Below, piece by piece: positions 1 through 64,000 of a stretch of 64,000 nucleotides of DNA. Origin of the DNA: Anaeromyxobacteraceae bacterium (GTDB taxonomy: Bacteria; Myxococcota; Myxococcia; Myxococcales; Anaeromyxobacteraceae); the NCBI GenBank assembly GCA_047602405.1, contig JASGHJ010000002.1, positions 1,984,001-2,048,000 of the forward strand, given 5' to 3'. Made by a program: the position numbers and the translations under genes. The notes under the pieces were generated by a model, which saw nothing but the letters and a program-made list of their open reading frames with translations, did no database searches and was not told the origin of the DNA. How positions within the stretch are numbered: the stretch's first letter is position 1; the number at the start of each line of letters is the position of its first letter.

Positions 1-117
1 GACGGCGACGGCCAGGTCGATCGCTGGGAGACGAAGCACAAGGACGACGACAAGGCCGAGAGCGCCTCCGCGCCGGCCGCGCCCGCGGCGCCGGCGCCGG
101 CCGCGAAGACGAAGTAG
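1..117 (+). CDS. 3' end of an unknown protein (DGDGQVDRWE acidic repeat, Ala/Pro tail); partial
   Basis: Frame 1 reads DGDGQVDRWETKHKDDDKAESASAPAAPAAPAPAAKTK*, TAG at 115-117, GC3-rich codons. Confidence 0.6.
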   Translation, partial: DGDGQVDRWETKHKDDDKAESASAPAAPAAPAPAAKTK

Positions 118-135
118 CAGCGCAGTCCTTGCTGC

Positions 136-243
136 CGGGGCGGGGCCCCATGGAGCTTTGCTCCATGGGGCGGGGGGTCCGTTCAATCCCGAGCGTAGGG
201 CCCGCGAAGCGGGCCCGGAGTCGAGGGACGAGCCCCCGGAAAC
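136..243. repeat. Composite REP-like palindromic element, copy 1
   Basis: GCCCCATGGAGC-TTT-GCTCCATGGGGC hairpin followed by TCCCGAGCGTAG-hairpin-GAGTCGAGGGACG; closely similar to 35297-35400. Confidence 0.85.
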
Positions 244-714
244 TCAGTAGCCGATCTCGACCCCGGCGAGGAGCTCGGTCCGCCACCCGGCGGGGCCGCG
301 CCGCGCGCCCGCGCGGAGCCCCGCGACGACGGTGCCCAGGCGCCACCCCGCGCCCGCGCTCGCCCCGAGCGCCGCGCCCACCCTCCCCACCTCCGCCGCC
401 GCGCCGAGCTCGACGCCCAGCGAGAGCCGCACCCGCTCCCCCGCGGAGCCGCGCAGCCCGGCCGTCGCCCACGCCGGGGAGCCCGCACCGTCCGCGGCGC
501 GGCCGGAGGTCCGCGGCGCGGACGCCCACCCGAGGGTCGCCGTCCAGTCGACGGGCCCCTCGAGCCAGCCCGCGGCCGTGAGCGCGAGCGCGAGCCCCGC
601 GCCGCCGCGGGCCCGGGAGAGCCCTGTTTCCAGGGCGAGGGAGCGATCCGGGGCCTGCGCCGCGACGGCGGCCGGCGCGGCCAGGAGGACGAGGAGGCGG
701 ACGAGCGTTCGCAT
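244..714 (-). CDS. Small secreted, probably outer-membrane beta-strand protein
   Basis: Signal peptide MRTLVRLLVLLAAPAAVAAQA, alternating-residue strands, C-terminal aromatic (VEIGY). Confidence 0.6.
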   Translation of the reverse strand: MRTLVRLLVLLAAPAAVAAQAPDRSLALETGLSRARGGAGLALALTAAGWLEGPVDWTATLGWASAPRTSGRAADGAGSPAWATAGLRGSAGERVRLSLGVELGAAAEVGRVGAALGASAGAGWRLGTVVAGLRAGARRGPAGWRTELLAGVEIGY

Positions 715-743
715 GCGGCACGGGGGTAGCAAGAACCGGGCGC

Positions 744-1502
744 ATGCCCCGCCCCGCCCTCGCCGCCGCCGCGGCGCTCCTCCTCGCCTGCGCGCACCGC
801 CCGACCGTGCACCCCCGCGCCGTGGAGGAGGTGCGGCGCGGCTACGCCCACGTCGCCGCGGGCGACCTCGAGCGCGCCGAGGTCGCCTTCGAGCACGCGC
901 TCGCGTTCCGCCCGGACCTGCCGGAGGGTCACGCCGGCCTGGGCGTCGTGGCGCGGCTGCGCGGCGATCTCGCCGCCGCGCGGCGCCACCTCGAGCGCGC
1001 GGTGAAGCTCGAGCCCGACTTCGCGGAGGGCTGGGCGAACCTCGGCGAGACCTTGCTCGCGATGGGCCGGCACGAGGACGCCGTCCGGTCCCTCCGGAGC
1101 GCGCTCGCGATCGACCCCGACCTCTCCGACGCGCGCGAGAACCTCGTGCGCGCGCTCATCGCCCGCGGCCTCGAGGGCGGCGCGCGTGGGGTCCCGCTCC
1201 TCGTGGCCGCGCGGCGGGAGGCGCTGCACGTGCTCGAGGCCGACCCCCGCCGCGCCTCCGCCCATCACGATCTCGCCTTCCTCTCCTGGCGCGCCGGCGA
1301 CCTCGAGGCGGCGGCCGCCGGCTACCGCCGCGCGCTCGACCTCGAACCGTCGGACGCCCGCCACGCCGTCGGCCTCTGCGCCGCGCTCGTCGGGCTCGCG
1401 AGATGCGAAGAGGCAGCGACCGCCTGCGGCCGCTGCCTCGCGCTGTCACCTTCGGAGCCCGCGTGCCGGGAAGGCCAGCGGCGGGCCGAGGCCTGCCGGT
1501 GA
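744..1502 (+). CDS. TPR-repeat lipoprotein
   Basis: Lipobox LLAC; TPR-like repeats (AEGWANLGETLLAMGRHEDAVRSLRSALAIDP). Confidence 0.85.
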   Translation: MPRPALAAAAALLLACAHRPTVHPRAVEEVRRGYAHVAAGDLERAEVAFEHALAFRPDLPEGHAGLGVVARLRGDLAAARRHLERAVKLEPDFAEGWANLGETLLAMGRHEDAVRSLRSALAIDPDLSDARENLVRALIARGLEGGARGVPLLVAARREALHVLEADPRRASAHHDLAFLSWRAGDLEAAAAGYRRALDLEPSDARHAVGLCAALVGLARCEEAATACGRCLALSPSEPACREGQRRAEACR

Positions 1503-1504
1503 GG

Positions 1505-2542
1505 CTACTTGATGGTCCAGGTATCCCCGCTCGCGAGGAGCTTCTCGACGCTCGCCGTGCCCTTGGCCTTCGCCTGGTCGATCTGCTGCCAGGTGAGCTC
1601 GTCGCAGGTCGGCCGGCGCACGTCGCGCAGGACGCCGATGGGCGTCGGGAAGCCAGGCTGCAGCGGCAGGTTCGCGAGCATGAACGCGATGGTCGGGTCG
1701 TCGCGGGTGACGTCGTGCACGAGGATGTCGGCCTCGGTCACGCCGTTCTCGCCGACGGTGACCACCTCGAGCCGCGCCTGGCGGCCGTCGAAGCGGATGC
1801 CCTTCCTGTTGTCCTTGCCGAAGAGGAGGGGCTTGCCGTGCTCCATGCGGAGCAGCTGGTCGGCCTTCACCGCCTTCTCGGTGATCGCGGTGTAGGCGCC
1901 GTCGTTGAACACCGGGCAGTTCTGGTAGATCTCGACGAAGGTCGAGCCCTTGTGCTCCGCCGCGGCCTTCAGCACGCCGCCGAGGTGCGCGCCCTCGACG
2001 TCGATCGAGCGGGCCACGAAGGTCGCCCCCGCGCCGAGCGCGAGCGCCGGCGGGTTGAACGGCGCGTCCACCGTGCCCTGCGGGGTGGACTTCGTCTTCT
2101 TGCCGAGCTCGGAGGTCGGCGAGGCCTGGCCCTTCGTGAGGCCGTAGATCCGGTTGTTGAAGAGGAGGAGCTTGAGGTCCAGGTTCCGCCGCATCGCGTG
2201 GATGAAGTGGTTGCCGCCGATGGCGAGCGCGTCGCCGTCGCCGGTCACGATCCACACCTGCAGCTCGGGGCGGGCGAGCTTCAGGCCCGACGCGAACGAC
2301 GGCGCGCGGCCGTGCAGCGTGTGCATCCCGTAGTTGTTCATGTAGTACGGGAAGCGGGACGAGCAGCCGATGCCGGAGATGAAGACGATGTTCTCGCGCT
2401 TCACGCCGACCGACGGCAGCGTCTTCTGCACCTGGTTGATGATGGAGTAGTCGCCGCAGCCCGGGCACCAGCGCGGATCGACGCCCGACTCGAAGTCCTT
2501 CTTCTGGTAGGTGGGGACCGCCACCGTGTCCGTCGCGCTCAC
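1505..2542 (-). CDS. korB: 2-oxoacid:ferredoxin oxidoreductase beta subunit
   Basis: WCPGCGD, GIGCSSR, TGDGD TPP motif; GTG start overlaps alpha stop. Confidence 0.92.
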   Translation of the reverse strand: MSATDTVAVPTYQKKDFESGVDPRWCPGCGDYSIINQVQKTLPSVGVKRENIVFISGIGCSSRFPYYMNNYGMHTLHGRAPSFASGLKLARPELQVWIVTGDGDALAIGGNHFIHAMRRNLDLKLLLFNNRIYGLTKGQASPTSELGKKTKSTPQGTVDAPFNPPALALGAGATFVARSIDVEGAHLGGVLKAAAEHKGSTFVEIYQNCPVFNDGAYTAITEKAVKADQLLRMEHGKPLLFGKDNRKGIRFDGRQARLEVVTVGENGVTEADILVHDVTRDDPTIAFMLANLPLQPGFPTPIGVLRDVRRPTCDELTWQQIDQAKAKGTASVEKLLASGDTWTIK

Positions 2543-4413
2543 GCCTTCACCTCCGTCATCACCTCGAGGGCGCGGGTGACGAGCTCCGCGATCTTGAGGG
2601 GCTTGCCGTTGATGCGGTTGAACTGGATGGGATCGACGCCGGGCAACGTGCCGCGCAGGTAGAACGCGAGCTGCCCGTCGTTCACCTCGGGCACGAGCAC
2701 CCGCTTGTAGCGCTTCAGCACCGCGCCGAGGTTCTTCGGCAGCGGGTTCACCCAGCGCAGGTGGACGTGGCCGACCGACTTGCCGCGGCCGCGGAGCTCC
2801 TCCGCGGCGCCGCGCACCGAGCCGAACGTGCCGCCCCACGAGACGAGGAGGAGGTCGCCCTGGTCGACGCCGAACGGCTCGGCGTCGGGGACCTCGGCCA
2901 CCACGTTGCGGATCTTCTGGGCGCGGGTCTTCACCATGCGCTCGTGGTTCATGCCGTCGTACGACACCATGCCGCTGAGCGCGTCCTTCTCGAGGCCGCC
3001 GACGCGGTGCTCGAGGCCGGGCGTGCCCGGGACGGCCCAGTCGCGGACGAGGTTCGCGTCGCGCTGGTACGGCATGAACTTGCCGTCGGCGTGGTTCGGC
3101 TTCGTCTGGTACCTCACGTCGAGCTTCGGGAGCTCCGCGGCCGACGGGATCCGGAACGGCTCGGAGCCGTTCGCGAGGTAGCCGTCGGTGAGGAGGATGA
3201 CCGGGGTCATGTACTTCACCGCGACCCGCATCGCCTCGATGGCCGCCCAGAAGCAGTCGGCCGGGCTCTGCGCCGCGATGATCGGCATGGGCGCCTCGCC
3301 GTGGCGGCCGTAGAGCGCCATCAGCAGGTCGGCCTGCTCGGTCTTGGTGGGCATGCCCGTCGACGGGCCGCCGCGCTGCACGTTCACGATGACGAGCGGC
3401 AGCTCGGTGATGACCGCGAAGCCCATCATCTCGGTCTTGAGCGCGAGGCCCGGGCCGGAGGTGGTGGTCACCGCCAGGGAGCCGCCGAAGGACGCGCCGA
3501 TCGCCGAGCCGATGCCCGCGATCTCGTCCTCCGCCTGGAACGTCACGACCCCGTGCTCCTTGAGGTACGAGAGCTCGTGGAGGATCTCGGAGGCGGGGGT
3601 GATCGGGTAGGAGCCCAGGAAGACCTGGCGGCCGGTGATGTGCGCCACCGTGGCGAAGCCGAGGGCCGCCGCGTAGTTGCCGGTCACGTTGCGATAGGTA
3701 CCCGACGGGAGCTTCGAGGCGGGGACCTCGTAGCGCGCGAAGCCGACCTCGGAGGTCTCGCCGAACGCGTAGCCCGCCTTGAAGACCCGGGCGTTCGCGT
3801 CCGCCAGCCCCGGCTTCTTCGCGAACTTCTTCGCGATCGACTCGAGCTGGCCCTCCATCGGCCGGTTGTACATCCAGTACATGAGCCCGAGCGCGAGGTA
3901 GTTCCGGCAGCGCGCCACCTCCTTCGAGGAGAGCCCGCTCCCCTCGAGCGCCGTCTCGGTCAGCTTCGTCATGTCGACCGGGAAGAGGCGGTAGTTGCGC
4001 TGGAGCGCCTCGTCGTCGAGCGGGTTCGCCCGGTAGCCGGCCTTCTCGAGGTTGACCGCGTTGAAGGCGCCGGCGTTGACGATGAGCATCCCGCCCTCGC
4101 GGAGGTCGGGGAGGTTCGTCTTGAGCGCCGCCGGGTTCATGGCGACGAGCACGTCGGGCTGATCACCCGGCGTGTGGATCTCCTTCGAGCCGAAGTGCAC
4201 CTGGTAGCCGGACACGCCGGAGAGCGAGCCCGCCGGGGCCCGGATCTCCGCCGGATAGTCCGGGAAGGTTGCGATGTCGTTGCCGGCGAGCGCGCTCGCC
4301 TTCGTGAACTCCGTGCCGGTGAGCTGCATCCCGTCGCCGGAGTCGCCGACGAACCGGATGATGACCCGCTCGACCTGATGCACCTGACCCTTGCCACCGG
4401 GCTGCGTCGCCAT
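2539..4413 (-). CDS. korA: 2-oxoacid:ferredoxin oxidoreductase alpha subunit (gamma-alpha type)
   Basis: GDSGDGMQLTG, YPITPAS, QAEDEIAG, QRGGPSTGMPTK. Confidence 0.92.
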   Translation of the reverse strand: MATQPGGKGQVHQVERVIIRFVGDSGDGMQLTGTEFTKASALAGNDIATFPDYPAEIRAPAGSLSGVSGYQVHFGSKEIHTPGDQPDVLVAMNPAALKTNLPDLREGGMLIVNAGAFNAVNLEKAGYRANPLDDEALQRNYRLFPVDMTKLTETALEGSGLSSKEVARCRNYLALGLMYWMYNRPMEGQLESIAKKFAKKPGLADANARVFKAGYAFGETSEVGFARYEVPASKLPSGTYRNVTGNYAAALGFATVAHITGRQVFLGSYPITPASEILHELSYLKEHGVVTFQAEDEIAGIGSAIGASFGGSLAVTTTSGPGLALKTEMMGFAVITELPLVIVNVQRGGPSTGMPTKTEQADLLMALYGRHGEAPMPIIAAQSPADCFWAAIEAMRVAVKYMTPVILLTDGYLANGSEPFRIPSAAELPKLDVRYQTKPNHADGKFMPYQRDANLVRDWAVPGTPGLEHRVGGLEKDALSGMVSYDGMNHERMVKTRAQKIRNVVAEVPDAEPFGVDQGDLLLVSWGGTFGSVRGAAEELRGRGKSVGHVHLRWVNPLPKNLGAVLKRYKRVLVPEVNDGQLAFYLRGTLPGVDPIQFNRINGKPLKIAELVTRALEVMTEVKA

Positions 4414-4594
4414 GAAGCTCGCGTCCTCCGGGAAGGGCGCCGGGGGTGCCTCCGGGGCGCGCGGTCGGGGGAGGCCGCGGCGCACTCGCAGTACCGGCGC
4501 GCGTGTGCAGGAGGTATCGCCCACGCCCCGTCTGGAGTCAAGGTGTCGCAGGGAGTTAAGCCCGCGACCGGACTCGTGCTTCGGCTGTTAACGA

Positions 4595-5974
<1,380 letters not shown>

Positions 5975-5978
<4 letters not shown>

Positions 5979-6661
5979 CCGAACACCTCCAGGTTCGCGC
6001 CGGTGGTGGCGATCGGCGCGTCGAGCGCCGCGAAGGTGATCACCTTCGCGACGTCCTCGGGGGTCATCCGCGGCTCGAACGGCGTCTGCCGGAGCATCGC
6101 GGTGTCGGTCGAGCCGGGCGAGACGGCGATGCAGGCGACGCCGTGATCGCGCAGCTCCTCGGCGAGGCACTTCGTGAGCCCCACGAGCCCCCACTTCGAC
6201 GCGTTGTAGGCCGTCGCGCCCGCCGTGCCGAGCGTCGCGGAGATCGACGCCACGTTCACGATCCGCCCGCGCCGCCGGGCCTTCATGCCGGGGATGACCG
6301 CCCGCGCGCACAGGAAGGCGCCGGTGAGGTTCACGTCGAGCACCCGCTGGAAGTCGGCCGCGGAGGTCTCCTCGGCGAGGCCGCGGACGAGCACGCCCGC
6401 ACCGTTCACGAGCACGTCCACCGGCCCGAGCGCCCGCTCGTGCTCGGCGACGAGCCGCGCCACGTCGGCCTCGACGGCGACGTCGCCGAGGCAGGCGCCC
6501 GCCGCCGCCCCGCCCCGGACGGCCGCCGCGAGCTCGGCCTCGCTCCGGGCGAAGACCGTGACGAGGAGCCCGCGGGCCGTGAGCGCGCGCGCCGCCGCGA
6601 GCCCGATGCCCCGCCCGCCGCCGGTCACGATGGCGGTGCCGCCCGGTGAGGTCCCGCTCAC
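5975..6661 (-). CDS. Short-chain dehydrogenase/reductase
   Basis: TGGGRGIG, NGAG, YNASK catalytic motif. Confidence 0.9.
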
Positions 6662-7317
6662 CGCCGCGCCCGCTTCCCGCCAGGCCGGCCGGCCGGCCGC
6701 GCGCCCCCGCCGCCGGCGCACAGCGCCATGAACCGGCGGCGCGCCGGGCCGTCGGCCGCGAGCGCGCCGCTGAAGGCCTCCGCGTGGGCGCGCGCGCGCG
6801 GGCGCCGCTCGCCGCGGGTGGAGAGGCACAGGTGCTCCGCCTCGAGCACGCAGGCGGCGCCGCGCGCGCCGAGGTGCTCCTCGAGGGCGGCGGCGACGCC
6901 GGCCGCGAGGTCCTCGGCGAGCACGAGCCGGTGCGCGAGCGCGTCCACGAGCTTCACGAGCTGGCCGAAGCCCGCGAGCCGGCCGCCGGGCAGGTACGCG
7001 ACGTGCGCGACGCCGCGCGAGGGCAGGAGGTGGTGCGGGCAGACGGAGACGTAGTCGATGCCGGTGACCGCCACGAGGTCGCGCGACCGGCCGGGCAGCG
7101 CGCCCGCCAGGATCGCGGCGGGGTCGCGGCGGTAGCCGTCGGCGAGCTCGTCGAGCCAGGCCTCGGCCACGCGCCGCGGCGTGCCGGCGAGGTCGGGGCC
7201 CTCGCGGACGTCGGGCGGCAGCCCGAGCGCCTCGAGGAACGCGGCGACGGCCGCCTCCGCCCGCGCGGGGTCGGGGCGGGTGCTCTCGCGCGGCGACCTC
7301 GCGGGCCTACTTGCCAC
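6658..7317 (-). CDS. folE: GTP cyclohydrolase I (divergent)
   Basis: TPRRVA, SVCPHHLLP, EAEHLC motifs. Confidence 0.8.
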   Translation of the reverse strand: MASRPARSPRESTRPDPARAEAAVAAFLEALGLPPDVREGPDLAGTPRRVAEAWLDELADGYRRDPAAILAGALPGRSRDLVAVTGIDYVSVCPHHLLPSRGVAHVAYLPGGRLAGFGQLVKLVDALAHRLVLAEDLAAGVAAALEEHLGARGAACVLEAEHLCLSTRGERRPRARAHAEAFSGALAADGPARRRFMALCAGGGGARPAGRPGGKRARR

Positions 7318-7696
7318 GCGGGCCCCGGTACGTGACGCAGCTGTCCGGGATCTCGTAGAGCCGGACCTCGCACAGCCCGGTCAGCTTCGGCTCGAGCACC
7401 TCCCAGATCCACCGGGCGATGTTCTCGGCGGTCGGGTTGTCGAGGAGGTCATTGAGGGTGCGGTGGTCGACGCGGGCGAGCACGTGCTCCTGCACGAGCT
7501 GCTTCACCACGCCGAAGTCGGCGATCATGCCGGTCTTCGGGTCGACGTCGCCCTCGAGCGCCACGAAGAACTTGTAGTTGTGACCGTGCATCCGGAAGCA
7601 CGGGCCCTCGTAGCGGGGGAGCCGGTGCGCCGCGGCGAAGTAGAACTCGACGTCGAGCCGCATCCGGCGCGCGTCGGTGTAGTCGATCGTTGCCAT
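7307..7696 (-). CDS. queD: 6-carboxytetrahydropterin synthase / PTPS (QueD family)
   Basis: FAAAHRL, CFRMHGHNY (Cx3HGH), NPTAENIA. Confidence 0.88.
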   Translation of the reverse strand: MATIDYTDARRMRLDVEFYFAAAHRLPRYEGPCFRMHGHNYKFFVALEGDVDPKTGMIADFGVVKQLVQEHVLARVDHRTLNDLLDNPTAENIARWIWEVLEPKLTGLCEVRLYEIPDSCVTYRGPRGK

Positions 7697-7703
7697 GGCT
7701 GCC

Positions 7704-8003
7704 TTATAGCTCCACGAAGACGTCCCCGCCCTCGATGGTGACCGGGTAAGCGTCCACGGCCACGCCCGGGAACTCGGGGCACCGGCCGGTCTCGACCTCG
7801 AACGGCCAGGCGTGCAGCGGGCAGTAGACGACCCCGGCCCGGACCTCGCCCCAGGCCAGCGCGGCCCCCCGGTGCGGGCAGACGTTGTCGAGCGCGAACA
7901 CCCGCTCGCCCTGCCGGAACAGCGCGAGCTCCCGGCCCTCGACCTCCACGCACCACCCGACCTGCTCCGGCAGGTCCGACGCCCTCGCGACCCTGTATCG
8001 CAC
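7704..8003 (-). CDS. Rieske [2Fe-2S] ferredoxin
   Basis: CPHRG...CPLH motifs. Confidence 0.9.
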   Translation of the reverse strand: MRYRVARASDLPEQVGWCVEVEGRELALFRQGERVFALDNVCPHRGAALAWGEVRAGVVYCPLHAWPFEVETGRCPEFPGVAVDAYPVTIEGGDVFVEL

Positions 8004-8171
8004 GGGGCCACCCTACCCTGAATCCGGGACACGCGCGGGCCCTGCGCGGGGCACGGCCACCGCGCCGGACGGCTCCGCGGGGACCCCGCCGGAACGGGTC
8101 ACCGGGCCGTGGGGCGGTGCCGAAACACCCGATTGCGTAACGTCCGGGGGAATCTAGAGGGGGACCACGCC

Positions 8172-9449
8172 TTGCCCGAGCTCCGCACGCTGCTCGTTCA
8201 CCGAGACCCGACCGCGCGCGAGCGCATCGCAGGCCTCCTGCGCGGCGAGGGGCTCGAGCTCCGCGTCGCCGCGGGCGCCGGGGACGGCGCCGGCACGCTC
8301 ACCGCCCAGCCGCTCGCGCTCGTGGTCGCCGACGAGGCGACCGCGGCCGAGGGGCTCGCCGACGCGTGCCTGAGCCTCACGCCGTCGCCGCTGCTCGTCG
8401 TGCTCTCGGAGTCGGCCGCCGCGGCCGCAGGGCAGCCGCTCCGCGGGACGGGGACGCTCGCCGTCCGCGCCGACGACGAGCAGGCGCTCCGGGAGGCCGT
8501 GCAGTCCATCGCCGGCCGCAGGGTGAACGGCAAGGCCCCGCAGTCGGGGGGCCTCGACGCGATCCTCGGCCCGTCGAAGGAGATGATGGAGCTCCGCGCG
8601 CTCGCCGGCCGCCTCGCCGCGAGCCGGGTGCCGATCCTCCTCCGCGGCGAGGCCGGCACCGGCCGCGAGCTCCTCGCCCGCGCCATCCACGCCGCCTCGC
8701 CCCGCGCGGCGGGGCCCTTCATCGTCATCGACTGCGCCACGCTGCCCGCGCGCGTGCTCGAGACCGAGCTCTTCGGCGGCGCGCCCACCGCGGCCTCCGC
8801 CCCGGCGGCGCTCCTGCGCCAGGCCGAGGGCGGCACCCTCTACCTGCACGAGGTCACCGGCGCGAGCCCCGGCCTCTCCGCGCGCCTCCTGCACGTGCTC
8901 GCCGCCGGCGCCGCCCGCGCCGAGGGCCAGCCGATCGACGTGCGCCTCATCGGCTCGACGCGCGAGGAGCCGCGCACCGGCGGCCGCTCCGACGTCGCGG
9001 CCCGCCTCGACGTCACGACCCTGCGCATCCCGCCGCTCCGCGAGCGCCCCGAGGACGTCCCGGTCCTCGCGCAGCACTTCGCGAACCGCCATGGCCGCCC
9101 CGCGACGCTCTCGGCCGAGGTGCAGGAGGTCCTGCGCGCGTACCCCTGGCCGGGCAACGTCCGCGAGCTCGAGCAGGCGGTCGCGCACGCGCTGGCGCTC
9201 TCCTCCGGCGCCGCCGTGCTCCCGGAGAACCTGCCGCCCAACGTCCGGGGCGAGGGCCGCGCGCCCGTCGCCGGCCGCCCGGGCCAGCGCCCGACGCTCC
9301 AGGAGCTCGAGCGCCGCTACGCCATTGAGGTCCTCCGCGAGACCGGCGGCAACAAGAGCCGGACCGCCGAGATCCTCGGCATCGATTGCAAGACGCTCTA
9401 CCGCCTGCTGGGCCTGACGCCGCCGCCGCCGACGTCCAGGAATCCCTAG
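8172..9449 (+). CDS. Degenerate sigma-54 activator-like regulator (receiver-like, AAA+, Fis HTH)
   Basis: GEAGTGRE, IPPLRERPED, WPGNVRELE, GNKSRTAEILGI; GAFTGA absent; TTG start after AGAGGGG. Confidence 0.8.
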   Translation: MPELRTLLVHRDPTARERIAGLLRGEGLELRVAAGAGDGAGTLTAQPLALVVADEATAAEGLADACLSLTPSPLLVVLSESAAAAAGQPLRGTGTLAVRADDEQALREAVQSIAGRRVNGKAPQSGGLDAILGPSKEMMELRALAGRLAASRVPILLRGEAGTGRELLARAIHAASPRAAGPFIVIDCATLPARVLETELFGGAPTAASAPAALLRQAEGGTLYLHEVTGASPGLSARLLHVLAAGAARAEGQPIDVRLIGSTREEPRTGGRSDVAARLDVTTLRIPPLRERPEDVPVLAQHFANRHGRPATLSAEVQEVLRAYPWPGNVRELEQAVAHALALSSGAAVLPENLPPNVRGEGRAPVAGRPGQRPTLQELERRYAIEVLRETGGNKSRTAEILGIDCKTLYRLLGLTPPPPTSRNP

Positions 9450-9476
9450 AGGCATCGCATATGCGGGGGACGGGGT

Positions 9477-9518
9477 GCGGAGCCGCCGGGGACCTTCCCC
9501 GCGCGGCTCCGCTGTTTT
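9477..9518 (+). terminator. Probable intrinsic terminator
   Basis: GCGGAGCCGC...GCGGCTCCGC stem followed by TGTTTT, just after the regulator stop. Confidence 0.55.
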
Positions 9519-9580
9519 CAGGCGTTCCCCGTCGGCAGAAGTGGCCGTGGGACCTCCGCCGTCGGCATGCGTGTCCGCAG

Positions 9581-9828
9581 GAGCCAAACGGACCTCCGCG
9601 ACAGCGCTTGCTCGGACGGGTTTGAGACGGAAGAGATTGCCGGAACCGTTGCTGTTCCACGGCGGTGATCGCGCAGCAGGCCTGCGGACCATGTGCGCGT
9701 GACGGCGTCGTGCGCTGAAGCGCACGGCGCCGTCCCCGCGCGATGGTTCCTTGGCCTGCAATGCGACATGTGGGGACGGTACCTCGCCCGTCGCTCGCTG
9801 CGCGCTGCTGCGGAGGCCCGTTTGGCTC
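9581..9828. repeat. 27-bp imperfect inverted repeat pair
   Basis: 9581-9607 GAGCCAAACGGACCTCCGCGACAGCGC vs 9802-9828 GCGCTGCTGCGGAGGCCCGTTTGGCTC (24/27 complementary). Confidence 0.75.
9676..9759 (+). repeat. ~84-bp long-hairpin element, copy A
   Basis: GCAGGCCTGCGG...GTGACGGC-hairpin-GCCGTC...CCTTGGCCTGC; homologous to the reverse complement of 11588-11669. Confidence 0.75.
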
Positions 9829-9886
9829 TCCGGCGTGGAGGACGATGGTGCGGCCGTGACTGCTGGGTGCTGATGAACGACCAACG

Positions 9887-9934
9887 GGTTGGCACTGCGG
9901 TTGGCACTGCGGTTGGCGTTGCGGTTGGCGTTGT
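9887..9934. repeat. 4 x 12-bp tandem repeat
   Basis: GGTTGGCACTGC x2, GGTTGGCGTTGC, GGTTGGCGTTGT. Confidence 0.9.
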
Positions 9935-10089
9935 GACGACGTGCTCACTCAACGCCTCGCGCCTGTCACCCGCCGAGTCTCATTCACCGTTAGACAGAAT
10001 GGTTGGACCCGCTGTCACGCGAACGTGGGTTACTCCGCGAAGCTGCGAAACCCCACGGCGCAGAGCCACAGCGGGAGGCGGGTCCAACC

Positions 10090-11184
10090 ATGGAGAGCGT
10101 ACGATTCGTCGGTCTCGACGTCCACGCAGACAGCATCGCCATCGCGGTCGCTGAGCCCGGCCGGGGAGAGCCGAGCGCTTTGGCGGTCGTCGCAAACGAC
10201 ACCGCGGCACTGCTGAAGCGCCTGCGACGGCTCGGTACCATCAAATGCTGCTACGAGGCTGGTCCAACAGGGTTCGGGCTCTACCGAGCGCTCAACGCCG
10301 GCGGCGTCGAATGCGTCGTGGTCGCGCCTTCGTTGGTGCCTATGAAGGCCGGCGATCGCGTCAAGACCGACCGGCGGGATGCCGTGAAGCTCGCCCGGTT
10401 TCTGAGGTCTGGAGACCTGACCGAAGTCCACGTGCCCGACGAAGCCACCGAGGCCATGCGGGATCTCGAGCGCGCGCGAGATGCCGCGAAGAAGGCTGAG
10501 CGCGTAGCCCGTCACCAGCTCGGGAAGTTCCTTCTCCGTCATGGGCGGCGCTGGACAGGGAAGACACGGTGGACTCGCGACCACCTGGCGTGGGTTCGGG
10601 TCCAGCATTTCGAGCACGAGGCGCAGCAACGGGTCCTCGAGGACTACCTGAAGACGGTGGAAGACGTGGGGGAGAGGGTTCGCCGGCATACCCGCAGCAT
10701 CGAGGAGCTCGTGGAGAGCTGGAGCCGGATGCCCCTGGTGAAGGCGCTACAGTCGCTACGCGGCGTCAACCTCATCACGGCCACGGTGCTCGCAGCGGAG
10801 CTCGGCGACCTGGACCGGTTCGCCACTGCCCCCGAGCTGATGGGCTACCTCGGCCTCGTCCCCTCGGAACACTCGAGCGGAGAAACTCGGCAGCAAGGGA
10901 GAATCACACGCGCCGGGAACGGCCACGCTCGGCGCATTCTCGTCGAGGCCGCCTGGGCTTACCGGTACCGAGCAGCGAACAGCCCTGCCCTCAGGAAGAG
11001 AAGTCGAGGCTTGTCGGAGGAGGTCTTGCGAATCGCCTGGCGTGCCCAGGAGCGGCTCTGCGGTCGCTATCGGAAGCTCACGGGACGCGGGATGAACAAG
11101 AACCGCGTCGTCGTTGCCATCGCGCGCGAGTTGGCGGGATTCGTCTGGGCCATCGGGCGCCAGCCACAACTCCTAAAGGCGTAG
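10090..11184 (+). CDS. IS110-family transposase/recombinase
   Basis: VGLDVH, YEAGPTG, KTDRRDA (DEDD RuvC fold), GLVPSEHSSG serine motif; GGGAGG RBS. Confidence 0.95.
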   Translation: MESVRFVGLDVHADSIAIAVAEPGRGEPSALAVVANDTAALLKRLRRLGTIKCCYEAGPTGFGLYRALNAGGVECVVVAPSLVPMKAGDRVKTDRRDAVKLARFLRSGDLTEVHVPDEATEAMRDLERARDAAKKAERVARHQLGKFLLRHGRRWTGKTRWTRDHLAWVRVQHFEHEAQQRVLEDYLKTVEDVGERVRRHTRSIEELVESWSRMPLVKALQSLRGVNLITATVLAAELGDLDRFATAPELMGYLGLVPSEHSSGETRQQGRITRAGNGHARRILVEAAWAYRYRAANSPALRKRSRGLSEEVLRIAWRAQERLCGRYRKLTGRGMNKNRVVVAIARELAGFVWAIGRQPQLLKA

Positions 11185-11445
11185 CTGTGACGCGTTCGGG
11201 CGGCGAGGGCGGTGGACGACTTGGTCCGGCCCAAAGGGGAATCCTCGTATGAACTATGGGCAGGGCCGTGAAGCCTGATGCCCGCTGTTAGACCGAGGCA
11301 GCCCCCGACGGATTCAGGTCATGCGGTACCCAACCCGCGAATATCAGTCTGATCCGCCGTCGCTCTAGTTCAGGTCGACCACCGCCTTGGCCGCCCGAAC
11401 GCAGAAACGAAAAAGCCGACCCTGCGACCGGGCCGGCTTCGTTGA
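11185..11445 (+). ncRNA. Predicted bridge/seekRNA region (boundaries approximate)
   Basis: ~260-nt non-coding right end containing target-matching segments at 11249-11256 and 11283-11291 and a donor-matching segment at 11341-11347. Confidence 0.7.
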
Positions 11446-11587
11446 CGGGTCCAACCATATCAGTTCATCACTTGCCACCCAGCAGTATCGGCCGTTCGCA
11501 GTCCGCCACGCTCCGGAGGCGAGACGTGCCCCCGCAGCGCCGGCCGGCGGAGGTCGGGCTCTCCACGTCTCCAGCATCTCAGCGAAT

Positions 11588-11669
11588 GCAGGCCAAGGGA
11601 TGTGGGCGTGTGACGGCATGGCGCGCGAAGCGCGCTGTGCCGTCACACGCAACTCAACCGCAGGCCTGC
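11588..11669 (-). repeat. ~82-bp long-hairpin element, copy B
   Basis: Inverted homologue of 9676-9759; core GCGTGTGACGGCA-TG-GCGCGC-GAA-GCGCGC-TG-TGCCGTCACACGC. Confidence 0.75.
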
Positions 11670-11789
11670 CGCGGCCTGAACGATCGCAGCGGCCCCGGTT
11701 CCGGGCGTCTGTTCCATACACGGACCGACGCAGCCGGCCGGCGTCGCGGGGGCGCGTCGAGCCCCCAAGGTCACGCCCGCCAACGGAGG

Positions 11790-12098
11790 TCAGCGCTCCG
11801 AAGAAGGCGGAAAGCTCCTGATCGAAAGGATGCAGTCCGGCCGGCGCCGGTCCGGGAAGGTCCGGCACCGCGACGGGCGCGCCTCGTAGATGCGGCAGGC
11901 GGAGGTGGCGCCGTCGAGCATCGGGCAGTGGTCGCCCGGGTGCTCGTCGAAGGCGATCGCGGCGCCGCCGCCGGGCGCCTCGCGCACGTGCAGCGGCACG
12001 CCCAGGCGGGCGGCGTGGGCCCGGAAGGCCTCGAGCTCGGTGACGGTCAGGTGAAGCAGGAGCGGCCCGCGGCAGCAACCGCCGCGGCACGTCTCCAT
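11790..12098 (-). CDS. YkgJ-family cysteine-cluster protein
   Basis: CRGGCC, CPMLD, CRIYEARPSRCRTFP. Confidence 0.8.
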   Translation of the reverse strand: METCRGGCCRGPLLLHLTVTELEAFRAHAARLGVPLHVREAPGGGAAIAFDEHPGDHCPMLDGATSACRIYEARPSRCRTFPDRRRPDCILSIRSFPPSSER

Positions 12099-12121
12099 GC
12101 AGAGCGAGCGATCGTCCGGCG

Positions 12122-12421
12122 TTACGGCGTTCCGGCGGGCGCGCCCATCGTGTTGAGGGCGTTCTTGAGGACCTGGCTCGGCCGGAAGGTCAGCACCCGG
12201 CGGGCGCTGATCTCGATCTCCTCGCCGGTCTGCGGGTTCCGGCCCACGCGGGACTTCTTCTCGCGGACCATGAAGTTCCCGAAACCGCTGATCTTGATCT
12301 TCTCGCCGCGCTCGAGCGTCTCCTTGATCGTGTCGAAGACCATCTCGACGATCTCGGCGGCCTCCTTCTTGGAGAAGCCCACCTTCTCGTAGACGCTCTC
12401 GATGATGTCGGCCTTGGTCAC
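12122..12421 (-). CDS. ihfA: Integration host factor alpha
   Basis: KISGFGNF, GRNPQTGE, downstream of pheT. Confidence 0.95.
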   Translation of the reverse strand: MTKADIIESVYEKVGFSKKEAAEIVEMVFDTIKETLERGEKIKISGFGNFMVREKKSRVGRNPQTGEEIEISARRVLTFRPSQVLKNALNTMGAPAGTP

Positions 12422-12504
12422 GGTCGAATCCCCGCGGTTGAGATCGGCGTAAGCTCCTCGAATCGTTAGTCGAATGCCCGCGGCATGTCAAACTCGTGGT
12501 GATC

Positions 12505-12915
12505 TCACCGCTTCCCCGAGGGCGCCCGGGGCCCGGCCGCGTCGCCCCCGGGCTGCCCGGCGGGCGCCGGAAGCTCGCGGGCGGCCCGCTCCCGGGCGTC
12601 CCGGGTGGCCGCGGCCGCGTCGTCGAGCCCCTTCGAGACCTCCGCCGGAGGGGGCGCGGGGACCACGTCGGCGCCCGCGGGGCCCCGGCCCACACCAGCG
12701 GTCAAGGCGAGCACCACGGCGGCGCCGGCGGCGGCGGCCGAGGAGAGCACGAGCGCCACCCAGGCCGCCCAGCGGAGCCTGGGGCCGCGCACGGCCCGCA
12801 CCGAGAGCACCGCGGCGACGAGCCCCACCACGAGGCCGAAGGGCGCGGCGAGCGGGTTCCAGGCCGAGAAGGCGGCCGCGACGGCGAGGACGAGGGCGAC
12901 GACCGCCGGGCGCAC
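12505..12915 (-). CDS. Small membrane protein
   Basis: Three hydrophobic segments, co-oriented within the pheT-ihfA interval. Confidence 0.6.
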   Translation of the reverse strand: MRPAVVALVLAVAAAFSAWNPLAAPFGLVVGLVAAVLSVRAVRGPRLRWAAWVALVLSSAAAAGAAVVLALTAGVGRGPAGADVVPAPPPAEVSKGLDDAAAATRDARERAARELPAPAGQPGGDAAGPRAPSGKR

Positions 12916-12919
12916 CGCC

Positions 12920-15313
12920 CTACCCTCTGAGCTCCGCCCCGAAGGCCGCGGCGACGCGCTTCACGATGCGGGCGTGGGCCGCGTCGGCGTCCCCGTCGGT
13001 CAGCGTGCGGTCCGCGGCGCGGTACCGGATCGCGAGGGCGAGGTTCTTCTTGCCCTCCGGGATTGGCGGCCCGCGGTAGACGTCGAAGAGCGTGGCGCCC
13101 TCGACGAGCGGCTCCTCGCGGACGGCGGCGAGGAGCGACTCGGCGGTGACCGCCTCGGCCACCACCACCGCGAGGTCGCGCAGCACCGCCGGGAACTTCG
13201 GGATCGGCCGGTACCGCGGCACGAGCGCGGCGACGCGGACGAGGCTCGCGAGGTCGAGCTCGAACGCGAGCACGCCCCGCGGCAGGTCGAACGCCTCGGC
13301 GACCCGCGGGTGCAGCTCGCCGACGAGGCCGAGCGGCGTCCCGCGCGCGGCGACCACCGCCGAGTTGCGCGGGTGGAGCCAGGCGTGACCGGGGGCCGTG
13401 AAGGTCGCGTCCGTGACGCCGAGCGCCTCGAGCACGCCCTCGACCGCGAGCTTCGCGTCGTAGAAGTCGACGGCGTCGTTTCCGGCGCTCCAGCCCGCCG
13501 GCGTGCGGCGGCCGGCGAGGAGCCCGGCGACGTGCTGCTCCTCGGAGGCGGGCGTGTCGGCGCCGGGGACCGCCGGGAGGTAGGCGCGGGCGATCTCGTA
13601 GAGCCGCACGTCGTCGACGCGGCGGCTCCGGTTGAGCGCCGCGTTCCGGCAGAGCGAGGGGACGAGCCCGATCCGCATGACCGAGAGGTCGGCGGAGATC
13701 GGGTTCACGAGCTTCACCCCGGCGGGCCCGCCGAACGGCGCGAGCTCCTTCTCGGCGACGAAGCTGAAGTTCACGGCCTCCGAGAGCCCCTGCGCCTCGA
13801 GCGCCGCGCGGATGCGGGCGATCGCCTGCGCCTCGGCCGGCTCGGCGGGCGTCGTGCTCGCGATCGCGGGCAAGGCCTCCGGGATGGCGTCGTAGCCCTT
13901 CGTGCGGACGAGCTCCTCGACGAGGTCCGCCTCGATGGAGACGTCGGCGCGCCAGGACGGGACGCGGAAGGTGGCGCCCTCCCCGTCCTCGTTCACGGCC
14001 TCGAAGCCGAGGCCGGCGAGGATGCGGCGAGCCTCCTCGCGCGGGAGCTCCATCCCGAGCATGGCGGCCGGGCGCGCCCAGCCGAGGCGCACCTCTGGCG
14101 CGGGCACCGGCCGCGGGTGCGCGTCGACCATGCCCGGGCGGACCGTGCCGCCGGAGAGCTCGGCGATGAGCGCCGCGCAGCGATCCGCGGCGCGCACGAC
14201 CATGCCGGGGTCGGCGCCGCGCTCGAAGCGGTAGGAGGCCTCGCTCTTCAGGCCGTGGCGGCGGCTCGTGCGGCGGATGCCGCCCGGCGCGAACCAGGCG
14301 GACTCGAGGAGCACCCGGGTGGTGCCCTCCGAGATCTCCGAGTCGGCGCCGCCCATGACCCCGGCGAGCGCGCTCGCGCGATCGCGGTCGGCGATGAGGA
14401 GGTCCTCGGCGTCGAGGGCCCGCTCCTTGCCGTCGAGGGTGGTGAGCTTCTCGCCGGCCCTCGGGAGCCGCACCACGATCTCCCGCCCGGCCACCTTGTC
14501 GAGGTCGAAGGCGTGGAGCGGGTGGCCGAGCTCGAGGAGGACGTAGTTGGTCGCGTCGACGACGTTCGAGATCGAGCGGATGCCGCAGGCCTCGAGCCGG
14601 CGGGCGAGCCAGCGCGGCGAGGGGCCGATCTTCACGCCCTCGACGACCCGCGCGACGTACCGCGCGCAGCGCTCCGGGGCCTCGATGCGGACCTTCACCG
14701 CCTCGGCGGCCGGGGCGCCGGCCTCCGGGGCCTTCGCAGCCGGGAACTTCACCTGCGTACCGAGCGCGGCCGCGACCTCGCGGGCGATGCCCACGTGGCT
14801 GAGCGCGTCCGGGCGGTTCGGGGTGACGTTCACCTCGAGGAGCACGTCCTCGAGCCCGAGCGCCTTCGCGATCGGCGTGCCGGGGACGACGTCCTTCTCG
14901 AGGATCAGGAGCCCCGCGGCGTCCTGCGACAACCCCAGCTCCCGGGCCGAGCAGAGCATGCCGAAGCTCTGCACGCCGCGGAGCTTCGCCTTCTCGATCT
15001 TCGTGCCGCCGGGCAGCACGGTGCCGATCGTCGCGAGCGGGACCACGTCGCCGACGGCGTAGTTCTTCGCGCCGCAGACGATCTGGAGCGGTTCACCCTG
15101 CCCCGCGTCCACCTTCGTGACCGAGAGCTTCTCGGCGTCGGGGTGCTTCTCGGAGGCGAGGATGCGCGCCGCGACGACGCCGGCGAGGTTCCCGCCGGTC
15201 CGCTCGATCGCCTCGACCTCGAGGCCGACCGCGGTCAGCTTCTTCGCGAGCTCCTCGGGGGTCAGGGAGCCCAGCTCGACGTACTCGGAGAGCCACTGGA
15301 GCGAGATGCGCAT
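12920..15313 (-). CDS. pheT: Phenylalanyl-tRNA synthetase beta subunit
   Basis: HPDAEKL, TPNRPDALS, RFERGAD, C-terminal FDVYRG. Confidence 0.97.
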   Translation of the reverse strand: MRISLQWLSEYVELGSLTPEELAKKLTAVGLEVEAIERTGGNLAGVVAARILASEKHPDAEKLSVTKVDAGQGEPLQIVCGAKNYAVGDVVPLATIGTVLPGGTKIEKAKLRGVQSFGMLCSARELGLSQDAAGLLILEKDVVPGTPIAKALGLEDVLLEVNVTPNRPDALSHVGIAREVAAALGTQVKFPAAKAPEAGAPAAEAVKVRIEAPERCARYVARVVEGVKIGPSPRWLARRLEACGIRSISNVVDATNYVLLELGHPLHAFDLDKVAGREIVVRLPRAGEKLTTLDGKERALDAEDLLIADRDRASALAGVMGGADSEISEGTTRVLLESAWFAPGGIRRTSRRHGLKSEASYRFERGADPGMVVRAADRCAALIAELSGGTVRPGMVDAHPRPVPAPEVRLGWARPAAMLGMELPREEARRILAGLGFEAVNEDGEGATFRVPSWRADVSIEADLVEELVRTKGYDAIPEALPAIASTTPAEPAEAQAIARIRAALEAQGLSEAVNFSFVAEKELAPFGGPAGVKLVNPISADLSVMRIGLVPSLCRNAALNRSRRVDDVRLYEIARAYLPAVPGADTPASEEQHVAGLLAGRRTPAGWSAGNDAVDFYDAKLAVEGVLEALGVTDATFTAPGHAWLHPRNSAVVAARGTPLGLVGELHPRVAEAFDLPRGVLAFELDLASLVRVAALVPRYRPIPKFPAVLRDLAVVVAEAVTAESLLAAVREEPLVEGATLFDVYRGPPIPEGKKNLALAIRYRAADRTLTDGDADAAHARIVKRVAAAFGAELRG

Positions 15314-15353
15314 GGCGGCGTACCCGGGACTGCCGGGTCTTGGGGCTGCAGGA

Positions 15354-16497
<1,144 letters not shown>

Positions 16498-16501
16498 GGC
16501 C

Positions 16502-16846
16502 TTACGCCTGCGCGGCCTTGACGACGGCCGCGAAGTCGCCGGGCAGCGAGAGCGCGAGCTCGGCGAGGATCTTCCGGTCGACGATCGCGCCGGCCTTCGC
16601 GAGGGCGGCGATCAGCTTCGAGTACGTCGTGCCGTTCTTGCGGGCGGCCGCGTTGATGCGGACGATCCAGAGCGCGCGGAAGTCGCGGCGCTTCTGGCGG
16701 CGGTCGCGGGTCGCGTAGTCCTGCGCGCGCTCCACGGCCTGGTTCGCGCGGCGGTAGCAGTTCTTGCGGCGGCCGCGGAAGCCCTTCGCGAGCTTCAGGA
16801 CGCGGTTGCGGCGGCGACGAGCCTTGACACCCTTCTTGACGCGCAT
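16502..16846 (-). CDS. rplT: 50S ribosomal protein L20
   Basis: [17 protein letters not shown]. Confidence 0.97.
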
Positions 16847-16945
16847 CGTGCTTCTCCTGCCGGCGGGAGGCGCACCTTCATGGCGCGCGCTTCTGGACCC
16901 CGCTTGGGCGCTGTGTGGCTGGTGATGACCTTCCCGGCGGCGGGA

Positions 16946-17149
16946 CTACCGCGCGTACGGGAAGTTCTCCTTGATCTTCTTCGCGTCCGACGGGTCGAGG
17001 TGGCTCGTGCCGCGGAGGCCGACCTTCTGCTTCTTGGTCTTGCCGAACGTCGCGAGGTGGCGGACGCCGGCGTGGCGGAACTTCACCGCGCCGCTCTTCT
17101 TCACCTGGAACCGCTTCTTCGCGGCGCTCTTCGTCTTCAGCTTGGGCAT
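16946..17149 (-). CDS. rpmI: 50S ribosomal protein L35
   Basis: MPKLKTKSAAKKRF. Confidence 0.96.
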   Translation of the reverse strand: MPKLKTKSAAKKRFQVKKSGAVKFRHAGVRHLATFGKTKKQKVGLRGTSHLDPSDAKKIKENFPYAR

Positions 17150-17221
17150 GTCTCGGTGCTTTCTGAGCTGTCGTTGAACCGACCCCCCGGCCTCGAAAGA
17201 GACCCGGCGGGGGCCGGGGTT

Positions 17222-17941
17222 CTACCTCGGACCGGGGGCCGGCGTCGAGGGGCTGGCCGCCGGGGCGGGCGCCGGAGCTTCCGGAGCTTCCGGCGCTGCC
17301 GCCGGAGCGGCCGGGGTCGGCTGGGACTCCCCGGCGGGCGCGCCGGCGGCCTTCTCGGCCTTCTCCGCCTGGGCCCGGGCGCGGTCGCGCATGGCCTGCA
17401 GCATCCTCGGGTTCGGCGCGAGGATCATGAACATCTGGCGGCCTTCGACGCGGGGCGCGGACTCGATGACCGCCACCTCGCGCAGGTCCTCGATCACCCG
17501 CTGCAGCACCTTCTGGCCGAGCTCGCGGTGCGACATCTCGCGGCCGCGGAACATGACGGTGATGCGGGCCTTGTTGGCCTCCTCGAGGAACTCACGGACC
17601 TTCTTGATCTTGGTCGTGTAGTCGTGCTCCTCGGTGCGGGGGCGCAGCTTCACTTCCTTCAGCTGCACCACCACCTGCTTCTTCTTCGCCTCGTTCTGCT
17701 TCTTCTTCTCGAGGTACTTGAACTTCCCGTAGTCCATGATCTTGCAGACCGGGGGCTTGGTCATCGGGCTGACCTCGACGAGGTCCATCCCGAGCTCCTG
17801 CGCCCGCGCCAGGGCCTGCTCGACCGGCAGCACTCCGAGCTGCTCACCCTCGGGACCGATGACACGCACCTCGCGCGCCTTGATGCGGCGGTTGGTGCGG
17901 GCGTCCCGGTTGCTTCCGCCTCGAGGGTCTCTCTGCTGGAT
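17222..17941 (-). CDS. infC: Translation initiation factor IF-3; probable ATC start, Ala/Pro C-terminal extension
   Basis: PPVCKIMDYGK, KEVKLRP, FRGREM; GGAGG lies 9 nt before ATC and only 3 nt before the alternative ATG at 17947. Confidence 0.93.
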   Translation of the reverse strand: MQQRDPRGGSNRDARTNRRIKAREVRVIGPEGEQLGVLPVEQALARAQELGMDLVEVSPMTKPPVCKIMDYGKFKYLEKKKQNEAKKKQVVVQLKEVKLRPRTEEHDYTTKIKKVREFLEEANKARITVMFRGREMSHRELGQKVLQRVIEDLREVAVIESAPRVEGRQMFMILAPNPRMLQAMRDRARAQAEKAEKAAGAPAGESQPTPAAPAAAPEAPEAPAPAPAASPSTPAPGPR

Positions 17942-18124
17942 CGCCATGAGCCTCCGCTCACGTGCTGGGTCGCGCTGCGCTGTCACTGCTACGGCTGCGT
18001 CTCTGCAGAAACCCTGTCAGCGCGACGGGGAAGTAGACGGAGCCCCGGTCCGCGAGGTGAAGTCCTCGTGGCGCCGGGGCCGTCCCGAAAAAGTCGCGGA
18101 ATGATACGGATTTGTCGTCGGATG

Positions 18125-19697
<1,573 letters not shown>

Positions 19698-19711
19698 GGT
19701 GTCGATCTCCC

Positions 19712-21415
19712 CTACCCGTCGATCATGTCGTTGAGCGGCGCGCCGGCCGGGACCATCGGGAACACCTTCTGGTCCCGCGGGATCCGCACGTCGACGATGG
19801 TGGGCCCATCCTTGTTGGCGAGGGCGCGGTCGATGACCTGATCGAGCTCCGCCACCGTCCTCGCGCGCAGGCCCAGGCAGCCGTACGCGTCCGCGAGCTT
19901 CACGAGGTCCGGCCGATCGGAGAGCGGGGTCTCGGCGAAGCGCTCCTCGTAGAACAGCTCCTGCCACTGGCGGACCATGCCCAGGAACAGGTTGTTGAGG
20001 ACGAAGATCTTGAAGGGGAGCTTCAGGTCCACCGCGGTGGCGAGGTCCTGGAGCGTCATCTGGAACGACCCGTCGCCGTCGAAGCCGATGACGGTCGCGT
20101 CGGGCCGGCCGAGCTGGATGCCGATCGCCGACGGCAGGCAGAAGCCCATCGTGCCGAGGCCGCCGGAGGTGATGAACTGTCGGGGCTCGCTCGTCTTCCA
20201 CCACTGCGCGGCGAACATCTGGTGCTCGCCGACGCCCGTCGTGACGACCGCCTTCCCGCCGGTCTTCTGCCAGATCCGGTCGACGACGTACTGGGCCTGC
20301 AGCGCGCCCTCGGGCTCCTGGTGGTACTTGAGCGGGAACTTCTCCCGCCAGTCGTCCACCTTGCGCCACCAGGCCGCGAGGTCGGGCTTGCCGCTCGCGG
20401 CGAAGGCCCGGCGGACCTCCTCGGTGAGCTGCGGGAGGAGCCGCTTGAGATCGCCCACGAGCGGAACGGTGGCGGTCACGAGCTTCGAGATCTCGGCCGG
20501 GTCGACGTCGAGGTGGACCACCTTCGCCTCGGGGGCGAAGGTGGAGAGCTTCCCGGTGACCCGGTCGTCGAAGCGGGCGCCGAGCGCGATGATGAGGTCG
20601 GACGCCTGGATGGCGTAGTTCGCGTACTTCGCGCCGTGCATGCCGAACATGCCGAGGCATTGGCGGTTCGTCTCGGGGAAGGAGCCCTTCCCGTGCACGG
20701 TGGTGATGACCGGCGCGCCGACGAGCTCGCAGAACTGCATGACCTCGGCGTGGGCCGAGGCGGTCCGCACGCCGCCGCCCAGGTAGATGACCGGGCGGGT
20801 GGCGGAGCGGACGAGCGCGGCGGCGTCCTTCAGGCGCGGCTCGCCGGAGGACGGCGGGTGGTAGCCCGGGATGTCGACCGTCTCCGGGTACTCGAACTCG
20901 ATCTCGGTGTTGAGGACGTCCTTCGGGATGTCCACGAGCACCGGGCCCGGGCGGCCCGTGCGGGCAATGTAGAAGGCCTCCTTCATCACCCGCGGGACGT
21001 CGTGCGCGTCGGTCACGAGCCAGTTGTGCTTCGTGATCGGCACGGTGATGCCGGTGATGTCGGCCTCCTGGAACGCGTCGGTGCCGATGAGGCTCGAGGA
21101 CACGTTCGCGGTGATCGCGACGAGCGGCACCGAGTCCATGTAGGCGTCGGCGATGGGCGTGACGAGGTTCGTCGCGCCGGGGCCGGAGGTGCCGAGGCAG
21201 ACGCCCACCTTGCCGGTCGCGTGCGCGTAGCCCTCCGCGGCGTGGCCGCCGACCTGCTCGTGGCGCACCAGCACGTGCCGCGGGCTCTCGATGCCGTACA
21301 TCGCGTCGTAGAGCGGCAGGATCGTCCCGCCCGGCACGCCGAAGATCACCTCCACGCCCTCGGCCTGCAGGGCGCGGAGGACCGCCTCGGCCGCCTTCAT
21401 CTTCTTCTTCGCCAT
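19712..21415 (-). CDS. ilvB: Acetolactate synthase large subunit
   Basis: RHEQ, TSGPGATN, RFDDRVTG, GDGSFQM, GMVRQWQ. Confidence 0.95.
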   Translation of the reverse strand: MAKKKMKAAEAVLRALQAEGVEVIFGVPGGTILPLYDAMYGIESPRHVLVRHEQVGGHAAEGYAHATGKVGVCLGTSGPGATNLVTPIADAYMDSVPLVAITANVSSSLIGTDAFQEADITGITVPITKHNWLVTDAHDVPRVMKEAFYIARTGRPGPVLVDIPKDVLNTEIEFEYPETVDIPGYHPPSSGEPRLKDAAALVRSATRPVIYLGGGVRTASAHAEVMQFCELVGAPVITTVHGKGSFPETNRQCLGMFGMHGAKYANYAIQASDLIIALGARFDDRVTGKLSTFAPEAKVVHLDVDPAEISKLVTATVPLVGDLKRLLPQLTEEVRRAFAASGKPDLAAWWRKVDDWREKFPLKYHQEPEGALQAQYVVDRIWQKTGGKAVVTTGVGEHQMFAAQWWKTSEPRQFITSGGLGTMGFCLPSAIGIQLGRPDATVIGFDGDGSFQMTLQDLATAVDLKLPFKIFVLNNLFLGMVRQWQELFYEERFAETPLSDRPDLVKLADAYGCLGLRARTVAELDQVIDRALANKDGPTIVDVRIPRDQKVFPMVPAGAPLNDMIDG

Positions 21416-21420
21416 GGTGT

Positions 21421-21996
21421 CTAGACCGTCCTCTTCTCGTGAGCCGTGATCGCCGCGTCCTGCCCGAGGAGGTAGCCGAGCTCGTCGACCCCGTTCAGCA
21501 GGCAGTACTTCGCGAAGCCGTCGATGGGGAACGTGGCGGAGCTGCCGTCCGGCAGCGTGATGCTCTGGGCCGCCACGTCGATGCGTACCTTCGCGCCCGG
21601 GGCGGCGAGGAGCTTCGCGTGGGCGGCGGGGTCGAGCACGATCGGCACGAGGCCGTTCTTCAGGCTGTTGTTGCGGAAGATGTCGGCGATGCGGGTCGAC
21701 ACCACCGCCTGGAAACCCGCGTCCACGAGCGCCCAGGGGGCGTGCTCGCGGGACGAGCCGCAGCCGAAGTTGTCGCCGGCCACCAGCACCCGGCACCCCT
21801 CGGCGGCCCTCGTGTTGAGCACGAACTCGGGCCGCGGCGCGCCGGACGCGTCGTAGCGCCAGTCGCTGAAGAGGACCTTGCCGAGCCCCTTCTTGTCGGT
21901 GGTCTTGAGGAAGCGCGCCGGGATGATCTGGTCGGTGTCCACGTTCTCGCGCGGGAGCACGACCGTCGTCGATTCGATGATCTTGAGCGGCTCCAT
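21421..21996 (-). CDS. leuD: 3-isopropylmalate dehydratase small subunit
   Basis: [20 protein letters not shown]. Confidence 0.96.
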
Positions 21997-23424
21997 CTAG
22001 CGGTTCTCCAGGATGCGACGGGGATCCGCGACGGCGCCCTCGACGGCGGCCGCCGCGGCGGTCAGCGGGCTCGCGAGCAGCGTCCGCCCGCCCGGCCCCT
22101 GCCGCCCCTCGAAGTTGCGGTTGGACGTCGAGACGCAGGTCTGCCCGGGCCTGAGGTCGTCGCCGTTCATGGCGATGCACATCGAGCAGCCCGGCTCGCG
22201 CCACTCGGCGCCCGCGGCCCTCACGATCTCGTGCAGCCCCTCGGCCTCGGCGGCCCGCTGCACCGCGCGGGAGCCGGGGACGACCAGCGTGCGGATCTTC
22301 ACCTTGCGCCCCTTCAGCACCGCCGCGGCGGCGCGGAGGTCCTCGAGCCGGCCGTTCGTGCAGGAGCCCACGAACACGGCGTCGACCTTGCGGCCCAGGA
22401 TGGCCTGGTTCGGCTCGAGCCCCATGTAGCGGAGCGCGGCCTCGAGCGTCGCGCGGGAGGCCGCGTCGCGCTCGGCGGCGGGATCGGGCACGCGGCCGGA
22501 GATGCCGATGCCCTGCGCCGGGTTCGTGCCGAAGGTGATCATCGGCTCGATGGCCGAGCCGTCGAGCGTGACGGTCCGGTCGAAGGCCGCGCCGGCGTCG
22601 GTGGGGAGCGCGCGCCAGCGGGCCACGGCCGCGTCCCACGCGGCGCCCTTCGGCGTCCGGGGCCGCCCCTCGAGCCACCGGAAGGTCACGTCGTCCGGCG
22701 CGACCATGCCGGCGCGGGCGCCGCCCTCGATCGACATGTTGCAGAGGGTCATCCGCGCCTCCATCGAGAGCGCGCGGATGGCGGCGCCGGTGTACTCGAT
22801 GACGTGGCCGGTGCCGCCCCCGACGCCGATCTTCGCGATGATCGCGAGGATCACGTCCTTCGCCGACACGCCCGGGGCGAGCGCCCCGTCCACCCGGATC
22901 TCGAGGGTGCGGGGGCGGCGCTGCAGCAGGCTCTGCGTCGCGAGCACGTGCCCGACCTCGGAGGTGCCGATGCCGAACGCGAGCGCGCCGAACGCGCCGT
23001 GCGTCGCGGTGTGGCTGTCGCCGCAGACCACCGTCATGCCGGGCTGGGTGGCCCCCTGCTCCGGCGCGAACACGTGCACGACGCCCTGGGCCGCGTCGCC
23101 GAGGCCGTGCAGCTCGACGCCGAAGTCCTTCGCGTTCCGCTCGAGCATGCGGACCTGCGCCTCCGCCTGCGCGTCGATGAACGGCCACTTCCCGTCCGGC
23201 CCGGGCGGCAGCGTCGGGATCGAGTGGTCCATCGTGGCGAGCGTGCGCTCGGGGCGGCGGACCTTCAGGCCCCGCTCGCGGAGCAGCGTGAACGCCTGCG
23301 GGCTCGTCACCTCGTGCACGAGGTGGAGGTCGACGTAGAGCACCGCCGGGGTCTCCGGGGTCTCCGGGACGACGACGTGGGCGTCCCACACCTTCTCGAA
23401 CAGCGTGCGCGGCTTCGTGGTCAT
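21997..23424 (-). CDS. leuC: 3-isopropylmalate dehydratase large subunit
   Basis: [34 protein letters not shown]. Confidence 0.97.
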
Positions 23425-25020
<1,596 letters not shown>

Positions 25021-25119
25021 GGCGTTACCTCGGCTCCGTTCTGCGGGGGCCGGAGGAGCGTGCTCGCCTTGTCGAGGGCGCCTCTCCGGCCGGGTTCGGC
25101 GGGAGAGGGCGCGGCGCGG

Positions 25120-25185
25120 TCAGACCGGCCGGGGAGCCTCTCCCGCCGGGGTAAGAAGTCGAATGTCGCGCGTTACGAAAGACAC
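25120..25185 (-). CDS. Putative leu/ilv leader peptide MSFVTRDIRLLTPAGEAPRPV
   Basis: 22-codon ORF with AT-ending GTA(Val), ATT(Ile), CTT-CTT(Leu-Leu) codons directly upstream of leuA. Confidence 0.7.
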   Translation of the reverse strand: MSFVTRDIRLLTPAGEAPRPV

Positions 25186-25193
25186 GGAGGGGC

Positions 25194-25222
25194 AGCCTAT
25201 CGGCTGGCTCCGCGTCCGTCAA
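25194..25222 (-). promoter_or_regulatory. Sigma70-type promoter for the leu-ilv operon
   Basis: TTGACG (25222-25217), N17, TAGGCT (25199-25194). Confidence 0.65.
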
Positions 25223-25315
25223 GGCGGAGGCCCTGCTCGGCCGGCCGCCGGGGCGGATCCGTGACCCTCGGTGCGCCGCGCTCCCCCGGAGGAGGAGCGC
25301 CCACCGCCGCCGCCG

Positions 25316-26650
25316 TCAGCGGCCACCGTCCGGGCGCCGGAACGCCTCGTTCACGAGCAGCCGCCGGAGCTCCTCCCGCAGCACGGGCGGCACCGCCTCG
25401 TCCTCCTGCCACCGGGCCACGTAGTCGGCGACGATCGGCGAGGTGCGGGTGAACGACGAGAGCGACCACCCCGCGGTGACGTAGAGGACGGCGCGCGCGA
25501 GCTCCGGAGTCAGCGGCTTGTCCTGATCGGGCGTCTCCCGGGCCTTCACGAGGACGCCGTAGTCGTCCCGGAAGCGCAGGAGATCCACGATCGCACGGAC
25601 TGGCTCCGGGCGCCCCGTGGCCATGAGCTCCGCCCACAGGAGGTCCATCCGCTGGGTCGTCGCGTTCAGGCTCGCCGGTGCCGGGTCGAGCGCGTAGCCA
25701 ACCGGGCGCGCCGGGAAGGCCTCGATCCGCGTGCGCCACTCCGGCGAGAGGGAGCCCGCGAGCGCGGAGCCGTCCCGGTGCGCCCAGCGGAGCGCGATCG
25801 CGCCCAGCGCGCGGGACGGCTCCTCCTCGCCCTTCAGCGCGGCGACGATCGACGCCACGACCCCGGGCGGCGCGGCCTCGATCGCGTGGGATGGGACCCC
25901 GACCACCGTGAAGGGATCCTTCGCCATCCGCGCCGCGAGCCGGAGCGCCGCCCCGAGGTGCTGCGGCTCCGGCGCCGCCGCATAGCCGCCCATCCACGCC
26001 TGCAGCGAGGCACCGTCCTGGAATGGTGGCGTCGCGGCGGCGACGGCCCAGGGCTCCACCACGAGCCGGGCGGGGGCGAGCGCGACCCGCCGGCCATCCG
26101 GGAGCGTCGCCTCGCCCTCGACCGTCACCTCCGTGCGGCCGGTCACCTCCGGCGCGATCCAGCGCGGCACGACCGCGGCGACGCTCACGGGCGTGACCGC
26201 ATCGTCGATCCTCCGGCGCTCGGCCTCGGGAACGCCCGCGGCGCCGAGCAGGTGAACCAGCTGGTGCGCGCCTTCCGACCTGACCTTTCTCACGGCCTCG
26301 GGACGCAGCGGGCCGACCTTCGTCTCGCCGCCGGCTCCGGCGATGCGGTACGTGAGCCTGCAGCCCTGCAGGAGCGCGTCGCGTCCCTCCCCCTCCGCGA
26401 CGAGGGCGATCGCGATCCCCTGCCCGGGGACCACGGCCTTGCGGGAGACGGGCGCGCTGATGCGCTCGCCCGCTGCCGGCCAGGCCACGCGCACCGGCTC
26501 CGGGGCGAGGAGCAGGACCTGCGGGACGAGGTGCGCAGGCGTCGCGCTGGGCGGCGCCGCGGCTGCGTCCGTCCGCAGGACGGCGGCGAGGAGCACGAGG
26601 GTCGTGAACAGCCGGAGCGCCCCTCCCGCCGGAGTCGATGGGGTGCGCAT
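25316..26650 (-). CDS. Hypothetical secreted protein
   Basis: 444-aa ORF with signal-peptide-like N-terminus; no recognised motif. Confidence 0.65.
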   Translation of the reverse strand: MRTPSTPAGGALRLFTTLVLLAAVLRTDAAAAPPSATPAHLVPQVLLLAPEPVRVAWPAAGERISAPVSRKAVVPGQGIAIALVAEGEGRDALLQGCRLTYRIAGAGGETKVGPLRPEAVRKVRSEGAHQLVHLLGAAGVPEAERRRIDDAVTPVSVAAVVPRWIAPEVTGRTEVTVEGEATLPDGRRVALAPARLVVEPWAVAAATPPFQDGASLQAWMGGYAAAPEPQHLGAALRLAARMAKDPFTVVGVPSHAIEAAPPGVVASIVAALKGEEEPSRALGAIALRWAHRDGSALAGSLSPEWRTRIEAFPARPVGYALDPAPASLNATTQRMDLLWAELMATGRPEPVRAIVDLLRFRDDYGVLVKARETPDQDKPLTPELARAVLYVTAGWSLSSFTRTSPIVADYVARWQEDEAVPPVLREELRRLLVNEAFRRPDGGR

Positions 26651-26782
26651 GATCCCTCCCGCGCGACGTGCCGACGCGGCGCTCGCCGAGGACCTCGACG
26701 GAAGCACGCCCGCGGGGCCGTGTCCACGACCGCAGCTTCACGGCCGTCAGCGGGAGCGGGTGCGACAGCCTGCCGCCGCGGA

Positions 26783-28204
26783 TCAGCGTGCCGTGGGCAT
26801 GCCGCGCTCCCCCCAGAGGAGCACCCGCGCGTCGAAGTCGACGGGCCCCGCGATCGTGAGCGCGCCGGCGGGGAGCCCGGCCCAGCGCGCGAGCGCGGCC
26901 GTCGCCTCGGCGTGCGCCGCGGCATCGGTCAGGGAGAGCCGCGAGAGGCTCGCGCCGTGGTTCGCGCCCGCGACGACGTACCGGTGGCCGTCGAGGGCGG
27001 CGTTCGGCTGGAACGGCTGCGCCGACCACGGATCGCGCTCGCCGTAGACGAACATCAGCCGCTCGCCGTGGGCCTTCACCCAGTCGTCGACGTCGGGCAT
27101 CGCCGCCGGGTCCCAGGGCTTGTCCGCCGCCGGCGGGTAGACCCCCGGCACGTCGTTCGTGGGAACGCCGCCCGGGAGCAGATCGAGGAGGTGGTCCTGC
27201 CGGTAGGCGGGCCCGCCGAGCTGGGTCGCCGACTGCTGGTAGTAGGGCGCGAAGTAGGTGAGCGCGGAGTCGCCGACCCAGTCCAGCACCCCGAGCACGG
27301 CGTCCATGAAAGCGAAGAGCGACGAGGCGGAGGCGTCGACCGGCGGGATGGCGGCGCAGTTCGCCGCCGACCCGTACTGCCAGAAGGCGAACGGCAGCTC
27401 GACGGTCGCGTACTCGAAGGCGCGGTCGGGGCCGAGCAGCGTGTACCCGTCGCCCTGCTGCGCGGCGGCCTGCTCGAAGAGCGGCTGGACCTCCGCGCGG
27501 CGCGAAAGCAGCGTCCGCTGGAACGCGCGCAGCTGCTCGCGGCACGCCGCGGTGCCGGCGCCGCCGATCGCGTCCACGAACGGTACGTAGGCGGCGTCGG
27601 ACGTCGAGAACGACTGAGGCGCGACGTAGGCGACCGTGCCGTCCACGTCGCCCGGCCAGAAGCGCCGGTGGTAGACCGCCGTCATCCCGCCCTTCGAGGC
27701 GCCGACCGAGAGCCACCTCCCCTCCCCCAGCACCGGCCGCAGCGCCTGCACGATGCGGTGGTGGTCGGCGGCGGCCTGCTCGATGTCGAGCCTCGACCAG
27801 TCCGCCGGGTCGGGCCGCGACGGCGAGAAGAAGCGGTGCTCGACCGTGAGCTGGTTCGCGCCGAGGAGCGCCGTCAGCTCGGCCCGGCCCGGGTTGCGGC
27901 TCGCGCCGTAGCCGTTCGTGCCGAACACGACGGGGAGCGCGCGATCCTTGAAGAGGAGCGCCGCGAACTGCTGGAAGGTCGGGCTCGCCGGATTGGCGTG
28001 GTCGATCGGCTGCTCGAGCTGGAGGAGGAAGAGCCGGTACCCGGGCTCGGGCGTCTCGGCCTCGTCCACCCGCACGACGTGGGGCGCGAGCGCGAGCGCC
28101 TCGTCGATCGGGAGCGGAGGCTCCACGGTCTGCCGGGTCGCGCCGCCGCCTCCGCACGCGGCGAGGAGCGCGAGGAGCGCGAGGGCGGGCCGGTGACTGC
28201 GCAT
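26783..28204 (-). CDS. S28/S37-family serine peptidase lipoprotein (tripeptidyl aminopeptidase-like)
   Basis: Lipobox LAAC, QPIDH, VEHRFF, GASKGG nucleophile, DPW, NH. Confidence 0.85.
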   Translation of the reverse strand: MRSHRPALALLALLAACGGGGATRQTVEPPLPIDEALALAPHVVRVDEAETPEPGYRLFLLQLEQPIDHANPASPTFQQFAALLFKDRALPVVFGTNGYGASRNPGRAELTALLGANQLTVEHRFFSPSRPDPADWSRLDIEQAAADHHRIVQALRPVLGEGRWLSVGASKGGMTAVYHRRFWPGDVDGTVAYVAPQSFSTSDAAYVPFVDAIGGAGTAACREQLRAFQRTLLSRRAEVQPLFEQAAAQQGDGYTLLGPDRAFEYATVELPFAFWQYGSAANCAAIPPVDASASSLFAFMDAVLGVLDWVGDSALTYFAPYYQQSATQLGGPAYRQDHLLDLLPGGVPTNDVPGVYPPAADKPWDPAAMPDVDDWVKAHGERLMFVYGERDPWSAQPFQPNAALDGHRYVVAGANHGASLSRLSLTDAAAHAEATAALARWAGLPAGALTIAGPVDFDARVLLWGERGMPTAR

Positions 28205-28356
28205 GGGTCTCATCAGACAACCACGACGCGGCGCGACGCAACCCACCCGACCCCAGCGTCAAGGCCGGTCGAGGCGACGGGGCCATGGCGGCGCCGCGCC
28301 TTGACACCCTCGCGAGCCGGGCACGAAGATCGACGAGACCGCGGCGCCGCACCGCC

Positions 28357-30132
28357 ATGGATGATCACGTCCGAGACCTCGAGGGCCCCGCGGAGGGCGA
28401 CATCGGCGAGCTCGCGCTCGAGGAGATCATCGACGCGCCGCTGCTCCGCTCCATGCTGGACGACTTCTACCGCCTGACCGGCATGCTGGGGGCGGTGCTG
28501 GACGTCTCCGGGAAGGTCCTGGTCGCGGTCGGCTGGCAGGACATCTGCACCAGGTTCCACCGGTGCCATCCCGCGACGCTGCGGAACTGCCTGGAGAGCG
28601 ACACCGCCCTGACCCGCGGCGTGCCGGTGGGGACGTTCAAGCACTACCGCTGCAAGAACAACATGTGGGACATGGTCACGCCGCTCGAGGTCGGCGGGCG
28701 CCACGTGGGCAACGTCTTCATCGGCCAGTTCTTCTACGAGGACGATCCTCCGGACGAGGCCGTGTTCCGCGAACAGGCCCGGCGCCACGGCTTCGACGAG
28801 GACGCCTACCTCGCGGCCCTCGCCCGGACGCCCCGGTTCAGCCGGGCCCAGGCCAACGCCGGGATGCAGTTCTACGCCAAGCTCACGAGCATGATCTCCG
28901 CGCTGAGCTACGGTTCGATCAAGCTGCGGAGGATGCTCGAGGAGCGCACGAAGCTCGAGGAGCAGCTCCGCCACGCGCAGAAGATGGAGGCGGTGGGGCG
29001 GCTGGCCGGCGGCGTGGCCCACGACTTCAACAACATCCTCCAGGTCATCAGCGGCCACGCCGGCCTCATGCAGGTGGACGAGGCGCTGACCGCGGAGCAG
29101 CGGGAGGACGTCGACAACATCCTCTCGGCCGCGGAGAAGGCCGCCCAGCTCACGAGGGGCCTGCTCGCCTTCGGTCGCCGCCAGGTGCTCACCTTCGCGC
29201 CGGTGGATCTCGACGAGCTCATCGCCGGGCTGGAGCGGCTCCTGGCGCGGACCATCGGCGAGGACATCGAGTTCGTCACGCGCCCCTCGCCGGACCGGCT
29301 CCTCATCCACGGCGATCGAGGCCAGATCGAGCAGGTGCTGGTCAACCTCGTGACCAACGCCCGGGACGCGATGCCCCGGGGCGGCCGGATCTGCATCGAG
29401 ACCGCCCTGCAGGTCGTCGAGGACTCGGCGGAGCGCGTCCCGGGCCAGGCAGCGCCGGGCCGGCACGCGGTCGTGACCGTCTCCGACGATGGCTGCGGCA
29501 TGGACGCCGAGACCCGGAAGAAGATCTTCGAGCCCTTCTTCACGACCAAGGAGGTCGGCAAGGGGACCGGCCTCGGCATGGCGATCGTCTACGGGATCGT
29601 CAACCAGCACCAGGGCACCATCCACGTCTACAGCGAGCCCGGGCAGGGCACGACCGTCCGGGTCTCCTTCCCGCTCCACGACAAGGCGCCGCTGCGGGCC
29701 CGGGAGCCGCAGCCCGAGCTCGTTCCCGCGCGGGGAGGCACCGAGACCGTCCTGCTCGCCGAGGACGACCCGGACGTGCGGGCCTTCGTGGTGTCCCTCC
29801 TCCGCCGTCAGGGCTACACCGTGATCCAGGCGGTCGACGGGCAGGACGCCGTCGACAAGTTCTCCGCCGCCATGGACGCGATCGCACTGGTCCTCCTGGA
29901 CGTGATCATGCCGCGCAAGAACGGCAGGGAGGCCTTCGCCGAGATCTCCCGGCTGAGGCCCGGGGTGAAGGTCCTCTACGCGAGCGGGTACACCGCGGAC
30001 TTCATCCAGAGCCGGGGCGTGTCCGAGGAAGGGATCGAGCTCGTCATGAAGCCGGTCCAGCCCGCGGTGCTCGTGCGGAAGGTGCGGGAGATTCTCGACC
30101 GGCCGCCCGGGGGAGCACGCGCCGGCCCGTAG
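28357..30132 (+). CDS. PocR-sensor hybrid histidine kinase
   Basis: GWQDIC...YRCKNN..FIGQF (PocR); AHDFNN, FFTTK, GTGLG; C-terminal receiver. Confidence 0.9.
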
Positions 30133-30187
30133 GGAGGCGATCCGTCACACCCGCGCCCGCGCCGCATCACTTCGACGGGGTGACGCG

Positions 30188-32252
30188 ATGACGATCGGCC
30201 GCCGGTCCTTCCTCAAGGCTGCAGCAGCGATGGGCGCCTCACTCGCATGGGCCGGATCGGCCAAGGGCGCCCGCGTGCCCTGGCAGGAGCGGCGCGAGCT
30301 GTATCCTCAAGGGGTCGCGTCCGGCGATCCCGACCCGCACAGCGTCCTCCTCTGGACGAGGCGCCCGTTCGCGGACGGCGCCCGCCACGTCCTGAGCGTC
30401 GAGGTGGCGGAGGACGAGGCCTTCCGCCGGGTCATCGCGCGCGCGAAGGCCCCGGTCACGAGCGCCTCCGACTGGACGGCGCGCGTGCTGGTCGGCGGCC
30501 TCCGGCCGGCGCACACCTACTGGTACCGGTTCGCCGACGCCGACGGGAACGGCAGCCGGGTCGGCCGCACGATCACCGCGCCCTCGCCGGACGATCCGCG
30601 CACGGTGAACTTCGCCTTCGTGAGCTGCCAGGACCTGAACGAGGGCAAGCTCAACGCCTACCGCCGGATGATCTTCGAGGACGAGCGCGCGCCCGCCGGC
30701 GAACGCCTCGACTTCGTCCTGCACCTCGGCGACTTCATCTACGAGGTGGTCGAGTATCCGGACGAGGCGAAGACCCGCTTCGACCGCACGATCTACGAGG
30801 TCGCGCGCATCCCGGACGGCCACAAGGTCGGCAACTTCCACATCCCGCTGACCCTCGAGGGCTACCGGGCCATCTACCGCGGCTACCTCGCCGACCCCGA
30901 CCTCCAGGACGCGCGCGCGCGCTGGCCGTTCGTCGCCATCTGGGACAACCACGAGTTCTCGTGGCAAGGCTGGCAGAGCAACTTGAAGGCGGGGCCGTTC
31001 GAGCGGCCGGGCCAGAGCATCAAGGTCGCGGCGAACCAGGCGTGGTTCGAGTACCTCCCCGCGCGCGTCTCGCGAGCGGGCCGGCCGCTCGAGCGCTTCG
31101 ATCCACCTGCCGTGAAGGACGTCCCGGTCGTCGAGTTCGACGCCGACGGCCTCGGGACCGAGCCCAACAACCTCACGGCCATCCACAGCCTCCGGGTCTA
31201 CCGGGCCCTGCGGTTCGGCCGGCACGTCGACCTCCTCCTCACCGATCAGCGCAGCTACCGGAGCGCGGATCCCTTCTCCGAATCCGTCCCTCGGGAAGCT
31301 CGGCGGCGAGGAGTACGAGGAGATGTTCCCCGAGCACGAGATGCGGGTCCTCGACGGCGGGCGCGCCTTCGACGGCGGCCACCCGCCCGCGGAGATCCGC
31401 TTCAACGACGCGCACGTGCCGAACCCGCAGCGGAGCGCGCCGCCGCAGACGATCCTCGGGGCCGAGCAGAAGGCGTGGTTCAAGGACCAGCTCCGGCGCT
31501 CGACCGCGACGTGGAAGATTCGGGGCAACTCCCTGGGCGCGCTCGACAAGCGCGCCGATCCGCAGAACCTGCCCCCGGGGCTCACGAAGGAGCCGTGGCC
31601 TCCCGGCGCCTACGCCTTCGTGGGCGCCCCCGACTTCGCCACCGCCTGGGCCGAGCGCGCCGAGCTCTTCGGGCACGTGCGCGACGCGAAGATCACCGGC
31701 TTCGCCATCGTCTCGGGCGACCGGCACAGCTTCTGGGCCGGGTACGCGGCCTCGGACCTCCCGCCCGGCAAGTTCGAGCCGGTCGGCCTCTCCTTCGTGG
31801 GCGGGTCGCTCACGAGCCCGGGCACCATGGAGGCCCAGGAGCACCGCCTCCCGAAGGACGCGCCGCTGCGCGCGCTGTTCCTCGCGGACAGGAAGGACGG
31901 CGCGAAGCCGGCCTGGACCTTCAACATGCTGCTGCGCCACGGCGTCCGTGCCTGCCTCGAGTACGCGCGGAGCTTCGACCTCGAGCGCGCGCGGGCGCTG
32001 TCGAACCCCGAGCTCGCGCCGCACCTCGAGTTCGTGGACCTCGGCGGCCACGGTTACGCGAAGGTCCGCGCCTCGGCCGGCGAGCTGCGCACCGAGTTCG
32101 TCTGCATCCCGCGCCCGATCGCCCGGAGCGAGACGCCCGACGGCGGGCCGATCCGTTACCGGGTGGCGCTCACCGCCCCGCTCTGGAAGAGCGGCGAGCG
32201 CCCGCGCCTCGAGACCAGGGTGCTCGAGGGCGACGTCGGGCTGTCGATCTGA
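30188..32252 (+). CDS. phoD: PhoD-family alkaline phosphatase, Tat-exported; +1 frameshift at ~31281
   Basis: RRSFLK Tat motif, GVASGDP, HLGDFIYE, WDNHE, SGDRH. Confidence 0.88.
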
Positions 32253-32263
32253 GCCGCGGCGGC

Positions 32264-33805
32264 TCAGTCGCGCGGCGCGTAAGGGACGAGGGGCCCGAGC
32301 TGGACGGCCCGGGCAGCGAGGTTCGCGGGGCCCGGCTCTCCCGACACCACCCAGCGCAGGGTGGCGGGATCGAGCGCGATCCGGGCGATCGCCTGGAGGT
32401 CGGCGGGGGTCACCTGCGCCACGGCCGCGCGCTCCTCGGCGAGCCGGGGACGGCCCTGGCCGCGCAGGACCGCGTCGAGCCAGGTGCCGGTGGAGCGCTC
32501 CACGTCCTCGTTCGCGGTCTCGAGCCTCGCGGAGACGACGGCGCGCGCGCGGTCGAGCTCGACCACGGAGGGCGGTGCGGCGCGGAGGCCCTCCAGCGCC
32601 TGCCGGAGGAGCCGCACGCCCTCCTCGGCGCGCGTCGCCGCGAGCGGCGCGCAGACCACGAGCGCCCGGGCGTACCGGCGCAGCACGAGCTCGGCGGTCA
32701 CCCCGTACGTGAGCTGGTGCTGCTCGCGGAGCACCTCGGAGAGCCGGGAGGAGAAGCTCCCACCGAGCAAGGCCCCGAACAGCTCGAGCGCGGCGTCGGG
32801 CTGCCGCACGTCCGCGAGCGGGCGCGTGGCGCAGACCACGAGCGTGCTCGCGGGCGCCCGGCGCAGGTAGGCGACGCTCCGCGCGGGCGAGGGCCGGGCG
32901 GGTGGCGGCGAGGCGAGCTCGGGCTCCGCGGCCTCCCGCGCCCAGCGCCGGAAGGCCTTGCGGGCCGCGGCGATCGCCGCGTCGGGCTTCACGTCGCCGA
33001 CGACGAGGAGCGTCGCGCCCTTCGGCACGAAGAGCTCCCGCTGGCGCGCCACGGCCTGCTCCTGCCCGAAGGGCTCGAGGCTTCGCCGGGTCCCGCGGGC
33101 CGGCCGGGCGTAGGGGTGGCCGGCCCCGAACGCGGACTCCACCACGACGCGCTCCAGCGCCTCGGGGTCGCCCGATTCGACGTCCTCCACCGCGTCGAGC
33201 AGCGCGTCGCGGCGGCCCTTGAAGCTCTCGGCGCCGCATGGGGGCGAGATCACGGCCTCGCCGAGGAGGTCCAGCACCGGTCCGAGGTCCGCCGCGTACC
33301 CGTCCACCGCGAGGATCGCCCCGTCCGCGGTCACCACCGCCCCGCCTGCCGCGCCCATGTCGACGAGGCGGCGGCGCAGCGACTTCTCCCCGTACTCGCG
33401 CTCGCCCCGGGCGTCCTCCTCGCGGAAGTCGGTGGCCAGGTTCGCCGCCAGCCAGGTCGCGCCGGCCTCGCCGGGCGGGTCGGACCGCGCGCCGCGGGCG
33501 AGCACGAGCCGGACGGAGGCGATCGGCCGTCGGTGGTGCTCGACCACCACGACGCGGAGGCCCTCCGGGAGCATCGCCTCGGTGACGCGCGGCTCCTGCG
33601 CGGAGGTCCGGGCGAGCGCCGGCGGCGGCGTGGTCCGCAGCGGGCCCTCCGCGGGAGGCGGGAGCCTCGCGGGTCCCGGTCGCGCCGCCGGGGGCTCCGC
33701 CCGCGACGGTGTGCTCCAGGCCTGCTTCGTGGCGACGACGGGCGGCGCGGCGGCGCACGCCGCCGTCGCCGCGAGCACGAGGACGGGGAGGCCCCGGATG
33801 CTCAT
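32264..33805 (-). CDS. M16 (insulinase) family lipoprotein, non-catalytic subunit
   Basis: TAAC lipobox-like motif, HPYAR, LGGSFSSRL..LRE; no HxxEH. Confidence 0.82.
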   Translation of the reverse strand: MSIRGLPVLVLAATAACAAAPPVVATKQAWSTPSRAEPPAARPGPARLPPPAEGPLRTTPPPALARTSAQEPRVTEAMLPEGLRVVVVEHHRRPIASVRLVLARGARSDPPGEAGATWLAANLATDFREEDARGEREYGEKSLRRRLVDMGAAGGAVVTADGAILAVDGYAADLGPVLDLLGEAVISPPCGAESFKGRRDALLDAVEDVESGDPEALERVVVESAFGAGHPYARPARGTRRSLEPFGQEQAVARQRELFVPKGATLLVVGDVKPDAAIAAARKAFRRWAREAAEPELASPPPARPSPARSVAYLRRAPASTLVVCATRPLADVRQPDAALELFGALLGGSFSSRLSEVLREQHQLTYGVTAELVLRRYARALVVCAPLAATRAEEGVRLLRQALEGLRAAPPSVVELDRARAVVSARLETANEDVERSTGTWLDAVLRGQGRPRLAEERAAVAQVTPADLQAIARIALDPATLRWVVSGEPGPANLAARAVQLGPLVPYAPRD

Positions 33806-35151
33806 TCGCGCTCCGCCCTGGCGGGTCGCGGGCGGGTGGGCCGCGCGTGCACGACCTGCGGCGGGCGGCGGAGGTACTGCCTCGCGACGTCCCGCACCAC
33901 CCCGCCCTCCAGGTCCCAGCGGCGCGCGAGGGTGGCCCCCACGCGGTCGCCGGCGCCACGCCACAGCTCGAGCCGGGAGAGGAGCTGCGCCCGCTCCGCG
34001 ACGGAGTCGAGCGCGAACATGCTCGAGCGGTCGAGCGAGAGGTTCCCGGCGATCTGCAGCTCGAGCGGGATCTCCTTGTGCGTCAGCATCCGCAGGAAGC
34101 CGGCCGCGTCGTCGTGCACGACCCGCGACGGCTCCTCGTAAGGCACCGTGAGGTTCACGAGGAAGGTGCTCTCGCCCTCGTGCTCCTCGAGGCCGGCACT
34201 CAGCCGCATGCCCCAGGCGCCGTCGGTGAGGAAGGTGAGCATGATCGCCCCGACCCGGAGCGCGTCCGCCTGGTCCGGCGGCACGTCCTGGAAGCGCCAC
34301 GCAAGCGAGACGCGCGGCTCGCGGGAGAGCGGCTCGGCGCGCTGGTCGACGGAGCCCTCCTGCGGCGCGGGCGAGAACCGGGGCGGCACGGCGCGGACGC
34401 CGGCGGGGAGGCGCCCCAGCCCGTCGTTGGCGAGCCGCAGCGCCGTGGCCGGGTCGAAGCGGCCGGCCACGACGAGCACGCCGTTCGCGGGGACGAGGTG
34501 TCCCGCCGCGAAGGTGAGGAGCTCGGCCGCGGTCAGCCGCCCCAGCTCCTCCGGAGCGCCGAGGACGCCGCGCTCGAGCGGGTGGCGGGCGCCGTAGAGC
34601 CGGCGGGACACCTGCTCGTCCACGAGCCCGTAGGGCCGATCGACGACGCCGAGCGCGCGCTCCTCGAGCACGATGCGCCGGCTGCGCTCCACCTCCTCCG
34701 GCGTGACGAGCTCCGGGATCCGCCGGAGCCGGTCGGCCTGCATCCAGAGCGCGAAGGGCAGCTCCTCGGGCGGCAGCACGCACTCGAACGCGAGGTCGTC
34801 GGCGCTCGTGGAGGCGTTGAAGTACCGGGCGCGCCGCGCGTCGGCCATGCCGGCGTAGTCGGTCGCGGGCGTGCGGCCGGTCGCCACCACGTGCTCGAGG
34901 AGGTGGGCGAGCCCGCTCCTCCCCGCGGGCACGTGCGCGGCGCCGGCGCGGAACGTGAGCCACACCGCCACGCTCGAGGCGGTGGGATCCGGCGCGAGCA
35001 GGACGACGAGCCCGTTCGCGAGCACGTGGCGCTCCACCGCGACGTCGAGCGCCGCGGTGGGGACCTTGCGCGACTCCTGCACGATGTCGGCGCGGGCAGC
35101 CGCCGCGTCGAGGAGCACGAGCGTGAGGAGGAGGACGCGGGCCGCGATCAT
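33802..35151 (-). CDS. M16 family zinc peptidase
   Basis: LANGL, GLAHLLEH, NAST. Confidence 0.85.
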   Translation of the reverse strand: MIAARVLLLTLVLLDAAAARADIVQESRKVPTAALDVAVERHVLANGLVVLLAPDPTASSVAVWLTFRAGAAHVPAGRSGLAHLLEHVVATGRTPATDYAGMADARRARYFNASTSADDLAFECVLPPEELPFALWMQADRLRRIPELVTPEEVERSRRIVLEERALGVVDRPYGLVDEQVSRRLYGARHPLERGVLGAPEELGRLTAAELLTFAAGHLVPANGVLVVAGRFDPATALRLANDGLGRLPAGVRAVPPRFSPAPQEGSVDQRAEPLSREPRVSLAWRFQDVPPDQADALRVGAIMLTFLTDGAWGMRLSAGLEEHEGESTFLVNLTVPYEEPSRVVHDDAAGFLRMLTHKEIPLELQIAGNLSLDRSSMFALDSVAERAQLLSRLELWRGAGDRVGATLARRWDLEGGVVRDVARQYLRRPPQVVHARPTRPRPARAERE

Positions 35152-35296
35152 CGGGGCGCTACGATCTCACACTAAGAGTGGACCCGTTGTCCCGGGAACG
35201 GGGTGCAGGAACCTGCGGCGAAACGCCGCCGTCGCCGGCCCGCCCCCCAGCGAAGCCCCCGCCGCAGCCGCAGGCTGCGGCCGGGCGGAGCTGATC

Positions 35297-35400
35297 CGGG
35301 GGTGGGGCCCCATGAGCTCCGCTCATGGGGCGGGGGGCTCGTTCATCCCGAGCGTAGGCCCGCGAAGCGGGCCGGGGTCGAGGGACGGCCCCCCGGCAAC
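35297..35400. repeat. Composite REP-like palindromic element, copy 2
   Basis: GCCCCATGAGC-TCC-GCTCATGGGGC plus TCCCGAGCGTAG-hairpin-GGTCGAGGGACG, abutting the thrS stop. Confidence 0.85.
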
Positions 35401-37359
35401 TCAATATGGCGGCGTCGCCTCCTTCACGAGGAGCGCCTGGAAGTCCTCGAGCGCCATCGTCTTCAAATCCTGCCCGCCACGGCGGCGGGGCGCGACGCCC
35501 TTCGCCTCGACCTCCTTCTCGCCCACGATGAGGGCGAACGGGATCTTGGCGAGCTCGGCGTTGCGGATCTTGGCGCCGAGCTTGTCGTTCGACACGTCGA
35601 GCTCGACCCGCCAGCCGGCGGCGCCGAGCCGCTCGTGGGCCTCCTTCGCCCACGCCTCGAACTTCTCCGAGACCGTGAGGATGCGGGCCTGCACCGGCGA
35701 GAGCCAGGACGGGAACGCGCCCGCGTAGTGCTCGGTGAGGATCGCGATGAAGCGCTCGAAGGAGCCGTAGACGGCGCGGTGGATGACCACCGGCCGGTGC
35801 TCCTTGTTGTCGTCGCCGACGTAGGTGAGGTCGAAGCGCTCCGGCGCCGCGTAGTCGAGCTGGATGGTGCAGGTCTGCCACTGGCGGCCGAGCGAGTCGG
35901 TCACCACGAAGTCGATCTTCGGACCGTAGAACGCGCCGTCGCCCGGGTTGAGCTCCCAGGGCAGGCCGATCTTCTCGAGCGCCTGGCGGAGCGCGCCCTC
36001 GGCGCGGTCCCAGAGCGCGTCGTCGCCGATGCGCTCCTCCGGCTTCGGCCGGGTCGAGAACTTGAGCGAGAACTCGAGCCCGAACGCGCCGTAGACCGTC
36101 TTCATCAGGCCGACCATGCGGTCGACCTCGTCGGCGATCTGCGACTCGGCGAGGTAGACGTGCGCGTCGTCCTGCGCGAACTGGCGGACGCGGGTGAGGC
36201 CGCCGAGCGAGCCGGAGAGCTCGTTGCGGTGCAAGACGTCCACCGTGAAGTAGCGGATGGGCAGCTCGCGGTAGCTGCGCTTGCCCATCCGGTAGAGCAG
36301 GTGGTGCGAGGGGCAGTTCATCGGCTTCAGGCTCATGTTGAGCCGCTCCTCGATCGGGAGGTCCGGGTCGGCCTCCTTGTCGAAGACGAGGAACATGTTC
36401 TCGCGGTAGACGCCCCAGTGGCCGGACTGCTCCCAGAGCTTCTTGTTGAAGAGGAGCGGCGTCTTCACCTCGTCGTAGCCGTTCTTCTTCACGAGGCGGC
36501 GCATCGCGTCGACGAGGGTGTTGTAGAGCGTGGTCCCGTTCTTCAGCCAGAAGGCCGAGCCGGGCGCGACCTCGTGGAACGCGAAGAGCCCGAGCGCGGG
36601 GCCGAGCTTGCGGTGGTCGCGCTTCCTCACCTCCTCGAGCTTCGTGAGGTGCGCGTCGAGCGCCTTCTTGTCGAAGAAGGCGGTGCCGTAGATGCGCTGG
36701 AGCATCGCGTTCTTCGCGTCGCCGCGCCAGTAGGCGCCGGCGACGTTGAGGAGCTTCACGACGCCAATCCTGCCGGTCGACGGCCCGTGGGGCCCGAGGC
36801 AGAAGTCGGTCCAGCCGCCGTGCCTGTAGAGCGTGAGGGTCTTCGCGCCCTTCGCGGCGATGTCCTTCACGATCTCGACCTTGTACTTCTCGCCCATCCC
36901 CTCGAAGAGCTTGATCGCCTCGTCCATCGCGATCTCCTCGCGGACGAACGGGTGATCGGCGGCGATCTCCTCGGCGATGCCCTTCTCGATCTTCTCGAGG
37001 TCCTCGGGAGTGAAGGGCGTCGGCCGGGCGAAGTCGTAGTAGAAGCCGTCCTCGATCGAGGGGCCGATGGTGACCTGCGTGCCCGGGTAGAGCCGCTGCA
37101 CCACGCTCGCGAGCACGTGCGCCGCGTCGTGGCGCGCGACCTCGAGCGCCTCCGGGTTCTTCGTCGTGACGACCTCGAGCTTCGCGTCGCGGTCGAGCGG
37201 GCGGGCGAGGTCGACCGCCTGCCCGTCGAGCTTCGCGACGTACGCCGCCTTGGCGAGGCCGGCGCCGATGGCGGTCTTGACGAACTCGTGGATGGTCTGG
37301 CCCCGGGGCGCGCTCTTCTGGGAGCCGTCGGGGAGCGTGATCTGGACCTGATCGGACAT
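35401..37359 (-). CDS. thrS: Threonyl-tRNA synthetase
   Basis: TGS domain, [30 protein letters not shown]. Confidence 0.97.
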
Positions 37360-37570
37360 GGTCGTCTTTCTAACCCGGCTCCGGGCGGTAGGTCGACCGG
37401 GTACGTCCTCGCATGGCCGTCGAACCTCGCGATTCGACTGGAGGGGGGTGCGGGATTTGCGCCCCCGGAAACGCTCACTCTCTGCGTCACGCCGACGCAG
37501 CTTCGGGCCGTGACCCGCGCTGACCTGCGGTGGTAGAAGGACGCCGCGTCGCACACCTGGGAGGCACGAG

Positions 37571-39010
37571 ATGGCCACGGAGTCCCGCTCGCTGGAGCGC
37601 CCGAAGCCCGAGGTGAAGCCGGATTACTGCAAGGGGTGCGGGCGATGCGTCGGAGCCTGCCCGCACCACGCGATCGCGATGGGCGACGCGATCAACCCGC
37701 TGACCGGCCTCGTGCCCGTCTCGCTCGACCCGGCCTGCTGCAACGGCTGCGGGCTCTGCGTCGAGGCCTGCCCCGAGCCCTACGGCCTCTCGCTCGACGG
37801 CGCCTCCCCGCTCGACGGGGCGGTGCCCGCGGTGCCGCGCCACGAGACGGCCGCGCCCGCCGACGTGCCGCCCGAGCAGGTCGCGATGCCGCAGACGCAG
37901 CCCCTCGTCGTGAAGGGCAACCACGCCTCGGCCATCGGCGCGGTGCTCGCCGGCTGCCGGCACTTCTTCGGCTACCCCATCACCCCCTCGACCGAGGGCG
38001 CCGAGCTCATGGCGAAGATCCTGCCCGAGCTCGGGGGCCAGTTCGTCCAGGCGGTGAGCGAGGTCGCGGCCATCAACATGATGTACGGCGCCGGCGGGGC
38101 CGGGAAGCCGTGCATGACCTTCACCTCGAGCCCGGGCTTCAGCCTCATGCTCGAAGGCATCTCGTACATGATCGGCGCCGAGGTCCCGGGCGTGATCGTG
38201 AACGTGATGCGCGGCGGCCCGGGCCTCGGCAACATCGCCCCCGAGCAGGCCGACATCAAGCTCTGCTGCCGCGGCCTCGGCCACGGCAACACCCACGCCA
38301 TCACGCTCGCGCCGGCGACGCCGCAGGAGATGCTCGACTTCACCCGCCTCGCCTTCGAGCTCGCCTTCCACTGGCGCAACCCGGTCATCCTCCTCGCCGA
38401 CGGCTACCTCGGCCAGATGACCGGCAAGGTGAACCTGCCGCAGGACCTCACCCGCCCCGGCCTGCCGGGCTGGTCGGTCCCGGGCGACGCCGCCCACCGC
38501 CGGAACGTCATCACCTCCATCGAGCTCGCCGAGACCGACCTCGAGGAGCGCAACCGCCACCTCGACGCGAAGTACGCCGCGCATCACGCACGCCGAGCAG
38601 CGCGCCGACCTCTACCGCTGCGAGGACGCCGACGTCCTCCTCGTCGCGGCCAACACGCCGGCCCGCATGGCGAAGGGCGCGGTGCGGGTGCTGCGAGACA
38701 AGGGCGTGCAGGCCGGGCCTGTTCCGGCCCCAGACGCTCTGGCCGTTCCCGGTGAAGCACCTGCTCCCGCTCCTGCCGCGGGTGAAGAAGCTCGTCATCG
38801 ATCGAGGCCTCCGCCGGGCAGCTCGAGGACGAGCTCCGCCTCGCCCTCTCCCACGCCGACGTCGCGCCCGCCTTCACCTGGGGCCGGGTGCGCCGCCAGG
38901 GCGGCGTCCTCCCGTCCCAGGCCGAGATCGTCGAGGCGGTGCTCGGCATCACGCGAAAGCCCGGCCTGTCGAAGCCGGTGCCGTCGGAGCAGAAGGGAGC
39001 GCGGCCGTGA
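37571..39010 (+). CDS. Ferredoxin-fused 2-oxoacid (ketoisovalerate-type) oxidoreductase alpha subunit; three +1 frameshifts (~38582, ~38715, ~38800)
   Basis: CKGCGRC...CP and CNGCGLC...CP, YPITPS, SSPGFSL, RGGPGLG; coding continues across frames. Confidence 0.82.
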
Positions 39011-40426
39011 CCGTCTTCTACGAGAAGTTCGAGCGGCACGACCACGCCCGCGGCCTGAAGGCCCGCTCCACGCACTACTGCCCGGGCTGCGGCCACGGCC
39101 TCGCCCACAAGTACCTCGCGGAGGCCATCGAGGAGCTCGGCATCCAGGACCGCACGGTCGCCGTCTCGCCGGTCGGCTGCAGCGTGTTCCTGTACTTCTA
39201 CATGGACGTCGGGAACACGCAGGCCGCCCACGGCCGCGCCCCGGCCGTCGCGCTCGGCCACAAGCTCTCGAACCCCGAGGCGATCGTGGTGAGCTACCAG
39301 GGCGACGGCGACCTCGCCTCGATCGGCCTCGCCGAGATCATGCAGGCCGCCCAGCTCGGCATCCCGCTCTCGATCGTCTTCGTGAACAACGCGATCTACG
39401 GGATGACCGGCGGCCAGATCGCGCCCACGACGCTCATGGGCCAGAAGACCGCCACGAGCCCCAAGGGCCGCAGCCGGCACGAGGGCTCGCCGATGCGGAT
39501 CTCCGAGATCATCGCCGGCCTCGACGCCCCGGTGTACGTCGAGCGGGTCGCGCTCTTCGACAACAAGCAGCGGGTCCGCGCCAAGAAGGCCATCACGAAG
39601 GCGCTCCGGCTCCAGAAGGAGGGCGTCGGCTTCTCCTTCGTCGAGGTGCTCGCGGAGTGCCCGACCCACCTCGGCCTCACCCCGCCGGAGACCGAGGCCT
39701 GGGTGAAGGAGCACATGCTCCCGGTCTTCCCGCTCGGCGTGAAGAAGGACGTGACGCCCGAGCCGTGGCCCGCCTGGCCGGTCCCGACGTTCGACCCCGC
39801 CGAGGTGCTCTCCATCGTCGGCGGCGTCTCCGAGGCGCCGCAGCGGTACTGCCGCGGGTTCCCGGTCACCTCCTTCGGCTCCGACATCGGCCTGAAGCTC
39901 GCCGGCTCCGGCGGGGACGGCGCGCAGACCGCCGCCATGCTGCTCGCCCACGCCGCGATCCGCGAGGGGTTCGACGCGACGCACATCCCGAGCTACGGCC
40001 CGGAGTCGCGCGGCGGGACCTCCTACGCGGACGTGCGCATCGCCGCCGACGAGGTGCTCTCCCCCGCGGCGCCGCACCCGCACGTGCTCGTCGCCTTCAA
40101 CGGCCCGAGCCTCGCGAAGTTCGGCCCGGACGTGGCCGAGGGCGGCGTGGTGGTCTACGACACGACCGTCACCGCCGAGGCGCCGAAGCTCCACCCCTCC
40201 GTGCGCCTCGTGGGAGTGCCGCTCACGCAGATCGCCCGCGGAGATCGGGAAGCTCACCGTGAAGAACGTGGTGGCCCTCGGGGCGCTGCAGGGCGCCGCC
40301 CGGCTCTTCCCCGACGACACCATCCTCTCCGCCGTGCGCGGCGCGCTCGGGCCGAAGAAGGCCGCGCTCCTGCCCATGAACGAGGAGGCGTACCGGCGCG
40401 GGGTGGCGGCGGCGCAGCAGCGCTGA
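39007..40426 (+). CDS. Fused beta-gamma 2-oxoacid oxidoreductase subunit; +1 frameshift at ~40241
   Basis: YCPGCGHG, QGDGD, YGMTGGQ, then AGSGGDG, SYGPESRGGTS. Confidence 0.85.
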
Positions 40427-40524
40427 CCCGCCGCCCCCGGGGCGCTCCTCCGCCCCGGGCCCGGCGAAGTCCCTGAGCTCTCGCCCGCGCTGCGCCATGC
40501 AGCGCACGGGCAGGTGCGCGCCGC

Positions 40525-40577
40525 TTGACGGCGCGGGCGGGCGGATCTATACGACTCAAGTAACCAGCTAGTTACTT
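40525..40577 (+). promoter_or_regulatory. Promoter and palindromic TetR-type operator
   Basis: TTGACG-N17-TATACG followed by AAGTAAC-CAGCTA-GTTACTT (40558-40577). Confidence 0.7.
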
Positions 40578-40599
40578 CTCCGGTTACGAGGACGGTGAC

Positions 40600-41251
40600 A
40601 TGGCGAAGCGCCCGCGCCCCCGCACGAAGCCCCGCCCCCGCGACGCCGAGGCGACCCAGGCGCGGCTCCTCGCGACCGCCGGCGACGCGTTCTCCGCCCA
40701 CGGCTACGACGGCGCCCGGGTCGACGGAGATCGCCGACCGCGCCGGCGTGAACAAGCGGATGATCTACGCCTACTTCGGCGACAAGGACGGCCTGTACCT
40801 CGCGGTGCTCGACACGCACCTCGCCCAGGCCTCCGCCCTCGCCCGGGTGACCGGCCTCGATCCGGGCCTCTCCGCGCGCGCCGAGGTCGAGACCTTCGTC
40901 CGCCGCTTCTTCGAGTTCATGGACGCGCACCCCGACTTCGCGCGCCTGCTCTCCTGGGAGGCGCTCTCCAAGGAGCGCCGGGGCCGCAAGATCCTGGTGG
41001 CCCGCGTGCACACCCTCACCGAGCCGCTCGTGGCCGTGCTCCGGCGCGGCATCGAGCGCGGCGAGCTCCGGCGCGAGCTCGACCCGGACATGTTCCTCGC
41101 CAGCGTGACGGCCCTCCTCGTCGGCTTCGAGAACCACCGGTCCTTCCTCGAGACGCTGTGGGGCGCCGACCTCGCCGAGCCCGCCGCGCGCGCCCGCGTC
41201 CTCGACTTCATCGTCCACCTCCTGCTCGACGGCATCGGAGCCCGCTCATGA
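40600..41251 (+). CDS. TetR/AcrR regulator; +1 frameshift at ~40727
   Basis: FSAHGYDGARVD / EIADRAGVNKRMIYAYFGDK HTH split across frames. Confidence 0.87.
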
Positions 41252-42213
41252 CCCCCCGCACGTCCACCGCCCTCGCCCTCCTCCTCGTGCTGACCTCCGC
41301 CGCCGGCTGCGGCGGCCAGAAGGGCGAGACCCTCACCGGCCTCGTCGACGCCACCGAGATCGACGTCGCCTCCAAGATCCCCGGCCGCGTCGCCGAGGTG
41401 ACCGTCCGCGAGGGCGACCGCGTCGAGGCGGGCCAGCCGGTCGCCCGCATCGACAGCCAGGAGGTCGGCGCGAAGATCGAGCAGGTCAAGGCCGCCGTCG
41501 CCGCGGCGAGCGCGCGGCTCGACCAGGCCCGCCACGGCGCCCGCGCCGAGGAGCGCCTGCAGGCCGAGCGCGCGCTCCAGACCGCGCGGAAGGCCGCCGA
41601 GGTCGCCGACAAGGCCCACGCCCGCGCCGAGGCCCTCCTCGCCTCCGCCACGATCACCCAGGCCGCCTTCGACGAGGCCGACCTGCGCTGGAAGGCGGCG
41701 CAGGACACGCTCGCCGCGGCCCAGGCCCGGTACGACCTCGTCGTGAAGGGCGCCCGCGCGGAGGAGCTCGCCGCGCTCGAGGCGCTCGTGAAGCAGGGTG
41801 AGGGCAGCCTCGCCGAGGTGCAGTCCTACGGCGCCGAGCGCGTGCAGGTCGCGCCCATCTCCGGCGAGGTCTCGAAGGTGCTCGTGCACAAGGGCGAGCT
41901 CGCCGCGACCGGCTACCCGATCCTCACGCTCGTCGACCGCGCCGACGCATGGGCGGCCTTCCCGGTCCGCGAGGACCTCCTGCCCGGCGTGAAGGTCGGG
42001 ACCACCCTCGAGGTCGAGGTGCCCGCGCTCCGCAAGAAGGTCCCCATGACCGTCTACTCCATCTCACCGCTCGGCGACTTCGCGACCTGGCGGGCCACCG
42101 GCGAGAAGGGCCGCTTCGACCTGCGCACCTTCGAGGTGAAGGCCCGCCCGGCGACGCCCGAGCCCGACCTGCGCCCCGGCATGACGGCCCGCCTCACGCT
42201 CGCCGCGAGCTAG
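41248..42213 (+). CDS. HlyD-family periplasmic adaptor (lipoprotein)
   Basis: AAGC, VASKIPGRV..VREGD, APISG, FATWRAT, LRPGM. Confidence 0.9.
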   Translation: MTPRTSTALALLLVLTSAAGCGGQKGETLTGLVDATEIDVASKIPGRVAEVTVREGDRVEAGQPVARIDSQEVGAKIEQVKAAVAAASARLDQARHGARAEERLQAERALQTARKAAEVADKAHARAEALLASATITQAAFDEADLRWKAAQDTLAAAQARYDLVVKGARAEELAALEALVKQGEGSLAEVQSYGAERVQVAPISGEVSKVLVHKGELAATGYPILTLVDRADAWAAFPVREDLLPGVKVGTTLEVEVPALRKKVPMTVYSISPLGDFATWRATGEKGRFDLRTFEVKARPATPEPDLRPGMTARLTLAAS

Positions 42214-42217
42214 GGCC

Positions 42218-43351
42218 ATGACGCCGCTCCTCGCCGGCCTGAGGGAACAGCTCGTCGCGTTCGCGCGCGGGCGCACCCACCGGCTCGTGCTCGCGCTCTT
42301 CGTCGTGTTCACGCTCCTCACCGCCGGGGCCTTCCGCGCGGGGGCGCTCCGGGACCTGCCGGTCGCGGTCGTCGACCTCGACGGCACCGGGCCGTCCCGG
42401 ACGGTGGCGCGCTGGCTCGACGCGACGCCCGACCTCCGGGTGGTGCACGACGGGCCCGCCTCGCTCGAGGAGGCCCGGGCGATGCTCGCGAGCGGCGAGC
42501 TGACCGCCGTCGTGGTGCTGCCCGACGGGCTCTCCGCGGCCCTGAAGCGCGGGCGCCCGGCCGAGGTGGTCGTCGCGCTCGACGCCGGCAACCTCCTCAC
42601 CGGCAAGCAGGCGCAGAAGGCGGTGCAGCGGGTCCTCGCGACCGCGGCGGCCGGCGCGCAGCTCTCCCTCCTCGAGAAGCTCGGCACGCCGGCCTCCGTG
42701 GCGCAGGGGCGCGCGCTCCCGATCACCGTCACCGAGTCGCTCTCCCGCAACCCGGGCTCGAGCTTCGCGACGTACCTCGGACCGGTGTACGCCTGGTTCT
42801 TCGTCCACCTGCTGCTCGTGCTGCTCGGCTGGGCGACGCTCTGGCCGGCCCGGGCGGCGAGCGCCGCCGAGCGCGCCGGCCGGCTCGCCGCGGCGGGGCT
42901 CGTCGCCGTCGTGGGCGGGCTCTTCACCGCCTACGTCGCGCTCCCGCTCGGCGGGCTCCCGATGCCGACGCCGCTGCCGGTCCTCCTCACCGCGCTCGGC
43001 GCGCTCGCGGTCGCCGAGCTCCTGTTCGTCCGCGCCGTCGCGGCGGTGACCTCGGGCTCGCTCTTCGGGTTCCAGTCGACGGTGCTCGTCGCGATGCTCT
43101 CGCTCATGGTCTCGGGCCTCACCTGGCCCGCCGACGCCTCGCCCGCGCCGCTGCGCACGCTCGCCGCCGCCCTGCCCTTCACCCCGTTCGCGGCCGCGGT
43201 CCGCGTCTTCCAGCACGAGGCGGCCGGGCTCGCCGACCTCGCCCGGCCCCTCGGCGCGCTCGCGCTGCAGGCGCTCGCCTTCGCCGCCGTCGTGGCCGCC
43301 GCGGCGGCCGTGCCCGTCCTGCGCGGCCGCCTCGCCCGGAGGCCCGCGTGA
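42218..43351 (+). CDS. ABC-2 type permease
   Basis: DLPVAVVDLD, multiple TM helices, SGLTWP. Confidence 0.82.
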   Translation: MTPLLAGLREQLVAFARGRTHRLVLALFVVFTLLTAGAFRAGALRDLPVAVVDLDGTGPSRTVARWLDATPDLRVVHDGPASLEEARAMLASGELTAVVVLPDGLSAALKRGRPAEVVVALDAGNLLTGKQAQKAVQRVLATAAAGAQLSLLEKLGTPASVAQGRALPITVTESLSRNPGSSFATYLGPVYAWFFVHLLLVLLGWATLWPARAASAAERAGRLAAAGLVAVVGGLFTAYVALPLGGLPMPTPLPVLLTALGALAVAELLFVRAVAAVTSGSLFGFQSTVLVAMLSLMVSGLTWPADASPAPLRTLAAALPFTPFAAAVRVFQHEAAGLADLARPLGALALQALAFAAVVAAAAAVPVLRGRLARRPA

Positions 43352-44526
43352 CCGCGCTCCTCGAGGGGCTCCGCGCCGAGCGCGCCCTCCTCCGCCGCGA
43401 GCGGAGCCTCCTCCTCGTGCTGCTCGCGATCCCGCTCCTCTACCCGGTGCTGGTCGGCTGGGTGTACTCGCCGGGGCCGGTGCGCGAGCGGCCCGCGCTG
43501 CTCGTGGACCTCGACGGCTCGGCGCTCTCGCGCCGCCTCGCGCTCGACCTCGAGGCCTCGCCCGACCTCGCGATCGTGGGGCGGCCCGCGTCGCTCGAGG
43601 AGGGCGTGCGCGCGCTCCGGCGCGACGAGGCCGAGGTGCTGGTGGTGCTGCCCGCGGATCTCTCCGCGCGGGTGAAGCGCGGCGAGCCGGCCCAGGTGGC
43701 CGCCTGGACCGGCGGTGCGAACCTGTTCACGTGGGGCGCCGCCTACCCGGCGGTCGTCGCCTCGGTCACCGCCGAGAACCGGGCGCTCCTCGCCCGCACG
43801 CTGTCGGCGGTCGGCCTCCCGCCGGAGGCCGCGGCGCGCCGCGCGGCGCCGGTCGCGATCGGGGAGCGGCTGCTCGCGAACCCGGCGATGACCTACGGCC
43901 GCTACGTCGTCCCCGGCGTGCTCCTCGTCGTGCTGCAGCAGGCGATCCTGATCTCGCTCGCGTTCAGCGCCGGGCTCCGCCGGGAGGCGGGGCTGCCGTT
44001 CGGGCCCGGCCCGCGCCCCGGCCGGTGGCTCACGGGGCTCGCGCTCGCGCACGCGCCGTTCTGGCTCGGCGGCATCGCCTTCTCGACGCTCGGCCTGCTG
44101 CCCTTCATGGGCTGGGCGGCGCCGAGCCCGTGGGCGGCCGCCGGCGTGTTCGTGGCCTTCGGCCTCGCGCAGGTGCCGATGGGCCTCCTCGTCGCGCCGC
44201 TCGCGCGGACCCGGATGGAGGCGTTCGCCCTCCTCGCCTTCCTCTCGGCGGCGCTCTTCGCGACCTCCGGCTTCACCTGGCCCGCGGGCGAGCTGCCGCT
44301 CGTCGTCCGCGCGGCCGTCGCCGCGTTCCCCGCCACGCCCGCGCTGCGCGCGCTCCGGATCGTCCAGGCCGGCGGCGCGCTCCGCGACGTGGCCCTGCAC
44401 CTCGCCTGGCTCGCCGGCCTCGCCGGGGCCTGGAGCGCCGCGCTCGTGGCCGCCCTCCGGGTCCGCGGTGCCGCCGGCGGGCCTTCGCCCGTGGTCAATC
44501 CCCTCCCCGCTCCGAGCACACCATGA
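43348..44526 (+). CDS. ABC-2 type permease
   Basis: VDLDGSALSR, NPAMTY..VPGV, SGFTWP. Confidence 0.82.
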   Translation: MTALLEGLRAERALLRRERSLLLVLLAIPLLYPVLVGWVYSPGPVRERPALLVDLDGSALSRRLALDLEASPDLAIVGRPASLEEGVRALRRDEAEVLVVLPADLSARVKRGEPAQVAAWTGGANLFTWGAAYPAVVASVTAENRALLARTLSAVGLPPEAAARRAAPVAIGERLLANPAMTYGRYVVPGVLLVVLQQAILISLAFSAGLRREAGLPFGPGPRPGRWLTGLALAHAPFWLGGIAFSTLGLLPFMGWAAPSPWAAAGVFVAFGLAQVPMGLLVAPLARTRMEAFALLAFLSAALFATSGFTWPAGELPLVVRAAVAAFPATPALRALRIVQAGGALRDVALHLAWLAGLAGAWSAALVAALRVRGAAGGPSPVVNPLPAPSTP

Positions 44527-45945
44527 CCTCGCTCCTCGCGCCCCAGCTCCTCGTCGCCCTCATCCTGCAGACAGAACCGTCAGCCCCGAGCGTTGCGGCC
44601 GCCCCGGCGGCCGCGGAGACGAGGGGCGTCCTGACCTTCGACGCCGCCCTCGCGGAGGCCTCGCGCCAGAGCCTCGAGCTGCGGGTGGCCGCCGAGCGCC
44701 TCAAGCAGGCGAGGACCCTCTCCCGGAAGGCCTGGAGCTTCCTGTTGCCCCAGGTCTCCGCGGGCGCGTCCTACGCGTGGAACTCGGAGGACGTGATCCT
44801 CGAGCTCCCGACCGCCTTCGCGATCCGGAACGTCGGCGCGAACTACCCGCCGACGCTGCCGCCGGGCGTGACGCTCCCCGGCGCCGCGACGCCGTACGCG
44901 CTCGTGCCGTACGCGAAGGAGGACTTCGAGCTCCAGAAGAAGGAGCAGTGGGGCGTGCAGGCCGAGGTGAAGCAGGCGCTCCTCGCGCCGCAGGCGTGGG
45001 CCGCGGTGCGGACCGCCGGCTTCGCCCGGGAGGTGGCCGAGGCGAAGGTCGCGGCGACCCGCCAGGACCTGCTCCTCGGCGTCGCGCAGCTCTACTACGG
45101 GGCGGCGACGCTGAAGGAGGCCGTGGGCGTGCAGGAGCGCGCCCTCGCGAGCTGGCAGCGCCACGAGGACGACGCCGCGCGGCTCGTCCACGAGGGCGCC
45201 GCCCCGAAGCTCGCGCAGACGAAGGCCCGCACCGACCGGATCCGCGCCGAGCAGGAGCTCCTCCGGACCCGCAACGCGCTCGCCGCCGCGAAGCTCGCGC
45301 TCGCGACCGTGCTCGTGCGTGACCCGGACTTCGACGTCGAGCACCCCGGCGTGCCCGCCGAGGTCGCCGGCGCGCCCGAGGCGCTCGAGCGCGCCGCCCT
45401 CGAGGCCCGCCCCGAGGTCAGGGCCGCCCGGTCCTCCGCTGAGCTCGCCGGCAGCCAGCGCCTCGAGGCGTGGTCGAAGGTGCTGCCCACGGTGGGCGTC
45501 TCCGGCCAGTGGCGCTACGCGAGCATCACCGGCTTCACCGGCGAGCACGAGGGCTGGAGCGTGATGCTCGGCCTGCAGTGGTCGCTCTTCGACGGCGGCC
45601 GGCGCGAGGCGGAGATTCTCGGAGGCCGCCCACCGGAGCGCCGAGGCCGACGCCGCGCTCGCGCTCACGGCGAACAAGACGCGGGACGAGGTCCGGCGCG
45701 CCGCGCTCGACCTCTCGAGCGCGCGGGCCGCGCTCGCGAAGGCGCGGGAGCAGGCGGAGGTGGCCCGCGAGGCGATGGACCAGGCCGAGAAGGCCCACGC
45801 CGCCGGCGCCGCGACCGCGCTCGAGCTCGCGGATGCGACCACGGCGTCCCAGAACGCCGACCTCGGCCTCGTCGCGGCGGGGCTCGACGCCGACCTCGCA
45901 CAGCTCAAGCTCGCGAAGGCGGCGGGAAGGTGGCCGAAGCCGTAG
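44523..45945 (+). CDS. TolC-family outer membrane efflux protein; +1 frameshift at ~45616
   Basis: Helical repeats, RPEVRAA, LQWSLFDGG; C-terminus ALELADA...LAKAAG in next frame. Confidence 0.83.
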
Positions 45946-46070
45946 GGAGCCGGAGTCGTAGGGAGCCGGAGTCGTAGGGAGCCGGAGTCGGAGTCGGGGT
46001 CGGAGCCGGAGTCGGAGCCGGAGTCGGAGCCGGAGCCGGAGCCGGAGTCGGAGCCGGAGTCGGAGCCGGA
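45941..46070. repeat. Compound tandem repeat
   Basis: CGTAGGGAGCCGGAGT x3, then about 13 CGGAGY hexamers. Confidence 0.9.
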
Positions 46071-46074
46071 ATCT

Positions 46075-46124
46075 CCGTTCGTCCCGAGCGTAGGGCCGCG
46101 CAGCGGCCCGGAGACGAGGGACGG
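46075..46124. repeat. REP-like core element, copy 3
   Basis: CCGTTCGTCCCGAGCGTAGGGCCGCGCAGCGGCCCGGAGACGAGGGACGG. Confidence 0.8.
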
Positions 46125-46196
46125 TCCCGGACCTTCACTGAAAGTGGGTCAGCGCGGCCCCACGACTTCCTCCGCGGAAGTGAATGAGATCGAGTT

Positions 46197-47219
46197 TCAC
46201 TTCTGACCCCGCGGCGGCCCTGGCCTCACCTCGGCCACCCGCCGCACGCTGCGGCACACGGCAAGTGAGACCCACAGCGGCAACTCCGGGTCCTTCCCCT
46301 TCATCAACCGGAACCCGAACGTCCCGTCGGCGCGCTGCAGCTCCCGCACGTGAGCGAGCGCGGCGCGGACCTCGGGGACCTCTGCGCCGACGCCGATCAG
46401 GCTCAGCGAGTCGAGCGCCGACACCACGTCGGTGAACCAGAACGGGAAGCTGACCCGGTCCCAGTAGCTCCGGTCGGCCCGGTCGCCGTAGGCATCGCGC
46501 CTGAAGAGCCGGGCCGCGAGCAGCCTCGCCGCGGTGCGGGCCTCCTCCGACCGGCGCCGCGCCGGGTGCGCCGCGTACGCGCGCAGCACCATGCCGGTCG
46601 CGAGGTGCGAGGACGGCTTCGTGCGGTCCGGCGGCAGCGGCTCGGGCCACCGCCGCACGTCGAGGGCGCCCGACAGCGCGAGCCCGCGGGTCCGGAACGG
46701 GATGGCCCAGCCGCCGTCGTCCTGCCGCCCAGCGAGGAGCCAGCGGAAGGCCCGGCGGGCGCGGGGGTCCTCGCCGTAGCCCGCCTTCACGAGGAGCTCG
46801 AGGATGGCGCCCGTGTAGGTGGTCGCGTGCTGACGGCCATAGAGCCCGCGGAAGTCGCCCTCCCGCGCCTGGGTCGAGAAGAGGCACGCCGCGGCCCGGG
46901 CCAGGGCCGGGTGCTCCCGCGTGAGGCCGTGCTGCTCGACCAGCACGCCGACCTGCCGGAACGTCTCGAGCTGGTCGTAGTCCTCGCGCGAGCGGATGCG
47001 GGTGTCGCCGCCGGGGTAGGTCCACGAGCCGTCCGCGTTCTGCCTGCGGAGGATCCGCCCGACCGCGGGCCCGCCCCAGAGCGCCTCGATCGGTCCCGGG
47101 CGTTCGCCGAGGAGGTCGCGCCGGGTGAAGTACGCGAGGGCGGGCGTGGCGGCCCGGAGCAGCATCGGGACCGGATCGACGCGCAGCGTGCGCCGCCAGG
47201 GGGCCTCGGCGGGGGCCAT
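46197..47219 (-). CDS. Prenyltransferase/squalene-oxidase repeat protein
   Basis: QNADGSW, RQDDGGW, QRADGTF QW-like repeats. Confidence 0.7.
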   Translation of the reverse strand: MAPAEAPWRRTLRVDPVPMLLRAATPALAYFTRRDLLGERPGPIEALWGGPAVGRILRRQNADGSWTYPGGDTRIRSREDYDQLETFRQVGVLVEQHGLTREHPALARAAACLFSTQAREGDFRGLYGRQHATTYTGAILELLVKAGYGEDPRARRAFRWLLAGRQDDGGWAIPFRTRGLALSGALDVRRWPEPLPPDRTKPSSHLATGMVLRAYAAHPARRRSEEARTAARLLAARLFRRDAYGDRADRSYWDRVSFPFWFTDVVSALDSLSLIGVGAEVPEVRAALAHVRELQRADGTFGFRLMKGKDPELPLWVSLAVCRSVRRVAEVRPGPPRGQK

Positions 47220-47228
47220 ACCAGGAGT

Positions 47229-47591
47229 CTACGGGCTCGGTGCGCGTGGCTCCAGCTCCGCCGTCGACGCGCCCGCGCCCGCTCGCGGCACGCACGCCCC
47301 CGTCGACACGCCCTCGAGCCACCAGTCGTCCTCGCCCGGCGTGCTCAGGAACCGCGCGAGCACGAGCTCGCCCTCGGAGCAGTCCCAGCGACAGAGCCGC
47401 ATCGTGAAGAGCGCGACGGTGCCGTAGTCCGTGGGCCACGACACGCCGAAGTCCTCGACGAGGTCCGCCGTCGGGCACGACGGCCCGCCGGCCTCCATGC
47501 TCCAGAGCGTCGAGTAGTCCCTGGGCGACTTCTCCTCGCCACCGCACGCCATCGACACGACCGCGACTGCCACGAGCAACGGGATCCTCAT
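47229..47591 (-). CDS. Hypothetical lipoprotein
   Basis: MRIPLLVAVAVVSMAC lipobox-like N-terminus. Confidence 0.55.
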   Translation of the reverse strand: MRIPLLVAVAVVSMACGGEEKSPRDYSTLWSMEAGGPSCPTADLVEDFGVSWPTDYGTVALFTMRLCRWDCSEGELVLARFLSTPGEDDWWLEGVSTGACVPRAGAGASTAELEPRAPSP

Positions 47592-47674
47592 GGCGGCGAC
47601 CGTAGCGCCGGGGCGGACGCCGTCCGGGCGGTGGCGCGTTCGGCGTGCGGCGAGGGCGCGCTGCGGATGCGCCC

Positions 47675-47714
47675 AAAAGCGAACGGGCGGCCGGGATGTC
47701 CCGACCGCCCGTTC
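47675..47714 (-). terminator. Intrinsic terminator after tRNA
   Basis: GAACGGGCGG.CGGGA-loop-TCCCG.CCGCCCGTTC stem followed on the minus strand by GCTTTT. Confidence 0.65.
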
Positions 47715-47720
47715 TCGACT

Positions 47721-47792
47721 TGGGCACCGCTGGGATCGAACCAGCGACCCCCTGCGTGTCAAGCAGGTGCTCTACCACTGAGCTAGGCGCCC
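47721..47792 (-). tRNA. tRNA-Val(GAC)
   Basis: GGGCGCC acceptor, AGCTCAGTGGTAGAGC D arm, TTGACAC anticodon loop, GGTTCGATCC T arm; CCA not encoded. Confidence 0.96.
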
Positions 47793-47870
47793 TGCCCTGC
47801 AGCAGCGAGGCGCGGTTATACCCCGACCGGCGGGACTGTCAACGGGCGAGTCGTGCGGCGGGTGATCCCT

Positions 47871-47930
47871 CATCCTTCGACTCCGCCCCGGGGGCGCTGC
47901 GCGCCCCGGGGCTACGCTCAGGATGAGCGG
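47871..47930 (-). repeat. REP-like core element, copy 4 (inverted)
   Basis: Minus strand reads CCGCTCATCCTGAGCGTAG-hairpin-GGAGTCGAAGGATG. Confidence 0.75.
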
Positions 47931-47972
47931 GGATGGTCGAGAAAGCGCGTCGGCCAGCGCGTTCCACCTTCC

Positions 47973-48548
47973 CTACGCCACCCTCGGCGCCCTCAGCACC
48001 CGGAAGAAGAACAGGCCGTACTGCAGGAACGAGAGCACCACGCAGGTCGCCCCGAGCAGGGCGAACGCGACGAGGTAGGGGTCGGCGAGGGGGCGCGGCA
48101 CGGCGCCGTAGTCGCCGGCGAGGGCCAGGATGACCGCCACCGCGAGCGCGAAGGTGGCGTACTTGCCGATGCGGGTGGGCGCGAGCGGCTGGGCGTTCCG
48201 GAGCCACTTCAGGAGCGCCGCGCCGGCCACCAGCACGGCGTCCCGGCCGATGACGAGCGCCGGCAGCCACGCGGGCAGGTGGCCCGTCCACGTGAGCGCC
48301 AGCAGCGCGCACGCGGCGAGGAACTTGTCGGCGATGGGGTCGAGGATGGCCCCGAGCCAGGTGCGCTGGTTGAGCGCCCGGGCCACGAGCCCGTCGAGGA
48401 GGTCGCTCGCCGCGGCGGCCGCGAAGGCGGCCAGCGCGCGCAGCGAGTCCCCCTTCACGTACAGGACGAGGAAGACCGGGGCGAGGACGATCCGGAGGGC
48501 GGTGAGGCCGTTCGCCAGCGTGAACGGCCCCACCCCCGGATCGATCAC
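47973..48548 (-). CDS. CDP-alcohol phosphatidyltransferase (PgsA/Cls-like)
   Basis: SDLLDGLVAR...GAILDPIADK. Confidence 0.9.
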   Translation of the reverse strand: MIDPGVGPFTLANGLTALRIVLAPVFLVLYVKGDSLRALAAFAAAAASDLLDGLVARALNQRTWLGAILDPIADKFLAACALLALTWTGHLPAWLPALVIGRDAVLVAGAALLKWLRNAQPLAPTRIGKYATFALAVAVILALAGDYGAVPRPLADPYLVAFALLGATCVVLSFLQYGLFFFRVLRAPRVA

Positions 48549-49321
48549 CGCGCGGTCGCGTCCCGCTCCCGGTTCCAGGCCTCCCACTCGTCCGCCTTCC
48601 CCGCCAGCGCGAACTCCTCGGGCTCCGTGGGCTTCCCGTCCGCGGAGACCCGGACCTGCATCATGTTGGTGACGATCTTCTCCCACTGCTCGCGGGTGAC
48701 CTCCTGGGGGCCCGCGATCTCGACGTGGCCGGGCTTCTTGCCGCCCTCGGCCCCGCCGCCCTGCCCGCCCTCGCCGCCGCCGTGCAGGGGGCGCGGGATG
48801 GGGCCGGCCGCGACGGCGACCGTGCCGGAGTACACCTTCACGACGACCGAGCGGTCCTTCGCGGCGTCGACGCGGAACGTGGTGCCGCGCACGCCGGCGA
48901 CCGCGTTCTCGGTCTGGACCTCGAACCGGGCCTCGCCGCCGACGGCCTTCGCGACGTTCGCCCAGACCTGGCCCACCACGAGCTTCGCGGAGACCTTGCG
49001 GTCGTCGACCGTCTTCCCGAACGCGGCGGCCTGGACGACGGCCTTCGAGGTCGGGCCGAGCCGGACCACGGAGGCGTCGTTGAGCTTCACCTCGAGGCGG
49101 GTGCGGCGCTCGGTCTCGAGGACGTCGCCCTCGAACACCGGGGCGCCGACCGCGAGCTTCGCGGCCTTGCCGTCGGCGGCCTTGCGGCTCGCCTCGCCGG
49201 CGAGGAAGGTCACCTTGCCCGCCGGCTGCGGCGCCGGCCCCGCCGCGGGCACCGCGGCCGCGAGGCCGAGGAGCGCCACGGCGCCGGCGAGCGCCGAGAG
49301 GATGCGCGCGCGGGTGGTCAC
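48545..49321 (-). CDS. FecR-domain secreted protein
   Basis: Signal peptide, EGDVLET, FEVQTENAVAGVRGT. Confidence 0.8.
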   Translation of the reverse strand: MTTRARILSALAGAVALLGLAAAVPAAGPAPQPAGKVTFLAGEASRKAADGKAAKLAVGAPVFEGDVLETERRTRLEVKLNDASVVRLGPTSKAVVQAAAFGKTVDDRKVSAKLVVGQVWANVAKAVGGEARFEVQTENAVAGVRGTTFRVDAAKDRSVVVKVYSGTVAVAAGPIPRPLHGGGEGGQGGGAEGGKKPGHVEIAGPQEVTREQWEKIVTNMMQVRVSADGKPTEPEEFALAGKADEWEAWNRERDATAR

Positions 49322-50481
49322 TTGAGCTCCACCTCGACCGTGCCCTGCGTGACCTTCTTCACCTTGACCTGGTAGCCCGGGAACTTGCGGGTGGCGAGGT
49401 CGGTGGCGAAGGCGGAGGCCTGGCCGTTGTAGGCCACGTCGAGCTCGGCGCGGCCGTTCTCCATCGAGCGCTCCTGGATGTCCTTCACGCCGCGGACCTG
49501 GTTCGTGAGCACGTTCTTGAAGCCCGCCAGCCGGCCGTAGTCCTCGACGCCCGAGACGCCGAGCGAGATCCGCTTGAAGCCCGACTGCTCGCGGCTCCAG
49601 ACCTTGCCGATCTTCGTGAAGAGGTCGGCCGCCATCTTGCGGCCGGCGTTGGAGAGCGCGTTGCGGCCGGCGGTGGTCTGCTCGAAGCCCTTGCCGGCCT
49701 CGCCGGTGAACTCGGTCGCGGCGATGACCTCGCCGGAGTCGACGCGGACGGCGCGGGCGGAGATGTTGCCGACCGCCGAGTAGAAGGTGCCGTTGTCGAT
49801 CGGGATCTCGCCGAGCGGCTTCGCGATGGCGCGGCCGACGACCACCACGTCCGCGCCGGCCTTGATGCCGATCTCGCGGGCCTGCTGGACGTTCGGGTCG
49901 GCGCCGATGGTCTCGAGCTTCACCTTGCCGGAGAGGACCTCCGGGTCGATGAACGTGAAGCCGCTCTTCTCCATGCGGTCCATGAACGCGTTCTCGACGA
50001 CGCGCAGGTCGGCGGTGTTGCCGCCGCCCTGCCACCAGCCGGTGGCGGCGCTGGCGTTCACGGCCTGCTCGGCGACGAGCACCGCGATGCGCGGCATGCC
50101 GGCGCGGCGGTAGGCGATGCCGAAGGCGAGCATGTCCTCCTCGAGCTTCGACTCCGACACGTCGCAGCGGAGCTTCATGATCCAGGTGTTGCCGTCCTGC
50201 CGGTCCTCGAGGACCGTGAACTTCTTCACGTAGCCCTGCGAGTGCGAGTAGACGTTGTCCTTCAGGAGCTTCGCCTGGTCGGTCTCGGTCGCGGCGGTGA
50301 TGAACGTGCCGGCGACCTGCTGGACGCAGTTGCGGAGCGCGTCGTCCTTGGCCTGCTCCTTGGCCGCGAGGAGGTCGCCGGTGATGGCGCCCTGGCCGAC
50401 GGCCTCGGTGGTCTCGACCTTGTCCTGGGCGCGGGCCGTGGAGGCCGCGAGGAGGAGGGCGAGCGCGAGCTTGCGGTTCAT
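49318..50481 (-). CDS. FlgT N-terminal-like periplasmic protein
   Basis: Signal peptide, AKEQAKDDALRNCVQQVAGT..SQGYVK. Confidence 0.65.
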   Translation of the reverse strand: MNRKLALALLLAASTARAQDKVETTEAVGQGAITGDLLAAKEQAKDDALRNCVQQVAGTFITAATETDQAKLLKDNVYSHSQGYVKKFTVLEDRQDGNTWIMKLRCDVSESKLEEDMLAFGIAYRRAGMPRIAVLVAEQAVNASAATGWWQGGGNTADLRVVENAFMDRMEKSGFTFIDPEVLSGKVKLETIGADPNVQQAREIGIKAGADVVVVGRAIAKPLGEIPIDNGTFYSAVGNISARAVRVDSGEVIAATEFTGEAGKGFEQTTAGRNALSNAGRKMAADLFTKIGKVWSREQSGFKRISLGVSGVEDYGRLAGFKNVLTNQVRGVKDIQERSMENGRAELDVAYNGQASAFATDLATRKFPGYQVKVKKVTQGTVEVELK

Positions 50482-50510
50482 GTGCATGTCTCCGTGGGGA
50501 CCAGAGGGGA

Positions 50511-51290
50511 TCAGTCGGCGAGGATGACGACCTTCGCGTCGGCGAGGAACGGCCAGGCCTTCCCGGCGAGCCCCTTCGCGTCGGCCGAGGAGATGACCAC
50601 GTCGGAGCCGGCGACCTTCACCGCGCGGACGACGAGCGGCCTGTCGCCGAGGCGGTCGGCGGCGGTCTTCTTCGCGCCGTCCAGGTCCTTCGCGTAGGCG
50701 GCGGCGCCGCCGGCCTTGCGGCCCGCCTCGGAGAGGACGCCGGGGCCGTAGACCTCGTTGCCGGACTCGTCGATCACGCGGGGGGCGAGCGCCGGCGTGA
50801 CCTTCTGGCCGCGGGCGTCGACCACGAGCGAGGTGCCCGGGGGATCGCCGGCGGGGGCGGCGGCCGGGGTCGTCGTGCCCTCGCCCTTCGGCATGAGCAC
50901 CTCGGAGAGCGCGCCCTCCATCGGGACGGTCACGTCGACCTCGATGGACGAGTCGCCGTAGTAGCGCGGCTTCGCGACGGTGAACTTCTTGATGACGCCC
51001 TCGACCCTGGCGCGCATCGCCGAGTCGGACTGCATGGCGGAGCCGGCGGACTTGCCCGACTCGAGCTGGATGCCCTTGATCGTCTCGAGGCAGTTGCGGA
51101 GCGCGTCGAGCTTCGCGGCCTTCTCGGCGCCGATGCGCGCGACGGCCACGTTGCCGTCGGCGTCCTTGACGTTCACCGCGCCGGTGCCGGTGCACTTCAC
51201 GACCTTCTGCTGCCAGTCGACCGCGCCCGAATCCGCGAGGGCGGCGGACGGGAGGGCGAGGACCGCGGCGAGTGCAACGAGCTTTCTCAT
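50511..51290 (-). CDS. LPP20-like secreted protein
   Basis: Signal peptide, AAKLDALRN.LETIKG, TSLVVDARG..PALAPRV. Confidence 0.65.
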   Translation of the reverse strand: MRKLVALAAVLALPSAALADSGAVDWQQKVVKCTGTGAVNVKDADGNVAVARIGAEKAAKLDALRNCLETIKGIQLESGKSAGSAMQSDSAMRARVEGVIKKFTVAKPRYYGDSSIEVDVTVPMEGALSEVLMPKGEGTTTPAAAPAGDPPGTSLVVDARGQKVTPALAPRVIDESGNEVYGPGVLSEAGRKAGGAAAYAKDLDGAKKTAADRLGDRPLVVRAVKVAGSDVVISSADAKGLAGKAWPFLADAKVVILAD

Positions 51291-51471
51291 GTTCGTCTCC
51301 TGCGTCCCGGGGCTCTTGCTGCTGCGTGCTCTGCGGGGACCACGCTTCCGGTCCGAAAATTCAAGGGGTAGAAAAGTCTACCACCTGATGGCGGCCATCC
51401 TACGAACCGGCCGCCGGGCCCGCTGTGACGGGTGTCACCGCTCCCCTCCGGAGCCTGGAACCCGGGCTTGC

Positions 51472-52236
51472 CTACACGCCGTCGCGCAGCCGGCGCAGCG
51501 CCACCACGAGGGAAACCGCGTCTTCCGAGGCCTCCGGCGCACGTACCCTGACCGCGTCCCTCACGGTGGGGACAAGGACCCGCAGGAACGGGTTCACCGC
51601 GCGTTCCTCGTCGAGCGTCGAGGGCGGCGGCTCCTCTCCGGCCGCGCGCGCCGCGCGCACGGCGGCGAGGCGCGCCGCGGCGCGGGCGTTGTCCGACTCG
51701 AGCCCGAGCCCGAAGGGCAGGTTGAGCTCGGCGTAGTCGTGGCCCGGGTGGACCTCCAGGGCGCCGTCCAGCGCGGCCAGGGGGCCGGTGAGGCTCCGGG
51801 CGAGGCGCTCCGGGTCGCCGCCGTGCCTGCAGTTCCCGGCGCCGCCCCAGAAGAGCGTGTCGCCGGTGAGCGCCCGGCCGCGCCACACGTAGACGACGGA
51901 GCCCGGCGTGTGCCCGGGCACCGGGACGACGCCGACCCGCAGCGCCCCGAGCGCGAGCTCGGCGCGCCCGGCCACGTCCTCGTCGGGCGCGAACCACGCG
52001 GCATCGCCGCCGTGGCCGAGCACGGTCGCGCCGAGCGCCTCGCGCACGCGCGCGGTGCCGCCGGTGTGATCGTGGTGCCCGTGCGTGTGGAGGATGAACC
52101 GCGGGCGGACCCCGTGCGCCGCCGCGAGCCCGAGCGCGATCCCGGGGTCGCCCGGGTCGACGAGCGCGGCGTCCGCGCCGTCGGCGAGCAGGTACGTGTA
52201 GTTGTCCTTGCGGTAGCGGCGACGGTCGAAGATCAC
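51472..52236 (-). CDS. Hydroxyacylglutathione hydrolase (glyoxalase II-like MBL)
   Basis: DNYTY, THGHHDHTGG, PGHT, TGDTLF, ERAVNPFLR. Confidence 0.88.
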   Translation of the reverse strand: MIFDRRRYRKDNYTYLLADGADAALVDPGDPGIALGLAAAHGVRPRFILHTHGHHDHTGGTARVREALGATVLGHGGDAAWFAPDEDVAGRAELALGALRVGVVPVPGHTPGSVVYVWRGRALTGDTLFWGGAGNCRHGGDPERLARSLTGPLAALDGALEVHPGHDYAELNLPFGLGLESDNARAAARLAAVRAARAAGEEPPPSTLDEERAVNPFLRVLVPTVRDAVRVRAPEASEDAVSLVVALRRLRDGV

Positions 52237-52634
52237 GGCGCGGGGTCGGCGGGCTCGGGGTGGTGCGAGAGCCCGACGCGGTTGCCCTCCGGGTCGCGCA
52301 CGTAGAGCGTGTAGCGCGAGCGGTGCACGATCGCCACGCCGGCCGCGCCGAGGCGCGCCTCCCAGCGCTCCCGGTCGGCCCGCGCGATGCGGAGCGCCAC
52401 GAGGTGCAGCCCCGGCCGCGGATCCTGGAACGGCGCGTCGACCGGCGGCGCCCCCGCCCGCTCGAGCGCGAGGAAGCTCCCCTGCCCGTCGAGCGCGAGC
52501 CAGACGCTCCGCTCGCCGCCCATCGCGTCCGGCCAGCGCTTCACGACCGCGAGCCCGAGCACGTCCCTGTAGAACGCCTCGCAGCGGACGAGGTCGGCGC
52601 ACTGGATCGCGAGGTGGTGGAACCCCGCGATCAT
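52233..52634 (-). CDS. VOC/glyoxalase family protein
   Basis: HHLAI..FYRDVLGL, YVRDPEGNRV. Confidence 0.87.
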   Translation of the reverse strand: MIAGFHHLAIQCADLVRCEAFYRDVLGLAVVKRWPDAMGGERSVWLALDGQGSFLALERAGAPPVDAPFQDPRPGLHLVALRIARADRERWEARLGAAGVAIVHRSRYTLYVRDPEGNRVGLSHHPEPADPAP

Positions 52635-54955
52635 CGCGCGGCCCGCCCCGCCGCCGCGGGCGACGGCCGGCGCCGCCGGACCGTGAGCACCGCGAGCGCG
52701 GCCAGGGCGAGCACGCCGTCTCCGCCGGGGCCGCCCGCGGCGCAGCCGCACCCGGGCAGGCGGCTCGCGCCCCTCAGCGACGCCACCGGCTTCGTGAGCG
52801 GGTAGCCGCCGCGCGAGCGGGCCTCCGCGGAGGCGGACCCCGCCACGCCGAGGCCGCGGACCGTGACCTGCACGTCCACCGCGCCGTCGGAGCCGGGCAG
52901 CGACGCGAGCGTGACCTCGACGCCGCCCGCCACGCGGGCCTCGCTCGCCTTCTCGGCGCCGATCACCTTCACGGCGCCGGCGGGCTCGAGCCCGGCGAGC
53001 GCCAGGTGCAGCGTGACCTGTCCGAGCGGCGCCGCGATCCGGCTCCGCACGCGCGTGGTGACGACGGCGAGCGCGCCCTCCGCGAGCGCCGAGACGTCGC
53101 TGTGCGAGTCCACCGTCACGAGGCCGCGCGCGTCGAACCCGAGCGAGCGCGTGGCGGTGGTGCTCTGCCAGCCGCCGGCGTCGCTCGCGGTGAGCGTGAG
53201 CGTCGGCGGATCGGCGACGTCGAGGAGCGCCGCGTAGGCCGACTCCGGCAGCTCGAGCGTGAGGACGACCGAGGTGCCGGAGGGCGCCGCGTGCCAGACC
53301 GCGGTCGCGGGGAGCCGGGCGCCGCCGGGCGTGAAGGCCGGCGTGCCGCCGCACGCCTCCCAGATCGAGCCCCGGAGCGGCACCGCCGCGCCCCCCGGCC
53401 CGAGGGTCACGGTCGCGGGCGCGTTCGGCGCGAGGGTGAAGCTGGGCGCCCCGGCGGTCACGGTGACGGTGCCCGCGAGATCGCGCCACTGCCCGCCGGT
53501 GTCGGTGCCCCGGACCGCGACCGCGACGGGGGCGGCGCCGCAGAGCGACGCGCCCGGGAGCGTGAGCGTCGCGTCCTGCGCCTGCGCGGCGGCCCCGTTC
53601 ACCGTCCAGGCGAGCGAGACCGGCCCCTGCCCGTCGGTCGCCGCGACCGCGACCTCGTGATCCGCGCCCCGGCTCGCCACGCCCGGGCTGCCGGCGGCCC
53701 ACGCGAGCGACGGCGGCGTGTCGGCCGCGTCCACGAACACGAGCAGCGTCCCCGCGCCGGTCGCCCAGTCGAAGCCGAGCGCGACGAGGTCGGGCAGCGG
53801 CGAGCCCGCGACGTCGACGGCCGCGAGGTCCCGGATGGCGAGGCCGCGGGCCGGGGCCTTCCAGACGCCGAGCGCGCCGTTCGCCTGCGGCCAGAACACG
53901 ACGATCCGGTCCCCGCGGCGGTCCCACACGGCGGCGCCTTTCACGGTGCCGAGGTCGACCGGGCGGAGCACCGCGGGATCCGCGAGCCCGAGCTCGGCGC
54001 GGGTGCCGAGGTTCTGCCAGGCGGCCGTGGCGAAGGCGGCGGGGTCCGCGGCGCCCTTCACCCACAGGAGCGCCCCGTCGGTCCAGAGGGCGGGCGTCGT
54101 CCAGAGGCCGAGCGTCAGGACGAGGTCCGCGAGGCCGTCCTGGTCGACGTCCATCGCCGCGACGCCGAGCACGTCGCCCTGCCGCACGCCGGCCGGGAGC
54201 CAGGTCGCGCTCGCCTGCGGGACGGCGTCGCCGACGCGCAGCGTCTGGAGGTCGAGGCTCCCCACGTCGCTCGCGCCCGGCCGCTGGAGGGCGAGCGCGA
54301 CGGCGCCGGTGCCCGGCACCGCGAGATCGTCGACCCCCGTCGCCACCGCGGTCGCCCCCAGCCGCAGCGGGAAGACCTCGGTGTGGAAGGCCAGCCGGCC
54401 GGTGAGGGCCGGCAGGGGGAAGACCTTGCCGGCGGGCGGCCCGGTGAGATCCCAGATGCGCAGGTTCCCGGGCGTGCCGGCGCCGACGCCCGTCGGCACG
54501 ACGGCGAGCGCCTCCGGCCGCGCGAGGAGCTGGGCGAGCGCCACCGTCTCCTGCCCGCCGCCCGCGAGCGCGTAGATGTCGAGCACGAGCGGCGACGCCG
54601 CCGCCGAGACCGCGAGCCCGGTGGGGCGCACGAACACGAGGTCCGCCTTGCCCGCCGGCGTGGCGCGGAAGAGCCGCCCCGCGGCCACGTCCACGCCCTG
54701 CCCGTCGAGCGCGCGCAACGGTGAGCTCTCGGGCGAGAGCACCGCGCGCGAGGGGACGAGGACCGACCCCGCGCCGCCCGGCGCGAAGAGGAGCACGTCC
54801 GCGCCCACGCGCACGCCCAGGGACCCGCCGGCGAGCTCCGCGGTGGTCGCGTCCGGGACCGGCACGACGAGCGGCTCGGTGCCGAGCTGCGCCCGCGCCG
54901 CGGCCGGTAGGAGGGCCGCCGCGAGGAGGACCGCGCTGGCACGCGAGACCTTCAT
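52631..54955 (-). CDS. Secreted FG-GAP/Ig-like surface protein with MYXO-CTERM-like tail
   Basis: Signal peptide, DVDQDGLADLV, DVAGSPLPDLV, C-terminal GCGC-hydrophobic-RRRR. Confidence 0.75.
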   Translation of the reverse strand: MKVSRASAVLLAAALLPAAARAQLGTEPLVVPVPDATTAELAGGSLGVRVGADVLLFAPGGAGSVLVPSRAVLSPESSPLRALDGQGVDVAAGRLFRATPAGKADLVFVRPTGLAVSAAASPLVLDIYALAGGGQETVALAQLLARPEALAVVPTGVGAGTPGNLRIWDLTGPPAGKVFPLPALTGRLAFHTEVFPLRLGATAVATGVDDLAVPGTGAVALALQRPGASDVGSLDLQTLRVGDAVPQASATWLPAGVRQGDVLGVAAMDVDQDGLADLVLTLGLWTTPALWTDGALLWVKGAADPAAFATAAWQNLGTRAELGLADPAVLRPVDLGTVKGAAVWDRRGDRIVVFWPQANGALGVWKAPARGLAIRDLAAVDVAGSPLPDLVALGFDWATGAGTLLVFVDAADTPPSLAWAAGSPGVASRGADHEVAVAATDGQGPVSLAWTVNGAAAQAQDATLTLPGASLCGAAPVAVAVRGTDTGGQWRDLAGTVTVTAGAPSFTLAPNAPATVTLGPGGAAVPLRGSIWEACGGTPAFTPGGARLPATAVWHAAPSGTSVVLTLELPESAYAALLDVADPPTLTLTASDAGGWQSTTATRSLGFDARGLVTVDSHSDVSALAEGALAVVTTRVRSRIAAPLGQVTLHLALAGLEPAGAVKVIGAEKASEARVAGGVEVTLASLPGSDGAVDVQVTVRGLGVAGSASAEARSRGGYPLTKPVASLRGASRLPGCGCAAGGPGGDGVLALAALAVLTVRRRRPSPAAAGRAAR

Positions 54956-57900
54956 CAGTACGCCACCTGCGCCCGCAGGAAGAGCCGCCCCACCTGCTCG
55001 TCCGGCGACAGCCCGTCGCTGTCGAAGCCCACGACATGGTACCCGACCGCGAGGCGGCCCGAGGCTCCCCCGGCCTCGGGAGTCCCGAGCCGTACGCCGA
55101 CCTCGCCGCGCAGCGCGCTCCGCGCGCCGAGGTCGCCGCCGGAGAGCGGCCCGCGCCGCGCCGCCTCGACGCCGAGGTCGACCGGGCCCACCACGCGGAC
55201 CGCGGCCCGCACCGAGCCCGACAGCCGGTCGTCCCTCGCGCCGGCCACGCGCTGGACGGCGACGCCGGCCCCCGCGCCCAGCTGCAGCCGGCCCAGCTCC
55301 GCCGTCGCGGCGAGCCGGCCGAGGACGCCCTCGCGCGCGAGCCCGCCGGGCCGCTGCTCCTCGAGCCGGGTCACCGTGCCGACGAGCGCGCCGTGGCCGA
55401 GGCGCAGCGCGGCCCCGCCGGAGAGGTCGAGGAGCCGCGCGCGAACACCCGCCATGGTGCCGCCGGTGTAGCCCGCCCGGGCGGAGAGCACGAGCGGGAC
55501 GACGGGGCGCCACTCCAGGGAGCCCCCCGCGGCCACGACGCCGTCGCCGCCCTCCCGCCGGAGCTCCCCGCGCAGCCCGACGCGCACGGGCCCGGCCACC
55601 GCGCCCGCGGCGGCCGCGTACGCCGCCCGGTCCACGAGCTCGCCGGCCGGCGTGAGCCGCTGGCCCCGCTCGCTCGACATCGAGACGCGCAGCGACGGCG
55701 CGGGGACGAGGGCGAGCCCCACCACCCTCCCCGTCCGCAGGCCGAACGCGTCGCGCCCGGCGCGCTCCTCGGTGAAGACCTCGGTCCCGCCGGCGCGCCG
55801 CCGCGCGCCGAGCGCCGCGACCTCGCCCGCGCCGCCGGTCGAGAGGGACGGGGCGTCCGGATCCGCGGTGAAGGTGCCGTACACGGCCTCGCCGCCCCGG
55901 GCCCGCTCCCCGGAGGCCTGGAGGCGCGCGCCGAGCTCCGGACCCCAGCCGGCCCGGAGCTGGAAGCGCGCGGCGGGCAGGTCGAGCGCCACGCCCGCCG
56001 CCGTGAACGTGGGATCCACGCCCTCCCCGGTCGTGCGCAGGCCCTGGTGGTGGGAGAGGTCGAGCGCCACGCGCGGATCGAGCCGGTACCGCACCCGCGC
56101 GCCCGCGCCCGTCTCCTCGCCGGCGTGGGCACCCCGCCGCTCGGCGTCCACGACCTCGGCCACGAGCTCGAGGCGCTCGCCCCCGTAGCGGCCCCGGCCG
56201 ACGATCCGCCGGGCGTCCTCCGCGTTCGCCGGCTCGAAGCCCGGCGCGAGCGGCGCACCCCGGCGCTCGGCCCAGACCACGCTCCCGCTCACCGGCCCCG
56301 TCCCCGCCTCGAGCGAGGCGCCGCGCTCGCGCGCAGCGCCGGCCTCCTCGAAGCCGCCGTCGGCGTAGCCCGCGTCGCGCTCCCGCCACCAGCCGCCGAG
56401 CCGCACCGGGCCCGCGTCGAGCTTGCCCTCGAGGTGGACCGCGTCGGCCGAGGTGCCGGCGCGCGCCGGGGTGGCGGAGGAGGTGCGGTAGCCGCCGTCC
56501 CAGGAGCGGTTGAACGGCGCGTCGCCGGGCAGGCCCCGGGAGCGGGCGACCTCGCCCCGCAGGCCGAGGAAGCCGAGGTCGAGCGTCGCCGCCGCGCCCG
56601 CGAGCTGGTAGTCCGCCGCGCCGGGCCGCTCCTCGCGCGCCCCGCGGGCCTCGAGGGCCACCGGGCCGGCGCGCAGGCCCGCGCGGCCGCCGGCGAGGTC
56701 CTCGGCGCCGGCGCCGCGCGCCGCGTGGAGGTACTCGACGACGAGCGTGGCCTCGGCGGCGAGCCCCGGGGCGCCGGTCTCGACCGCGGCCGGCGCCGCC
56801 ACCGACGGCAGCGGCCGCGCGAGCGCGAGCCGCCCGGAGACCTCGTCGAGCTCGTAGTCGTCGCCGCGGACGAGCGCGCGCCGCGCGGTGAGGAGCCCGG
56901 TGAACGGATCGCGCCACTCCACCCGCACCGAGGCGCTCCCGGGCACGAGCTCCCCGGACGAGAGCCAGTAGAAGGCGCCGCCGTGCGCCGCGAAGGCGTC
57001 GCGGGCCTGGGCCGGCGGCGCGTTCCCGCGCGCGTCGGTGCGCGACGAGGCCCCGAAGGCCGAGGCCGCGAGGCGCAGCGGGCCGAGGTCCCGGCCCACG
57101 TCGGCGCGCGCGCCGAAGAGCGCGCGATCGTACCGGCCGAGCTCGGAGGGCCCCATCGCGCCGCCCGGGCCCCCGGCGCCGCCGCCGAGCCCGGCGCGCG
57201 TGCCGCCGAGGTCGAGCGCGAGGTCGGGGCCGCGCAGCCGCGCCCAGGCGCGGCCGCGTGCGGCGTTCCGGTCGTCGGCCGCGGCGTCGTCCCCCGCCGA
57301 GAGGAAGGAGCGCTCCGGCACGAGGGCGTGCCCGAGCGTGAGGCCATCGCGCGGCTTCAGGAGGTCCGCCGCCTTGCGGTCGCGGTCGTCGACGTCGACG
57401 CCCGCCTCGACGGAGACCGGGCCGAGCGCGCCGCGCACGGCGCCGGTGCCGCGGCCGGAGACGAGCACGTTCGGGTCGCCGCCGAGCGCCACCTCCACGT
57501 CCACGAGGCCGGCGCCGGCGAGCCGGGCCGTCCCGCCCCGCGCGTCCACCGTGACCGCCGGCGTGCCCGCGCCGCCCGGGAGCGCGATCTCGACCGGGCC
57601 GGCCGCGCCGGGCACCCACGCCGCGAACGCGCCCGCGTCGCCCGCGACCGCCTCGACCGGACCGACGCGCACCCGCGCGCCGGGCGCCGCCGCGCCGTGC
57701 ACGAGCGCGCCGCCCGCGCCGGGGAGGACGCCGAACGCGGCGAGGAGCGCCGGGCGGCCGGGGATGACGAGGTCTCCGAGGCCCTCCCGCGGCACGAGGT
57801 GCATGGGCCAGCGGAAGACGCCCGCGCGGCCCTCCGGCGTCGAGAGCGTGAGGCGGACGTCGTTGTCGCCCGGGACGAGGACCACCTCGAGCGCGAAGGC

Positions 57901-58446
57901 GCCGTCGTCGCCCGCCGTGGCCTCCGCCGCGCCCGCGGCGAGGCGCGACCCCGGCGCGGTCCGCCCGGTGAGGGTCCAGTGCAAACCCGCGCCGTCGCGC
58001 CACGGGGCCTCGGCGGGGATGGGCGAGGGCTCGAGCGGAGGCGCCCCACCCGCGAGCGCCCGCACCGGGAGGTCGACCCCTGCCGCGCCGCCGGGCGCGA
58101 GGTCCACGAGCGCGCGCGCCGGGAGTCCCTCCACCGCGAGGCGCTGGCCGCCGTACGCGAGGCGGTCGCCCGCGAGCAGCCGCCCCGGGACCTCGAGGAG
58201 GTGGTACCGCCCGCGGGCGTCGGCGAGGGCCACCTGGCCCGCGGCCGTGAAGACGCGCGCCCCGGCGACGCCCGGCTCGCCCGGCCCGCAGCGGCCGTCG
58301 CCGTCGAGGTCCACGCAGACGCGGCCGAGGATCGTCCCGCCCGGATCGGCGGGTCCGCCGCCGATGACGACCGGATCGTCCGCACCGGCCGCGGCCGGCG
58401 CGAGGGCGGCGGCGAGCGCCACCGCCCGGAGCCCGCGGGCGCTCAC
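54955..58446 (-). CDS. Large outer-membrane beta-barrel protein with N-terminal SdrD-B-like domain
   Basis: Signal peptide, GRVCVDLDGDG.CGPGEPGVAG, long amphipathic strand run, terminal AQVAY. Confidence 0.7.
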   Translation of the reverse strand: MSARGLRAVALAAALAPAAAGADDPVVIGGGPADPGGTILGRVCVDLDGDGRCGPGEPGVAGARVFTAAGQVALADARGRYHLLEVPGRLLAGDRLAYGGQRLAVEGLPARALVDLAPGGAAGVDLPVRALAGGAPPLEPSPIPAEAPWRDGAGLHWTLTGRTAPGSRLAAGAAEATAGDDGAFALEVVLVPGDNDVRLTLSTPEGRAGVFRWPMHLVPREGLGDLVIPGRPALLAAFGVLPGAGGALVHGAAAPGARVRVGPVEAVAGDAGAFAAWVPGAAGPVEIALPGGAGTPAVTVDARGGTARLAGAGLVDVEVALGGDPNVLVSGRGTGAVRGALGPVSVEAGVDVDDRDRKAADLLKPRDGLTLGHALVPERSFLSAGDDAAADDRNAARGRAWARLRGPDLALDLGGTRAGLGGGAGGPGGAMGPSELGRYDRALFGARADVGRDLGPLRLAASAFGASSRTDARGNAPPAQARDAFAAHGGAFYWLSSGELVPGSASVRVEWRDPFTGLLTARRALVRGDDYELDEVSGRLALARPLPSVAAPAAVETGAPGLAAEATLVVEYLHAARGAGAEDLAGGRAGLRAGPVALEARGAREERPGAADYQLAGAAATLDLGFLGLRGEVARSRGLPGDAPFNRSWDGGYRTSSATPARAGTSADAVHLEGKLDAGPVRLGGWWRERDAGYADGGFEEAGAARERGASLEAGTGPVSGSVVWAERRGAPLAPGFEPANAEDARRIVGRGRYGGERLELVAEVVDAERRGAHAGEETGAGARVRYRLDPRVALDLSHHQGLRTTGEGVDPTFTAAGVALDLPAARFQLRAGWGPELGARLQASGERARGGEAVYGTFTADPDAPSLSTGGAGEVAALGARRRAGGTEVFTEERAGRDAFGLRTGRVVGLALVPAPSLRVSMSSERGQRLTPAGELVDRAAYAAAAGAVAGPVRVGLRGELRREGGDGVVAAGGSLEWRPVVPLVLSARAGYTGGTMAGVRARLLDLSGGAALRLGHGALVGTVTRLEEQRPGGLAREGVLGRLAATAELGRLQLGAGAGVAVQRVAGARDDRLSGSVRAAVRVVGPVDLGVEAARRGPLSGGDLGARSALRGEVGVRLGTPEAGGASGRLAVGYHVVGFDSDGLSPDEQVGRLFLRAQVAY

Positions 58447-60228
58447 CTCACCTCCACGACGGCGGCCACCCCGGTCTCGGCGTCCACGACGGCGACGGTG
58501 CCCGTGCCGGGCCCCAGCGTGACGCGCCCGCCGGAGCCGTCGGCCTCGATCGGCCCGACCTCGACGCCCCGCGCCTTCACGACGACGCGCCGGCCGGGGA
58601 GCGTCTCCCTCTGCCCGTCCCCGACCCGCCAGCTGAGGACGCGTCCGCGCAGGATCGCGTGGACGACGACGGGCGACGGCGGCCGCAGCCGGACGGGGAA
58701 CTCGAAGTCGAGCGTGACGGGCTGTGCGGGCGGCTCGAACCCCTCCCACCCGGCGGCCCGGGCGCCCGGCGCGGTCACCGTCTCGGTGGGTCCGGCGGCG
58801 GGCACCGACGCCTCGCCGCGCGCGTCGGTCGTCTCGACCCGACCGCCGCCGAAGCGAACGGCGACCCCGGCCACCGGCCGTCCGTCGTGCGCGCGCGCCT
58901 CGGCGACCCAGCTCGCGCCGCGCCGGCGGAGGGCCAGCGAGGCGAGGTCGCCCGGCGGGGCAGGCGGGAGCTCGAAGTGGAGCCTGACGCGCTGGACCCA
59001 GTCGCCCGGCTCGCGACGGAGCACGAGCCGGTCCGGTGTGACGAAGCCGTCGGTGGAACCCGGCGGGCCCGCCGCGCGGCCCAGGGTGTCGCCCCGGCCG
59101 TCGAGCGCGAACGCCTCCGCCGGGCGGCTCTCCCCCGGGATGAAGCCTCCGTCCTCGCGCACGTCGACCGCGAGCTTCTCGGGCCCGCCCTTCCCGAGCG
59201 CGATCGCCTGCTCGTCGCGCGAGGCCGGGCCACCGGCCGGGTAGCTCACGAGGAGCCGCGCCTCGCCGGCGCCTGCGCCGCGCGGCACCCGGTAGCGCGC
59301 GCGCAGGAGCCCGGGGTGCACCTCGGCGAGCGGGCCGAGCTCGCCGGCCGTCGCCTTGAGCTGGAGCTCCGGGCCGCGCGCCGGCTCGCCCGCGGCCTCG
59401 GCGGCGGCGCACCAGAGGAAGGCCTCCGCCCGCCCGTCGGCCGGCAGCGCGCGCGGCCAGGCCGCGCAGGCGAGGCGGTCGACCTGCGGCAGCCCGAGGT
59501 CGAGCTCGGTGCGCTTCGTGTTGCCGAGCGCGTCCACGGAGTGCGCGGTGGCGCGCGACCCGGGCGGCACCACGATGGGCACGCGGAACCTTCCGTCGTC
59601 CCCGGCGATGACCGGGCCGAAGGTCCGGCCGCCGAGGGTGATCGTGGTGCGGGTGCCCGGCTCCGACTCGCCCGGCAGGTCGATGGCCGCGGCGAGCGGG
59701 AGGAGGAGGTCGCCCACGGCCCGCGGGGTCGCGCACTGCGCGCACCGGGGCGAGAGCGCGAAGAGCACCGCGACCTCCGGGTACCGCGCCCGGGCGGGCT
59801 CGTAGCGCGCGCGGAACCGCCCCGGCCCGTCGGCCACGAGGTCGACCACCCGGCCGGAGGAGGCGACGATTCTCCGGAGGCGCGGCGGTGGGGTCGAGCG
59901 CGCCCGCCGCGTCGCGGACCGTCAGCCGGAGCGCTACGGAGGCGTCCCGGCCCTTCACCGGCGCGGGCGGCGTGGCCTCGAGCTCGATGGTGCCGGGGGG
60001 AGGCTCGACGGCGGCCTCCACCTGGGCATCACCCGCGGTGAGCACGACCCGCGCGGCGCCGGGCGCGGGCCGCACGCGGCAGAGGCCCGGGGCGACCGCC
60101 TCGACCTCGGCGCCCTGCGCCGTCAGCGCCTCCGCGCCGCGAAAGGCGACGAGCTCCCCGTCCGGCGACAGCGGCCAGGGAGGGAGGAGCACCGCCGCGG
60201 ACAGCGCGAGCGCGAGGAGTTGCTCCAT
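58443..60228 (-). CDS. Hypothetical secreted Ig-like protein; +1 frameshift at ~59870
   Basis: MEQLLALALS N-terminus joins the 58443-59849 frame after removing one base. Confidence 0.65.
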
Positions 60229-60243
60229 GCGGGTGGGGACAGC

Positions 60244-61818
60244 CTACCAGATCGCGGTGCGCCGCCGCGTGAACCACACGGCGAGTGCCAGCATCGCCAG
60301 CGGTCCGGCCGGTCCCGCGCCGCAGCCGCCCGCGCCGCGCGATACCGGATCCGCCTCGATAGCGGGAGACGCCCCTGGGGGCGGCTGGCCGGTGCCGGCC
60401 ACCGGGACCGTGCCCGTGCCCGGCGCGCCGCCGCCGGCGCCCGTGGTCGAGCCGCCCGGGTCACCGGGCAGGGCCGGGGCGAGCGGCGTGCCCGCCGGAT
60501 CCTCGACCACGCGGATCCGGAGCTCCGACCCGATGGCGCCGGTCAGGCCGCCGGAGACGAGCGCGGTGCCGGCGAGGGCCACCCGCCTGCGCTCGAGGTG
60601 CGCGGCGGGGTGCACGAAGTCGGCGGGGGCGGCGACGACGACGCCGTCGACCGCCACGGTCGCGTCCGCGAAGCCCTGCTCGTCGATGCAGAGGAGGATC
60701 CCGAGGTCCTTGCCGTCGACGGTCGAGAAGGAGACCTCGCCGGCCTGCGCCTCGGGGCGGTCGCGCGCCACGACGAGGCTCGCGAGCTCCACCGCGTCCG
60801 GGTCGTCGCAGCGCGCCGGCGGGATCTTCGGCGGCCAGTCCCCGCCCCCGCCGTCGTCCACGACCGGCAGCGGCAGCGTGTAGACCACCACGTCGAGGTC
60901 GGTCCCGTTCGACTCGGAGAGCGCGAGGGTGAGCGCGTCGCCCGAGTCGAGGACGTCGCCGACCACCTGCGCGCCCGTGGCGTGGCGCGGCACGAAGGCG
61001 AGGCCGGTGCTCCAGTTCCAGAGCACGGCCACCGGCCGGCCCGCGGAGAGGTCCTCGAAGGCGACCCAGGAGCCCGAGAGCCGGGGCGCGCGCTGGTCGC
61101 CGGCCTCCCGGAGCGCGGCCACCGTGACGCCGGTCGCGTCGAGCACCTCGACGTCGAGCCCGGTCGCCGCCGAGCGCCGGACCACCGCCGCGTGCAGGTC
61201 CGCCCCGGCCCCGTCGACGGAGACCGAGGCGATGGGCCCGTCGGTGAGCAGGTGGTGCTCGCGCCGGACGAGGTCGAAGAGGCGGACGCCGCCGCCCGCG
61301 CCCTCGTCGACGAGCGCGAGGGTGGAGCCGGAGATGGCGGGGGCGCGCTGGTCGCCGGCGAGCGCGAGCGTGCCCGAGACCCCGGTGACCGGCTGGTACC
61401 AGGCGATGTCCCGGTCGCCGGCGGGCCCGGACTCCCAAGCCGCCGCGGCGGCGGAGACGACGGGGGCCGCCGCGCCCGGCTCGGACGGCTGGCGCAGGAG
61501 CGCCCCGGTGAGGGTGAACTGGAGGGCGATGCCGGCCGGCGTCCGGTAGGCGAGCACGTTGCGGGCGAGGTCCGGCTCGGAGGCGCCGGTCGCCGCGACG
61601 CGGGTCGCGCCGGTGGCGAGGTCACCGAGGAGGACGCGGGCGCCGGCGGCGTCACTGCTCGTGAAGGCGAACTGGCCCGCGTCCAGGACCGCGCCGGCCT
61701 GGTCGCCCGGGCCGCCCGCGACCACGCGCGACGCGCCGCCCACGGGCACCGCTCCGGCGACCACGGGCAGGGCCAGCGAGAGCGCGCCCAGCACGCAGGT
61801 CGTCCATCGGTTCGGCAC
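60244..61818 (-). CDS. Secreted beta-propeller-like surface protein with MYXO-CTERM-like tail
   Basis: Signal peptide, repeated GDQRAP.(I/L)SG, Gly/Pro linker, GGCG-hydrophobic-RRR. Confidence 0.7.
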   Translation of the reverse strand: MPNRWTTCVLGALSLALPVVAGAVPVGGASRVVAGGPGDQAGAVLDAGQFAFTSSDAAGARVLLGDLATGATRVAATGASEPDLARNVLAYRTPAGIALQFTLTGALLRQPSEPGAAAPVVSAAAAAWESGPAGDRDIAWYQPVTGVSGTLALAGDQRAPAISGSTLALVDEGAGGGVRLFDLVRREHHLLTDGPIASVSVDGAGADLHAAVVRRSAATGLDVEVLDATGVTVAALREAGDQRAPRLSGSWVAFEDLSAGRPVAVLWNWSTGLAFVPRHATGAQVVGDVLDSGDALTLALSESNGTDLDVVVYTLPLPVVDDGGGGDWPPKIPPARCDDPDAVELASLVVARDRPEAQAGEVSFSTVDGKDLGILLCIDEQGFADATVAVDGVVVAAPADFVHPAAHLERRRVALAGTALVSGGLTGAIGSELRIRVVEDPAGTPLAPALPGDPGGSTTGAGGGAPGTGTVPVAGTGQPPPGASPAIEADPVSRGAGGCGAGPAGPLAMLALAVWFTRRRTAIW

Positions 61819-61958
61819 GCGCCCAGAGTTCCCCGGGTTGATCCCCCTGGTGGGAGTCTGTGCGTACGCCGGATCGCGGTCAAGAACAGCCGCCCCTCTA
61901 CGAGGGGTGGGGCGCCCCGCAGCAGGAAAAGCGGGAAACCGGTGCGACAAGGTGCGCC

Positions 61959-62885
61959 TCAGCGCGGATCCTTGTCCCACAATCCCCCGGTATCGAAACG
62001 GGCATCGGGTGCGCGGGTGTCGAGGACCACGGGCGGGCCGCGGGCCTCCGCGTAGACGCCCGCCGCGCGCGCGCGCGCGACGAGGCGCTGCTCGCCCTCC
62101 TTCAGCTCCACGGTCCCCTTGAACCGGCCGTCGGGCTGGACCTCCATCGTGGCGCCGCCGATGACGACCACGCCGCCCGGGACGGTGCGGCCGCTCACCG
62201 GGATCTTCCGGCGGTTGGTGATCCGCTCCTCCGGCCAGGCGACCTCGAGCAGCACGTCCGCCGGGATCGCGGTGGGCGCGCTCGGCGTCCCCTCGGCGGA
62301 GGCGGCGGTGCGCTGGCCGGCGGCGACCTCGACGCTCTGCCCGCCGGAGGTGAACCGCGCGGCGCCGCGCCGGACCGCGACCGCGACGACGTGGCCGGAC
62401 GAGGACACCTGCAGCTCGCCGCCGGTGGTGCGGGCGACCGCGCTCCGCGCCGAGGCGATCTCGACCGCGCGGCTCGGGTCCTCGTCGACGCGCGCCGACA
62501 CGAGGCCTCGGTCGAGGCGGAAGCGCGAGCTTTCGCTCGTGGCCTGCTCGACCCCGAACCGGCCGATCTCCTCGACCTTGAACTCGTAGGTCGGGGACAC
62601 GATCTTCACGCTCGCGCCGGGCGCGGTGACGAGGGCGTCGGACGCGACGAGCTCGTCGCCGAGGCGGGCCGGACGGCGCACCCCGCCCCGCTCGATCTCG
62701 ACGGCGCCCTGCACCTCGGTCACGCGGATGCGGACGTCCTCGGGCGGCGGCCGCGCGGCCGCGGGCCTCGGCGGCGGCGGCGCGCCCGGGGCGCGCCCGA
62801 GCAGGACCACGTACGCCCCGCCCGCCGCGCCCACCACGAGCGCGACGAGCGCCCAGAAGACGAGGCGGTCCCTGCGAGCCGACAC
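61959..62885 (-). CDS. Membrane-anchored FecR-like protein with C-terminal Ig domain
   Basis: N-terminal TM, Pro linker, VTEVQGAVE..LGDEL, VQPDGRF. Confidence 0.65.
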   Translation of the reverse strand: MSARRDRLVFWALVALVVGAAGGAYVVLLGRAPGAPPPPRPAAARPPPEDVRIRVTEVQGAVEIERGGVRRPARLGDELVASDALVTAPGASVKIVSPTYEFKVEEIGRFGVEQATSESSRFRLDRGLVSARVDEDPSRAVEIASARSAVARTTGGELQVSSSGHVVAVAVRRGAARFTSGGQSVEVAAGQRTAASAEGTPSAPTAIPADVLLEVAWPEERITNRRKIPVSGRTVPGGVVVIGGATMEVQPDGRFKGTVELKEGEQRLVARARAAGVYAEARGPPVVLDTRAPDARFDTGGLWDKDPR

Positions 62886-62916
62886 GATGGCCCACTATAC
62901 CGCCCTTCGGCGGCGC

Positions 62917-64000
62917 TCACCGGTTCTCGGCCGCCGGGAGCGTGACCGTGAAGGTGCTGCCCTCGCCGGGGCGGCTCTCCACCGCGATGCGCCCGCCGTG
63001 CTCCTGGACGATCCGGTAGGTGACCGAGAGCCCCAGCCCGACGTTGCTCCAGAGGTCCTTCGTGGTGAAGAAGGGCTCGAAGATCCGGGGCAGGTGCTCG
63101 GGGAGGATGCCCTTGCCGTTGTCGACGACGAGGAGCTCCACCTTGCCCGCCTCCGCGGCGGGGCGCGTGACGACGCGGAGCTGCGAGCCGGGGCGCTCGA
63201 GGCACGCGGTGCGGGCGTTCTGCACGAGGTTGAGGACCACCTGCGCGAGCTGGCCGGCGTCGCCGCGCGCGCGGGGCGGCGGCGCGGCGAGCTCGAGCGA
63301 CAGCGCGATGCCGCCCTCGCGGAGCTGCCCGTCCACGAGCCCGAGCGCGTCGACCACGACCTTGTTGAGGTCGAGCACCTGCGGGTCGGGCCCGGCCTGC
63401 CGCTGCTCGGAGAAGCGCAGGAGGTTCTGGGTGATGTCGCGGCAGCGGCGGGCGAGCGCCTCGATCTTCTCGAGCGCGTCGCGGTCGGGCCCCTCCTGCT
63501 TCACCCGCTCGAGGAGGAGCTGGGCGTTGCCGAGGATGCCGGTGAGCGGGTTGTTGATCTCGTGCGCGACGCCGGCGCCGAGCTGGCCGATGGCGGCGAG
63601 CTTCTGGGCCTCGACGAGCTGGGCCTGGGCGGCGCGCAGCTCGGCGGTGCGGGCCTCGACCTCCGCCACGAGCTCCTCGTTCCAGCGCTCGAGCTTCGCG
63701 CGCGAGCGCTGGAGCTCGCCCGCCATGGCGTTGAACGTGCGCGAGACCTGGCCGATCTCGTCGCGGCCCTGGTCCGGCAGGCGCACCGCGAGCTCGCCGG
63801 CGCCGAGCGCGCGGGCCGCGGCGTCGATGCGGGCGATGCCCGCGGTGGTGCGCCGCGCGAGGAGGAACGAGAGCGCGAGCACGCCGGCGGTGACGACGAA
63901 GATGGAGAGGAGCACCGCCCGGCGCATCTCCTCCACGTGCGCGAAGGCGGCGCGGGACGGCACCGTGACGAGCACGACCCAGCCCGGCAGCCCGCGCAGC
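62917..64000 (-). CDS. HAMP-domain sensor histidine kinase (5' partial)
   Basis: DEIGQV HAMP, AHEINNPL, NLVQNA, FFTTK, GLGL. Confidence 0.9.
   Translation of the reverse strand, partial: LRGLPGWVVLVTVPSRAAFAHVEEMRRAVLLSIFVVTAGVLALSFLLARRTTAGIARIDAAARALGAGELAVRLPDQGRDEIGQVSRTFNAMAGELQRSRAKLERWNEELVAEVEARTAELRAAQAQLVEAQKLAAIGQLGAGVAHEINNPLTGILGNAQLLLERVKQEGPDRDALEKIEALARRCRDITQNLLRFSEQRQAGPDPQVLDLNKVVVDALGLVDGQLREGGIALSLELAAPPPRARGDAGQLAQVVLNLVQNARTACLERPGSQLRVVTRPAAEAGKVELLVVDNGKGILPEHLPRIFEPFFTTKDLWSNVGLGLSVTYRIVQEHGGRIAVESRPGEGSTFTVTLPAAENR

What the first reader, a model, noticed from the sequence alone, without database searches (positions are those of the whole stretch)
11185..11463. Readable bridge/seekRNA: the IS110 right end carries guides matching both strands of its own target
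Seen: joining the flanks at the shared AG core rebuilds the empty site CACCGTT-AG-TTCATCAC. The non-coding right end contains ATGAACTA (11249-11256), an exact 8-nt match to the target bottom strand across the core. It is followed by CGCTGTTAG (11283-11291), which matches the top-strand left flank CACCGTTAG (9985-9993) at 7/9, and both mismatches are wobble-compatible. ATATCAG (11341-11347) matches the element's own right end plus core (11457-11463). Known: IS110/IS1111 recombinases use such ncRNAs to specify target and donor. Inference: an intact RNA-guided recombinase with a specificity that may be uncharacterised and reprogrammable.
Basis: partly seen in the sequence, partly recalled or inferred. 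Interest (0 to 1): 0.9.

Follow-up and report, generated by a model that had tools for sequence, protein, structure and literature searches.

The report
IS1111-type jumping gene with guide RNA
An intact-looking jumping gene, present four times in this genome, carries a non-coding tail whose short segments match its landing site and its own end and change in step with them in relatives, so it likely works as an RNA-guided recombinase of the kind described in 2024: a clear new example, not a new mechanism.

Summary
Observation confirmed, with one correction. The 1,470-bp element (9994-11463) has 13-bp subterminal inverted repeats, a DEDD transposase and a folded right-end region. Four copies sit in the same site. 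Across 73 non-redundant relatives, 11249-11256 tracks the target's right side, 11287-11289 its left side and 11343-11345 the element's own end. Added: two handshake-like bases (11292, 11348) match the opposite partner; a junction promoter is conserved; a fourth guide (donor bottom strand) is at most about 3 nt. The guide-predicted 9-mer GTTAGTTCA occurs 4 times in the pre-insertion genome, and all 4 are occupied. All lie in a ~335-bp hairpin repeat; 0 of 25 arms with a mismatch are occupied. Expression and activity are untested. This is a new member of the known IS1111-group bridge/seekRNA elements, close to ISSfr2 (52.5% identity) and, by eye, ISCARN28. The scan reported this kind four times on other DNA. 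Interest 0.27.

The parts
9994..11463 (+). IS1111-group IS110-family element, 1,470 bp, counted with one copy of the AG core at its right end
   Evidence: 4 copies in G000 at 99.8-100% identity with identical ends
9992..9993 (+). AG core at the left junction (second copy at 11462-11463)
   Evidence: AG at both expected places in 95 of 122 untruncated loci with a repeat pair; empty paralogous sites carry one AG
9999..10011 (+). left subterminal inverted repeat, 13 bp, 5 nt inside the core
   Evidence: 100% complementary to 11446-11458; same spacing in relatives
11446..11458 (+). right subterminal inverted repeat, 3 nt inside the core
10090..11184 (+). DEDD transposase/recombinase, 364 aa; D10, E56, D94, D97 and S263-G264 invariant
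   Evidence: PF01548 + PF02371; NF033542 254 bits vs cut-off 140; invariant columns among 30 homologues; catalytic role inferred from IS621 (PMC11208158 passages)
11192..11402 (+). predicted bridge/seekRNA: a 32-bp outer stem encloses a target loop and a donor loop; RNA ends are inferred
   Evidence: fold of 11185-11445 z = -5.3, 0 of 200 shuffles; outer stem; 48 of 53 scorable relatives have an enclosing stem of at least 15 bp; inner stems with several pair types
11249..11256 (+). 5' target guide ATGAACTA; reads as the bottom strand at +5..+1, the core and -1, so it would pair with the top strand
   Evidence: matches 38, 60, 67, 66, 62 of 71 at +5..+1 vs shuffled 18-23; -1: 61/72 vs 47.5; 70 of 85 changed positions in sister pairs match their own target, 0 swapped (+1..+4)
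11287..11291 (+). 3' target guide GTTAG (top strand -3..-1 plus core); 11286 may add a U-G wobble at -4
   Evidence: 44, 65, 71 of 73; 36 of 48 changed positions in sister pairs match their own target, 0 swapped
11292..11292 (+). handshake-like base of the target loop: matches donor +1, not target +1
   Evidence: 70/73 vs 47.2 shuffled against the donor; 14/73 vs 17.7 against the target; only 3 informative sister changes, 3 of 3 agree
11318..11320 (+). candidate remnant of the fourth guide (GTC; donor bottom strand +2, +1 and one core base); weak
   Evidence: no covariation at +1 or +2; weak at +3 (25/67 vs 17.8) and +4 (34/67 vs 25.8), where this element mismatches
11341..11347 (+). donor guide ATATCAG (end of the right repeat, 3-nt terminus, core)
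   Evidence: -3, -2, -1 match 65, 73, 73 of 73 vs 53, 52, 54 shuffled; 8 of 9 sister changes agree
11348..11348 (+). handshake-like base of the donor loop: matches target +1, not donor +1
   Evidence: 47/73 vs 18.8 against the target; 21/73 vs 25.2 against the donor; 8 of 12 sister changes agree
11442..11447 (+). -35-like hexamer TTGACG of a predicted circle-junction promoter
   Evidence: at least 5/6 to TTGACA at 16-18 nt in 62 of 73 relatives; 0, 1, 0 in three shifted controls
9995..10000 (+). -10-like hexamer CAGAAT, 17 nt from the -35 only when the ends are joined
   Evidence: at least 4/6 to TATAAT in 50 of 73; no promoter-like site in the linear element
11464..11787 (+). right arm of the host repeat (about 335 bp, long hairpin); the element sits at its inner end
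   Evidence: 31 arms at 16 loci in G000; fold
9558..9890 (-). left arm of the host repeat, inverted to the right arm; a subtype that lacks the target 9-mer

Best explanation
This is an intact-looking, recently multiplied IS1111-group insertion sequence whose right end likely makes a two-loop guide RNA that the transposase would use to find GTT-AG-TTCA(T) in the target and ATATC-AG at its own joined ends. Shown by sequence and comparison: the element's ends, four near-identical copies, guides that change in step with targets and with the element's end across relatives, two cross-matching bases, a conserved junction promoter signal, and full occupancy of perfect sites. Inferred from IS621, ISEc11 and related work: the element forms a circle; the joined ends make the promoter TTGACG-17-CAGAAT; transposase and RNA are made; the target loop opens the target at the AG core and pairs with both strands; the donor loop holds the circle junction; strands are cut beside the core and exchanged; 11292 and 11348 pair with the incoming partner and favour insertion. 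Read on the opposite DNA strand, the layout equals that of IS621 (long 5' guide, short 3' guide followed by a handshake base). The site lies in a dispersed non-coding hairpin repeat, which likely gives the element harmless landing places. Whether the circle is cut out or copied out is not decided here.
For: Family and intact catalytic residues. End geometry shared by 95 of 122 loci. Position-by-position covariation in 73 non-redundant elements. Sister-pair control: 70/85, 36/48, 8/9, 3/3 and 8/12 changed positions follow their own DNA, none the swapped one. Guides fall in the unpaired parts of the alignment's consensus fold, and the flanking stems show several pair types. GTTAGTTCA occurs at 4 places in the pre-insertion genome, all 4 occupied; 0 of 45 one-mismatch places are occupied. 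Among 29 repeat arms with an inner end: 4 of 4 perfect sites occupied, 0 of 5 with 8/9, 0 of 20 with 7/9 or less. Contigs of three other metagenome runs carry a near-identical left junction with other upstream sequence, and one contig of a fourth shows the empty site with a single AG (one contig each, depth 2-4, likeness 90). Guide order matches IS1111 seekRNAs: the segment complementary to the top strand lies 5' (PMC11187229, Results parts 1-2).
Against: No expression, binding or recombination data. The fourth guide expected of a two-sided donor loop is not supported beyond about 3 nt. Donor-side covariation rests on few independent changes: 58 of 73 ends are ATC, and 8 of 73 mismatch at -3. 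Two of the four sites mismatch the guide at +5. Some relatives fit poorly (L002: 5' guide CCCAAACT against a target that reads CCCGACCT). The single-sequence minimum-energy fold pairs 11252-11254 with 11287-11289, so the open loop rests on the alignment fold. The core columns were partly fixed by my filter and give no evidence.
Confidence: 0.93

Rival explanations
1. SeekRNA-only model: the RNA guides target choice, but the element's ends are held mainly by the protein at the 13-bp inverted repeats; the ATATCAG match serves to read the flanked right end during excision and is not one half of a true donor-binding loop.
For: The donor bottom-strand guide is nearly absent. 5 of the 7 donor-guide positions vary little. 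For ISEc11, a short 82-nt RNA with only target matches was the main bound species, and target-derived flanks were needed for circle formation (PMC11187229).
Against: Donor guide -3..-1 changes with the end in CTC, AGC, ATG, CCT, AAC and GAG elements. 11348 tracks target +1 and 11292 tracks donor +1, which is expected if both loops sit in one complex.
Confidence: 0.25
2. The element recognises the folded hairpin repeat (structure or a host protein bound to it), and the guide match is secondary.
For: All 4 copies lie at the same position of one repeat family. IS1111 members that sit in folded structures (attC, REP) are known (PMC11187229).
Against: 25 arms with the same architecture but at least one mismatch to the guide are empty. 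Relatives use unrelated targets that their own guides spell out. No perfect 9-mer lies outside the repeat in this genome, so a structural contribution is not excluded.
Confidence: 0.07
3. The matches are chance or relics, and the region is not a functional guide RNA.
For: A 7-nt target match at 11366-11372 is indeed chance. No Rfam family reaches its gathering score.
Against: Covariation far above every one of 2000 shuffles at 5' guide +1..+5 and 3' guide -3..-1, upheld in sister pairs.
Confidence: 0.01

Closest known systems
IS1111-group seekRNA elements ISEc11, ISKpn4, ISPa11, ISPst6 (Siddiquee et al. 2024, PMC11187229; abstract, Results parts 1-2 of 4, section 13 and a supplement search seen)
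   Same: Subterminal repeats with 7-nt left and 3-nt right extensions, long non-coding region downstream of tnp, two target matches in the same order, junction promoter, GL-P-SG motif, insertion into a folded repeat.
   Different: Different target; a 364-aa protein, longer than the 330-350 aa given for typical IS1111 transposases; donor guide and handshake-like bases are readable here.
ISCARN28 / ISSfr2 / ISEc45 branch of ISfinder (Durrant et al. 2024, PMC11208160, passages and supplement rows; Siddiquee source data)
   Same: ISSfr2-family protein at 52.5% identity over 98% (hit H9). ISCARN28 shares motifs along the whole length by eye (not aligned) and is one of six elements for which Durrant predicted guides, target and donor.
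   Different: Only predicted there in the passages seen; the figure itself could not be viewed. This element and its target were not found in the supplements searched.
IS621 and ISCro4 bridge recombinases (PMC11208160; PMC11208158 and PMC13626964, passages)
   Same: Target loop and donor loop, 2-nt core, handshake bases just 3' of the short guide that match the non-cognate partner, insertion into repetitive palindromes.
   Different: RNA in the right end, guides read the opposite strand, AG core instead of CT, long inverted repeats, donor loop with one strong guide only. Protein similarity is limited to the C-terminal domain (E about 3e-8).

Membership tests
IS110 family | DEDD (RuvC-like) domain plus Transposase_20 domain with catalytic serine | tested here: met
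IS110 family | Specific target, no target-site duplication beyond a short shared core | tested here: met
   4 of 4 copies in ACCGTT-AG-TTCA; empty paralogues with one AG
IS1111 group | Subterminal inverted repeats of 7-17 bp with short terminal extensions | tested here: met
   13 bp, perfect; geometry conserved
IS1111 group | Long non-coding region downstream of tnp, short left end | tested here: met
   left end 96 bp (9994-10089), right end 279 bp (11185-11463)
IS1111 group | Transposase falls in the IS1111 clade of a family tree | not tested
   no tree with named ISfinder proteins was built; nearest named hit ISSfr2; length 364 aa is above the typical range
IS1111 group | Promoter formed at the circle junction | tested here: met
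   sequence signal only: 62 of 73 for -35, 50 of 73 for -10; activity untested
seekRNA / bridge RNA | Two guide segments matching both target strands and covarying with the target | tested here: met
bridge RNA (IS621 type) | Donor loop with two guides, one for each donor strand | tested here: inconclusive
   one guide clear; the second weak, about 3 nt, mismatched at +3 here
bridge RNA (IS621 type) | Handshake bases matching the non-cognate partner | tested here: met
   one position per loop (11292, 11348); the second positions (11293, 11349) show no covariation
seekRNA / bridge RNA | RNA is expressed and co-purifies with the transposase | not testable with these tools
   needs small RNA-seq or RIP-seq
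seekRNA / bridge RNA | Circular intermediate; recombination redirected by changing the guides | not testable with these tools
   needs junction PCR and a plasmid assay

The most novel reading that the evidence does not exclude
This branch uses a one-sided donor loop: one 7-nt guide plus a handshake base reads the right end, while the protein holds the 13-bp repeats in place of the missing fourth guide. That would make a three-guide recombinase with a fixed AG core, mechanistically between the seekRNA and bridge-RNA models, naturally reprogrammed to dozens of targets. Here it has filled every perfect site in an undescribed family of giant paired-hairpin repeats.
Probability: 0.3. Interest if true: 0.5.

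Novelty: new member of a known kind. Interest (0 to 1): 0.27.

Why it matters
It adds a clean, probably active example from a 74% GC host to a family that is being developed for genome editing, with its guide positions mapped base by base. The set of 73 relatives is a natural table of guide-target pairs with an AG core. It shows which positions matter (-3 to +5) and supports handshake pairing in an IS1111-group branch, which bears on the open difference between the seekRNA and bridge-RNA models. The full occupancy of perfect sites suggests strict specificity in the cell. None of this is a new mechanism.

Tried and rejected
1) The 9-nt top-strand guide with two wobbles: rejected for 11283-11285. 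2) A self-blocking segment: TAGTTCA (11366-11372) is complementary to the 5' guide, but relatives do not keep it; taken as chance. 3) A full fourth guide: four registers tested and a loop-anchored test on 67 of 73; only a weak signal at +3/+4, not controlled for kinship. 4) Expression: no RNA holder listed among 6 runs; this says nothing either way. No end-to-start joint (circle) was listed in 4 DNA runs laid as contigs with patchy cover; also uninformative. 5) Rfam: 4 hairpin-type matches, all under gathering score, none in 11185-11463. 7) Leads from memory for the repeat (attC site, IS91 end) were not tested; six weak Y1 transposase matches exist in the genome (one over cut-off), and none was linked to the repeat. 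8) ISAzs32 as nearest named element: dropped, its motifs differ by eye. Rows dropped before the covariation count: 216 sequences (L001-L215 plus the window) -> 179 with a near-full transposase -> 136 with a repeat pair -> 108 with both flanks and the expected core spacing, after removing 5 misplaced and 3 duplicate loci by name -> 73 below 90% identity.

Full report
Observation. The element runs from 9994 to 11463 (1,470 bp, one AG core included). It has perfect 13-bp subterminal inverted repeats at 9999-10011 and 11446-11458 and a 364-aa transposase at 10090-11184 that hits PF01548, PF02371 and NF033542 (254 bits, cut-off 140). D10, E56, D94, D97 and S263-G264 are invariant in 30 homologues; their catalytic role is inferred from IS621.

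Copies and sites. The genome (6.16 Mb, 74% GC) holds four copies at 99.8-100% identity with open frames. All four lie in (C/T)ACCGTT-AG-TTCA(T/A). The three other copies differ from the window's copy at 2-3 positions, none in the right end. This points to recent movement (inference).

Relatives. From 215 fetched loci plus the window, 179 had a near-full transposase, 136 a repeat pair, 108 both flanks with the expected spacing, and 73 remained below 90% identity over the 129 aligned RNA columns. The end geometry core-5 nt-repeat ... repeat-3 nt-core is shared; AG stands at both places in 95 of 122 untruncated loci. I filtered on the core, so the core columns carry no weight below.

Guides. In an all-against-all scan, 15 RNA-DNA column pairs exceeded expectation by more than 0.2; 12 lie on the proposed guide diagonals or handshake positions. 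11253-11249 match target +1..+5 on the bottom strand in 62, 66, 67, 60 and 38 of 71 elements (shuffled means 18-23, maxima 29-35). 11287-11289 match target -3..-1 in 44, 65 and 71 of 73. 11343-11345 match the element's last three bases in 65, 73 and 73 of 73. Shuffling ignores kinship, so I also took 36 disjoint nearest pairs: where guide and DNA both differ between sisters, both follow their own DNA in 70 of 85, 36 of 48 and 8 of 9 positions, and never the swapped one. The donor side rests on few changes (58 of 73 ends are ATC).

Correction. 11283-11285 do not track the target; 11284 is G in 72 of 73, and 11283 closes a stem with 11258. The top-strand guide is GTTAG, perhaps with a U-G wobble at 11286. 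A chance 7-nt target match at 11366-11372 (1 of 71) shows why single-locus matches are not enough.

Additions. The base after the 3' target guide (11292) matches donor +1 (70/73 vs 47.2) and not target +1. The base after the donor guide (11348) matches target +1 (47/73 vs 18.8) and not donor +1. This is the pattern named handshake pairing in IS621, where such bases favour strand exchange (PMC11208158, passages; PMC13626964, passages). Only one base per loop shows it. With the DNA strands swapped, the layout equals IS621's (inference). A guide for the donor's other strand is at best GTC (11318-11320): no covariation at +1 or +2, weak signal at +3 and +4, and a mismatch at +3 in this element. 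Joining the ends gives TTGACG-17-CAGAAT; a -35 of at least 5/6 is present in 62 of 73 relatives against 0, 1 and 0 in shifted windows, a -10 of at least 4/6 in 50 of 73. The linear element has no promoter-like site.

Fold. 11185-11445 folds at z = -5.3. A 32-bp stem (11192-11223 / 11371-11402) encloses two loops; 48 of 53 scorable relatives have such an enclosing stem. The alignment fold leaves the guides unpaired and supports stems 11243-11246/11295-11298, 11258-11260/11281-11283, 11307-11310/11358-11361 and 11323-11326/11335-11338. The single-sequence fold pairs three bases of each target guide with each other, which the alignment does not support. No Rfam family fits.

Specificity in this genome. 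The covarying positions predict GTT-AG-TTCA. With the four copies removed in memory, that 9-mer occurs 4 times on both strands (0.78 expected by a fourth-order Markov model), and all 4 are the insertion sites; none of 45 one-mismatch places is occupied. The sites lie at the inner end of a ~335-bp repeat that folds into a long hairpin and occurs as inverted pairs: 31 arms at 16 loci. Of 29 arms with an inner end, 4 of 4 perfect sites are filled and 0 of 25 imperfect ones (1 in 23,751 if placement were random among arms). A strong match to the repeat was found in 1 of 36 other genomes of the genus (G010). Because no perfect site lies outside the repeat, a role for its structure is not excluded. 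In public DNA runs, contigs from three runs show a near-identical left junction with other upstream sequence, one shows the empty perfect site with a single AG, and two bridge an empty repeat pair (single low-depth contigs, probably from related organisms).

Mechanism. Shown: ends, copies, covariation, occupancy. Inferred: circle, junction promoter, RNA-protein complex, cutting beside the core, strand exchange helped by the handshake bases. Cut-out versus copy-out is open: ISEc11 left no detectable empty donor (PMC11187229), IS621 did (PMC13626964), and a preprint argues for copy-out (10.1101/2025.10.25.684509, abstract only).

Comparison and novelty. Durrant et al. predicted a bridge RNA in 93% of IS1111-group elements, mostly in the right end, often with donor bases in a multi-loop, and worked through ISCARN28 (PMC11208160, passages). 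Siddiquee et al. showed seekRNAs for four IS1111 members with the same guide order as here (PMC11187229). The nearest named protein found is ISSfr2-family at 52.5%. This element or its target did not appear in four literature searches (listings only) or in the supplement searches of both papers for Anaeromyxobacter and ISAde. One file of each supplement set was unreadable, three of Durrant's files were cut, figures are not held, and the Science papers on ISCro4 were not read, so handshake bases in IS1111 elements may be in print. The scan itself has four earlier notes on other genomes with the same kind of finding, including handshake bases and the opposite-strand reading; I reached these readings, before seeing the notes, and they are not independent support.

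Verdict. Real, well supported, and a new member of a known kind. Interest 0.27. The boldest open reading is a one-sided donor loop (probability 0.3).

Noticed in passing
window 9558-9890 and 11464-11787; 16 loci in G000; L217 (G010): A ~335-bp non-coding repeat, each arm a long hairpin, set as inverted pairs around a short variable spacer: 15 pairs (one fused and truncated) and one single arm. It resembles an oversized REPIN. Found strongly in 1 of 36 other genomes of the genus. What moves it is unknown.
   Followed up: partly
window 10079-10091: A third copy of the 13-bp subterminal repeat ends in the transposase start codon and is inverted to the left repeat (14 bp). L002 shows the same with its own repeat variant (by eye). 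It could be an autoregulatory site or hide the start of translation in read-through RNA.
   Followed up: no
G000 C1:164238-165200, C1:1073760-1074722, C1:1256789-1257751, C2:3207121-3208092: A second IS110-family element in four copies, with a ~290-bp non-coding region upstream of the gene and similar flanks at all four sites; likely a left-end bridge RNA.
   Followed up: no
window 11412-11440: GC-rich hairpin between the predicted RNA and the right repeat; terminator-like on the minus strand, which would stop read-through into the element from the right.
   Followed up: no
L113, right end: The target loop appears split by an extra ~180 bp with two 3' guide-like segments, perhaps a duplication or a guide swap in progress.
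   Followed up: no
window 9887-9935: Three to four copies of a 12-bp unit in the spacer between the repeat arms; spacers at other loci also hold short tandem units.
   Followed up: no

Follow-up and report, generated by a model that had tools for sequence, protein, structure and literature searches.

The question raised by this locus was whether the DNA preceding a leu-ilv operon encodes an amino-acid-responsive leader, as a first-pass annotation had proposed, and, if so, which amino acid is sensed and which step of expression is switched. The window (the whole stretch of DNA that was analyzed; 64,000 nt) carries the leader on its minus strand, directly upstream of leuA, and the genes behind it lie in the order leuA-leuC-leuD-ilvB-ilvH-ilvC (Table 1). 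The leader is single-copy in the source genome (G000), and a crude scan of that genome for further run-of-codon leaders found none. The gene leuB is located apart from the leu-ilv operon (G000:C2:2203098-2205729, minus strand), behind a distant leuA paralog that has no leader peptide and that we guess to be cimA-like; the leuB match is split over two overlapping frames, a possible frameshift. Rho is encoded in the genome; two rho-like genes were found (G000:C1:2160685-2161938 and C2:2991797-2992873), of which one exceeds the family cut-off and the other falls short of it.

Table 1. Features of the leader and of the operon behind it (positions in the window)
Feature	Positions	Strand	Observation
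Predicted promoter, -35 hexamer TTGACG	25217..25222	minus	TTG 17-18 nt before TAnnnT in 51/56 homologs
-10 hexamer TAGGCT (TAnnnT type)	25194..25199	minus	17 nt after the -35; 8 nt before the uORF GTG
Near-leaderless uORF, 21 codons + TGA	25120..25185	minus	GTG at 25185, TGA at 25120; no SD; peptide MSFVTRDIRLLTPAGEAPRPV
Segment 1, control codons CTT CTT (Leu10-Leu11), preceded by CGA	25153..25158	minus	Conserved in unbiased leaders
Segment 2, in the uORF (Ala-Gly-Glu codons), 5' arm of ON helix 2:3	25137..25147	minus	Paired change in L219
Segment 3, partner of segment 2 (ON) or segment 4 (OFF)	25098..25108	minus	Folding and covariation
Segment 4, closes G+C-rich hairpin 3:4 (OFF) or pairs with segment 5 (ON)	25081..25091	minus	Folding, covariation
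Segment 5, anti-SD; partner of segment 4 (ON) or of the SD region (OFF)	25048..25058	minus	4:5 covariation
Segment 6, Shine-Dalgarno (SD) region of leuA	25028..25037	minus	Opening energies
leuA, 2-isopropylmalate synthase (TIGR00973 type)	23425..25020	minus	First operon gene; ATG at 25020
leuC, leuD, ilvB, ilvH, ilvC (rest of the operon)	18125..23424	minus	NCBIfam matches above cut-off

The surroundings of the operon were also inspected. Two ORFs upstream of the leader (25316-26707 and 26783-28246, minus strand) had no NCBIfam match at E 1e-10; the first looks like a recent insertion, since it is not at the same position in the closest relative (L002). A plus-strand gene at 30188-32252, which we take to be alkaline-phosphatase-D-like, is apparently split over two frames near 31300, possibly by a frameshift.

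Homologs were sought in 185,579 species genomes with a pattern that fixed CTTCTT; for this reason, the resulting 56 loci were used for the gene link, the start, and the promoter only, and not for codon conservation. They are labeled as Anaeromyxobacter, Anaeromyxobacteraceae, Myxococcales, and unclassified delta/proteobacterial MAGs. All but one precede leuA, which is of the TIGR00973 type in 50 cases and of a second type in five; the remaining locus ends at a contig edge. The second type is PRK03739-like, as judged from its N-terminus, and the two leuA types are non-orthologous. When the Leu codons were omitted from the pattern, matches were obtained in 44 of the family's 73 other genomes, in none of 227 other genomes of the class, and in no control. 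Among 23 same-genus type-1 leuA loci, the leader is present in 14 and absent in 9.

A metagenome scan yielded 84 loci, 79 with leuA downstream, 3 truncated or broken, and 2 due to chance. These loci include a sister subfamily, in which the downstream LeuA is 43-57% identical to that of the window or of the second type. Its leaders encode Leu-rich peptides and share the core of the family-type leaders. A sequence model built on the sister subfamily was run on 80 genomes and returned only the window leader (E 1.1e-7) and three weak matches. Two of these are real, namely L217 and L219, which are distant, A+T-rich homologs and precede a second-type leuA. The sister-type pattern had no match in 351 genomes of the phylum; the lineage is identified only through LeuA proteins 90-93% identical to that of the sister-type locus L131, which NCBI labels “Myxococcota bacterium” and “Deltaproteobacteria bacterium”, and we guess its class to be UBA9160. 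Weak DNA matches in G019, G011, G003, and G007 were rejected (no leader motif), and three further matches were attributed to chance and left out of the counts: L106 and L109, from the metagenome, and L218, which lies within a GGDEF-like gene. In L131 and its relatives P0001-P0024, the sister-type LeuA has ca. 390 aa and no C-terminal PF08502 domain. Feedback inhibition is thus likely absent from LeuA of this type, and the attenuator may be its main leucine control.

The promoter that had been described in the first pass (TTGACG and TAGGCT, followed by a GTG start) is present in all its parts on the minus strand. A strict sigma-70 promoter/terminator scan returned 0 promoters and 0 intrinsic terminators; it missed the predicted promoter of the leader because its consensus is too strict for the TAnnnT sites of this genome. 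The distance from the -10 element to the uORF start is 7-10 nt in 51 of the 56 homologs, and the start codon, frame, and stop of the uORF are kept across homologs. A start in frame and linked to a -35 element was found in 69/70 family-type and 44/50 sister-type leaders. The proposed near-leaderless uORF is thus conserved. Near-leaderless initiation fits the geometry from promoter to start, a layout that appears common genome-wide: a long ORF opens 6-10 nt downstream of 34 of the 165 TTG-N-TAnnnT promoter-like sites in G000. Many genes on both contigs of this genome look leaderless or near-leaderless (ATG or GTG 6-10 nt after the -10). In a set of 100 promoter-like sites taken genome-wide, four open a short ORF, and CTT-CTT occurs only in that of the leader. 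Contigs from RNA runs cannot reveal a start; the leader was compared with 24 such runs (word shares ≤0.15 in all), and two short, near-identical contigs (X1 and X6; four runs compared) span the junction from leader to leuA, showing neither start, strand, nor level. Variants of the uORF were also noted. In L090/L037, about ten codons have been inserted in frame; the peptide is longer, and the spacing from the Leu pair to segment 2 is unchanged. One MAG has the leader in two near-identical copies on different contigs (L063 and L064).

Within the uORF, GCGGGAGAGG (25146-25137) is exactly complementary to CCTCTCCCGC (25108-25099), just as the first-pass annotation had stated; this is helix 2:3. 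The second helix that it named, which involves the tail of the uORF, can also be formed (11 of 12 positions with one mismatch; duplex -21.5 kcal/mol). The idea of competing helices was therefore sound, but the main rival of 2:3 is the hairpin 3:4 (25108-25081) and not the uORF-tail helix, which was stronger than the rival duplex in only 16/68 family-type and 0/45 sister-type leaders. The 193-nt leader folds with z = -3.73, and none of 200 shuffled sequences was as stable; hairpin 3:4 has a calculated energy of -26.6 kcal/mol.

Covariation was assessed in an alignment (A1) of 56 family-type sequences; as these are related, the shuffle counts given here are not probabilities. Segments 3 and 4 are paired in 98.9% of A1 cells (1/500 shuffles as high), and at one 3:4 pair, U-G occurs 29 times, U-A 14 times, C-G 13 times, and C-A never. 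Segments 4 and 5 are paired in 92.4% of cells, with double changes from G-C to A-U in 10/56 sequences (8/500 shuffles). Pairing of 2:3 amounts to 97.9% of cells, and its covariation is absent in A1 because the search pattern fixed those bases. The distant homologs L219 and L217 carry paired changes in 2:3, 3:4, 4:5, and 5:6, and both fold through the same switch.

The effect of translation was modeled by sliding a mask, representing the ribosome, along the uORF and computing the equilibrium folds. The folding sets exclude L093 and seven leaders whose start calls are doubtful; L058 and L063 gave no start. When the mask reached segment 2 of the window leader, the fold flipped cleanly from 2:3 with 4:5 to 3:4 with 5:6. 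The flip point is at the Leu codons: a ribosome edge of +12 on the first CTT left the fold ON, and an edge of +15 turned it OFF, so the state predicted for a Leu stall depends on the footprint assumed. A run-through mask led to 3:4 in 67/67 family-type and 43-44/45 sister-type leaders. With a mask at the Leu stall, 2:3 was favored at full-length equilibrium in only 38/67 family-type and 23/45 sister-type leaders. Folding during transcription should favor 2:3 more strongly, we infer, since this helix can form before segment 4 exists and is the more stable (median hairpin energies -35.5 kcal/mol for 2:3 and -24.4 kcal/mol for 3:4).

Given the promoter-like site, the uORF, the codon conservation described below, the complementarity, the covariation of 3:4 and 4:5, the link to leuA, and the lack of a U-tract, we consider it probable that the leader is a leucine-sensing, ribosome-stalling attenuator with access to the leuA ribosome-binding site (RBS), and not intrinsic termination, as its predicted output. 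In such a scheme, a ribosome would initiate at the GTG, which would lie at the 5' end of the RNA or close to it. If Leu-tRNA were scarce, the ribosome would stall on the CTT-CTT pair, and its leading edge would not quite reach segment 2; helix 2:3 would form, segment 4 would capture the anti-SD segment 5, and leuA would be translated. With ample leucine, the ribosome would pass segment 2, 3:4 would form, segment 5 would pair with the SD region, and initiation at leuA would be blocked. Silencing of leuC through ilvC might then follow from translational coupling or from Rho polarity.

The predicted output was examined through the energy needed to open the RBS. For the window leader, this energy was 6.5 kcal/mol in the ON state and 18.4 kcal/mol in the OFF state. 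In all 68 family-type leaders, opening was cheaper with segment 4 free (median 11.3 kcal/mol), and segment 4 performed better than shuffled versions of itself. Opening was also cheaper in 38/45 sister-type leaders, but it beat the shuffle in only 22/45; L219 failed to beat its shuffled control in ON opening energy (7.4 vs. 7.7). Full-length equilibrium folds of 67 family-type leaders showed no consistent switch at the SD (unpairing up in 16, down in 12; median change 0.00). Of the outputs entertained in the first pass, RBS sequestration is the likely one as judged from the opening energies and the 4:5 covariation, a prediction that the full-length equilibrium unpairing did not reproduce. Translational control of this kind requires that the ATG after segment 6 be the true start of LeuA. 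This ATG is in frame with LeuA in 57/60 type-1 homologs, over 21 extension lengths of 39-204 nt, and is for that reason probably the real start.

The same leucine sensor could instead act mainly on transcription, with termination at or after 3:4 (either Rho-dependent or at a U-poor intrinsic site) and the 5:6 pairing secondary. This is suggested by the imperfect U-rich tail that follows 3:4 in the sister subfamily (mean of 6.1 T in 12 nt, vs. 2.8 in family-type leaders), by the strength of 3:4, by the C-richness of the leader (C 0.47-0.48 vs. G 0.30-0.32) in a genome that has rho, and by the need for operon-level control of five downstream genes. However, no U-tract terminator was found at the window leader, as the first reading of the sequence had held, or elsewhere in this clade, and the 4:5/5:6 exchange is strong and conserved exactly where the tail has been lost (68/68 family-type vs. 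22/45 sister-type leaders beat the shuffle). We regard termination as an unlikely main output.

What the leader senses was addressed through its codons. The rarity of GTA, ATT, and CTT-CTT that had been remarked upon in the window extends to the whole genome: in 2170 long coding-like frames, CTT accounts for 0.92% of Leu codons, ATT for 0.91% of Ile codons, and GTA for 0.62% of Val codons. An unbiased set of relatives was assembled by a class search with a pattern omitting the Leu codons (30 loci fetched, 28 distinct leaders). CGA-CTT-CTT is invariant in 28/28, while the flanking codons vary; at the position of the window's Ile codon, His occurs in 17, Arg in 5, and Ile in 2. In 70 distinct metagenome leaders, whose pattern omits the codon, the last CTT stands at a fixed spacing, about 2-3 codons before segment 2, in 70/70, and the two codons preceding this conserved CTT encode Leu in 61 and 48 cases, as CTC, CTG, CTT, and TTG. 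Sister-type peptides contain 4-10 Leu each, and their neighboring Leu codons vary synonymously (CTG/CTC/TTG/CTT). L219 encodes RLL as CGA-CTA-CTA. Alignment of relatives, the check that had been suggested for the proposed sensing of Leu, Ile, and Val, thus upheld the Leu pair and not the Ile and Val codons, and the conserved Leu codons beside a variable Ile position indicate that the signal is leucine. CTT is among the Leu codons that are sensitive to starvation in Escherichia coli, according to the available part of 10.1101/492207. The genome has a tRNA-Leu(GAG), and by analogy to the E. coli data in that part of 10.1101/492207, CTT may be read by this tRNA and be starvation-sensitive here as well. 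Two Leu codons are few for a sensor, which counts against the attenuator model.

A non-classical mechanism, similar to that of the actinobacterial LEU element, would dispense with tRNA charging as the signal: either a protein binds the RNA, or the Leu codons pair with the SD region. Conservation of the core is seen at the nucleotide level: within the family, neither segment 2 nor CGA-CTT-CTT has undergone synonymous changes. In the naked RNA of the window, the Leu codons do pair with the SD region in the fold. Doubts of this sort have been published for Streptomyces; in the portion of PMC1262725 that was available, control-codon mutations in the leuA and ilvB leaders of S. coelicolor behaved unlike classical attenuation. 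Nevertheless, the duplex of segments 1 and 6 is weak (-7.2 kcal/mol in the window, median -5.1 kcal/mol) and is better with a leader's own SD than with others' in only 10/68 cases; further, Leu codons are replaced synonymously in the sister subfamily and in distant homologs, and the frame, start, and stop are conserved. We judge this mechanism improbable. 

Free leucine or another ligand might also be sensed by an arrest peptide (RLLxxAGE), in the way that TnaC senses tryptophan, and the motif L-x-x-A-G/A-E is indeed near invariant in both subfamilies. Against this, the AGE residues are accounted for by the pairing of their codons with segment 3, both the length and the N-terminal residues are freely variable, and a rare codon is kept (CTT, or CTA in L219), which points to decoding and not to the peptide; an arrest peptide thus appears very improbable. 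The multivalent Leu/Ile/Val attenuator of the first-pass annotation, for which the presence of ilvB-ilvH-ilvC in the operon, the rare GTA and ATT in the window peptide, and the frequency of GTA at codon 4 in the family can be adduced, is scarcely credible given that the Ile is unconserved, that 9/70 family-type peptides contain neither Ile nor Val, and that the Val codon is too far upstream of the switch position. Overall, the conserved leader is likely to be a genuine leucine attenuator, for which a translational output is predicted.

The history of this attenuator was approached through its placement at different leuA genes. In genomes G001 and G009, the leader is found on the second-type leuA, and their type-1 leuA has none. 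An extended -10 motif occurs inside the N-terminal extension of LeuA in 27/36 long extensions vs. 0/24 short ones, and by eye the long extensions contain an SD and GTG resembling those found in genomes without the leader, in which the gene before leuA presumably ends like thrS. These retained elements (extended -10, SD, and GTG) suggest that the incoming cassette brought its own start codon and came to lie before an older promoter. At eight loci (L012, L014, L015, L018, L021, L007, L013, and L020), an older promoter-like extended -10 lies between the cassette ATG and the leuA core, implying two promoters and two putative LeuA isoforms; the genome of the window has lost the inner promoter-like stretch. 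Leader and start codon seem to have been transferred as one cassette from one leuA paralog to another. A LeuA tree required three changes of leader label, but it is poorly resolved and does not fix the order of gain and loss. As the sister subfamily shares the core and has the U-rich tail, terminator-type and translational leaders may both exist within one family. A fuller scenario can be drawn tentatively, and we would place it slightly short of probable: a single family was rewired between a Leu-rich terminator form and a two-codon form that lost its U-tract and has the 4:5/5:6 relay onto the SD, and the cassette (promoter, sensor, relay, SD, and start codon) moved between non-orthologous leuA genes, where in-frame fusion over an older promoter produced regulated and unregulated starts in tandem.

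The leader would be a regulatory element for amino-acid synthesis in Myxococcota, where our literature search found no attenuator described. The two subfamilies would constitute a natural pair of homologous leaders in which to study the change of an attenuator's output from transcription to translation and the smallest number of control codons that will do. The leader also bears on how terminator-less leucine leaders work, a question raised for the actinobacterial leuA leaders. The N-termini of many annotated LeuA proteins are predicted to need correction, and the leader might be developed into a compact leucine biosensor for hosts of high G+C content.

Several known systems resemble this leader. 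In translational attenuators of the ermC/ermB type, the position of the ribosome on a uORF drives a helix relay that frees the SD, and antibiotic-dependent arrest disrupts the first helix. The likeness lies in the uORF-driven relay onto the SD; here, by contrast, segment 2 is predicted to remain free during the stall. The actinobacterial LEU element, as described in the accessible part of PMC1262725, shares a leuA leader, a uORF with Leu codons, the lack of a terminator, and a proposed involvement of the SD. Its defining features there are a pseudoknot and a base stem in which Leu codons pair with the SD, whereas nested alternative helices are supported here; the comparison with actinobacterial leuA leaders made in the first pass holds as an analogy only, the stem between Leu codons and SD being weak and free of co-adaptation. 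The mycobacterial polycysteine leaderless attenuators, represented by Ms5788A, have in common with the present leader a leaderless uORF, a sensor of amino-acid codons, and sequestration of the SD (predicted here), as far as the available portion of 10.1101/834739 describes them. In Ms5788A, it is the control codons that pair with the SD, and a stalled ribosome prevents them from doing so (same portion of 10.1101/834739), whereas a three-helix relay ca. 120 nt long is predicted here, for a different amino acid and lineage.

A search of the literature on attenuation, leader peptides, leuA, and uORFs in Anaeromyxobacter and myxobacteria, and on LEU1/Lyubetsky, returned no description in this lineage; supplements, and subscription-journal surveys covering delta-proteobacteria, were outside its scope. 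A term search of the text available for PMC2965389, PMC4833913, and 10.64898/2026.05.12.723736 gave no mention of leuA. With Rfam 15, the sole match at gathering level in the window was a tRNA-Val(GAC) at 47721-47792 (minus strand); there was no match up to E 5 in 24900-25400 and none of relevance in 20 homologous loci. The attenuator of E. coli and Salmonella leuL is represented in Rfam as Leu_leader (RF00512). With leuL, and with the leuA leaders of Streptococcus as presented in the accessible part of PMC5314783, the present leader shares a uORF with Leu codons before leuA, the alternative of 2:3 and 3:4, and a stall that is predicted to favor the ON state. It differs from them in having no U-tract, only two Leu codons, a near-leaderless start, and an additional 4:5/5:6 relay onto the SD. 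Of the features by which a leuL-type attenuator is recognized, control codons of the pathway and mutually exclusive 2:3 and 3:4 helices placed by those codons are present; an intrinsic terminator formed by 3:4 with a U-tract is found neither in the window nor in the family-type leaders. The element is thus likely an uncatalogued variant of the textbook attenuator, one that operates without the usual transcription terminator.
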